In this document: piece by piece, positions 1 through 57,876 of the stretch
How the letters are laid out: each line of letters begins with the position of its first letter
How positions within the stretch are numbered: position 1 is the first letter of the stretch
From: Alphaproteobacteria bacterium
GTDB taxonomy: Bacteria > Pseudomonadota > Alphaproteobacteria > RF32 > CAG-239
NCBI GenBank assembly: GCA_045633825.1
Contig: JAZQZB010000013.1
Location: forward strand, 1 to 57,876
DNA length: 57,876 bases
Reading direction: 5' to 3'
Notes under the pieces: model-generated
The model's database searches: none
Seen by the model: the letters and a program-made list of their open reading frames with translations, nothing else
What the model was told of the DNA's origin: nothing
Program-made: the position numbers and the translations under genes

Positions 1-1
1 C

Positions 2-172
2 TTTACCGACGCTCTGTGTGATGTTTTGGAAACAGGTGCCGATAATTTGGTTTTGGCCGATATGAACGAAGCTTCTGCCGAATACCTGATGTTGCAAACC
101 AGACAACAACTTGCGGTTAATTCATTGTCGCTTGCCTCACAATCCGCCAGTTCAATTTTAAGCTTATTTTAG
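2..172 (+). CDS. Flagellin, C-terminal end (partial, runs off the window start)
   Basis: Frame 2 reads FTDALCDVLETGADNLVLADMNEASAEYLMLQTRQQLAVNSLSLASQSASSILSLF*, matching the alphaproteobacterial flagellin C-terminal pattern (GADNL.LADMNEE.A....QTRQQL...LSLA.Q....IL.LF). Not in the ORF track. Confidence 0.9.
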   Translation, partial: FTDALCDVLETGADNLVLADMNEASAEYLMLQTRQQLAVNSLSLASQSASSILSLF

Positions 173-186
173 GAAATAATAACAAA

Positions 187-482
187 GTCATTCCTCGCTC
201 GGCGCTTTGGCGTCCGTGCGTCTAGGAATCTCATCTTTGCGTCAGCGCTATATTAAATAAAAACAACAACCGCGATTTATGTTTTTTAGCTTTTTTTGAC
301 CGGAGACTCTCCTTTTATGTATCCCAAGTTAGCCAACGGATGTGAAGGGCACATCCGGTTGAAAAAAGCGTTAAAAAAAACATCTTGAGCGGTGACTTTT
401 GGTTACTTTTGGTCATTCAAAAGTAACATAAGAATAATTTGAAGATCGCTAACCTCGTTCGCAAGCTCACTCAAGCGATGAC
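187..482. repeat. REP-like palindromic elements (GTCAT...ATCT family)
   Basis: GTCATTCCT...AGGAATCT at 187-231 and AGATCGCT...AGCGATGAC at 443-482; the same end motifs recur at 57358-57527. Confidence 0.6.
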
Positions 483-494
483 TTTTTATGCTTA

Positions 495-532
495 AAAATA
501 ACCCCCGATTTGGAAAAAATCGGGGGTTATTT
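495..532 (-). terminator. Intrinsic terminator after infB
   Basis: AATAACCCCCGATTT-loop-AAATCGGGGGTTATT hairpin with A/T tracts just past the infB stop. Confidence 0.8.
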
Positions 533-544
533 AATGTTTTATAA

Positions 545-3022
545 TTATTGCAATTTAGCGGCGATTTCTTCAATCTCGTAACATTCGATAAAGTCGCCTT
601 TTTGAATGTCGTTATAATTTTCAAACGAGATACCGCACTCGAAACCTTCTTTGACTTCTTTAACATCGTCTTTGAAGCGTTTGAGCTGTCCGATAGCACC
701 GTCATGAATAACCACGTTATCACGTAACAAGCGGATTTTGGCACCGCGTTTAACCATACCTTCGGTAACCATACATCCGCCAACTTTACCAACACCGGTA
801 ATGTTATAAACTTCACGAATTTCGGCGTAACCGAGCAATTTTTCACGAAGTTCGGGTGATAACATACCTTCTAAACCTTTTTTGATGTCGTCTAATACAT
901 CATAGATGATTGAGTAGTATTTAATTTCGACCCCATCGCGACGAGCCATGTCTCTGGCTTGAGCATTGGCGCGGACATTAAATCCGATAATTAAAGCATT
1001 TGAGGCCTTAGCCAAAGTAACATCTGACTCTGAAATACCACCGACGGCAGAGTGCAAAACTTGAACTTTAACTTCGTCATTAGAAAGTTTTGAAACTGTG
1101 CCTTCGATAGCTTCGATAGACCCCTGAACATCTGCTTTAATAATAATCGGCAAGTTTTTGACTTCGCCTGATTTGATTTTATCAAGCATTTGTTCCATAG
1201 CCGATTTGGCTGATTTAACCAATTTGGCTTCGCGTTCTTTTCTGATACGATATCCTGTAATTTCTTTGGCTTTGCTTTCATCAGCAACGGCAATTATATC
1301 ATCACCGGCTGAAGGTGTTCCTTGTAAACCTAAAATTTCAACAGGAGTTGCAGGACCGGCTTCCGGCATCTTTTGTCCGCGTTCATTAAACATTGCACGG
1401 ACATGGCCCCATTCTTTACCTGCGATAACAACATCACCGACTTTCAAAGTTCCTTTTTGAATTAAAGCAGTAACAACAGTACCTCGACCTTTTTCCATTT
1501 TGGCCTCGACAACAACTCCTTCCCCGTTGCGGTTCGGGTTGGCTTTAAGGTCTAACATTTCAGCTTGGAGCAAAATTGCTTCAACCAATTTGTCGATATT
1601 CATGCGTTTTTTAGCTGAAACTTCGGCGCATAAGCATTCGCCGCCCATTTCTTCGACACCGATACCGTGTTGTAATAATGTTGTTTTTACTTTCATCGGG
1701 TCAGCGGCCGGTAAGTCTATTTTGTTAATAGCTACAACAATAGGTACTTCGGCGGCTTGAGCGTGACGAATAGCTTCAATGGTTTGAGGCATGATACCGT
1801 CGTTAGCGGCAACAACCAATACCACAATATCGGTAACTTTGGCTCCACGTGCACGCATTTCGGAAAATGCTTCGTGGCCGGGAGTATCAATAAAAGTAAT
1901 TTTGTCGCCCGAGGGAACGGTAATTTGATAAGCTCCGATGTGTTGGGTAATACCGCCGGCTTCACGCGATACTACATTGGTTTCACGAAGCGCATCAAGT
2001 AAAGATGTTTTACCATGGTCAACGTGTCCCATAACGGTAACAACAGGGGCTCGGGGTAACATTTTATCTGCCGAATCGTCTTGTTTGTAAAGTCCTTCTT
2101 CAACATCACTATCGGCAATTCGTTTGAATTTGTGACCGAATTCTTCAACGATAATTTGAGCTGTATCGGCATCAATCGGTTGGTTAATAGTTGCCATAAC
2201 TCCTAAAGCCATAAGTTTTTTAATTACTTCGGCAGATTTTTCGGCCATACGGTTTGCTAATTCCTGAACAGTGATAATTTCAGGAATAATAACCTCTTTA
2301 ATAACTTTTTCCGCGGGTGTTGCTTGAACAACGGGTTTCGGTTGTTTTTTCTTAAATCTGCGTCTGGGAGCACCATAACCGTAGTCATCATCTTCGTCAT
2401 CTGTTGAAATGTTGTGAATGCTTACTTTGTTAGAGCGACGTTGGGTTTCAAAAGAACGTTTGGTAATTTGTTTTTTACGTTCTTGTTCAAAAACATCTTC
2501 TTTGGAAACAGGTTTTTTGTTGTTGGAATAACGAGAAAAATCTTCATCATCGTCGTCATCATCAAAAGAGCGTTTTTGACGTTCTTTAAATTTATTTAAT
2601 GCTCTGTTTTCAGCCTCGTTTTGAGAAGAATTTACAGATTCTTGTTGTGCTTTTTGAGCTTCTTTTCTAGCTTTTTCTTCAGCTAATTTTTTTTCTTCTT
2701 CTTCTTTTTCTTGTTGTTTTTTAAGTTCTTCTTCTTTAATTTTTTGTCTTTGAAGATTGCGTTCTTCTTCTTCTTGACGACGTTTGCTGTCAAATTCTTT
2801 AGCTTCAGCAATAAGTTTTAATTTGGCGGCAGTTTCTTCGTCAATTTGCGGTTTTTGAGTTTTGACTTCGGTTTGTTGTCCGATAATTCTTTTCTTTCTA
2901 ACTTCTACTTGAACTATTTTTTTTCCATCGGAATTTGATGATTTTAAAGATGTTCCCAGTTTAAGAGTTAGGGTAGATTTTCCTGATAATGTTAATTTCT
3001 TTTTTGCATTATCTTCTGTCAT
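545..3022 (-). CDS. infB: Translation initiation factor IF-2
   Basis: [21 protein letters not shown] GTPase motifs; [11 protein letters not shown]...ECG C-terminus; downstream of nusA. Confidence 0.99.
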
Positions 3023-3046
3023 AAATTATTACTCCGTTTTATTTAT

Positions 3047-3616
3047 TTAGTTGTTTAAGAATGAGGTCAGGCGAACGAACGTTTCTCTGACCGAATTTGC
3101 CATGGTGCTTTTGATAAAAGCTAAATGAACAGTATTGTCTTTTGCTAATTCTTTGTCTAACTCCTCAATCTTAAACAAATTAAAAACTTCTATATTTTTG
3201 GCTAATGACATAATTTTATTATGTCCGTCTGTGCCGGCATCTTCAGCCTCTAATAAAAAGGCTATGTTATTCTTTTTTACAGCTTCTTTAACTTTGTCCA
3301 TACCGGAAATCATTACTCCGGCCTTACGAGCTAAAGAAACGGAATTGAGAGCTTGTTTAAATAGAATATTTTCTACTTGTGAAACAAGTTCGTTAGTTGC
3401 TTTTACTGATTTTTTGAGCGCTTTGCCGAACAAGTTGTTGTTAATTGCTTTTTCTAAAAGAGTTTTAGCATTTTTAACGTAAATTCCTTTGCCCGGTAAT
3501 TTTTTCTTAAAATCGGGAACAATCAGATTGTTTTCAAGTACCACAAAACGAAGCAGATCTTCTTTGTTTAAGATCTCTCCGGTTGCAATACATTTTCTGG
3601 TTGTTTCTTTTTTCAT
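3047..3616 (-). CDS. ylxR: YlxR/DUF448 RNA-binding protein with L7Ae-like C-terminal half
   Basis: RKCIATG...LLRFV...PGKGIYV motif, then LARKAG...G.DKV; lies between nusA and infB. Confidence 0.88.
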   Translation of the reverse strand: MKKETTRKCIATGEILNKEDLLRFVVLENNLIVPDFKKKLPGKGIYVKNAKTLLEKAINNNLFGKALKKSVKATNELVSQVENILFKQALNSVSLARKAGVMISGMDKVKEAVKKNNIAFLLEAEDAGTDGHNKIMSLAKNIEVFNLFKIEELDKELAKDNTVHLAFIKSTMANSVRETFVRLTSFLNN

Positions 3617-3676
3617 AAGGTTGCTTTCGTTTTTATGTCCGGACAGTTTTATACTGTCCGGACATGTGGTTTATGA

Positions 3677-5194
3677 TTATTCTTCTTCGAACCAGTGAGC
3701 ACGAGCTGCCATAATAACTTTTTCAGCTTCTTTGACAGATAATGTGTCTTCACCTAATATTTCGATTAATTCATCAGTTGCTAAATCACCTAAATCATCA
3801 ACATTGCGGATGTCGGCATTAGCAAGCGCCAAAAGCATATCTTTATCCAGACCTTCGATAGCTTGAAGCTTTTCGTCAATGCCCAAAGATTTGCTCTTTT
3901 TCTCAAATTCTTTGTTGCGGTTTTCAATGTATTCTTTAGCACGGTTTTGTAATTCTTGAGCAACTTCTTCATCAAAACCTTCAATTTTGGATAATTCGTT
4001 CAGGTCAACCATTGCAATTTCATCAACATTTGAGAAACCTTCAGCGATGAGCAAATGAGCAATCATTTCATCAACGTCTAAAGCTTCCATAAATCTTTGA
4101 GAACGGACTTTGTTTTCGTTAGAACGACGTTCTTGTTCTTGTTCTTCGGTCAAGACATCAATGTCGCAGCCGAGCAATAATGAAGCAAGTCTTACATTTT
4201 GACCGCGACGGCCGATTGCCAAAGAGAATTGTTCTTGCGGAACAACAGCTTCGATACGATTGTTTTCTTCGTCAATAACAACTTTGGTAACTTCAGCCGG
4301 AGAAAGTGCGGAAACCATATATTGAGCTTTGTCTTCCGAATAAGGAACGATATCAATGCGTTCGCCTTGTAACTCATTCATTACAGCTTGAACACGGATA
4401 CCTCTTAAACCAACGCATGAACCAACAGCATCGATAGTTACATCGTCTGTTTTAACGGCAATTTTAGCTTTTGAACCGGGATCACGAGCAACACCCATAA
4501 TTTGAATGATGCCGTCATAAATTTCAGGAACTTCAGAAGTGAAGAGTTTGGCTAAAAATTCCGGACAGGTACGTGATAAGAAAATTTGCGGACCTTTGTT
4601 TTCACGTCTTACATCAAGAACATAGGCTCTGAGTCTGTCGCCGACTTTGAATTTTTCTCTCGGGATAATCTCTTCACGACGTAAAACGGCTTCGGTCTTG
4701 CCAATATCAACAGTAATACTGTTAAATTCAACTCTTTTAACCGTACCATTGATAATGGTGCCGATTTTTTCTTTATATTCTTCGAATTGTTTGTTGCGTT
4801 CGGCATCGCGAACTTTTTGAACAATAACTTGTTTGGCAGTTTGAGCTGCAATGCGACCGAAATCAATAGGAGGGAGAGAATCGATAATGAATTCACCTAC
4901 TTTTATATCAGGATTATAAGCTTGAGCTTCGTCCAAGAAAAGTTGAGTATTTTCATTTTCTTTTTCTGTGTCATCGGCAATTACTTCACGATAGCGGGCA
5001 AGAGAAATTGCTCCGGTTTTTCTATCGATGTGAGCTCTGATATCATGTTCTGTACCATATTTTGAACGAGCAGATTTTTGAATGGCAATTTCCATTGCCT
5101 CTAAAACATCTTCTTTATCAATATTTTTTTCTCTGGCTACAGTGTCAGCGACTAAAATAATTTCAGGTCTGGGCATATTTTCTTGTGTTTGCAT
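3677..5194 (-). CDS. nusA: Transcription elongation factor NusA
   Basis: FGRIAAQTAKQVIVQKVRDAER, ARDPGSKAKIAV, AIGRRGQNVRLAS, plus C-terminal acidic repeats. Confidence 0.99.
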   Translation of the reverse strand: MQTQENMPRPEIILVADTVAREKNIDKEDVLEAMEIAIQKSARSKYGTEHDIRAHIDRKTGAISLARYREVIADDTEKENENTQLFLDEAQAYNPDIKVGEFIIDSLPPIDFGRIAAQTAKQVIVQKVRDAERNKQFEEYKEKIGTIINGTVKRVEFNSITVDIGKTEAVLRREEIIPREKFKVGDRLRAYVLDVRRENKGPQIFLSRTCPEFLAKLFTSEVPEIYDGIIQIMGVARDPGSKAKIAVKTDDVTIDAVGSCVGLRGIRVQAVMNELQGERIDIVPYSEDKAQYMVSALSPAEVTKVVIDEENNRIEAVVPQEQFSLAIGRRGQNVRLASLLLGCDIDVLTEEQEQERRSNENKVRSQRFMEALDVDEMIAHLLIAEGFSNVDEIAMVDLNELSKIEGFDEEVAQELQNRAKEYIENRNKEFEKKSKSLGIDEKLQAIEGLDKDMLLALANADIRNVDDLGDLATDELIEILGEDTLSVKEAEKVIMAARAHWFEEE

Positions 5195-5232
5195 TTTTTC
5201 CTCTAAATATTCAAGTTAAGGTTAGTACAAAT

Positions 5233-5736
5233 TTATTGTTCGTCTTCTTGAGCATTGGCGACATATTCTTCCCAAAGCTCGTCTGTTAAAACTAATTTTG
5301 CTTTAGCAACAGAAGTAAAAGGAATCGAGTATTCTTTATCTTCCATTGAAAAGATGATGGAGTTGTCTTCTTTAAGAGATATGATTTTTCCTTTAAATCT
5401 TTTGCGACCATCAATAGAATCCGATGTTTCGATTTTGGCTTCATATCCGGCAAAACGAGAAAAATGTTCCGGTTTGGTAAGCGGACGATCTATTCCCGGA
5501 GAGCTTACTTCTAAAGAATATTCTCCATCGATAGGATCTTTCTCGTCCAAGATTATTGATATGGCACGACTTACGGAAGCGCAGTCATCAACAACTAAAT
5601 TTTTACGATCTTTACGTTCGATCATAATTTGCAATGTCGGTTTTTGTGCACCGGTTAAAAGAATTCTGACTACTTCAAAACCCATGTTTTCTATTGTTGG
5701 AGCAACTAAATCGTATAAATTATTATTTTCTTGCAT
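5233..5736 (-). CDS. rimP: Ribosome maturation factor RimP
   Basis: VDDCASVSR...YSLEVSSPGIDRPL motif; first gene of the nusA operon. Confidence 0.97.
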   Translation of the reverse strand: MQENNNLYDLVAPTIENMGFEVVRILLTGAQKPTLQIMIERKDRKNLVVDDCASVSRAISIILDEKDPIDGEYSLEVSSPGIDRPLTKPEHFSRFAGYEAKIETSDSIDGRKRFKGKIISLKEDNSIIFSMEDKEYSIPFTSVAKAKLVLTDELWEEYVANAQEDEQ

Positions 5737-5757
5737 AAATTGTTACTTTCGCTAAAC

Positions 5758-5784
5758 AAAAAGCGGAGCTTTCGGGCTCCACTT
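5758..5784 (-). promoter_or_regulatory. rimP leader hairpin/attenuator
   Basis: Minus strand AAGTGGAGC-CCGAAA-GCTCCGCTTTT about 20 nt upstream of the rimP ATG; position and shape fit the known rimP-leader terminator. Confidence 0.55.
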
Positions 5785-5875
5785 CACTTTATTCACATCT
5801 AATATATTGGCATATATAACATAAAAAAAATAAAAATCCAGTATTTTTTTGCGTTATTTTAAATTTTTAGCAAAT

Positions 5876-6982
5876 TTATCCGTCTTCCAGATGAAGTAAT
5901 AATGAAACACCCAAAAGGGAGGCAATCGCAGTTGGCGCGATTACTGATAAAATAACGGGAATATTACCACTTACACCCATTGCATATACTACTTGAGTTA
6001 AGAAATATGTTCCAAAACCGGTAACAATTCCTCCGACAATTAAATACATTACGCCGCCACGACGATTGTTGGGGCGAAGTGCAAAAACGGCTGCTAATAA
6101 AATCATTGATACCAAAAATAGCGGTGACATTATTAAAGACCATAAACGAATTTTAAGTCGTTCCACTGCGAACCCCGATTTTTCGTAAAAACTTATGACA
6201 CGAGGAAGTTCCCAAAGAGAAATAGCCTCCGGATCAGTAAAGTTTTCTTCAATTTTGTTGATATCTAAAAGAGTCGGATACTGAATGTTGTTCATAAAGA
6301 CAGTCGGTTTACCACCTATATAAATTTTTACGTCGCGGAGATCAAAATAACCTTCTTTTAATATGCCGGCAAAAGCTTCAATACGACGTATGGGTTGAGT
6401 TTTTTTATCCAGTTCGATAATCGTTATACCTCTTAATAAAAGTTTGTTGTTTTCCGGATGAAGAGATTTAGCGTTTAAAACCATAACATTATCGTTGTTT
6501 TGAGCTTCTCTAATCCACAAACCTTTATCCGAAAAAGACATAGCTTGCATGTTTTTAGTGTCCATGCGTCTTTCTAAAGTTTCAAACATGCCATAAAGAT
6601 TGGCCGAAAGAGGATTTATCATGGTGATGTTTATTATTCCGACAATAAATGTTGCAATGCAAATCGGAGTTAAAAAGCCCCAAATTGATAGTCCGGCGGC
6701 GCGCATTACTACAAATTCGCTTGTTTTGCTTAAGCGCCAAAAAGTTATCATGGCAGCAATCATTATTACAAAAGGAAAAACTTGTTCTGCCGTTTTGGGT
6801 AAGCGAGCAACAGCAAGTTGAAAAGCAAACCAAATACCAAAATCGGGATTGCCGGATATACGGCGAAGTCTTTCAACCATTTCAAATAAGAAAATGATGC
6901 CCAGTATTACGACGAGAACACCGATAAAGTTAAATATCAGTTGTTTGGTAAGATATTTTCCTAAAATTGTATTCGGTTTCAT
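5876..6982 (-). CDS. lptG: LPS export ABC permease LptG (LptF/G family)
   Basis: 3 TM + periplasmic domain + 3 TM; LSKTSEFVVMRAAGLS motif; ends LLHLEDG as in alphaproteobacterial LptG. Confidence 0.9.
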   Translation of the reverse strand: MKPNTILGKYLTKQLIFNFIGVLVVILGIIFLFEMVERLRRISGNPDFGIWFAFQLAVARLPKTAEQVFPFVIMIAAMITFWRLSKTSEFVVMRAAGLSIWGFLTPICIATFIVGIINITMINPLSANLYGMFETLERRMDTKNMQAMSFSDKGLWIREAQNNDNVMVLNAKSLHPENNKLLLRGITIIELDKKTQPIRRIEAFAGILKEGYFDLRDVKIYIGGKPTVFMNNIQYPTLLDINKIEENFTDPEAISLWELPRVISFYEKSGFAVERLKIRLWSLIMSPLFLVSMILLAAVFALRPNNRRGGVMYLIVGGIVTGFGTYFLTQVVYAMGVSGNIPVILSVIAPTAIASLLGVSLLLHLEDG

Positions 6983-7060
6983 AAAAAATCTCGTGATTAA
7001 GTCAGTTTATCAAAGATTAGGCAAAAAAGCTTTATTTTGCAAGTGAATATCGTAGCCTGT

Positions 7061-7981
7061 TCAAAGTTCGGATAAATAATTGGTTATGGCATCAGGTAAA
7101 ATAACAACAATATTTTTATCTTTGAATTCTTCGCGAGAGGCAATATCTATAGCAGCAACAAAAGCAGCTCCGGAGGATATTCCTATGGGCAAACCTTCTG
7201 TTTGAGCAATGGCTTTGGCCATATCCCATGCGTCTTCATCGGAAACATCATAAACTTCATTTACCAATTCTTTTTTGTATAACGGAGGAATAAATCCTGC
7301 ACCGATACCATGAATTTTGTGTGCGCCTTTTGGCCCATTATTTAAAACGTTGCTTGCTAAAGGCTCAACAGCGACAACATATAAATCAGGGTTTGATGTT
7401 TTTAAGGCTTGAGCAATACCTGTTAAGGTTCCGGAAGTTCCGACAGATGCTATAATAACATCTATATTACCACTCATATCATTTAATATTTCGGGTGCGG
7501 TACCAAACATGTGAGCGTCGATACAACCTTGATTGGTAAATTGTTTTAATAAAATTACTTTATTTGATTTTTTTGCCAACATTTCAGCTTTGGCAATAGC
7601 TCCGTCCATGCCATCTTCTTTTGGGGTAAGAATTACGTCAGCTCCGAGATGTTTTATCATTTTTATTTTTTCTAAAGATGTGTTTTCGGGCATAATTAAA
7701 AGAGCCTTAAGGTTTTTTGAGGCACAAATGCCGGCTATGGCAACACCGATGTTGCCGCTGGTGGCTTCTACAAAAATGCTATCGTTGTCGATGTTGTTTT
7801 GGGATAGAGCATTTTCAATGATGCGTAATCCGGCACGATCTTTTATTGAAAAAAGAGGATTGTAAAATTCACACTTTGCAAAAATATCGGCTTTTAATGA
7901 TAATTTTTGTTTTAAATTATTTGTTTTAAGCATTGGGGTATTGCCGATTATTTCATTAATCGAGTTAAAAATTTTGTGCAT
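7061..7981 (-). CDS. cysK: Cysteine synthase (PLP-dependent O-acetylserine sulfhydrylase family)
   Basis: IGNTP, NPLFSIKDR (PLP lysine), EATSGN, GTSGT, HKIHGIGAGFIP, GISSGA. Confidence 0.9.
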   Translation of the reverse strand: MHKIFNSINEIIGNTPMLKTNNLKQKLSLKADIFAKCEFYNPLFSIKDRAGLRIIENALSQNNIDNDSIFVEATSGNIGVAIAGICASKNLKALLIMPENTSLEKIKMIKHLGADVILTPKEDGMDGAIAKAEMLAKKSNKVILLKQFTNQGCIDAHMFGTAPEILNDMSGNIDVIIASVGTSGTLTGIAQALKTSNPDLYVVAVEPLASNVLNNGPKGAHKIHGIGAGFIPPLYKKELVNEVYDVSDEDAWDMAKAIAQTEGLPIGISSGAAFVAAIDIASREEFKDKNIVVILPDAITNYLSEL

Positions 7982-8079
7982 AAAAACCTCTCAAATTGTT
8001 TATAAACACTAAAAATATATAGACCTATATAACAGCAAAATGCTATAATTGCAAACGTTAATTAAAAGGGTAATGTTTT

Positions 8080-8649
8080 ATGAAAAAGTTTTTTACAACA
8101 TGTGCATCTTTGTTTTTAGTGTTGAGTTTTTCGAATGAATGTTCGGCAACAACACTTGATGAGTTGTATCGTGATGTTATTCGTTCCAATAACAGCGGAT
8201 ATTTGCCTTTGTTTGTAAAAAACCGTAAGGCTCCGGTGGTGGTTTTGGGTGAAGATGATTTGGTCGAGGTTAAGCCGACAAATAAAGAAGAACAACAACA
8301 TAAGACAGAAGTGTTAAATCTTACAAATGATGTCGGAGAAAGAGTTAAGGCTGCAAAAGAAAGACAGCTGCAATGGATTAAAACTATTGATGCAATAAAA
8401 TCTAATCAGGTTACGGCGGTTGAACTTGATGATATAACTTCTCGTGTAAGAGACGGTGAGCCGAAAGCTATTGAGATTTTGGCGTGGATGTATACCAACG
8501 GTGTGGGCGTTTCAAAAGATTTTGTCGAAGCTTTTAATTTGTATAAAAAAGCAGCACAGCTTAATGTCGTTAATGCTGAAAAGAATGCTTTTATTGTTTA
8601 TAAATCAATGAACGAGGAACAACGTCGTCGTATAAAAAATAATCTTTAG
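8080..8649 (+). CDS. Secreted Sel1-repeat protein
   Basis: N-terminal signal peptide; LAWMYTNGVGVSKDFVEAFNLYKKAA Sel1 repeat. Confidence 0.8.
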   Translation: MKKFFTTCASLFLVLSFSNECSATTLDELYRDVIRSNNSGYLPLFVKNRKAPVVVLGEDDLVEVKPTNKEEQQHKTEVLNLTNDVGERVKAAKERQLQWIKTIDAIKSNQVTAVELDDITSRVRDGEPKAIEILAWMYTNGVGVSKDFVEAFNLYKKAAQLNVVNAEKNAFIVYKSMNEEQRRRIKNNL

Positions 8650-9311
8650 GCGTCTTCTTTAGCTTCTGCTACAAGCTCTTTTACAAAACCTTTCAGACCT
8701 ACTTGGCGAACACGTTTCATTCTTTCGCCGGAGATGATTTTTTGAATTTTGGTAACAGTTTCTTGTAAACTTACATTTACGATAACATAATCAAATTCGT
8801 CCCAATGGCTGATTTTATCCAAGATAATGCCCATGCGCTTTTCAATTACTTCTTTGCTGTCAGTTCCACGACATTCTAAACGTTTGCGAAGTTCTTTTAC
8901 TGATGGAGGAAGTAAGTAGATGGTTACAACATCTTCACCGGCTTTTTTACGCATTTGTCTGGCACCTGCCCAGTCCATATCAAATAAAACGTCTTGTCCG
9001 ACATTAATAAAACTGTCAACTTCGGAACGTAGTGTTCCATAACGAGAACCATATTGAGAATCGACATATTCATAAAAAGCATCTTGAGCCATAAATTCGT
9101 TGTATTGTTCATCAGTTACAAAGTAATAATCAACACCTTCTACTTCGCCGGGGCGAGGTTGACGAGTGGTTACCGATACGGAAAATTTAATGTTACTGTC
9201 AGCTTTTAATAATTCTTTGATAACAGTTCCTTTGCCGGTTCCGGAAGGAGCTTCAATTATAAACATAGCGCCTTTGCGAACTTTACGTAAACGATCGATA
9301 ATTTCATCCAT
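8646..9311 (-). CDS. gmk: Guanylate kinase
   Basis: APSGTGKGT P-loop, SVTTRQPRPGEVEGVDYYF, YGT motif. Confidence 0.97.
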   Translation of the reverse strand: MDEIIDRLRKVRKGAMFIIEAPSGTGKGTVIKELLKADSNIKFSVSVTTRQPRPGEVEGVDYYFVTDEQYNEFMAQDAFYEYVDSQYGSRYGTLRSEVDSFINVGQDVLFDMDWAGARQMRKKAGEDVVTIYLLPPSVKELRKRLECRGTDSKEVIEKRMGIILDKISHWDEFDYVIVNVSLQETVTKIQKIISGERMKRVRQVGLKGFVKELVAEAKEDA

Positions 9312-9324
9312 AATGTAAACTCCT

Positions 9325-10224
9325 TTATTCTATATTTTGTACTTGTTCTCTGAATTGCTCAATAAGTGCTTTTAGGTCCATTCCCAAGTTGGTTATGGAA
9401 ATATCGCAGGCTTTTGAGCAGGTAGTATTGGCTTCTCGATTAAGTTCTTGGCATAAGAAGTCAAGTCTTCGTCCTACGGCATCATTTGTCTCTAAAAGAT
9501 TATATGCAGATTTTATATGAGTTTTCAAGCGATCAATTTCTTCTTTTATATCGGCGCGGGTTACAAGCAGAACAATTTCTTGAGCGATGCGATCTTCGTT
9601 GATATTTATTTCATCAGAAATAGTTTTGATTTGTGTAAATAGTTTTTCTTTTAATTTTTCGGGTAAAGTTTCAAATATTTTTTCTATATTTGCAGTAATG
9701 TCGCTGATTTTTTCTAAAATAGAAGTAAGGGCAATTTTGATTTTTTCGCCTTCTTTTTGGCGATCTATTTGCAAGTTTTTGCAGACAGTTATAAAGTCAT
9801 TTAAAATTGCTTCTTTCAGTTTTTGCAGATCGTCTTCATTAAGAGAGTTTTCTTCGATTTCGATAACTCCGCGTTGAGATAACAGCTCTCCGGCAGTGGC
9901 CATGGGAATTTCGGGGTGTTTTTTACATAAATTGACAGCTTGTTCGGTTAATTGATTAAGTAAATCTTCGTCAATTTTGATGTTTTTGGAAGTATTTTCA
10001 TTGTTTATTTCTAAAAAAGCACTGATGCTGCCACGAGAAATAACTTCAGTTGCTTTGTTTTTTAATAATAATGATATATCTTCAAAACCGGTCGGTAAAC
10101 GATATTTTAAATCAAGGCTTTTGCCGTTGACACTTTTTATTTCCCAGATCCAATTTATATTGTTTTCACCAAAGGATATATTTCCGTTAACTCTTGCAAA
10201 ACCGGTCATACTTGCTATACTCAA
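9325..10224 (-). CDS. yicC: YicC/YloC family endoribonuclease
   Basis: SMTGF, EIKSVN, EEIDRL..H, GRRLDFLCQELNREANT, EQFREQVQNIE; adjacent to gmk. Confidence 0.95.
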   Translation of the reverse strand: MSIASMTGFARVNGNISFGENNINWIWEIKSVNGKSLDLKYRLPTGFEDISLLLKNKATEVISRGSISAFLEINNENTSKNIKIDEDLLNQLTEQAVNLCKKHPEIPMATAGELLSQRGVIEIEENSLNEDDLQKLKEAILNDFITVCKNLQIDRQKEGEKIKIALTSILEKISDITANIEKIFETLPEKLKEKLFTQIKTISDEININEDRIAQEIVLLVTRADIKEEIDRLKTHIKSAYNLLETNDAVGRRLDFLCQELNREANTTCSKACDISITNLGMDLKALIEQFREQVQNIE

Positions 10225-10300
10225 GGCACAAACTCCTCAAATGTTAAAATTTTGAGTGCATTATAAACAAAAAAGCTTAATAAGTTTTTAAGGAAAAAAG

Positions 10301-11062
10301 ATGAATAAATTTAATCATGTTTTAATTACAGGTGCTTCATCCGGAATAGGTGAAGCTTTGGCTATATATTATGCAAAAAACGGAACAAAATTGTTGTCAA
10401 TTTGCGGTCGTAATGAAGAGCGTTTAAATAAAACGGCTGAAGAATGCCGTAAGTTCGGTGTTGAGGTTGATGCAAGAATCGTTGATGTAAGAATGAAAGA
10501 AGATGTTGAAGCATGGATTAACGAAGCTAATGAAAAAATGCCTCTTAATTTGGTATTTGCCAATGCCGGCGTGGCAACTTTGGAGGAAACAACCGATAAT
10601 GTACGAAGAACGTTTTTTGTTAATGTTTTGGGAGTTATAAATACGGTTTTACCGGTGATAGATTTGTTTAAGAAAGCTCCGGCAGAGCAAATGAAACATA
10701 TTGCAATTACTTCGTCGATTGCCGGTTATCACGGAATGCCGACTTGTCCGTCATATTCGGCGACAAAAGCCTGTGTTAAAGCTTGGGGAGAGGGCTTGCG
10801 TTTGTCTTTAGCCCCATTAGGTATAAATGTTTCGACAATTTGTCCGGGGTTTATTCGTTCACGTATTACGGATAAAAATACTTGTCCCATGCCATATTTT
10901 ATGGAAGCTGATAAAGCTGCTGAAATTATAGCTAAACGTATTGAAAAAAATGTCGGATTAATAGCTTTTCCGTGGCAGATGAGATTAGCTACTTGGCTTG
11001 GTTCTATTTTGCCAAATGCAGTAAGTGATTTTATTTATTCAAAATTGCCATATAAAGTTTAG
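10301..11062 (+). CDS. Short-chain dehydrogenase/reductase
   Basis: ITGASSGIG, NAG, YSATK (YxxxK), PGFIRS. Confidence 0.93.
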   Translation: MNKFNHVLITGASSGIGEALAIYYAKNGTKLLSICGRNEERLNKTAEECRKFGVEVDARIVDVRMKEDVEAWINEANEKMPLNLVFANAGVATLEETTDNVRRTFFVNVLGVINTVLPVIDLFKKAPAEQMKHIAITSSIAGYHGMPTCPSYSATKACVKAWGEGLRLSLAPLGINVSTICPGFIRSRITDKNTCPMPYFMEADKAAEIIAKRIEKNVGLIAFPWQMRLATWLGSILPNAVSDFIYSKLPYKV

Positions 11063-12318
11063 CGGTTGCGAATTGCTTTGGTTTTTATCAGATAGTATAA
11101 AATTATCATTCCCGGAAGAGACATTAAAGTGGTGATAAGGAAAAATGTTTGCCACGATAATATGTTGGCAACAAAACCTGAAGTGGCAGCAAATAAATCT
11201 CGGGCAATTCCCATAAATGAGGAAAGCAGAGCATATTGAGTGGCTGTATATTTTTTATTGCAAAGGGTTGATAAATAAGCAACAAAAGCAGCCGTTCCCA
11301 TGCCTCCGGATATGTTTTCAATAAAAATATTTATCATTAAAATAGGGGCATTGTTGCCGGCATATACTTGTCCGACATATACAAGATTGGATGCGCCTTG
11401 TAAAATTCCACAAATAAATAAAGCTCGAGCCAAACCAATACGATTTATTATAATGCCTCCGACAAGGGTTCCTAAAATTGTGGCAATTACGCCATATATT
11501 TTGATGATTGAAGCAATTTGAACTTTAGAAAAACCGATATCATCAAAAAACGGATATGCCATTGGGGCAACATAAGCATCACTCATACGATAGAAGAAAA
11601 TAAATAATAAAATAAGCAGCCATTTGTCTCGTTTCATAAAATCAGAAAAAGGTTTTATAACAGCATTAACTATAGTGGCTCGTAAAGTATATGGTTTTGA
11701 AGCTCGATTGTTTTTCGGTTCTTTGGAAAGTAAAATAGTAATAAGTCCTATTAAGACACCTGAAGCCATGATTAAATAAACATGACTCCATGACATAATT
11801 GATGCTAAAAATAAAGCTCCTGCACCGGAAAATAATGAGCCGATACGATAGCCCAAAACAAATACGGCAACGCCTGCTCCTTGTTCTTTAGAATTAAAGC
11901 TTTCAATACGATAGGCGTCTAAAACGATATCTTGTGAGGCTGAAAAAAGAGCAACCATCAGAACAAAAAATACAAACATTAAAGGCGATAATCGTGGATT
12001 GGTAAGCGCCATATATACAAGCGAAAGCATTAGTAAAATTTGTAAAAATACTGCCCAACCGCGACGACGTCCCAGTTTAGAAAAAAACGGTAAAGAGTAT
12101 TGGTCGATAATCGGTGAAATCAGCCATTTGAAACTATATGGGGCTTTGACTAAAGAAAATATACCGATAGCGGCTAAAGATATGCCGATATCTTTCAGCC
12201 ATAAAGACAAGGTTGATGATATAAGCAAAAACGGTAATCCTGAAACAAAGCCGAGTAACAACATAACGAGCATTCGTCTGTCGGCATATATTTTTATTGA
12301 TTTAAGCCATTTTTTCAA
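11059..12318 (-). CDS. ampG: AmpG-family muropeptide MFS permease
   Basis: LGFVSGLPF, GRRRGW, SASQDIVLDAYRIE, YTATQYALLSS; AGGAG before a TTG start. Confidence 0.93.
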   Translation of the reverse strand: MKKWLKSIKIYADRRMLVMLLLGFVSGLPFLLISSTLSLWLKDIGISLAAIGIFSLVKAPYSFKWLISPIIDQYSLPFFSKLGRRRGWAVFLQILLMLSLVYMALTNPRLSPLMFVFFVLMVALFSASQDIVLDAYRIESFNSKEQGAGVAVFVLGYRIGSLFSGAGALFLASIMSWSHVYLIMASGVLIGLITILLSKEPKNNRASKPYTLRATIVNAVIKPFSDFMKRDKWLLILLFIFFYRMSDAYVAPMAYPFFDDIGFSKVQIASIIKIYGVIATILGTLVGGIIINRIGLARALFICGILQGASNLVYVGQVYAGNNAPILMINIFIENISGGMGTAAFVAYLSTLCNKKYTATQYALLSSFMGIARDLFAATSGFVANILSWQTFFLITTLMSLPGMIILYYLIKTKAIRNR

Positions 12319-12380
12319 AAAAGATCTCCTATGGTCGATTTATATGCTTGTTATGTTAATAGCTAAAGGATAAAATTTGA

Positions 12381-12417
12381 TTAAAAAAGCACCTCTTTTT
12401 TAGAGATGCTTTTTTAA
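12381..12417 (-). terminator. Intrinsic terminator after pnp
   Basis: AAAAAAGCACCTCT-loop-AGAGATGCTTTTTT hairpin. Confidence 0.65.
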
Positions 12418-12433
12418 TTTTAAATAGTAAGAT

Positions 12434-14554
12434 TTATTTTTCCAAATCTTCTCCGGTTTCTTGGTTTACTCTCTTGGCAGAAAGTTTTATCTTGCCGCGA
12501 TTGTCAGCGCCAAGGCATTTAACCCAGATTTGATCACCTTCTTTGTAGAAGTCGGAAACAGAAGCAATACGTTCGTTTTTAACTTCGGAAATGTGAACCA
12601 AACCTTCGGTTGTACCAAGAAAACGAACAAATGCACCAAAGTCCATAATTTTGGTAATGGTACCATGATAGATTTTGCCCATTTCCGGTTCGGCAACAAT
12701 ACCCATAATCCACTCAAGAGCTGCGTCACCGTCTTCTTTTTTCATAGAAGCGATTTTTACAACACCATCATCAGTAATATCGATTTTGGTGTGAGTAGTT
12801 TCAACGATTTCTCGAATAACTTTACCGCCGGTTCCGATAACTTCACGAATTTTGTCTGTCGGAATTTTGATAGCAACAATGCGAGGTGCTTTGTCGGAAA
12901 CATTTGCTCTCGGTTCGGCAATGGCTTTTGCCATTTCGCCAAGAATGTGGATACGGCCTTCATGAGCTTGATGAAGAGCTTTTTCCATAATCTCTTTGGT
13001 GATAGATGTAATTTTAATATCCATTTGAAGTGCGGTTACACCGTCTTTGGTGCCGGCTACTTTGAAGTCCATGTCGCCGAGGTGGTCTTCGTCACCTAAA
13101 ATATCGGTCAAAACCGCAATTCGGCCATCATCTTCTTTAATCAATCCCATGGCAATTCCTGCAACAGGTTTTATCATCGGTACACCGGCAGACATTAACG
13201 ACATTGTTGTTCCGCATACGGTGGCCATAGAAGATGAACCGTTTGATTCCATAATTTCGGATACAACACGAATTGTGTAAGGAAATGCGTCCTTGTCTTT
13301 CGGCATCATGGGGTGAATAGCGCGCCACGCTAATTTGCCGTGACCGATTTCACGACGTCCGGGAGAGCCCAAACGACCGCATTCACCAACCGAGAACGGA
13401 GGGAAGTTATAGTTTAACATAAAGTCTTGCTTTGATTCCTCAAATAATCCGTCAATGATTTGAGCATCTTCGCCGGTACCCAATGTTGTTACAACCAATG
13501 CTTGAGTTTCACCACGAGTAAATAATGCAGAACCGTGAGTGGTGGGCAAAACATCTACTTGGCAAGAAATTGGGCGAACGGTTTTGGTATCACGACCGTC
13601 AATGCGACGACCGGTGGTTAAAACTTTTTCACGAACAACTTTGTGCATTAGTTTTTCGATAACATCACCAATGTAGCGGGTTTCAAATTCGTTTTCCGGA
13701 TCGATTGTGGCGCGAACTTCTTCCGAAACCTGACCGACTAATGTGCCGCGAGCAAGTTTATTGGTTTCTTCAAATGCTGTTGCATATTTTGATTCAAAAT
13801 CTTTTTCGATGCGAGTATAAAGTTCATCAAATTCGGCAGGAAATACAGGAGCTTCCCACTGTTCTTTGCCGGCTTCGGCCTTAAGCTCGTTAATCATATC
13901 AATTACCGGTTGGAAGCTCTCAAAACCGAACATTACGGCACCAAGCATGGTTTCTTCGGATAATTCGTTAGCTTCGGATTCAACCATTAAAACACCTTCT
14001 TTGGTACCGGCAACGGCTAATTCCAATTCAGATGACGGTTGTTGATCCATGGTCGGGTTTAAGATATACTGACCGTCTTTGTAGCTGACTTTGGCTGCTC
14101 CGATAGGGCCTAAAAACGGAATACCGGAAACCGCTAAAGCCGCAGATGCGGCAATCATAGCGACAACATCAGAATCGGTTTGTTTGTCGTGAGCTAAAAC
14201 GGTACATACAACTTGAACTTCATTTTTGAAGGCATCCGGGAAAAGTGGGCGAATTGGTCTGTCAATAAGACGAGAAATAAGAACTTCGCGTTCGGAAGGC
14301 TTGCCTTCTCTTTTCATAAAGCCACCGGGAATTTTACCGGAAGCATAATATTTTTCTTGATAGTTAACTGTTAAAGGAAAGAAATCTTGATCTGCCTTTA
14401 CCTCTTTTGCGGCACAAACAGTGCCATGAACTATTGTTTCGCCATAAGTGACAATTACCGAACCGGCTGCTTGTCGTGAAATTTTTCCTGTTTCGAGAAT
14501 GAGTTTTCTTCCGCCCCATTCCATTTCTTTGCGGATTTCGTTAAATTCGATCAT
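12434..14554 (-). CDS. pnp: Polyribonucleotide nucleotidyltransferase
   Basis: [46 protein letters not shown] and S1 domains. Confidence 0.99.
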
Positions 14555-14671
14555 ATTTCTTTACCTTTCATTTTCCATATAACCTCTACCTGCCCCATGC
14601 AGGATTTTTTATTCTTTTCAGACAGGTTGCGGAGCTTTTTTAAGCCCCGCAACCTGTTGATATTTCAAAAA

Positions 14672-14941
14672 TTATCTTCTGATGTTTAATTTTGAGATAA
14701 TGTTTTGATATCTTGATTCGTCTTTTGCTTTTAAGTAGTCGAGCAAGTGACGACGACGAGCAACTTTTTTCATCAAACCAAGACGAGAGTGATTGTCTTT
14801 GGCATGAGTTTTGAAGTGTTCGATTAAATTGTTGATTTCGGCTGTCCAAATAGCAATTTGAACTTCCGGAGAACCTGTATCATTAGCACTTAAGCCATAG
14901 GCTTTAACTAATTCTTGTTTTTTTTCGTTAGAAATCGACAT
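14672..14941 (-). CDS. rpsO: 30S ribosomal protein S15
   Basis: [31 protein letters not shown]. Confidence 0.98.
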
Positions 14942-14960
14942 CTGTTTTTCCTTATATAAA

Positions 14961-15872
14961 TTATTTTAAGTTAAACACACGAATTGGAGAAATGCGAGTT
15001 TCTTCAATTCGTACCAAGGCAACCGCTTCGTTATTACATGTGGCTATCACTTCTTGCCCGATTATATTTGCAATGGTATAGGCTTTGGGTGATATTTTTT
15101 GCCCCATGCGAAGTTTGGTTGCGTCTTCTTCCCGTACGGCAATCACCGTGATGTCGCACAGTGATGTCAAAAAGGGAAGTAATTGACTTTGGCGCTCGCC
15201 AATATAACTCATATTTTTTAAATTTTCCAGCAAAATCGTATGTGAAAGGTCAAATTTTGCGCATTTTGTTCGTCTTAAAGCGGTTAAATAACCAAAGGTT
15301 CCAAGCTTTTTGGCAATATCGGAGCCTAAAGTGCGGACATAAGTTCCTTTAGAACATGAAACCTTAAATTTGTATTCGTCTGCAGAGAGAATCGATAACA
15401 ATTCCAGCTTATATATTTCAATTTGGCGTTCGGGAATATTGATTTCTTGTCCTTTGCGGGCTAAATCATAAGCACGTTGCCCGTTGATTTTTATAGCGGA
15501 ATAGGCGGGCGGAGTTTGAGTAATTTTGCCGATAAATTCAGGTATTATATTTAAAACTTCTTCTTTTGTCGGTATTTTTCCGCCGTTTTGTATAACACAG
15601 CCGGTCAAATCCAGTGTGTCGGTAGTTGAACCGAATTTTAATACAAACTCATATTCTTTGTCGCCGTCGGCAACATAGGGAATAAGCTTGGTTGCTTCGC
15701 CGAAAGCAATGGGTAAAACACCGGTGGCAAAAGGATCTAATGTCCCTGTGTGACCGTTTTTGGAAGCATTTAGCAAACGGCGAGTTTGATTGACGACATC
15801 AGTCGAACCAATGTCTTCTTGTTTGTCTATAATCAGCCAACCATGTATAGAATCGCCTTTGTGTTTTCCCAT
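14961..15872 (-). CDS. truB: tRNA pseudouridine(55) synthase
   Basis: [39 protein letters not shown]. Confidence 0.98.
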
Positions 15873-15997
15873 GTTTTCCTCTCGTTTTTATAAGGTTGAT
15901 ACGTGAATTTGCGTAATAAGTCAAGATAAGTTGAAAATACTTGCTAAATAGGTGTTTTGTGAATATAATCTTCTTAAATGATTTAAGGAGAAAAAAC

Positions 15998-16372
15998 ATG
16001 GCAGATAAAGAACCTTCACAAAGACAACTTCGAGTTGCGCAAGAAATCAGAAAAATTATTGCCCAATTTATTGATAGGGGTGAAGTTAGAAATTTGGAAG
16101 GATTAAATACTTTGATTACCGTGACAAGGGTTACGGTTTCGCCTGATTTGAAATATTGTACGGTATGGTTTATTGCTTCAAATAATGATTTGGTTCAGCC
16201 GGTTTTGGGCGGATTACAGTTGGCTGCAAACTATTTCAGAAAGCAAGTGGCTCAAAAAACTTCTTTGCGTTATGTGCCGGAAATAAATTTCAGAGTTGAT
16301 AAGACTTTTGAAGAAGTTGATAAAATCGAAAAACTTCTTCATGATCCGCATGTGGTACAAGATTTAAAATAA
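15998..16372 (+). CDS. rbfA: Ribosome-binding factor A
   Basis: SQRQLRVAQEIRK, ITVTRVTVSPDLK, LRYVPEINFRVD; AAGGAG before ATG 15998 (start corrected from the ORF track). Confidence 0.95.
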   Translation: MADKEPSQRQLRVAQEIRKIIAQFIDRGEVRNLEGLNTLITVTRVTVSPDLKYCTVWFIASNNDLVQPVLGGLQLAANYFRKQVAQKTSLRYVPEINFRVDKTFEEVDKIEKLLHDPHVVQDLK

Positions 16373-16377
16373 AAAAG

Positions 16378-16408
16378 AAAAGGCTTTGAGAAAATCAAAG
16401 CCTTTTTT
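16378..16408. terminator. Bidirectional terminator between rbfA and fabG
   Basis: AAAAGGCTTTGA-GAAAA-TCAAAGCCTTTT between convergent genes. Confidence 0.8.
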
Positions 16409-16424
16409 ATGTCTTGCGACAAGA

Positions 16425-17162
16425 TTAAATCATTGCCATACCGCCGTTAATGTTGATTGTTTGGCCGGTGATGTATTGTGATTCATCAGATGCTAAAAAG
16501 GCAACAACATTGGCAATATCTTGAGCTTCACCGAGTTTGCCTTCGGGAATTTTAGCCAAGAGAGCAGTTTTTACATCTTCGGGCAAAACATCGGTCATCG
16601 GTGTACGAATAAAGCCCGGAGCGATAGAGTTTACGGTAATACCACGAGAAGCAACTTCTTGAGCCAAGCATTTGTTCATGGCAATCATCCCGCCTTTTGA
16701 TGCGGCGTAGTTTGCTTGACCGGGGTTGCCCATAACACCTACAACAGAAGCAATACCGATAATACGACCGAAACGACGTTTCATCATGCCTCTGATTATA
16801 CCACGAGCTAATTTAAAACCTGCGGAGAGGTTTACATCCAATACTAATTGCCATTCATCATCACTCATGCGCATGAATAAATTGTCACGAGTAAGCCCCG
16901 CATTGTTTACTAAAATGTCGATTTGTCCGAATTTTGCTTCAACATCGGAAATAAGTTGTTTAATAGCTTCGGAATCTGAAAGGTTGGCAACAAAAAATTC
17001 AACATTATCGCCAAGTTCAGCTTTTAATTTTTCCATTGGTTCAGCACGCATATCTGTTAGGGCAAGTTTTGCGCCTTGTGCATGAAGTGTGCGAGCGATT
17101 TTGTCGCCAAGTCCTCCGGCTGCACCGGTAATTAAAGCAACTTTTCCATCTAATCTGAACAT
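16425..17162 (-). CDS. fabG: 3-oxoacyl-ACP reductase
   Basis: NNAGLTRDNLFMRM, GNPGQANYAASK, ITGQTININGG. Confidence 0.95.
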   Translation of the reverse strand: MFRLDGKVALITGAAGGLGDKIARTLHAQGAKLALTDMRAEPMEKLKAELGDNVEFFVANLSDSEAIKQLISDVEAKFGQIDILVNNAGLTRDNLFMRMSDDEWQLVLDVNLSAGFKLARGIIRGMMKRRFGRIIGIASVVGVMGNPGQANYAASKGGMIAMNKCLAQEVASRGITVNSIAPGFIRTPMTDVLPEDVKTALLAKIPEGKLGEAQDIANVVAFLASDESQYITGQTININGGMAMI

Positions 17163-17320
17163 TTATTTTTTCCTTTTTATAAGTTTTTGACTGTGTTTAA
17201 ATTGATTTATGTATGAAAAAAAGTCAAGTATTTTACTTCAGTTATAAAATAATTAAGGAATTGTTGACAGTTTGCCGTTTATAATTCGGTAGATTTAAAT
17301 TTATTGAAAAAGAGAGAAAA

Positions 17321-19594
17321 ATGGCTAAACGAAAAAAACAAAAATCTTTGGTGGCAAAGCTTGCCGTATTTATGTTAGGTCTTGCTTTAATTTTGTTTGC
17401 ATTTGCATTGATAGCGGCGTGTGTATTTTATAATCAGCAGGATAGCGGGTATAATAGCGCTAATTCTCGTGAAATAAGTAATTTGTTAGGAGCTTTCGGC
17501 GCATATAATGCTTCATGGATTTTAGGTTGGTTCGGATTAGCTTTACCGATTTTTCTTATTGCTCCGATTGTGTGGGGATATGAAATTATAAGATATAGAG
17601 TTTTTATGCATTCATGGGGAAGAATTATTGCGTCGGGCTTGGGAGTTTTTAGTTTTTCGATCTTTTTGAATTTGTGTTTTAACAGAGTGGGTGTTTTTGA
17701 TGTCGGCGGTGATATCGGAGTATTTTTTTCGCGAAATTTTTTAACTTTTATGAATCGAATGATGTCTTTTGCGTATCATAAATATCTTTTGATTTTATTG
17801 AGCTTTATGATTGCGTTTATGTCATTTAACTATGCTTGCGGAATTACTCTTAATGCTTGGTTTGGATTATTTAATAAAATAATTTCGCTGATTGTCGGTT
17901 TGTTTAAAGTTTTATTGTTAAAAATTGTCGGTTTTTGGAAGTTTTTGGGAAATGCCAAAAATGTTAAAAAAACGCAAAGATCGCAAAGACATAAAAAAGA
18001 ACCGAGACTTACGGAGCAAAAGGTTGAACGTGAAACAAAAGTTAATGAAACAATTAAAATTGCTAAACCGGTAAAGAAAATTGATGATGGTTATGAATTG
18101 CCGGGTATAGATATTTTATCTGTTGTTAAAGATAAAAATACTCAACAAATCAGTCAAAAAGAACTGGATAAAACAGCTTCTAAATTGGAAGATGTTTTGC
18201 AAGAGTTCGGGGTAATCGGTAAAATTGTACAAATTCGTCCCGGTCCGGTGGTAACATTGTATGAATTAGAGCCGGCTCCGGGGACAAAAATGGCACGAGT
18301 TATAGGGCTGTCTGATGATATCGCTCGTTCAATGAGTGCTGTATCGGTACGTATTGCGGTGGTTCCCGGATCTAATACAATCGGTATTGAGATGCCGAAC
18401 CCGACGCGTGAAATTGTGTATTTGCGTGAACTTTTGGACAGTGAAGAGTTTAGAACTTCAAAAGCTAATCTTACCATCAGTTTGGGTAAAGATATAGGCG
18501 GTAAAAATACTTATGCCGATTTGGCTAAAATGCCTCACTTGCTGGTCGCCGGTACTACCGGCTCGGGTAAGTCGGTTGGTGTAAATTCTATGATTATTTC
18601 ACTTCTTTATAAAATGAGACCGGAAGAATGTAAGTTGATTATGATTGATCCTAAAATGTTGGAATTCAGTATGTATAACGGGATTCCTCATCTTTTGACG
18701 CCGGTTATTACTGATCCGGCCAAAGCAGTTATCGGTTTGAAATGGGCTGTTAAGGAAATGGAAGATCGATATAGAGCAATGGCCCAGCTTAATGTTAAAA
18801 ATATTACCGGATATAATCAAAAATTAGAGGAGTTGCGTACAAACGGTAAGAAGGTTTCGCGAAGAGTTCAGACCGGATTTGAACCGGAAACAGGTAGGCC
18901 GATATTTGAAGAACAAGAGCTTGATTTAACCCCAATGCCTTATATTGTAATTGTGGTTGATGAAATGGCTGATTTGATGTTGGTGGCAGGCAAAGATGTT
19001 GAGGCCGCAATTCAAAGACTTGCGCAAATGGCTCGTGCTGCCGGTATTCATCTTATTATGTCAACTCAAAGACCTTCGGTTGATGTTATTACCGGTACTA
19101 TTAAAGCAAACTTTCCGACACGTATAAGTTATCAGGTTACTTCAAAAATCGACAGTCGTACAATCTTGGGCGAGCAGGGCGCCGAACAATTACTCGGTAT
19201 GGGTGATATGCTTTATATGCCGGCAGGACAACGTCCGCGACGTGTTCATGCTCCGTTTATTAAAGAAAGTGAAATTGAAAAAATTGTTGAATTTTTGAAA
19301 AATCAAAGACAGCCTGAATATGTGGAAACAGTTACCGAAGGTGAGCTTACCGATAGTAAAACATCCGGAGGTAGTGCGGTGTTTGATAATACTTCTATGG
19401 GCGGCGGTTCCGGTGATGAGGATTTATATGCTCAAGCCGTTGAGATTGTAAGGACTGATAAAAAGGCTTCAATTTCATATATTCAAAGACGTTTACGTAT
19501 CGGATATAATCGTGCTGCTTCAATTATTGAACGAATGGAAGATGAGGGTATTGTTTCTAAAACCGATCATGTGGGAAGACGTGAGGTTTTATAA
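17321..19594 (+). CDS. ftsK: DNA translocase FtsK
   Basis: N-terminal TM domain; MPHLLVAGTTGSGKS, DEMADLM, QRPSVDVITG; gamma domain IGYNRAA. Confidence 0.98.
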   Translation: MAKRKKQKSLVAKLAVFMLGLALILFAFALIAACVFYNQQDSGYNSANSREISNLLGAFGAYNASWILGWFGLALPIFLIAPIVWGYEIIRYRVFMHSWGRIIASGLGVFSFSIFLNLCFNRVGVFDVGGDIGVFFSRNFLTFMNRMMSFAYHKYLLILLSFMIAFMSFNYACGITLNAWFGLFNKIISLIVGLFKVLLLKIVGFWKFLGNAKNVKKTQRSQRHKKEPRLTEQKVERETKVNETIKIAKPVKKIDDGYELPGIDILSVVKDKNTQQISQKELDKTASKLEDVLQEFGVIGKIVQIRPGPVVTLYELEPAPGTKMARVIGLSDDIARSMSAVSVRIAVVPGSNTIGIEMPNPTREIVYLRELLDSEEFRTSKANLTISLGKDIGGKNTYADLAKMPHLLVAGTTGSGKSVGVNSMIISLLYKMRPEECKLIMIDPKMLEFSMYNGIPHLLTPVITDPAKAVIGLKWAVKEMEDRYRAMAQLNVKNITGYNQKLEELRTNGKKVSRRVQTGFEPETGRPIFEEQELDLTPMPYIVIVVDEMADLMLVAGKDVEAAIQRLAQMARAAGIHLIMSTQRPSVDVITGTIKANFPTRISYQVTSKIDSRTILGEQGAEQLLGMGDMLYMPAGQRPRRVHAPFIKESEIEKIVEFLKNQRQPEYVETVTEGELTDSKTSGGSAVFDNTSMGGGSGDEDLYAQAVEIVRTDKKASISYIQRRLRIGYNRAASIIERMEDEGIVSKTDHVGRREVL

Positions 19595-20299
19595 ATTTGT
19601 AAATTCTTTAATAGTTTGGGCCTGTAAATAGGGATTGCATTGTTTTTCTTCTTTTAAAGTAAAGGGAAAAACGTGGCCTGTGTCGTCTAAATTTGATTTA
19701 GCCTTGGTTAGGTATTTGATAATATTTTCGTTTGCCTGATTGTGATGATAGGCAAAGTTGGCAGCATGAAAAGTATATTCATGACCCGGATAAAACAAAA
19801 CATCATCAGGAAGGGCTTTTATTTTTGATAATGATTTAAACATTTGTTGGGGTGTTCCCTCAAAAAGACCTCCGATACAAAGGTTGAATAATGTATCACC
19901 GGTGAATAAGGCTTTGTCTTTTTTAAAATAGTAAAGAATATGGCCTTGTGTATGGCCGGAAACATCGATTATTTGAGCAATGGAATTGCCTAATGAAAAT
20001 GTATCATTGTCTTTAATAAATATTTTTGAGCTTTCTATACGATGTTTATCTGCCTCATTACATACTATTTGAGCATTGTATTTTTGTGCTAATTCTAAAT
20101 TACCGTCGGTGTGGTCAAAATGGTGATGAGTGTTTAAAATATATTGAGGGGTTATGCCCAATTCATCGCATTTTTTTATAATTGGAGAGGCTTCCGAAGG
20201 GTCGATAATCGCGGAAATATTTGTATCGGTATCTGTCAAGATATATGAATAGTTGTCCATAGTGCCGGCACGACATAATACATAATCAATTTTTAGCAT
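19589..20299 (-). CDS. gloB: Hydroxyacylglutathione hydrolase (glyoxalase II, MBL fold)
   Basis: DNYSY, THHHFDHTDG, GHTQGH, FTGDTLF, PGHEYT, EKQCNPYL. Confidence 0.92.
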   Translation of the reverse strand: MLKIDYVLCRAGTMDNYSYILTDTDTNISAIIDPSEASPIIKKCDELGITPQYILNTHHHFDHTDGNLELAQKYNAQIVCNEADKHRIESSKIFIKDNDTFSLGNSIAQIIDVSGHTQGHILYYFKKDKALFTGDTLFNLCIGGLFEGTPQQMFKSLSKIKALPDDVLFYPGHEYTFHAANFAYHHNQANENIIKYLTKAKSNLDDTGHVFPFTLKEEKQCNPYLQAQTIKEFTNL

Positions 20300-20300
20300 T

Positions 20301-21971
20301 TTATAAAATTTCCTCTATATTTATTTCATCAATTTGTTCGGTGTTCAGAAATTCTTTGGCAAAGTCTGTATAAAGGTTATTTTTGATGAAGATGTTATAT
20401 AAATCGGCATCTATTTTTCCTTCATTTTTCATTTTTTGCATTGTTTTCATTATTTTAGAAAGTTTGTTGCCTTTGGAAAAAGGAGTTTCTTTTAAAACTA
20501 AAGATGCAAAAATGCTTGCAAAGGTAATGATTTTGGTAATTATGGTGATTTTGGAATTGTCATTAGGAGTTGATTTTAAGTCTCTTAATATTTTTTCATT
20601 AGTTGAGATAATTTCGTGAATATCAGAATATTCGTTGGGAAAAGGAAAGTCAGATAAAATATTCGAGGTGTTGAGTGTATATTCTTGTATTTTTTGACGT
20701 TCGTTTAAGTTAAGAGCGCCGGTTTTTGTTTTTAAGTTTGAAAGTTCGCCCTTGTTATATATATTTGCTGTTTGTTCGGGACGATCTTGAAGTAAATATT
20801 CGACTTGGTTATGGGTGGTTGCTTGGTTATCCATATCTTGTAATTCGGCAGGAGATAAGCCAATAGAACGATCGAAATACCGGATGAAAGATTGTTCGGC
20901 TATTTTATCTAATCGTAAAAAGTCTTCTTTTGTTAAATCTGAAAGACTGTTATTGCATTTTCCGATAAAGTTAAAATCATTGTTAAGTTTTTTTACTTTT
21001 TCGACAAATTCGGCTTGAAGAGTTTCTTTGTCTGCGGTGTTGTTTAAACGTTTTTGTAAGTATTCAATATGGGCATCTCGTCTTAAAATTTCAAATCGTT
21101 GTCTTATTTCGTGAATACGATTGTATACGGTTTCAAGTCTTGATGTTTTATTTAAAATATGATCCGGAATCATTATTTTACCACAGTCATAAAGCCATGA
21201 TGCAAGATTAAGTATATCCCATTCCGAGTTTGTCATTTCAAAGTTTTTGAATTTTTTTTCGGTAGATGAACTTAAAAGAATTGCCAGTTGTCGGGCAATA
21301 TGAGCAACATGATTGTTGTGTGATGCTCTATGAGGTGTTTTAATTTGTATTGTTTTTGATAAAACCGATACAAAGCTTTTTAAAAATTTGTGATAGAGTT
21401 CATTTATTTGTCTGCGTTCTAATAATACAGAAATCAGTTGACAAATTGAGATAATTTTATTTTGGATTTCTTGTGAAAAGGTTATTATTTTACCGGATGG
21501 TGATTGAGCATTTATAAAGTGAATTATTGAGATTATATCTCCGTTGCTGTTAAAAAGCGGAAAACCTAATAAAGAAACCGAGTTGTATTCATTAATCAGA
21601 TCAAATTTTTGAAAAAATGAGACGTCTAACAGGGGCTCGTTATGAATGTTTGGAGAGTTTATAATCTCGTTTGATATTGCGCAGAGCTCTAAAGGTTTTT
21701 TCTTTGATTTATTTTTTATATCAGGAATAAAAATCGGAGATCGTATTTTGTTACAAGATGTGCCTTGAATATCTAAACGGAGAGAATTTATTTTTATATG
21801 TTCTAAATTGATATATTTTGTAGAGGTTACATTATAAAAAAAGAATCCGTCTGCATTCGCAAAATCGGCTGCAAGATTGAGAATTTTGACAATAAGTTCT
21901 TCTTTTTTGTCGTTATTTTGAATTGATGATATTATTGAAAAAATATTATCATAATTTGAGATATCCAGCAA
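20301..21971 (-). CDS. GAF + degenerate HD-GYP domain protein
   Basis: N-terminal GAF-like region; WLYDCGK...LETVYNRIHEIRQRFEILRRD family signature; metal ligands and GYP are missing. Confidence 0.8.
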   Translation of the reverse strand: MLDISNYDNIFSIISSIQNNDKKEELIVKILNLAADFANADGFFFYNVTSTKYINLEHIKINSLRLDIQGTSCNKIRSPIFIPDIKNKSKKKPLELCAISNEIINSPNIHNEPLLDVSFFQKFDLINEYNSVSLLGFPLFNSNGDIISIIHFINAQSPSGKIITFSQEIQNKIISICQLISVLLERRQINELYHKFLKSFVSVLSKTIQIKTPHRASHNNHVAHIARQLAILLSSSTEKKFKNFEMTNSEWDILNLASWLYDCGKIMIPDHILNKTSRLETVYNRIHEIRQRFEILRRDAHIEYLQKRLNNTADKETLQAEFVEKVKKLNNDFNFIGKCNNSLSDLTKEDFLRLDKIAEQSFIRYFDRSIGLSPAELQDMDNQATTHNQVEYLLQDRPEQTANIYNKGELSNLKTKTGALNLNERQKIQEYTLNTSNILSDFPFPNEYSDIHEIISTNEKILRDLKSTPNDNSKITIITKIITFASIFASLVLKETPFSKGNKLSKIMKTMQKMKNEGKIDADLYNIFIKNNLYTDFAKEFLNTEQIDEINIEEIL

Positions 21972-22037
21972 AACAGAACTCCGTTAAATAAATTTATAAT
22001 AGAGTAAGTTTATATCTTTTGGAAAAAAAATCCATAG

Positions 22038-23144
22038 TTAATTGATTTTTGAAATTAAATATTTAATATCATCCGAACCAAGTTCTTCATTATCTCTTAT
22101 ATAGCTTAAAATTCTTTCAACTACTTTGTGTTTGAAGGTTTTTTTGTTTGATCTGCCACAATCAAAACGAATTTCACGAACAATTTTTAGAGCTGAAAAA
22201 ATAGCAGGGAACATCGATTTTGGAATAAAGGCCTTGCGTAAAAGATTTCTTATCATGAAGTCTGTTTGTTCGTTAAATAGAATTTTACGAACTTCCGATA
22301 TCGGTGTTTCTGACATGTATACCAAAGCATATTCGAAAAAGCTTAAATCACCTAAACAGATTGATCTCATTATTAAACCGGGAGTTAATCGATTAGCTTT
22401 ATATAATTGATGAACAAGTTCTTCGGTTTGTTTGTCGGAAGAATATTCTTCGGAAATGGTTAAAGTAATTTTTTCTTTAACATCTTCTATTAAATTAGAA
22501 GCTAAATCTTTAGGAAGATTGTGATTTAAAATAAGATGATTTTTTAAGTTGTATGATAGTTTATCTACAATTTTTTCAATAATTGAAACAGGAAGCTCCG
22601 AACGATAAATCATGCGTTTTTTTATTTCTTCATTGTCGGGATATTTTGTTGTCAAAGTATCAAAGGTTGTTTCTTCTATGGATGCGCCTTCATTAGATAT
22701 TAAGGTTGCAATAACATCAGAAGGGCAGTTGTTTACGATGTAGTCGGAAATATCGGAAGAAATATTTTGTCGTGATGAAACAGCGTGTTGTCGGTTTAAT
22801 TTTTGCGAATCAATAATTTTTATTAAATCTTCATCAGTTAAAGACGGATATTCTTGAATAAAAGAAAGAGCAACATTGTCGCTATCGTTTATAATATTTT
22901 CAACGATATCTTTTGGTAAATTTGAACAATTTTTAAGACTGTTTGCCAGAGTTTCTCTGACTTTTATTTCCGTATCTTTTACCATAATTCGGAAAATATC
23001 TTCGGCCAATTTTATTAAATTAGGTGTAATTTGGCGGTTATTGTATAGTGTAGATACTTTTGAGGCAATTACACTTTTATTTTCAACTGACGGGTTTTGA
23101 GCTAAATTAAGGACATCTTGGCTATTTAGGCTGTTTTCATTCAT
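22038..23144 (-). CDS. DUF2336-family protein
   Basis: AEDIFRIMVKD..VRETLA..LK, LTDEDL, LISNEGA, R..LP pattern typical of alphaproteobacterial DUF2336. Confidence 0.8.
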   Translation of the reverse strand: MNENSLNSQDVLNLAQNPSVENKSVIASKVSTLYNNRQITPNLIKLAEDIFRIMVKDTEIKVRETLANSLKNCSNLPKDIVENIINDSDNVALSFIQEYPSLTDEDLIKIIDSQKLNRQHAVSSRQNISSDISDYIVNNCPSDVIATLISNEGASIEETTFDTLTTKYPDNEEIKKRMIYRSELPVSIIEKIVDKLSYNLKNHLILNHNLPKDLASNLIEDVKEKITLTISEEYSSDKQTEELVHQLYKANRLTPGLIMRSICLGDLSFFEYALVYMSETPISEVRKILFNEQTDFMIRNLLRKAFIPKSMFPAIFSALKIVREIRFDCGRSNKKTFKHKVVERILSYIRDNEELGSDDIKYLISKIN

Positions 23145-23157
23145 AATATTTTCCGGA

Positions 23158-24087
23158 TTATAAATTTTTTAAATACTTTTTATATTTTTTTATAACATTG
23201 TCGGGAATTATTTTATCAGTTAAAGTTGATTTGTCAATCTCAAGCAATTCATAATATGCAAGAGTATAGTCAAATAAGCCCGGATAGTTTTCTAAATTTG
23301 AAGCTCCGTAAGTGTATGGAGCTAATAGATGTCCGACCAAATTGTTGTTCATTTCTCTGAATTCTCGTCTGAAGTTGCGTAATTTATTAAAGCTGGGGGC
23401 AGAATTTATTCTTAAAGCATAGTCTTGGATGGAGCTGTATAGATCCGGATATATTTTTATGCGATAAGAGTTATCTTCGGTTTCTCCGATAGGCTTTAGT
23501 CCTTTGGTGGTATGCCATTCTAAAATTTTGTATAATGAATTTCCTTCTTTAACTATTCTGGAAGCTCCCCAGTTGGTTTCGATTGCTGCTGCAGTTATGA
23601 TAATTGAAGGAGGAATTCTATCAATTTTATCTGATAAAAGATATATCAGATAGGAATAACGATCATTGTCTTTGAGTCTGGTAAAAGCATCATATTTTTC
23701 TGCCAGTTTTTCGAGTTGTTTAATATTTTTAGAAGAAAGTTTTTTTTCTTTTTCAAAAGTTTCTTGAATTGCCAGTAATTTTTTGCGTTCTATTACAAGG
23801 TCTTCATTTAATTTCAGAGCCAAAGGAATCATTATTTTTAAGAAGAGATTGTTACGTTTTTCTTCGTCAGTTATTTTTTCATAGCCGATAGGAAAATTTT
23901 TTAAGAAAATACGAGGATATTTTCTATCATCCAATAAGAGATAATCTTTGATGTCGCCATTGTAATTTACTTCTTTGTATAAGGCTTCAAGTTGTTCTAC
24001 GGTAATATCTTTCAGCCATAAATCTTGAGCTTTTACCGGAAAAGATAAAAGCAATAATAAAAATGTAAATTGCAATATTTTATTCAT
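23158..24087 (-). CDS. Secreted Bax/FlgJ-related glucosaminidase-domain protein
   Basis: Signal peptide (MNKILQF...VKA); IPPSIIITAAAIETNWGASR..KEGNSLY resembles the GH73/Bax motif. Alternative start at 24096. Confidence 0.75.
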   Translation of the reverse strand: MNKILQFTFLLLLLSFPVKAQDLWLKDITVEQLEALYKEVNYNGDIKDYLLLDDRKYPRIFLKNFPIGYEKITDEEKRNNLFLKIMIPLALKLNEDLVIERKKLLAIQETFEKEKKLSSKNIKQLEKLAEKYDAFTRLKDNDRYSYLIYLLSDKIDRIPPSIIITAAAIETNWGASRIVKEGNSLYKILEWHTTKGLKPIGETEDNSYRIKIYPDLYSSIQDYALRINSAPSFNKLRNFRREFREMNNNLVGHLLAPYTYGASNLENYPGLFDYTLAYYELLEIDKSTLTDKIIPDNVIKKYKKYLKNL

Positions 24088-24619
24088 TTGTTTCATCTAT
24101 GTTGCGAACTTCTTTAACTTCGGAAATATAGGTTTTTAAAATGCGTTCAACGCCTTCTTTTAAGGTGCGCATGGCGTAAGGACAACCTTTGCAGGCTCCT
24201 TGCATTTCAACCAAGACAATACCGTTTTCAAAGCTGATAAATTTGATATCTCCACCGTCTTTTTTGACGGCAGGTCTGATACGTGCATTGAGTAATGCTT
24301 GGATTTGTTGAGTAATATCATTATTTGATGTTTCGGTTGGTAATATTTCTTCGCCGGTTGAAAGATAGTCCATTATTTCTGCCATAATAACAGGTTTTAT
24401 ATCATCCCAAGAAGTATCGTTTTGTTTGGTGACGGATATCATGTCTGCCGTTATGAATAAAGAAGCTATTCCTCCGATGTCAAAAATTTGTTCGGCTAAA
24501 GGCGATTTACGAATTGATTTAGCATCAACAAATTCGGCAGAACCTTGTTTTAGCAACGGTTGCGGAGGAAAAAAGTTGATAACGTTAGTATCAGGGGTTT
24601 CTTGAATTTCTATAATCAT
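24080..24619 (-). CDS. nfuA: NifU/NfuA-type Fe-S cluster carrier
   Basis: Nfu_N domain (ETPD...SPLAEQIF), IRPAVKKDGGDI, GACKGCP CxxC. Confidence 0.9.
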   Translation of the reverse strand: MIIEIQETPDTNVINFFPPQPLLKQGSAEFVDAKSIRKSPLAEQIFDIGGIASLFITADMISVTKQNDTSWDDIKPVIMAEIMDYLSTGEEILPTETSNNDITQQIQALLNARIRPAVKKDGGDIKFISFENGIVLVEMQGACKGCPYAMRTLKEGVERILKTYISEVKEVRNIDETNE

Positions 24620-25716
24620 TGTTTGGTATCCGTAAAGGTGTTAAGTTTGGTTATTATATTATTTAAATTATCTAAAGCGCGTGAAGCAAGATAATTTAAT
24701 GAAATAAGATGATTTGGCGCAAGTGATGATTCTTTTGCGCCATTTTTTATTATAAACGGTTCTAAAATACTTGCAGTGTTAAGGTAGCTTAACATAGATG
24801 TCCATTGAGGATAAATATCATATCTTATCATAGCATCTTTAAAGTCGTGGCTTAAATCGCGTAGAATTAAAGAGTAGGCATATAATTTGCCTTTTTCATA
24901 ATAAAATACTTGGTCGGCGTCTAAATCAATCCATGAAGAAGAGTTTTCTCTTATATGTGTCTCGGTTTTGTTAATATTTTTTTCTAAATCTTTTTTTACG
25001 AGTAACAATATAAGTTCTAAATTTTTGGCAGAACGATTTAGAATAGTATTTTCTGCAGCAATTTCCTGATTGAAAATATTATATTTTTTACGTCCTTTTT
25101 TGTATTGAGTATTTGATGAGGTTACGGGAAGCAGTTTGTTTTGTGGTGAAAATAACCAAATATTTCCCGGATATTGTAAGAGTTTGGTTCCGTCTGTTAG
25201 GGCTTTTCGGGAAGAATCAGAAGCTTTTTCATAAGTTAAAGAATCAAAAGCTCGTGCCATTTGAGAAATAGTCGACATTATGCCGAGTTGAAATGAGGGC
25301 ATATTATCTAAAATGTATGACGGAAATAAAAATGGTAAATTAGGTGTCCATAATTTGTGATGAACTTCACGATTGATCAGGTAACTCATCGTGTCGATTG
25401 AAGCAAGTCTTCCGTCAGACGTTTGCGGTTGATAGTTGGCTGAAGTATCAATTTTGTGAATAAGCATGCCGCCAATCGGATAATATAAGAAAAGGATGCA
25501 GAATAAAATAATTAAAGCAACTTGCCACCAAGAGGTAATTTTTGATTTCAGGTATTTTCTTATATTGTGATAAATATTTGTAACCATATTAAAAAATTTT
25601 ATTGCGTATGGTTTTATTTTTTGTATATACGGCATTATTTTATTAAAATATGGTTTTACCTTATTAAGATAAGGTTTGAATTTATTCAGAAGTTGTTTAA
25701 TTTTTTTCTTTGGCAT
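24616..25716 (-). CDS. DUF2333-family membrane-anchored protein
   Basis: Single TM; WTPN...DNMPSFQLG and DADQVFYYEKGKLYA motifs. Confidence 0.7.
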   Translation of the reverse strand: MPKKKIKQLLNKFKPYLNKVKPYFNKIMPYIQKIKPYAIKFFNMVTNIYHNIRKYLKSKITSWWQVALIILFCILFLYYPIGGMLIHKIDTSANYQPQTSDGRLASIDTMSYLINREVHHKLWTPNLPFLFPSYILDNMPSFQLGIMSTISQMARAFDSLTYEKASDSSRKALTDGTKLLQYPGNIWLFSPQNKLLPVTSSNTQYKKGRKKYNIFNQEIAAENTILNRSAKNLELILLLVKKDLEKNINKTETHIRENSSSWIDLDADQVFYYEKGKLYAYSLILRDLSHDFKDAMIRYDIYPQWTSMLSYLNTASILEPFIIKNGAKESSLAPNHLISLNYLASRALDNLNNIITKLNTFTDTKQ

Positions 25717-27292
25717 CGGATAATTCCTTTTTAATTAAATGCGCCACAATTTCTCTTAAATTTATTACGTTGGTCACTTTAGCACAGAAAATAAAGGTAA
25801 TAAAGCCTAAAAAACATATAATGGAAAATAAAGCTAATTTAGGCAAGATGTTTAAGTGTAACCAATTTTCAAAATACAGATTAAGGAAGTATTGGATTAA
25901 ATATATTATTAAACTCATTATAAGTGAACATATACAAATTTTTATAACTTTTATTACCAATTCTTTCGGACAGCTCCAAAATTTTCGTTTTTTTAAGCCA
26001 TGAAGATATTGCCAAAGTGATACAAAAGCCGCAATGGTGGTGGCGGTGGCAATTCCGACATGGCCGAAAGGTTTCATTAGTGAAATAGCAAAAATTAAAT
26101 TGGTTATTAGTACAACCATACTATATTTTACAGGCGTTTTGGTGTCGCCGCGGGCAAAAAAGTTTGGTGTTAGTGATTTTACCAAAACATAGGCTGGTAA
26201 GCCGATAGCATAAACAATGACGGCTTTTGATGTCATAATGGTTTCTTCTAAACCGAATTTACCATGTTGAAACAAAATATTGATAATCGGTTGAGCTAAT
26301 GTTATCAGTGCAAAGGCTGCCGGAATCGATAAAAGTGCGCCATATTCAAAGGCTTTGTTTTGTACTTCGACAGCTTCTTTAGTTTTATTTGCCGTAATGT
26401 GACGAGATAATACCGGTAGTACAGCAACGGAAATGGCTGCTCCGACAACGCCTAAAGGAAGTTGTTGTAAACGATTGGCATAGTATAACCAAGAGATTGC
26501 TCCTGTTCCGACTAATGATACTAAAATAGTGTCTACAACCATGTTGATTTGATAAATGCCGGCACCTAAAACACCCGGGGCAATGCGTTTGAATAAAGTT
26601 TTAATTTCAGCATCTTTGATGATTTTGAAAATCTTAAATTGCGGTTTTATATATATTTGTTGACGATGAAGAAAGAACATCAGCCATAATATTTCGATAA
26701 ATCCGGCCGTGGTAATACCGATTGCAATACCGTGAGCCGGAGATGGGGCAAAAGGTACAAAAACAAATATTGATAGAATCATCATTAAATTTAAGATTAC
26801 CGGAGCGGCAGCAGGTGCGGCAAATTTGTTAAGTGAATTTAGGATGCCGGATTGAAAAGACACAATGGAAATAAACAACAAAAAAGGAAAGGTTATGCGG
26901 GATAGTTCTATTGCCAAAGATATTTTTTCCGGATTATCGGAAAATCCCGGAGCTAATATTGTAACTACCCAAGGCATCAGATATTCAACCAAAGCAACAA
27001 ACAAACCGACAAAAAATGCTAAAACGGATATAGCTTTGGCTGCAAATAAAACGGCTTGTTTTTTGTCTTCGCATACCAGTTTTTGTGATAACATCGGAAC
27101 GAAAGCGGTGGTAAAAGCCCCTTCGGCAAAAAGTGAGCGAAATAAATTCGGTAATTTGAATGCCACAAAAAAAGCATCGGAAACTAAACCGGCTCCTAAA
27201 AAGTTGGCCAAAACCATGTCACGAAAGAAGCCTGTTATACGTGACAAAAGAGTAAAACCGCCAAAAGTTGCTATCGATTTAAATAAGTTCAT
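25697..27292 (-). CDS. murJ: Lipid II flippase MurJ (MviN)
   Basis: SRITGFFRD, FKLPNLFRSLFAEGAF, YANRLQQLPLG, FFARGDTKTP. Confidence 0.97.
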   Translation of the reverse strand: MNLFKSIATFGGFTLLSRITGFFRDMVLANFLGAGLVSDAFFVAFKLPNLFRSLFAEGAFTTAFVPMLSQKLVCEDKKQAVLFAAKAISVLAFFVGLFVALVEYLMPWVVTILAPGFSDNPEKISLAIELSRITFPFLLFISIVSFQSGILNSLNKFAAPAAAPVILNLMMILSIFVFVPFAPSPAHGIAIGITTAGFIEILWLMFFLHRQQIYIKPQFKIFKIIKDAEIKTLFKRIAPGVLGAGIYQINMVVDTILVSLVGTGAISWLYYANRLQQLPLGVVGAAISVAVLPVLSRHITANKTKEAVEVQNKAFEYGALLSIPAAFALITLAQPIINILFQHGKFGLEETIMTSKAVIVYAIGLPAYVLVKSLTPNFFARGDTKTPVKYSMVVLITNLIFAISLMKPFGHVGIATATTIAAFVSLWQYLHGLKKRKFWSCPKELVIKVIKICICSLIMSLIIYLIQYFLNLYFENWLHLNILPKLALFSIICFLGFITFIFCAKVTNVINLREIVAHLIKKELSDAKEKN

Positions 27293-27432
27293 TTTTTTAT
27301 ATATCTTTTTGTTGTTTTTTTCATATGAAAGTATATAACATATTTTTTATAATAAAACAAAAAAGATAAAATATTGCATAAAAAGATATTGTATGTTACA
27401 ATAAATAAAAGCCTTACAAAGGAGAGGTTATT

Positions 27433-27657
27433 ATGACAACAATGAGGGAAATTACATCAGGATATAGCCTGTTAACTAGCGGAACATCAAGGTATGCAAA
27501 AGTGGTGCTTGATACGCGTTATGTTGAGGATTTGATTGCCGGGCAAAAATGTATCGCTGAGGGGCCGGTAAGAGAAGCTACCCCTGAGGAATGTAAGAAA
27601 ATATATGATTTTGTCAGACCGCCTATGAACCCTAATAATAAAGAATTGTTACGCTAA
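27433..27657 (+). CDS. Small hypothetical protein (74 aa)
   Basis: Strong RBS (AAGGAGAGG) before the ATG; terminator follows; no recognisable domain. Confidence 0.65.
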   Translation: MTTMREITSGYSLLTSGTSRYAKVVLDTRYVEDLIAGQKCIAEGPVREATPEECKKIYDFVRPPMNPNNKELLR

Positions 27658-27676
27658 CAGTAAAATGAACAATTAA

Positions 27677-27707
27677 AATAAACCCCCGAAATTTTCGGGG
27701 GTTTATT
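27677..27707. terminator. Bidirectional terminator (orphan ORF / typA)
   Basis: AATAAACCCCCGAA-loop-TTCGGGGGTTTATT hairpin. Confidence 0.8.
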
Positions 27708-27711
27708 ATTA

Positions 27712-29529
27712 TTACATAATTTCAGGTTTGGCGCGACGACGGGCAATCGGATCTAAAATACGTTTGCGAAGGCGCAAAGTTTTTGGAGTAACTTCCAATA
27801 GTTCATCGTCTTGAATATAGGACAAACCTTGTTCTAAAGACATTTTTCTTGGAGGAATCAAGTCAATAGCTTCGTCTTTGCCGGCAGCACGGATGTTGGT
27901 AAGCTGTTTTGCTTTGCAAGGATTAACCTCTAAATCATTCGGTTTGGTGTGTTCACCGATAATCATACCCGTATAAACAGGTACACCGGAATCGATAAAC
28001 ATAGGGCCTCGGTCTTGCAGTTTCCATAAGGAATAGGCTACTGCATCACCGGTTTCGGATGAAATCAAAACACCGTTGCGACGGGAATTGATTTCGCCTT
28101 TATATGGTTCGTAGCATTTGAAAAGTCGGTTCATTACACCTGTGCCGCGGGTATCGGTTAAAAATTCGGAATGATAGCCGATAAGACCACGAGAAGGGGC
28201 ATTAAATATCAAACGACATTTATTACCGACTTGTGACGGTATCATATCTACCATTTCCGCCCTGCGTTGACCGAGTTTTTCAACTACTGCACCGGAAAAT
28301 TCTTCATCAACATCAACTACAACTTCTTCAATAGGTTCTAAAAGCTGACCATTCTCATCTTTTTTCATTAAAACGCGAGGACGAGAAATTGATAATTCAA
28401 AACCTTCACGACGCATTGTTTCAATCAAAACACCAAGCTGAAGTTCGCCGCGACCGGCAACTTCAAAAGCATCAGAAGTATCAGTGCGAGAAATTTTCAA
28501 AGCAATATTACCTTCGGCTTCTTTGCAAAGTCTGTCCCAAATCATGCGAGATGTAACTTTGTCGCCTTCTCGGCCGGAAAGAGGAGAATCGTTGATTGAA
28601 AAAGTCATGGCTAATGTCGGTGGGTCAATCGGTTGAGCTTTAATTGCTTCGTTTACATCAAAAGCACAAATTGTATCGGCAACAGTACCTTTTACTACTC
28701 CGGCAACGGCAATAATGTCACCGGCATGTGCAACTTCTAAACTTTCGCGATTTAGACCGCGATAAGCTAAAATTTTACTGATGCGAATGCGTTCAACTTC
28801 TTTATTTTCTCCATTTAAGATTTTTACGGTATCATTAACATGTAAAGTTCCCGATTGGACTTTGCCGGTTAACAAACGTCCGATAAATTTGTCAGCTTCC
28901 AAAGTGGTTGCAAGCATCGAAAAAGGTGCATCAGGTTGACAATCAGGAGCCGGAAAATACTCACAAATTTTTTCAAAAAGCGGGGTTAAGTCTTTTTTTT
29001 CGTCTTCTAATTCATTAACAGCCCAACCGTTGCGGCCGGAAGCATATAAAACAGGAAAGTCAAGCTGTTTGTCATTAGCGTCCAAACTTACAAATAAATC
29101 GAAAATTTCGTTCAAGACTTCATCGCAACGGGCATCAGCTTTGTCTGCCTTATTAATAACAACAATCGGGCATAATCCTAATTTTAAGGCTTTGCCAAGT
29201 ACGAATTTGGTTTGAGGCATCGGACCTTCGGAAGAATCGACTAACAAGACAACACCGTCTACCATTGATAAGATACGTTCTACCTCTCCTCCAAAGTCAG
29301 CGTGTCCCGGTGTGTCAACAATATTAATATGTGTACCATTCCAATTTACCGAGGTGCATTTTGAAAGTATGGTAATTCCACGTTCGCGTTCCAGTTCGTT
29401 ACTATCCATAACGCAGGTTTCAATTTGTTGGTTTTCTCTAAATGTGCCACTTTGTTTTAATAATCCGTCGACCATTGTTGTCTTTCCGTGGTCAACATGG
29501 GCTATGATGGCAATGTTTCTCATATTCAT
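27712..29529 (-). CDS. typA: Translational GTPase TypA/BipA
   Basis: RNIAIIAHVDHGKTT, ERERGITI, DTPGHADFGGEVER, GRGELQL, EVTPKTLRLRK. Confidence 0.99.
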   Translation of the reverse strand: MNMRNIAIIAHVDHGKTTMVDGLLKQSGTFRENQQIETCVMDSNELERERGITILSKCTSVNWNGTHINIVDTPGHADFGGEVERILSMVDGVVLLVDSSEGPMPQTKFVLGKALKLGLCPIVVINKADKADARCDEVLNEIFDLFVSLDANDKQLDFPVLYASGRNGWAVNELEDEKKDLTPLFEKICEYFPAPDCQPDAPFSMLATTLEADKFIGRLLTGKVQSGTLHVNDTVKILNGENKEVERIRISKILAYRGLNRESLEVAHAGDIIAVAGVVKGTVADTICAFDVNEAIKAQPIDPPTLAMTFSINDSPLSGREGDKVTSRMIWDRLCKEAEGNIALKISRTDTSDAFEVAGRGELQLGVLIETMRREGFELSISRPRVLMKKDENGQLLEPIEEVVVDVDEEFSGAVVEKLGQRRAEMVDMIPSQVGNKCRLIFNAPSRGLIGYHSEFLTDTRGTGVMNRLFKCYEPYKGEINSRRNGVLISSETGDAVAYSLWKLQDRGPMFIDSGVPVYTGMIIGEHTKPNDLEVNPCKAKQLTNIRAAGKDEAIDLIPPRKMSLEQGLSYIQDDELLEVTPKTLRLRKRILDPIARRRAKPEIM

Positions 29530-29542
29530 CTTTTCTTTTTCT

Positions 29543-29850
29543 CCTAAAGTATCATCATGTCATAAAATGCTTACTTATGTACCTTATTTTGTACACTGCG
29601 TTCGCATTTTATTTCCAGCATGACACTTTATGAGAAAAAAGGTCATGCCCTAAAGTATCATTATGTCATAAAATGCTTGCTTATGTACCTTATTTTGTAC
29701 ACTGCATTCGCATTTTATTTCCGGCATGACACTTTATGAGAAAAAAGGTCATGCCTTAAAGTATTATCATGTCATAAAATGCTCGTTTGTGTCCCTTTAT
29801 TTGTACACTGCAAAATTAAAATAACTTCCGGCATTTACTTTTATAAAAGA
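29543..29850. repeat. Three tandem 106-bp palindromic repeats in the typA leader
   Basis: TAAAGTAT starts at 29545, 29651 and 29757; the first two units have a TGTAC-N8-GTACACT core flanked by ATAAAATGC/GCATTTTAT; the third copy is diverged. Confidence 0.9.
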
Positions 29851-30185
29851 AACGTAAAAGTGACATGATGTTATTATCTAAAATTTTTTACAAAATACAC
29901 TTATGAAATTAAATTTCAATAAAAAAATCAAAAAATAAAAAAAGAAGAGGAAGAAGCAAATTATGCTTTATCAAAATGGAACTCCAATATTAGATAATGC
30001 TACTCTTTTTGCCTTAACACTTCTTAACGGAGTGTTTTTAACGACAGGCGAAGTTTTGTTAATGAGCGAGAAGCGATAGCGCAAAGAAGCGAATATTACA
30101 AAACGAGTGACCGCAGCGAGTTAGTGAACGAAAGTGAACTTATCGAGCAAGACGAACTTTAGTTCGATCCTTGCAGATTATAAAC

Positions 30186-30430
30186 AAAAAGCTCCCTTTT
30201 GGGAGCTTTGAAATGGTGCGAGTTGGGATTGCTAAGTAACAACAACCATTGTTCTGGTTGTTGTTGTCTGCAAAATCTTGGAAAATGTTAGTAAGCCAAA
30301 ATAAAAGCGAAGCATTATTGAAGGCGAACTTACATTCCCAAGCGGGGCCCGTCCCCAAGAAGACGAGCTTGAAAAGCAAAGTCTGATTGGATAGAGCAAT
30401 AAAAAAAGCTCCCAAAAGGGAGCTTTGAAA

Positions 30431-30436
<6 letters not shown>
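30186..30436 (-). repeat. Duplicated tRNA-Phe 3' end plus terminator (tRNA-linked repeat)
   Basis: AAAAAGCTCCC-N4-GGGAGCTTTGAAATGGTGC at 30186-30219 and 30403-30436 (217-bp period). Confidence 0.85.
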
Positions 30437-30506
<70 letters not shown>

Positions 30507-30780
30507 ATTGTCTTTCGTTTGACAACGAAATGCTTTATAGAACATATTTTTTTTGTTGTCCAGCAAAATTTTTATATTTGTATATTTTTTTAATTAAAGA
30601 AGAGACTCTTATATTTTTAAAAGGTTATCTTTTGTAAAAAATATTTATTATATCGTTGATGGATATAACGTTTTTTGTTTTAAGGTTTTAGGTAAATAAA
30701 CTTTAGTTTAGATAAGTTGTAAAAAGGTGGGTAAATAGTTATTTTTTTTATTATTAAAAATGTTTTTAGGATATTAGATA

Positions 30781-31173
30781 ATGCGAAAAATAATGACATT
30801 GGTTTCTATGTGTTCGGTGGCTTCATGTGTCGGTTTGTCTGATAGTTCATCATATTCGGCAGATTTGCAAAAATGGGTCGGAAGAAGTGAGTATCAGCTT
30901 TATAATGCTTGGGGAAATCCGGAAGATGAGTTTTTTGTTACGCCGGATAAAAAAGTTGTTGTTTATATTCAAAGTTCGGTGTCCGGTGATTCGGATTTTT
31001 ATGAGAATGAGCTTTATTATCAGGGAATGGGCGAAAATAGGGGATTTTTGAGTGATTTGTTTGGACCACCAAAAGAAAAACAAATTGATGATTATTATTG
31101 TAAAACAAGTTTTGTGATACAAGATTCGATAATTGTTGATTATAATTTTAATGGTGATTATTGCGGTGGGTGA
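30781..31173 (+). CDS. Putative lipoprotein
   Basis: MRK + hydrophobic stretch + VASC lipobox-like; WVG.SE..L...WG.P and YYC.T.F...C pattern. Confidence 0.7.
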   Translation: MRKIMTLVSMCSVASCVGLSDSSSYSADLQKWVGRSEYQLYNAWGNPEDEFFVTPDKKVVVYIQSSVSGDSDFYENELYYQGMGENRGFLSDLFGPPKEKQIDDYYCKTSFVIQDSIIVDYNFNGDYCGG

Positions 31174-31184
31174 TTTAAAAGAGA

Positions 31185-31218
31185 AACACCTCTTCCTGCC
31201 TAAACAGGTAGAGGTGTT
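31185..31218. terminator. Hairpin between convergent ORFs
   Basis: AACACCTCT...AGAGGTGTT stem with inner CCTG/CAGG. Confidence 0.5.
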
Positions 31219-31229
31219 CGAAAGCTGAA

Positions 31230-31514
31230 TTAATATTGGAAATAATCGCGGGCATCTTCTTGCCTTTCAGCGAGTTCTTGGTCTATTATTTTCACTGTCC
31301 ACCGACAACAAGCCGGTGTGATCTTTGAAAAATCAATGTCGAAATCACTGAAGATGCACTCTGCACTTAATTTTTGCGCATCGTCAATTTTTCTTCCCAT
31401 TTCTTTCAGCAACTCTGTAGGTAGAGTAGGAATGGTCTCTTGAAGATACTCTCTCTGTTTCTGTGTCAGACTCCTTCCGTTTGCTTTTCCGCTTTTCTTT
31501 TTTTCTTTTGCCAT
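31230..31514 (-). CDS. Hypothetical protein (94 aa, basic N-terminus)
   Basis: Clean ORF filling the gap, with an A-rich leader lacking an SD; no recognisable domain. Confidence 0.6.
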   Translation of the reverse strand: MAKEKKKSGKANGRSLTQKQREYLQETIPTLPTELLKEMGRKIDDAQKLSAECIFSDFDIDFSKITPACCRWTVKIIDQELAERQEDARDYFQY

Positions 31515-31689
31515 AACTGATTGTTTTTAAAATGTTAAACATATATGGCTATTCTGCAAAAGCAGAAGATTGTATTACATAATATAGCCATAATTATTTT
31601 TTTCAATAGACTGATAATATCATATTTTGGCTATTGTGTCAATGATACATTAATAAAAAATATTTTCTTTCTACCTTTCACAAACAATA

Positions 31690-31721
31690 AAAAATACCCA
31701 CCTTTTTAGGTAGGTATTTTT
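31690..31721 (-). terminator. Terminator after tRNA-Ser
   Basis: AAAAATACCCACCT-loop-AGGTAGGTATTTTT directly 3' of the tRNA. Confidence 0.7.
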
Positions 31722-31724
31722 AAT

Positions 31725-31814
31725 TGGCGGAGAGGGTGAGATTCGAACTCACGGAGGGGTCGCCCCCTCGACGGTTTTCAAGACCGCTGCATTAAACCGC
31801 TCTGCCACCTCTCC
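31725..31814 (-). tRNA. tRNA-Ser (TGA)
   Basis: Reverse complement GGAGAGGTGGCAGAGCGGTTTAATGCAGCGGTCT-TGA-AAACCGTC-long variable arm-GTGAGTTCGAATCTCACCCTCTCCGCCA; 90 nt. Confidence 0.98.
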
Positions 31815-31990
31815 ATTTACAAAATCATGCGGTTCGAGAATTCTTTTATATTAAAGATTTTCAAAGGTCAAGAGTTTTTTACATTCTTTTCTTATAAAAA
31901 TCATCAATTTTATAAAATATCCTTTCAAACATTTTGAACTCATTCTGAAGATGGAGTTCTTTTTTTGTATTTCGGCTGTAATAAAAAGGT

Positions 31991-32695
31991 TTAGAGGTAA
32001 ATTTTTATAGCATATAAAATTGCTAAATGAATGGGGTAATATGCATAAAATATCCACCAAGGTTTTAAGAATCGTTTGGCTTTGGGTGATTTTGACAGAG
32101 GTAATAAAAATATAAGGGTTGTTAGGCAACTTATAATTGAAGCCGGTATTGAAATGTGTAGATTTATTAAAAAGCCTAAAACAAGACTGGTAATAGCAAA
32201 TATTTTGTTTTTGGTCTTAAACCAGCCATAAAAACTTAAGATATATAAAAGTCCGAAAAATTCGTAATCAGCTAAAAATGACAGCATTAAATTTATTAGG
32301 AGCAGATAAAATATTATGATAAAGCGAATTTTTTTATCTTTAATCTCATTATTTATTTTATTGATGCCGTAAATCGTTATCATACCGAGTAACAATGTCC
32401 AAAAAATATTAAACGGAAGTACGGAGTTAACCGATAGTTTTAACGGAATTAAAATTAAAGATGTAGTTACGGCAAAAGCAAAAAGGCGAGTAATATATTT
32501 TTTGAAACTGACATTTTGTGTTAAGTTAAAAACCATTAAAAATACAAAAATCGGAAAACTTAAACGCCCGATAAGCCGAAGAGATGTTTCAAAAGTCGGA
32601 GTTAAAATGTATCCGATATGATCAATGGTCATTGTCAAAATGGCAATGATTTTTAAGATGTCTTGATTTATTTGTAAAGTAATTGCTTTTTTCAT
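31991..32695 (-). CDS. TraX-family membrane protein (putative acyltransferase)
   Basis: LKIIAILTMTIDHIG, IGRLSFPIF, NIFWTL, ADY, FYAYYPIHLAIL: typical TraX motifs. Confidence 0.85.
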   Translation of the reverse strand: MKKAITLQINQDILKIIAILTMTIDHIGYILTPTFETSLRLIGRLSFPIFVFLMVFNLTQNVSFKKYITRLFAFAVTTSLILIPLKLSVNSVLPFNIFWTLLLGMITIYGINKINNEIKDKKIRFIIIFYLLLINLMLSFLADYEFFGLLYILSFYGWFKTKNKIFAITSLVLGFLINLHISIPASIISCLTTLIFLLPLSKSPKAKRFLKPWWIFYAYYPIHLAILYAIKIYL

Positions 32696-32763
32696 GTGTT
32701 GTAGTATGTTTGAGTTATATTTAATATTTAAGATAAATCTAAATAGTTCATAAAAGGTAAAAA

Positions 32764-33267
32764 ATGAAAATTGTTAATATAAACGGGCCGATAAATTCGG
32801 GGAAATCTACGGTATCAAAATTGTTGATTGAAAAGATTGGCAGGTCATTATTTATTGAAGTAGATGATTTGCTTTCAGATGAGGAGCAAGAAATTTTAGG
32901 TTTAACAATGGAAGAGGGTTGGGGCGAGAGAACTAATCGTTTAAGTAAATTGATAAATCAATATAAAGAAAATAAACAATATGATGTGGTTGTATTTGCT
33001 TATCCGATAACTCGAAAATTGTATGATGAATGGAAAGCTTGGGAAGATAAGAATACTTTGTTTATTAATATAACTTTGTCGCCACGTTTGGAAGTATGTT
33101 TGAAAAACAGAGGGCAAAGAGAACTTGAAGAATGGGAAATAAAGAGAATTAAACAAATGTATGATGAGGGGTATAATAATCGTGAGTATGCCGATTTAAC
33201 TATTGATAATTCAGCGCAAACTCCTCAAGAATCGGTTGATGAAATTTTAAGTTTTTTAAAAATTTAA
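32764..33267 (+). CDS. P-loop NTPase / small-molecule kinase (shikimate/nucleotide kinase-like)
   Basis: INGPINSGKST Walker A, EVDDL, lid R..R, IDNS..TPQE. Confidence 0.75.
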   Translation: MKIVNINGPINSGKSTVSKLLIEKIGRSLFIEVDDLLSDEEQEILGLTMEEGWGERTNRLSKLINQYKENKQYDVVVFAYPITRKLYDEWKAWEDKNTLFINITLSPRLEVCLKNRGQRELEEWEIKRIKQMYDEGYNNREYADLTIDNSAQTPQESVDEILSFLKI

Positions 33268-33298
33268 AGAGCTCGTATCTTTTGGATAGAGCTCTTTA
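33264..33298. terminator. Terminator hairpin
   Basis: TTAAAGAGCTC...GAGCTCTTTAA at the kinase stop. Confidence 0.6.
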
Positions 33299-33485
33299 AT
33301 GGCGGATGTTTCTCGCTTATTTTTTTACAATAAAGAATTTATTGTAATAAGTGCTTCCGAGATATTTGCGAAGAATTGTGTTTTCCTCGTCTGTTATCTC
33401 AAAGAAGTCTTGCGACATAGTTTTATAATGTTTAACTTGAATGAGCGGTTTATATCATAGTTTGAACTGTTGGGCAAGAAAAATT

Positions 33486-33962
33486 TTAGTTGTTATAATG
33501 TTTGATAATGTTATAGTTTTCATTATCATTTATAGGAGAAAAATTTTTTAATCTGTCGTTAAAACAGCTTTCATCAATATAGAGTTCATCAGGGTTATTT
33601 TTGGTGCGATTTAAAACTCTGGTTTTAGCGACTTTGATATCGCAAATGAGAGTATGAAAATATATTTTATCGGTTAAGGTTTTGGCCCAGTTATAAAATT
33701 CTTGTCGAGTTTTAATATCCCAAAATCCAAAATCTAAAATAATATTATGCCCGTTGTTTATTGCTTTTTGAGCTTCGTCCTTGATGTATTGAGTAACTTC
33801 TTCACAGCATTTGGCAAAGTTATCAGGTGTTCGGCCGTATCGAGCGAGCATAATTTCATCATGAGTGAAACGAACAGCCGGAAGAGATTGTTCCAGTTGT
33901 TTGGCTAAAGTGGTTTTACCGAAGCCCATAAAACCGTGTATAAGATGAATTTCTGCGCTCAT
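33486..33962 (-). CDS. AAA_33-like P-loop kinase
   Basis: HGFMGFGKTT Walker A, RFTHDE, IILDFGFW..R, RV..R lid. Confidence 0.8.
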   Translation of the reverse strand: MSAEIHLIHGFMGFGKTTLAKQLEQSLPAVRFTHDEIMLARYGRTPDNFAKCCEEVTQYIKDEAQKAINNGHNIILDFGFWDIKTRQEFYNWAKTLTDKIYFHTLICDIKVAKTRVLNRTKNNPDELYIDESCFNDRLKNFSPINDNENYNIIKHYNN

Positions 33963-33963
33963 T

Positions 33964-34371
33964 TTATTTTTGTTCCAATCTTTTTTGTAAAATTGCCGCT
34001 TCGGCTTTTATCCATTTGGCAATATCAGATGATTGAATTTGAGATAGGGGCATCCATTGATAATCTTCGTGCTCGTCAGAAAGCAGAATGTCGCCTGATA
34101 TGTAGCGAACGGCAAAAGTTACCCCGTAGAGCATTTTGTTTTCATCTAAACAGTTCCATGCGCGAATAATATCAATAATTTCGCCGGTAATGTTGGCTTC
34201 TTCTTTTAGTTCACGATGAAGAGCCTGTTCAAAACTTTCGCCTTGTTCAATGCCTCCGCCGGGGATATCCCATTCGATTTTAGCATCAGAAGAGGTGCGT
34301 TTGCGTTTAAGAATGAGAACTTTGTCGTTTTTGATAACTAAAGCTTTGGCCGCTACACGTAAATCTGTCAT
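33964..34371 (-). CDS. NUDIX hydrolase
   Basis: WDIPGGGIEQGESFEQALHRELKEEANI NUDIX box, LSDEHEDYQW; AAGGA before ATG 34371 (start corrected). Confidence 0.92.
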   Translation of the reverse strand: MTDLRVAAKALVIKNDKVLILKRKRTSSDAKIEWDIPGGGIEQGESFEQALHRELKEEANITGEIIDIIRAWNCLDENKMLYGVTFAVRYISGDILLSDEHEDYQWMPLSQIQSSDIAKWIKAEAAILQKRLEQK

Positions 34372-34442
34372 TTTTTTTATCCTTAACCGTTTGTTTTTTA
34401 ATAGAGTAGTCGTAAAAAAATTTTTTGACAATAAAAAAGTGA

Positions 34443-34499
34443 TTGACAAAGAAAATTTTTAGAACATAATCAGAACATATAAAAGAACATAATAAGAAC
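34443..34499 (+). promoter_or_regulatory. Sigma70 promoter overlapped by two LexA (SOS) boxes
   Basis: TTGACA (34443)-16 bp-CATAAT; GAAC-ATAATCA-GAAC (34462-76) and GAAC-ATAATAA-GAAC (34485-99) fit the alphaproteobacterial LexA consensus GAAC-N7-GAAC. Confidence 0.8.
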
Positions 34500-34525
34500 A
34501 AAAAAACGAGTCGGGGAGATTTTTT

Positions 34526-34942
34526 ATGATAAAAATAAGCGGGAAAGAAAATTTGGTTGTCGGCGGTATTTTCGGTTGTTTAATCGGAGGATTGTTTATT
34601 GCTTTTGGCGGTATGGGCAATTTTTGGTGTGAGATGTTGTTTTGGTCATTTGTTTTGTATGTGGTTGCAGTTTATTTTGAAATTGTTCCGAATATGATAA
34701 AAAATATGATGAAAAAACATGATTTGTTATCGCAATGCTTGATGTCGTTGGCTTGGGTTCCTACAATCGTCGGCGGAATGATAGTGTTTTTTCTGGGAAG
34801 TTTGTTGTTTGTGGACTATAGCGCTGTTGAATTAAGTAAAATATTAATTTGTTCCAAGACAATATTGTCAGGAATGATGATGTTGTCGTTGAGTGTGGTG
34901 TATTTTAAAAGATTGAATAGTTTCAGGTTGATAAATTTTTAG
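34526..34942 (+). CDS. Hypothetical membrane protein (about 4 TM), predicted SOS-regulated
   Basis: GGGGAG RBS; four hydrophobic segments; lies directly behind the LexA boxes. Confidence 0.7.
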   Translation: MIKISGKENLVVGGIFGCLIGGLFIAFGGMGNFWCEMLFWSFVLYVVAVYFEIVPNMIKNMMKKHDLLSQCLMSLAWVPTIVGGMIVFFLGSLLFVDYSAVELSKILICSKTILSGMMMLSLSVVYFKRLNSFRLINF

Positions 34943-35005
34943 TTCTTGACATAGTGGTAAGAGTGTGTATCCATTTATATATTATATAAGAAATGGAGTT
35001 GTAAA

Positions 35006-35893
35006 ATGTGTCAAAATAAATATTCAAAAAAATCATATAAATTGATGAAAGCTTTTCAACAAGATGAGCTTAACAGCGCGGCAATTTATGCTCATTTTGC
35101 GCATTGTGATAAAGATAAAAAAAATTGCCAAATTTTGCAGCAAATTGCTAATGATGAGGCTCATCATGCAACAGTATGGAAAAAATATACCGGTAAACAT
35201 ATGCGTCCAAATATGTTTAAAGTGTGGTGGTATAGAATTTTGACATATTTATTGGGATATACCTTTGTAATAAAACTTTTGGAACTTCATGAATATGATG
35301 GAATTAAAGGCTTGGAAGAATTGAAAAAGGAAATTCCCGAAGTCGAAGATATTATCAAAGATGAGCAAAACCATGAAAAACAGCTTATTGATATGCTTGA
35401 TGAAGAAAGATTGAACTATATCGGGGCAATGGTGTTAGGCTTGAATGATGCGTTGGTAGAGTTGACCGGTGCGATTGCCGGTTTGACTTTTGTGTTGATG
35501 AATACTACTTTGATTGCGATGTCGGGAGTTATTACCGGAATTGCGGCAACTTTGTCAATGGCGGCATCAAATTATTTGGCTGAGCGAGCTGACGGAAATC
35601 CAAATGCTTTGAAGGCTTCTTTTTATACCGGAATTGCTTATTTGGTTACAGTTGTGTGTTTGGTGGCTCCTTATTTGCTGTTTCCAAATGAGATGTTTTT
35701 GTGGGCACTTATTTGTATGATTGCGATTGTGGTGTTATTAGTATTTGTGTTTAACTTCTATATTGCCACGGTTAAATCAGAGCCGTTTTTGCCCAAATTT
35801 ATCGAGATGTCGGCAATCAGCCTTTCGGTTGCCTTAATTTCTTTCTTAATCGGCTTGGCAGCTAAAACGTTTTTCGGAATAGAAATAGGATAA
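35006..35893 (+). CDS. Rubrerythrin-like + VIT1/CCC1 iron transporter fusion
   Basis: DE...Y, DEAHH and DEQNH diiron motifs; VLGLNDALVELTGA and SMAASNYL VIT1 motifs. Confidence 0.9.
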   Translation: MCQNKYSKKSYKLMKAFQQDELNSAAIYAHFAHCDKDKKNCQILQQIANDEAHHATVWKKYTGKHMRPNMFKVWWYRILTYLLGYTFVIKLLELHEYDGIKGLEELKKEIPEVEDIIKDEQNHEKQLIDMLDEERLNYIGAMVLGLNDALVELTGAIAGLTFVLMNTTLIAMSGVITGIAATLSMAASNYLAERADGNPNALKASFYTGIAYLVTVVCLVAPYLLFPNEMFLWALICMIAIVVLLVFVFNFYIATVKSEPFLPKFIEMSAISLSVALISFLIGLAAKTFFGIEIG

Positions 35894-35964
35894 AATTTAT
35901 TTTGTAAAAAGTTTAAAATTTAAAATTCCTTCTTATCTTTTAGAGATATGGAGGAGTTTTTTTG

Positions 35965-36462
35965 ATGAAAATATATGTAAATGATAAAATGCAAAAGGGG
36001 TATGTTTATGAAACGACCGAGCCGGAGGGAATAAATTTTGCTAAAGGGTTTGAGCCGGAATTAACACCCAAGCAAATGTTAATGTTGGGAGTTTTTGAAG
36101 GGCATTATCTTAATGATTGTAGAGCAGAGTTTCCTTCAACTTGGTTTGAGGGGGCAAAATTATCGGAAGGTAAGGCGGATGTAACTAAAAATTGTTTTGG
36201 AGTAAAATCCAGACAAGATTTGGATATTTGGCGGAAAAAAGGGTGGATTATTGAGCCTGATGTCCGAGGTTGGTTTCAATGGTATTGCAGATATTATATG
36301 GGACGCAGAATCGAAGGGGTTGATAAAATTCAGATTAAAAGATGGAAGGCTTTTCGACGACACAAGGTTCAACTGGAGCGAAACTGCGCAATGATGGATT
36401 TTGATTGTCGAAAAAAACAGCGTCAAGCCTTACTTCAGTGGGCTTATAATCCGTTTTTTTGA
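35965..36462 (+). CDS. Conserved hypothetical protein
   Basis: GGAGGAG RBS; F.PELTPKQML.LGVFEG.Y, GWFQWYCRYYMGRR, RQALLQWAY motif-like blocks; function unknown. Confidence 0.8.
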   Translation: MKIYVNDKMQKGYVYETTEPEGINFAKGFEPELTPKQMLMLGVFEGHYLNDCRAEFPSTWFEGAKLSEGKADVTKNCFGVKSRQDLDIWRKKGWIIEPDVRGWFQWYCRYYMGRRIEGVDKIQIKRWKAFRRHKVQLERNCAMMDFDCRKKQRQALLQWAYNPFF

Positions 36463-36491
36463 AAATAATGGTTCGAGATAGAATAATTTGT

Positions 36492-36520
36492 TTGACAGTG
36501 AATTTGTTTAGGCATATTCT
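36492..36520 (+). promoter_or_regulatory. Sigma70 promoter for the OMP leader
   Basis: TTGACA-17 bp-TATTCT. Confidence 0.7.
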
Positions 36521-36526
36521 GTATCT

Positions 36527-36731
36527 GCATTGGTTGATTACCAATGTGAGGTTTAGAACCCTCTTTGAACTCGTCTTTAGTGTATAGGACGTTAAATTTT
36601 GCACGCCTCTGGTTATTTATATAAATGACTGGAAGGCGGTAAAATAAACCTTGCGGTCAATATACCGTACTATTTGTTCAATAGGTTCTAACTTCCAGTC
36701 GCCTCTAATCAAGGCGATTTAATTTTTGAAC
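36527..36731 (+). ncRNA. C4/CI-like antisense RNA with a1/b1 and a2 target sites
   Basis: Stem GACTGGAAG (36627)/CTTCCAGTC (36692) encloses two hairpins; GTTCAA and GGTTCTAA are complementary to upstream TTGAAC and TTAGAACC and to downstream TTGAAC. Confidence 0.65.
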
Positions 36732-36752
36732 TAAAAGAAAGGAAGTTAAAAT

Positions 36753-37343
36753 ATGAAAAAAACGTTATTATTGGCAGGTGTTGCCACAGCGTTGTTTGCT
36801 ATAAATGCTAAGGCCGTTGAATTTAAACCTTATATGGGATTGGATTATGTTTATTCAGATGCAGGAATGAAAGATAATGCTGATGTAGTTTATGAAACAA
36901 AATATAATTCATTTAAATTTGACTTAGGTGCTAAATTGAATAAAAATTTTGGTTTAGAAGTTTTTTATCAACAATCAGGCGAAGAAGATAAAAAGCACGC
37001 TACGGCATCCATTTTGGGTGCGAATGCAGAAATATCAACAGAATTTAAGGCATATGGTGTTGATGTAATAGGATATTTGCCATTAACAGATAAATTAGAA
37101 GGTCTAGGTTCTGTCGGTTTTGCAAAATATGATTTTGAGGCTGAATACAATTTAATCGGTGTGGCAAAAGAAAAACAAGATGAAGACAATGTAGGAATTC
37201 GCTTGGGATTAGGTTTGCAATATAATCTTACAGATAATGTTGCTGTAAATGGTATGGCTCGTTATGTTAAAATAGATGATTCTGATAGTGATGTTGTTGA
37301 GGATATAACAGAATTTTCTATCGGGGCTAGATATTCATTCTAA
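36753..37343 (+). CDS. Outer-membrane beta-barrel protein (OmpA-like transmembrane/porin family)
   Basis: Signal peptide ending AKA; alternating amphipathic strands; C-terminal GARYSF beta-signal. Confidence 0.9.
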   Translation: MKKTLLLAGVATALFAINAKAVEFKPYMGLDYVYSDAGMKDNADVVYETKYNSFKFDLGAKLNKNFGLEVFYQQSGEEDKKHATASILGANAEISTEFKAYGVDVIGYLPLTDKLEGLGSVGFAKYDFEAEYNLIGVAKEKQDEDNVGIRLGLGLQYNLTDNVAVNGMARYVKIDDSDSDVVEDITEFSIGARYSF

Positions 37344-37355
37344 TTAAATTTCATG

Positions 37356-37385
37356 AAAAAAGGCGGGGAAAATCCTCGCCTTTTT
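37356..37385. terminator. Bidirectional terminator (OMP / recA)
   Basis: AAAAAGGCGGGGA-loop-TCCTCGCCTTTTT. Confidence 0.75.
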
Positions 37386-37404
37386 AATTGAAGTTATATA
37401 GTGA

Positions 37405-38433
37405 TTATTCTTCGTCGCCGATAGTTTCTCCGCCAATCATTTCGGCACTTAAATGGCCTGATTCAGCTTTGATTTTATTCTCAATTTCTTCAGCGATTTC
37501 GGGGTGATCACGTAAAAATGTTTTGGCATTTTCACGACCTTGACCGATTTTGTCGCCGTTGTATGAGAACCATGCGCCCGATTTTTCAATAACGCCGGCT
37601 TTGACACCCAAATCAACGATTTCGCCGGTTTTGGAAATACCTTCACCATACATAATGTCAAAATCAACAACTTTGAACGGAGGAGCAACTTTGTTTTTGA
37701 CAATTTTGACTCGGGTTTGTGAACCGATAATATCTTCTTTGTCTTTGATTTTGCCGATTGAACGGATATCAATACGAACCGAAGCATAAAATTTCAAAGC
37801 ATTACCGCCGGTGGTGGTTTCGGGGTTGCCGAACATAACCCCGATCTTCATTCTTATTTGGTTGATGAAAATTACCAAAGTGTTTGAGCGGGCAATGGTT
37901 GAAGTAAGTTTGCGCAATGCTTGAGACATTAAGCGAGCTTGTAAACCCATATGGGAATCGCCCATTTCGCCTTCGAGCTCTGCTTTCGGAACAAGAGCTG
38001 CAACAGAGTCTACAACCAAAACGTCAATAGCCCCCGAGCGGACTAAAGTATCGGTAATTTCAAGGGCTTGTTCGCCGGCATCAGGTTGAGAGATAAGAAG
38101 ATTTTCTAAATCAACGCCGATTTTTTTTGCATATGAGGGATCAAGAGCGTGTTCGGCATCAATAAAAGCACAGGTTCCGCCGTTTTTTTGAGCTTGAGCA
38201 ATAACACTTAAAGCAAGTGTTGTTTTACCGGAACTTTCGGGGCCGTATATTTCGATAATACGACCTTTGGGAAGACCTCCGATACCTAAAGCCATATCAA
38301 GTCCGAGTGAGCCGGTGGGTACTGCTTCAATATCAACATGGGCATTGTCTTGCCCCATTCTCATAATTGAGCCTTTACCGAATGCTTTTTCAATTTGACT
38401 TAAGGCGGCGTCCAGCGCTTTATCTTTATCCAT
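37405..38433 (-). CDS. recA: Recombinase A
   Basis: [53 protein letters not shown]. Confidence 0.99.
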
Positions 38434-38491
38434 AGTTCTCTCCGTTTATTAAAAAGTTTCTTAAAATAGAATCGATATCTATAAGTATAAT

Positions 38492-38506
38492 GTTCTATTT
38501 ATGTTC
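38492..38506 (-). promoter_or_regulatory. LexA box upstream of recA
   Basis: GTTC-TATTTAT-GTTC (minus strand GAAC-ATAAATA-GAAC) about 60 bp before the recA start, overlapping the yihY stop codon. Confidence 0.85.
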
Positions 38507-39427
38507 TTTTTGCAAGAACTTTTTTTGATAATTTTTTCTTCTCGGATAATATTTGTTATTAGCCCTTGAATTTTCAGTGTTTTTATTTTCTAAACCTTCT
38601 TTATATTCTCCTAAAGCGGCGGTTATGGCGGCGCCGAAAATCATTACTGCCCAAGTAAAGTACAGCCACACAAGAAGAACGGGAATAGCGGCTAATGCTC
38701 CGTATAAGGTTGTGTAGGCAACTGATGAGGCAATAAATGTTCCGAAGAATTTGCGCATAATATAAAAAGCAATAGACGCTATAATTGCGCCGACAAAAGC
38801 ATGAATAAATCGTACTTTTTTATTGGGGACCAAAATATATACCAACATTATTGCGCCTAAAGTTAAAAGGCTTGGTAATATTGATGATAAGAAAAAGTCA
38901 GTTCCCATATATTCAGGCATAAACTTTTGCAAAGTATAAAAATACCCCCTCAAAGAAAATCCGACACCATACAAAAGAGGACCTAAAGTTATGATTGTCC
39001 AATAAAGAGTGATTTTGGTTTTGATACTGCGAGGTTTATAGACTTTGAAAATGTAGTTGAACGAATTTTCAATGGTCGAGAGCAATAAAATTGCGGTTAC
39101 GGCGATACCGACAACGCCGACAGTGGTCAGTTTGGCGGTAGCTGAAATAAACTCGTTAAAATATTGACTTATCTCTTTACCGATTGAGGGGACAAGATTT
39201 TGAATAATGGTGTCTTGAAGTTGAGCTCTTATTTCATTGAACACCGGAAATGCCGAAAATACAGCCAAACCGATAGCAATTAAAGGAACAAGAGCAATAA
39301 GTGATGTATAACTTAAAGACGAGGCTACTCGTAAAATATTATCAGTTTGAATGCGAGATGCTACAAATCGACATAATTTGCCTGTATTGGTTGAAATTGT
39401 TTTTATTTTGTTAAAGTTAATATTCAT
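38495..39427 (-). CDS. yihY: YihY/virulence factor BrkB family membrane protein
   Basis: ASSLSYTSLIALVP, IENSFNYIF, YWTIITLGP, LYGALAAIP..LVWLY. Confidence 0.88.
   Translation of the reverse strand: MNINFNKIKTISTNTGKLCRFVASRIQTDNILRVASSLSYTSLIALVPLIAIGLAVFSAFPVFNEIRAQLQDTIIQNLVPSIGKEISQYFNEFISATAKLTTVGVVGIAVTAILLLSTIENSFNYIFKVYKPRSIKTKITLYWTIITLGPLLYGVGFSLRGYFYTLQKFMPEYMGTDFFLSSILPSLLTLGAIMLVYILVPNKKVRFIHAFVGAIIASIAFYIMRKFFGTFIASSVAYTTLYGALAAIPVLLVWLYFTWAVMIFGAAITAALGEYKEGLENKNTENSRANNKYYPRRKNYQKKFLQKEHK

Positions 39428-57876: not shown

Follow-up and report, generated by a model that had tools for sequence, protein, structure and literature searches.

We found that an outer-membrane protein (OMP) gene in this genome is preceded by a promoter and a structured 5' leader RNA of about 225 nt, and that this leader belongs to a large, multi-copy family in gut and rumen Alphaproteobacteria which escapes Rfam at its thresholds. 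Both conclusions are well supported. (Positions refer to the window, which is the whole stretch of 57,876 nucleotides that we analyzed.) We think that the leader probably acts as an attenuator with two states and that it arose from a C4-type cassette. There is good support that the family has diverged from other leader cassettes of the C4 / sRNA-Xcc1 type, has kept the upstream targets (a1 and b1) and the three-way-junction core, has lost the downstream targets (a2 and b2), and has gained a terminator (T2) that overlaps the closing stem of the core. We call the three helices of the core the P1, P2, and P3 stems; the P1 stem should not be confused with phage P1.

The original prediction had listed a promoter, hairpins, target sites, and core elements, and we recovered every one of them in its place (Table 1).

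Table 1. Features of the leader and of the gene that it precedes (positions in the window)
Feature	Position	Strand	Description	Method
Promoter	36492..36520	+	-35 TTGACA (36492-97), 17-nt spacer, -10 TATTCT (36515-20)	pattern scan, 10/12
H1	36527..36547	+	5' hairpin, 8 bp, 5-nt loop UGAUU; strands 36527-34 / 36540-47	
H2	36548..36563	+	4-bp hairpin, GAGG (36548-51) / CCTC (36560-63); 8-nt loop presents target a1	
Target a1	36553-60	+	TTAGAACC, in H2 loop	
Target b1	36564..36570	+	TTTGAAC (TTGAAC 36565-70); complements b' in P3 loop	
T1	36572..36600	+	hairpin CGTCTT/AGGACG (36572-91) plus TTAAATTTT; terminator-like	pattern scan
Spacer segment	36605..36614	+	complement of P1 and P2 5' strands; Alt helix with 36627-37	
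Core	36627..36700	+	three-way junction, C4 / sRNA-Xcc1-like	
P1 stem	36627-35 / 36692-700	+	closing stem, GACTGGAAG / CTTCCAGTC	
P2 stem	36636-41 / 36663-68	+	GCGGTA / TACCGT, conserved internal loop	
P3 stem	36670-74 / 36680-84	+	CTATT / AATAG	
b'	36676-81	+	GTTCAA, in P3 loop	
a'	36684-91	+	joiner, GGTTCTAA	
T2	36698..36727	+	intrinsic terminator; 7-bp stem, loop CUAAUCA, T-rich tail	pattern scan
Second TTGAAC	36726-31	+		
Ribosome-binding site	36741..36748	+	GGAAGTTA	
OMP gene	36753..37343	+	ATG at 36753; 196-aa beta-barrel outer-membrane protein	

Transcription probably starts near 36527. The leader's minimum free energy (MFE) is -75.1 kcal/mol, as compared to -45.8 ± 4.3 kcal/mol for 200 shuffled sequences (z = -6.9), and none of the 200 folded as well. 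A pattern scan found three terminator-like sites where 0.7 were expected; the stem of T2 borrows the last 3 nt of the 3' strand of the P1 stem. The open reading frame behind the leader matches Pfam's OMP_b-brl (E = 9.3e-20, 71.9 bits). Genes near this copy include recA, a BrkB-family gene, an enoyl-ACP reductase (FabI-like), VIT1, a NUDIX gene, and a kinase. As the original prediction had said, there are no phage genes nearby: none of the nine neighboring ORFs that we tested is a phage structural, regulatory, or immunity gene, and the context is chromosomal.

The predicted structure also holds up across relatives, as the helices covary over 26 and over 135 homologous copies. The core alone was 97.9% paired in 135 copies, versus 32-49% in slid controls. 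(The inner 5 bp of the P1 stem are invariant partly by selection, because the pattern that we used to collect copies fixed GGAAGG and YTTCC.) H2 was 98.5% paired in 118 copies. For H1, 69.9% of cells were paired in an unrefined MAFFT alignment of 118 copies, and all eight pairs had changes on both sides. The T1 helix covaries as well, with 5 of its 6 pairs changed on both sides.

Numerous copies scattered through a genome might also be seen if the cassette were a repeat that acts at the level of DNA (REP, MITE, or NTS-like hairpins) and had no function as RNA. We consider this extremely unlikely. Some of the covarying pairs are up to about 140 nt apart, and only the coding strand, when read as RNA, shows G-U pairs often (for one pair in P2, 40 of 135 copies have G-U, and for one in H2, 15 of 26 do). 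Furthermore, a promoter, a terminator, and a ribosome site come in a fixed order ahead of genes, and 36492-36752 does not contain the NTS motif that PMC11893778 describes.

How widespread is the family? R1, a covariance-type model of the core that was built only from the leader family, scores the window's copy at 85.8 bits, and there are two copies in the window's genome. Across the order, 123 of 151 genomes had matches to the family. Two genomes of 1.6 Mb contain 95 and 61 copies, or about one per 17 kb in one of them. Two core patterns had no matches in viral contigs, but these patterns are strict and diverged phage copies could escape them. The family is AT-rich.

The genes downstream of the copies encode pilin-like proteins, OMPs, lipoproteins, and glycosyltransferases, and a few copies are followed by XRE HTH genes. 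(The counts of these gene classes are partial because our regular-expression parse of one genome, G121, took in just 31 of 55 loci.) It had been suggested that the cassette might be shared among OMP paralogs; in fact many surface-protein genes carry it, and not OMPs only. The copies have a fixed orientation relative to the next gene, and the median distance from the end of the P1 stem to the start codon is 47 nt. For 62 other copies, the upstream DNA was long enough to look for a promoter. In 31 of them, a promoter-like pair ends 3-10 nt 5' of H1, while a control position gave none in 62. Finally, GGAAG lies at most 22 nt from the start codon for 51 of 108 cassette genes, but for just 13 of 832 (1.6%) long ORFs of the window's genome. 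In G121, 24 of 29 had this ribosome site.

We then asked how the family relates to C4. C4-type antisense cassettes are known from phages, integron cassettes, and genomic islands, where they occur in single copy and confer immunity. The window's copy and phage P1 have the same parts in the same order: a promoter, a hairpin of 7-8 bp, a 4-bp hairpin with a1 in its 8-nt loop, b1, a terminator-like hairpin, a three-way-junction RNA, and an NCC tail. H2 has the shape of hairpin 2 of Rfam's c4-a1b1 on phage P1, and in both cores, b' is in the P3 loop and a' is in a 7-nt joiner. So the C4-type layout that was originally proposed stands as far as the order of elements in phage P1, the upstream a1 and b1, the topology of the core, and kinship to sRNA-Xcc1 (below) are concerned, but not for the a2/b2 targets, as their complements are at background levels. 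Unlike C4, the window's copy has no icd/ant, kil, or other phage genes among the neighboring ORFs tested.

Model scores do not connect the family to C4, either. No Rfam family reaches its gathering cut-off on the window. The original prediction had proposed to judge the idea by C4 (RF01695) and c4-a1b1 (RF03163), both from clan CL00128, and neither matches 36300-36900 even at E ≤ 10. (With these models, phage P1 as a positive control scored 68.8 and 51 bits; the gathering cut-offs are 45 and 46.7 bits.) C4 has no match at E ≤ 10 in the whole genome or in 20 sister loci. At this threshold, Rfam's matches to the leader were noise only, at 14-20 bits (snoR22, nqrA-II, SQ2397, and others). In the other direction, R1 scored phage P1's c4 at just 9.4 bits (E = 4.4, rank 12 of 19), which is not significant, and R2, which is our model of the upstream module, did not recover phage P1's a1b1.

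Comparisons of sequence plus structure indicate that the family's homology to C4-type cassettes can be traced through sRNA-Xcc1 (RF02221). The window's copy has no match to RF02221 at E ≤ 10 (the cut-off is 53 bits), but 6 of 20 sister loci have full-length sub-threshold matches, at about 24-40 bits. Of five genomes, four have sub-threshold matches to RF02221 (37 in all), and none has a match above the cut-off. Conversely, R1 recovers all 12 of the true sRNA-Xcc1 RNAs that we examined, each in its correct position (11-37 bits, with a best E of 3e-7), and these RNAs account for 12 of the 13 matches to R1 at E ≤ 1 in 34 kb. R2 recovers four upstream modules of true sRNA-Xcc1 loci, and places them correctly.

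The two kinds of RNA share a three-way junction with a 9-bp closing stem, a P2 stem with an internal loop and a small hairpin, a P3 hairpin, a joiner of 6-7 nt, and an NCC-plus-U tail. Both have an upstream GRGG-N8-CCUC hairpin that presents a1, followed by b1, and both immediately precede a gene that has the same orientation. The true sRNA-Xcc1 loci show the full C4 layout of a1-b1, core, and a2-b2: a1 and b1 are present in 12 of 12 loci, and 9 of the 12 also carry a2 and b2 where the ribosome binds. Yet Rfam's C4-clan models have no matches to these loci at E ≤ 1. Because the C4-clan models miss the true sRNA-Xcc1 loci, the link from the leader family to C4 proper rests on layout and not on scores.

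The family also differs from sRNA-Xcc1. Unlike most of the true sRNA-Xcc1 loci, it has no a2/b2. Most sRNA-Xcc1 loci show, by eye, no T-run terminator behind the core, while 113 of 124 copies of the leader family contain T2. And sRNA-Xcc1 is described from integron cassettes, genomic islands, and APSE phages, while the leader family precedes chromosomal surface genes, with up to 95 copies per genome.

The target sequences, a and b, differ from copy to copy and are private to each locus. In the window's copy, a1 and a' are exact complements over 8 nt, and b1 and b' over 6 nt. More broadly, 126 of 139 copies have an upstream complement of at least 6 nt to their own a' (versus 12% for non-cognate combinations), and 132 of 139 have one to their own b' (versus 23%). 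Downstream, such complements are at background levels, both for a' (22 of 139 copies, versus 11% for non-cognate combinations) and for b' (39 of 139, versus 21%). In G121, just 1 of 930 non-cognate pairs matches at both sites. The original prediction had also raised a response to C4 RNA from a prophage, which is unlikely because there is no C4 in the genome at E ≤ 10 and because the target sequences are locus-specific.

These results bear on whether the cassette might be a free-standing gene for a trans-acting sRNA, which would run for about 190 nt from the promoter to T2, would have its targets elsewhere, and would precede a gene only incidentally. The cassette does have its own promoter and terminator, Hfq is present, and published accounts of sRNA-Xcc1 treat it as a trans-acting sRNA. 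However, the variable single-stranded segments are complementary to their own leader (and in G121 almost never to another at both sites), the orientation is fixed, the distance to the gene is short, and the ribosome site is specific to the cassette, so a free-standing sRNA seems quite unlikely to us.

Similarly, we asked if the cassette could work like a classical C4. C4 is processed by RNase P. In the classical scheme, a processed antisense RNA of 75-85 nt from 36627-36700 would pair with a2/b2 in trans and would block translation of the OMP gene. Besides the phage P1-like layout, there is a second TTGAAC ahead of the gene, and the ribosome-binding site (GGAAGTTA) complements TAACTTCC (36688-95), which is the end of a' plus the 3' strand of the P1 stem. 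The ribosome site of the true sRNA-Xcc1 relatives does carry a2 and b2, and a Northern blot showed sRNA-Xcc1 as an RNA of 88 nt, as reported in PMC2996969. On the other hand, the second TTGAAC, although present, is absent from the closest leaders (L009 and L010). Given this and the background level of downstream complements, the second TTGAAC is probably due to chance, as judged from the sequences. Most copies have a terminator between the core and the gene, and the sole conserved complement, ACUUCC, sits inside the P1 stem of the folded core. A classical C4 mechanism is therefore very unlikely.

Most likely, the leader has two mutually exclusive folds. In Fold 2, a1 would pair with a', b1 would pair with b', and the spacer would pair with the 5' strand of the P1 stem (the Alt helix). 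T2 would be complete and transcription would end ahead of the gene (OFF). In Fold 1, the core (the P1, P2, and P3 stems) and the hairpin H2 would form (ON). The P1 stem would take 3-4 nt from T2, so that the polymerase would read through. The P1 stem would also hold the CUUCC stretch, which is an anti-Shine-Dalgarno sequence, and would leave the GGAAG ribosome site free.

Comparing copies, we saw support for both folds. For Fold 1, 93.8% of cells were paired (36-48% in slid controls), and 21 pairs were changed on both sides. For Fold 2, 88.3% of cells were paired (33-44% in slid controls), and 26 pairs were changed on both sides. The a1:a' helix was 91.8% paired, with four pairs changed on both sides, and the Alt helix was 94-98% paired. 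Alt duplexes are stronger for cognate partners (-16.5 versus -12.5 kcal/mol), with the cognate duplex being better in 85% of 18204 comparisons. This helix reaches just the first bases of the P2 stem, and the spacer has a complement to the P2 6-mer in only 7 of 139 copies.

The computed ground state is Fold 2, which was the MFE structure for 124 of 124 copies, with a mean margin of 12.3 kcal/mol (under the nearest-neighbor model). With H1, H2, and b1 removed, the gap is 3.5 kcal/mol and the P1 stem appears in the MFE structure of 24 of the 124 copies. Because the full gap is about 12 kcal/mol, Fold 1 would need help from processing, a factor, or kinetics.

As for termination, the 113 copies with a T2-type hairpin have a T-run of at least 4 after it, and the stem begins inside the P1 stem in 112 of 124 copies. 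Once the shared bases are blocked, the median energy of the T2 hairpin goes from -9.7 to -3.9 kcal/mol. T1 forms a hairpin in 119 of 124 copies, but it is uncertain as a terminator because only 44 of the 119 have a TTTT run in the tail. The proposed effect on translation has its own difficulty: when RNAfold computes Fold 2, the GRGG strand of H2 is the partner of the CUUC stretch, so CUUC may never become available for masking the ribosome site. Also, the GGAAG site is present in only about half of copies. As a separate observation, the loops of H1 and T2 have a complement of at least 4 nt in 59 of 123 copies (versus 12.6% for shuffled loops). We leave kissing between H1 and T2 as an observation because these loops are nearly constant and are mismatched in most of the OMP-type copies.

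A terminator that overlaps the P1 stem is also seen in riboswitch platforms. There is a small but real chance that a small molecule or an RNA-binding protein tips the same two-state switch by binding at the invariant P2 internal loop and the junction of Fold 1, with the a1-b1 pairing being only part of the expression platform. The variable P2 hairpin is flanked by invariant unpaired bases (AAUA on both sides, A47, and CACUAU). Pili, OMPs, and glycosyltransferases are the kind of genes that are often under second-messenger control, and the genome encodes GGDEF proteins as well as Hfq. But a pocket at the three-way junction would be lined by the P3 loop and the 7-nt joiner, both of which vary freely; the relatives (C4, IsrK, and P4 CI) act by RNA-RNA pairing, as described in PMC4825925; and no ligand is indicated. 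We also considered whether CsrA might recognize the GGA motifs, and no CsrA was found in the genome.

The two-state attenuator that we favor has a close parallel in IsrK (STnc1160) from the Salmonella prophage Gifsy-1. According to PMC4825925, the IsrK leader has two folds and is flipped in trans by RNA from the same locus. In the inactive fold, the middle part of the leader is paired in cis with a sequence about 130 nt downstream, while in the active fold, once the short IsrK RNA pairs in trans, the middle part forms its own hairpin. That account supports the model with compensatory mutations, and its discussion section states that in P4, pairing of CI RNA at the upstream site leads to termination. 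Rfam's isrK model overlaps the a1b1 module of phage P1.

By analogy with IsrK and P4 CI, the lock in our leaders would be the a1-b1 pairing, whose sequence is private to each locus, and the likely key would be an RNA from the same locus, which could be a short transcript covering a1-b1 or the core once it is released. The key would pair in trans and thereby remove the cis partner. The idea of a short, IsrK-like RNA is weakened because only a minority of T1 tails have a TTTT run; unlike in IsrK, a short T1-terminated RNA is doubtful in this family. And while IsrK and P4's seqA-CI-seqC are prophage immunity or induction circuits, with one per element, the leader family serves host envelope genes in many copies.

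The family also resembles the Brt RNAs of Bartonella, which we compared by their description alone: both are multi-copy, structured leaders from Alphaproteobacteria. PMC5387305 describes Brt RNAs as highly structured multi-copy leaders of about 200 nt with a terminator directly upstream of the gene, and proposes that they are both attenuators and sRNAs. It reports them as Bartonella-specific, with nine per genome, and only before HTH regulators; the few copies of our family that are followed by XRE HTH genes are similar in this respect.

Overall, it appears that a C4 architecture was stripped of its downstream targets, was given a terminator, and was multiplied to tens of copies per genome. 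In uncultured gut Alphaproteobacteria, the resulting cassette serves as the standard leader for genes of pilins, OMPs, lipoproteins, and glycosyltransferases. We can also imagine a more ambitious role, although we think that it is rather unlikely to be correct. Each surface gene might have a private RNA "address" (a1-b1 and a'-b'), so that up to about 95 pilin and other envelope genes in one 1.6-Mb genome could be switched ON or OFF independently. RNA from a locus would unlock that locus alone, which would give positive feedback, and through the constant ACUUCC/GGAAG elements, a locus that is active could dampen the rest. Phase or antigenic variation would then be based on RNA, arising from a domesticated phage immunity cassette and without DNA inversion or slippage.

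If our reading is correct, then a large family of structured RNAs that standard annotation misses would be added to those that are known. sRNA-Xcc1, which has been described as a trans-acting sRNA whose role is so far unclear, would be tied to the C4 layout. And there would be a testable model for how gut symbionts with small genomes control or vary their surfaces.

All of the elements listed in the original prediction, which described a phage-type antisense switch ahead of an outer-membrane protein gene, are present in the sequence at its coordinates. The downstream gene encodes a 196-aa OMP_b-brl protein, and about 226 nt separate the promoter from its ATG at 36753. The leader's minimum free energy is -75.1 kcal/mol, versus -45.8 ± 4.3 kcal/mol in 200 shuffles (z = -6.9). 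In phage P1 nomenclature, TTAGAACC is the upstream target a1 and TTGAAC is the upstream target b1. Their complements in the core are a', which is a 7-nt joiner, and b', which is the loop of stem P3; stem P2 combines an invariant internal loop with a variable inner hairpin.

Features of the leader in the window
Feature	Position	Strand	Remark
Promoter TTGACA-17-TATTCT	36492-36520	+	pattern scan 10/12
H1 hairpin	36527-47	+	follows promoter
H2, 4-bp stem and 8-nt loop presenting a1	36548-63	+	
b1	36564-70	+	
T1 hairpin	36572-91	+	followed by spacer
Three-way-junction core	36627-36700	+	stems P1, P2 and P3, joiner
T2 terminator	36698-36727	+	followed by ribosome site, then gene

The prediction's statement that no phage genes lie nearby held up: none of the 9 neighbouring ORFs tested had a phage structural or immunity family, and the neighbourhood includes recA, a BrkB-family gene and enoyl-ACP reductase. 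An ORF at 40736-42193 (+, 485 aa) strongly matches PHROG 29364, a family of unknown function (E = 1.6e-96), without other phage neighbours. Upstream of the leader, two ORFs at 35962-36462 (+, 166 aa) and 34526-34942 (+, 138 aa) have no Pfam or PHROG match, and a second promoter-like pair, TTGAAA-17-AATAAT (36459-36487, 10/12), lies directly upstream of the main promoter. Two tRNA genes are on the - strand, at 30434-30506 and at 31728-31814, the latter with a long variable arm.

A genome-wide DNA search for the same leader found a second copy in the window's genome, on another contig. Of 24 further genomes of the genus, 16 had matches, and of 16 genomes from other genera, none did. A degenerate core pattern, validated on already-known loci before being run against genome_contigs, matched at least 120 stretches; nearly all of those listed are from MAGs of "uncultured Alphaproteobacteria" from gut or rumen, which often have more than one copy. 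Two strict core patterns had no matches in viral contigs. R1, a covariance model of the core built from 135 copies, finds 2 copies in the window's genome and has matches in 123 of 151 genomes of the order, including all 20 sampled genera. It also has matches in 10 of 149 other alphaproteobacterial families, every one with a genome of at most 2 Mb. Two 1.6-Mb genomes of one genus, G121 and G088 (loci L165-L234), have 95 and 61 copies.

A rival reading of the leader as a DNA repeat is very unlikely, and covariation speaks against it. Across 135 copies, 97.9% of core positions pair, versus 32-49% with slid partners. P2 and outer P1 have many compensatory changes; the invariance of the inner 5 bp of P1 partly reflects selection, as the search pattern fixed them. 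H1 and H2 also covary (118 copies), so helices covary in homologous leaders, as the prediction had proposed to check. Among individual copies, one (L035) has an insertion of ~45 nt within the inner P2 hairpin; another (L032), in which the 3' strand of P1 is decayed, resembles a dying copy.

The sequences of a1/a' and b1/b' differ from copy to copy. An upstream complement of at least 6 nt to a copy's own a' is present in 126 of 139 copies (12% for non-cognate pairs), and to its own b' in 132 of 139 (23% for non-cognate pairs). In G121, cognate matches at both sites are seen in 29 of 31 parsed copies, versus 1 of 930 non-cognate pairs. The a and b pairs are private to each locus.

We sorted the ORFs downstream of 139 copies heuristically: 30 are type IV pilin-like, 6 are small secreted proteins, 25 have a lipobox, 30 are otherwise signal- or membrane-like and 40 are of unclear class; for 8 copies, no ORF was found. 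Pfam confirmed Bundlin, glycosyltransferases (GT1, GT2 and DXD) and an XRE HTH protein, with a PEGA domain near threshold. In G121, type IV pilin-like paralogues, each with a different a1/b1 pair, lie downstream of 28 of the 31 copies that were parsed from 55 fetched loci. So the suggestion that the leader is shared among outer-membrane paralogues was right in that many genes have it, and too narrow in that pilin-like, lipobox and glycosyltransferase genes have it too.

Rfam gave no family at threshold on the leader, and neither the leader nor the genome had a match to the C4, c4-a1b1 or isrK models at E ≤ 10; the Rfam check that the prediction proposed was negative. With R1, phage P1 c4 was not significant (9.4 bits, rank 12 of 19), and R2, our model of the upstream a1-b1 module, did not recover the phage P1 module. 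The leader family is kin to sRNA-Xcc1 (RF02221). Full-length matches to RF02221, below its cut-off of 53 bits, lie exactly on the core at 6 of 20 sister loci (24.5-40 bits), and 37 more, none above the cut-off, come from 4 of 5 genomes; RF02221 itself is widespread in the phylum, with matches above the cut-off in 24 of 151 genomes. In the other direction, R1 recovers all 12 cores in a set of true sRNA-Xcc1 loci from other Pseudomonadota (L235-L246; best E = 3e-7), and R2 recovers correctly placed upstream modules at 4 of the 12.

In all 12 of these loci, b1 and a GRGG-N8-CCYC hairpin whose loop holds a1 lie ~85-100 nt upstream, and in 9 of 12, a2 and b2 lie just ahead of the start codon of the following gene. 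The C4 layout is thus complete at sRNA-Xcc1 loci. The leader family, in contrast, is a diverged relative without a2/b2. This speaks against the classical antisense mechanism through a2/b2, an unlikely rival here, and against the a2/b2 targets that were predicted before the outer-membrane protein gene. Rfam keeps sRNA-Xcc1 outside the C4 clan, and because the C4-clan models have no match on the true sRNA-Xcc1 loci either, the tie to C4 proper is one of architecture.

sRNA-Xcc1 is an 88-nt RNA on Northern blots (PMC2996969). It precedes symE in integron cassettes (bioRxiv 10.1101/2025.06.18.660453), and is found beside IsrK in APSE phages (bioRxiv 10.1101/2020.03.17.996009) and adjoining C4 and isrK in Xylella genomic islands (PMC12189769). 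These four reports treat it as a trans-acting sRNA; a purely trans-acting role for the leader is an unlikely rival reading. In the portions of the literature covered, sRNA-Xcc1 is not described as a C4-type cassette.

The leader has two folds. Its spacer complements the 5' strands of both P1 and P2, and across copies the spacer changes in step with both strands of P1. Fold 1 (H2, P1, P2 and P3) is 93.8% paired and fold 2 (a1:a', b1:b', spacer:P1-5' and full T2) is 88.3% paired, both far above slid controls. With nearest-neighbour energies, it is fold 2 that has the minimum free energy in 124 of 124 copies, by 12.3 kcal/mol on average; without H1, H2 and b1, the margin drops to 3.5 kcal/mol. 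T2 is a hairpin with a T-run in 113 of 124 copies, and in 112 of 124 the first 3-4 nt of its stem belong to the 3' strand of P1. With the shared bases blocked, its median energy is -3.9 instead of -9.7 kcal/mol: the terminator competes with P1.

The loops of H1 and T2, the first and last hairpins, may be in a kissing contact. In the window, the H1 loop UGAUU (36535-36539) is complementary to AAUCA within the T2 loop (36705-36711); other copies have UGAUGA or UGAUAA facing UCAUCA or UUAUCA. Complements of at least 4 nt occur in 59 of 123 copies, versus 12.6% with shuffled loops.

The ribosome site is unusual and cassette-specific: of 108 cassette genes, 51 have GGAAG no more than 22 nt from the start, versus 13 of 832 long ORFs of the window's genome. 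GGAAG is complementary to the invariant ACUUCC where a' meets P1. Masking of the site by CUUC is questionable, because RNAfold's fold 2 has CUUC paired to H2, on its GRGG strand.

Related RNAs have similar switches. In IsrK, the a1-b1 part pairs in cis with downstream sequence in the inactive fold, and short IsrK induces the active fold in trans, both demonstrated with compensatory mutations (PMC4825925); pairing of P4 CI with upstream seqA leads to termination (as cited in PMC4825925). For the leader family, fold 2 would lead to termination, with the gene off, and fold 1 would allow read-through, with the gene on. Less probably, a ligand or protein would be the trigger. Separately, the unpaired AAUA on either side of the variable P2 hairpin (36642-36646 and 36659-36663 in the window) is invariant in 135 of 135 copies, and could be a site for a protein, a ligand or a tertiary contact. 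We favor a switch in which a1-b1 pairing would be the lock, and the key would most likely be an RNA from the same locus.
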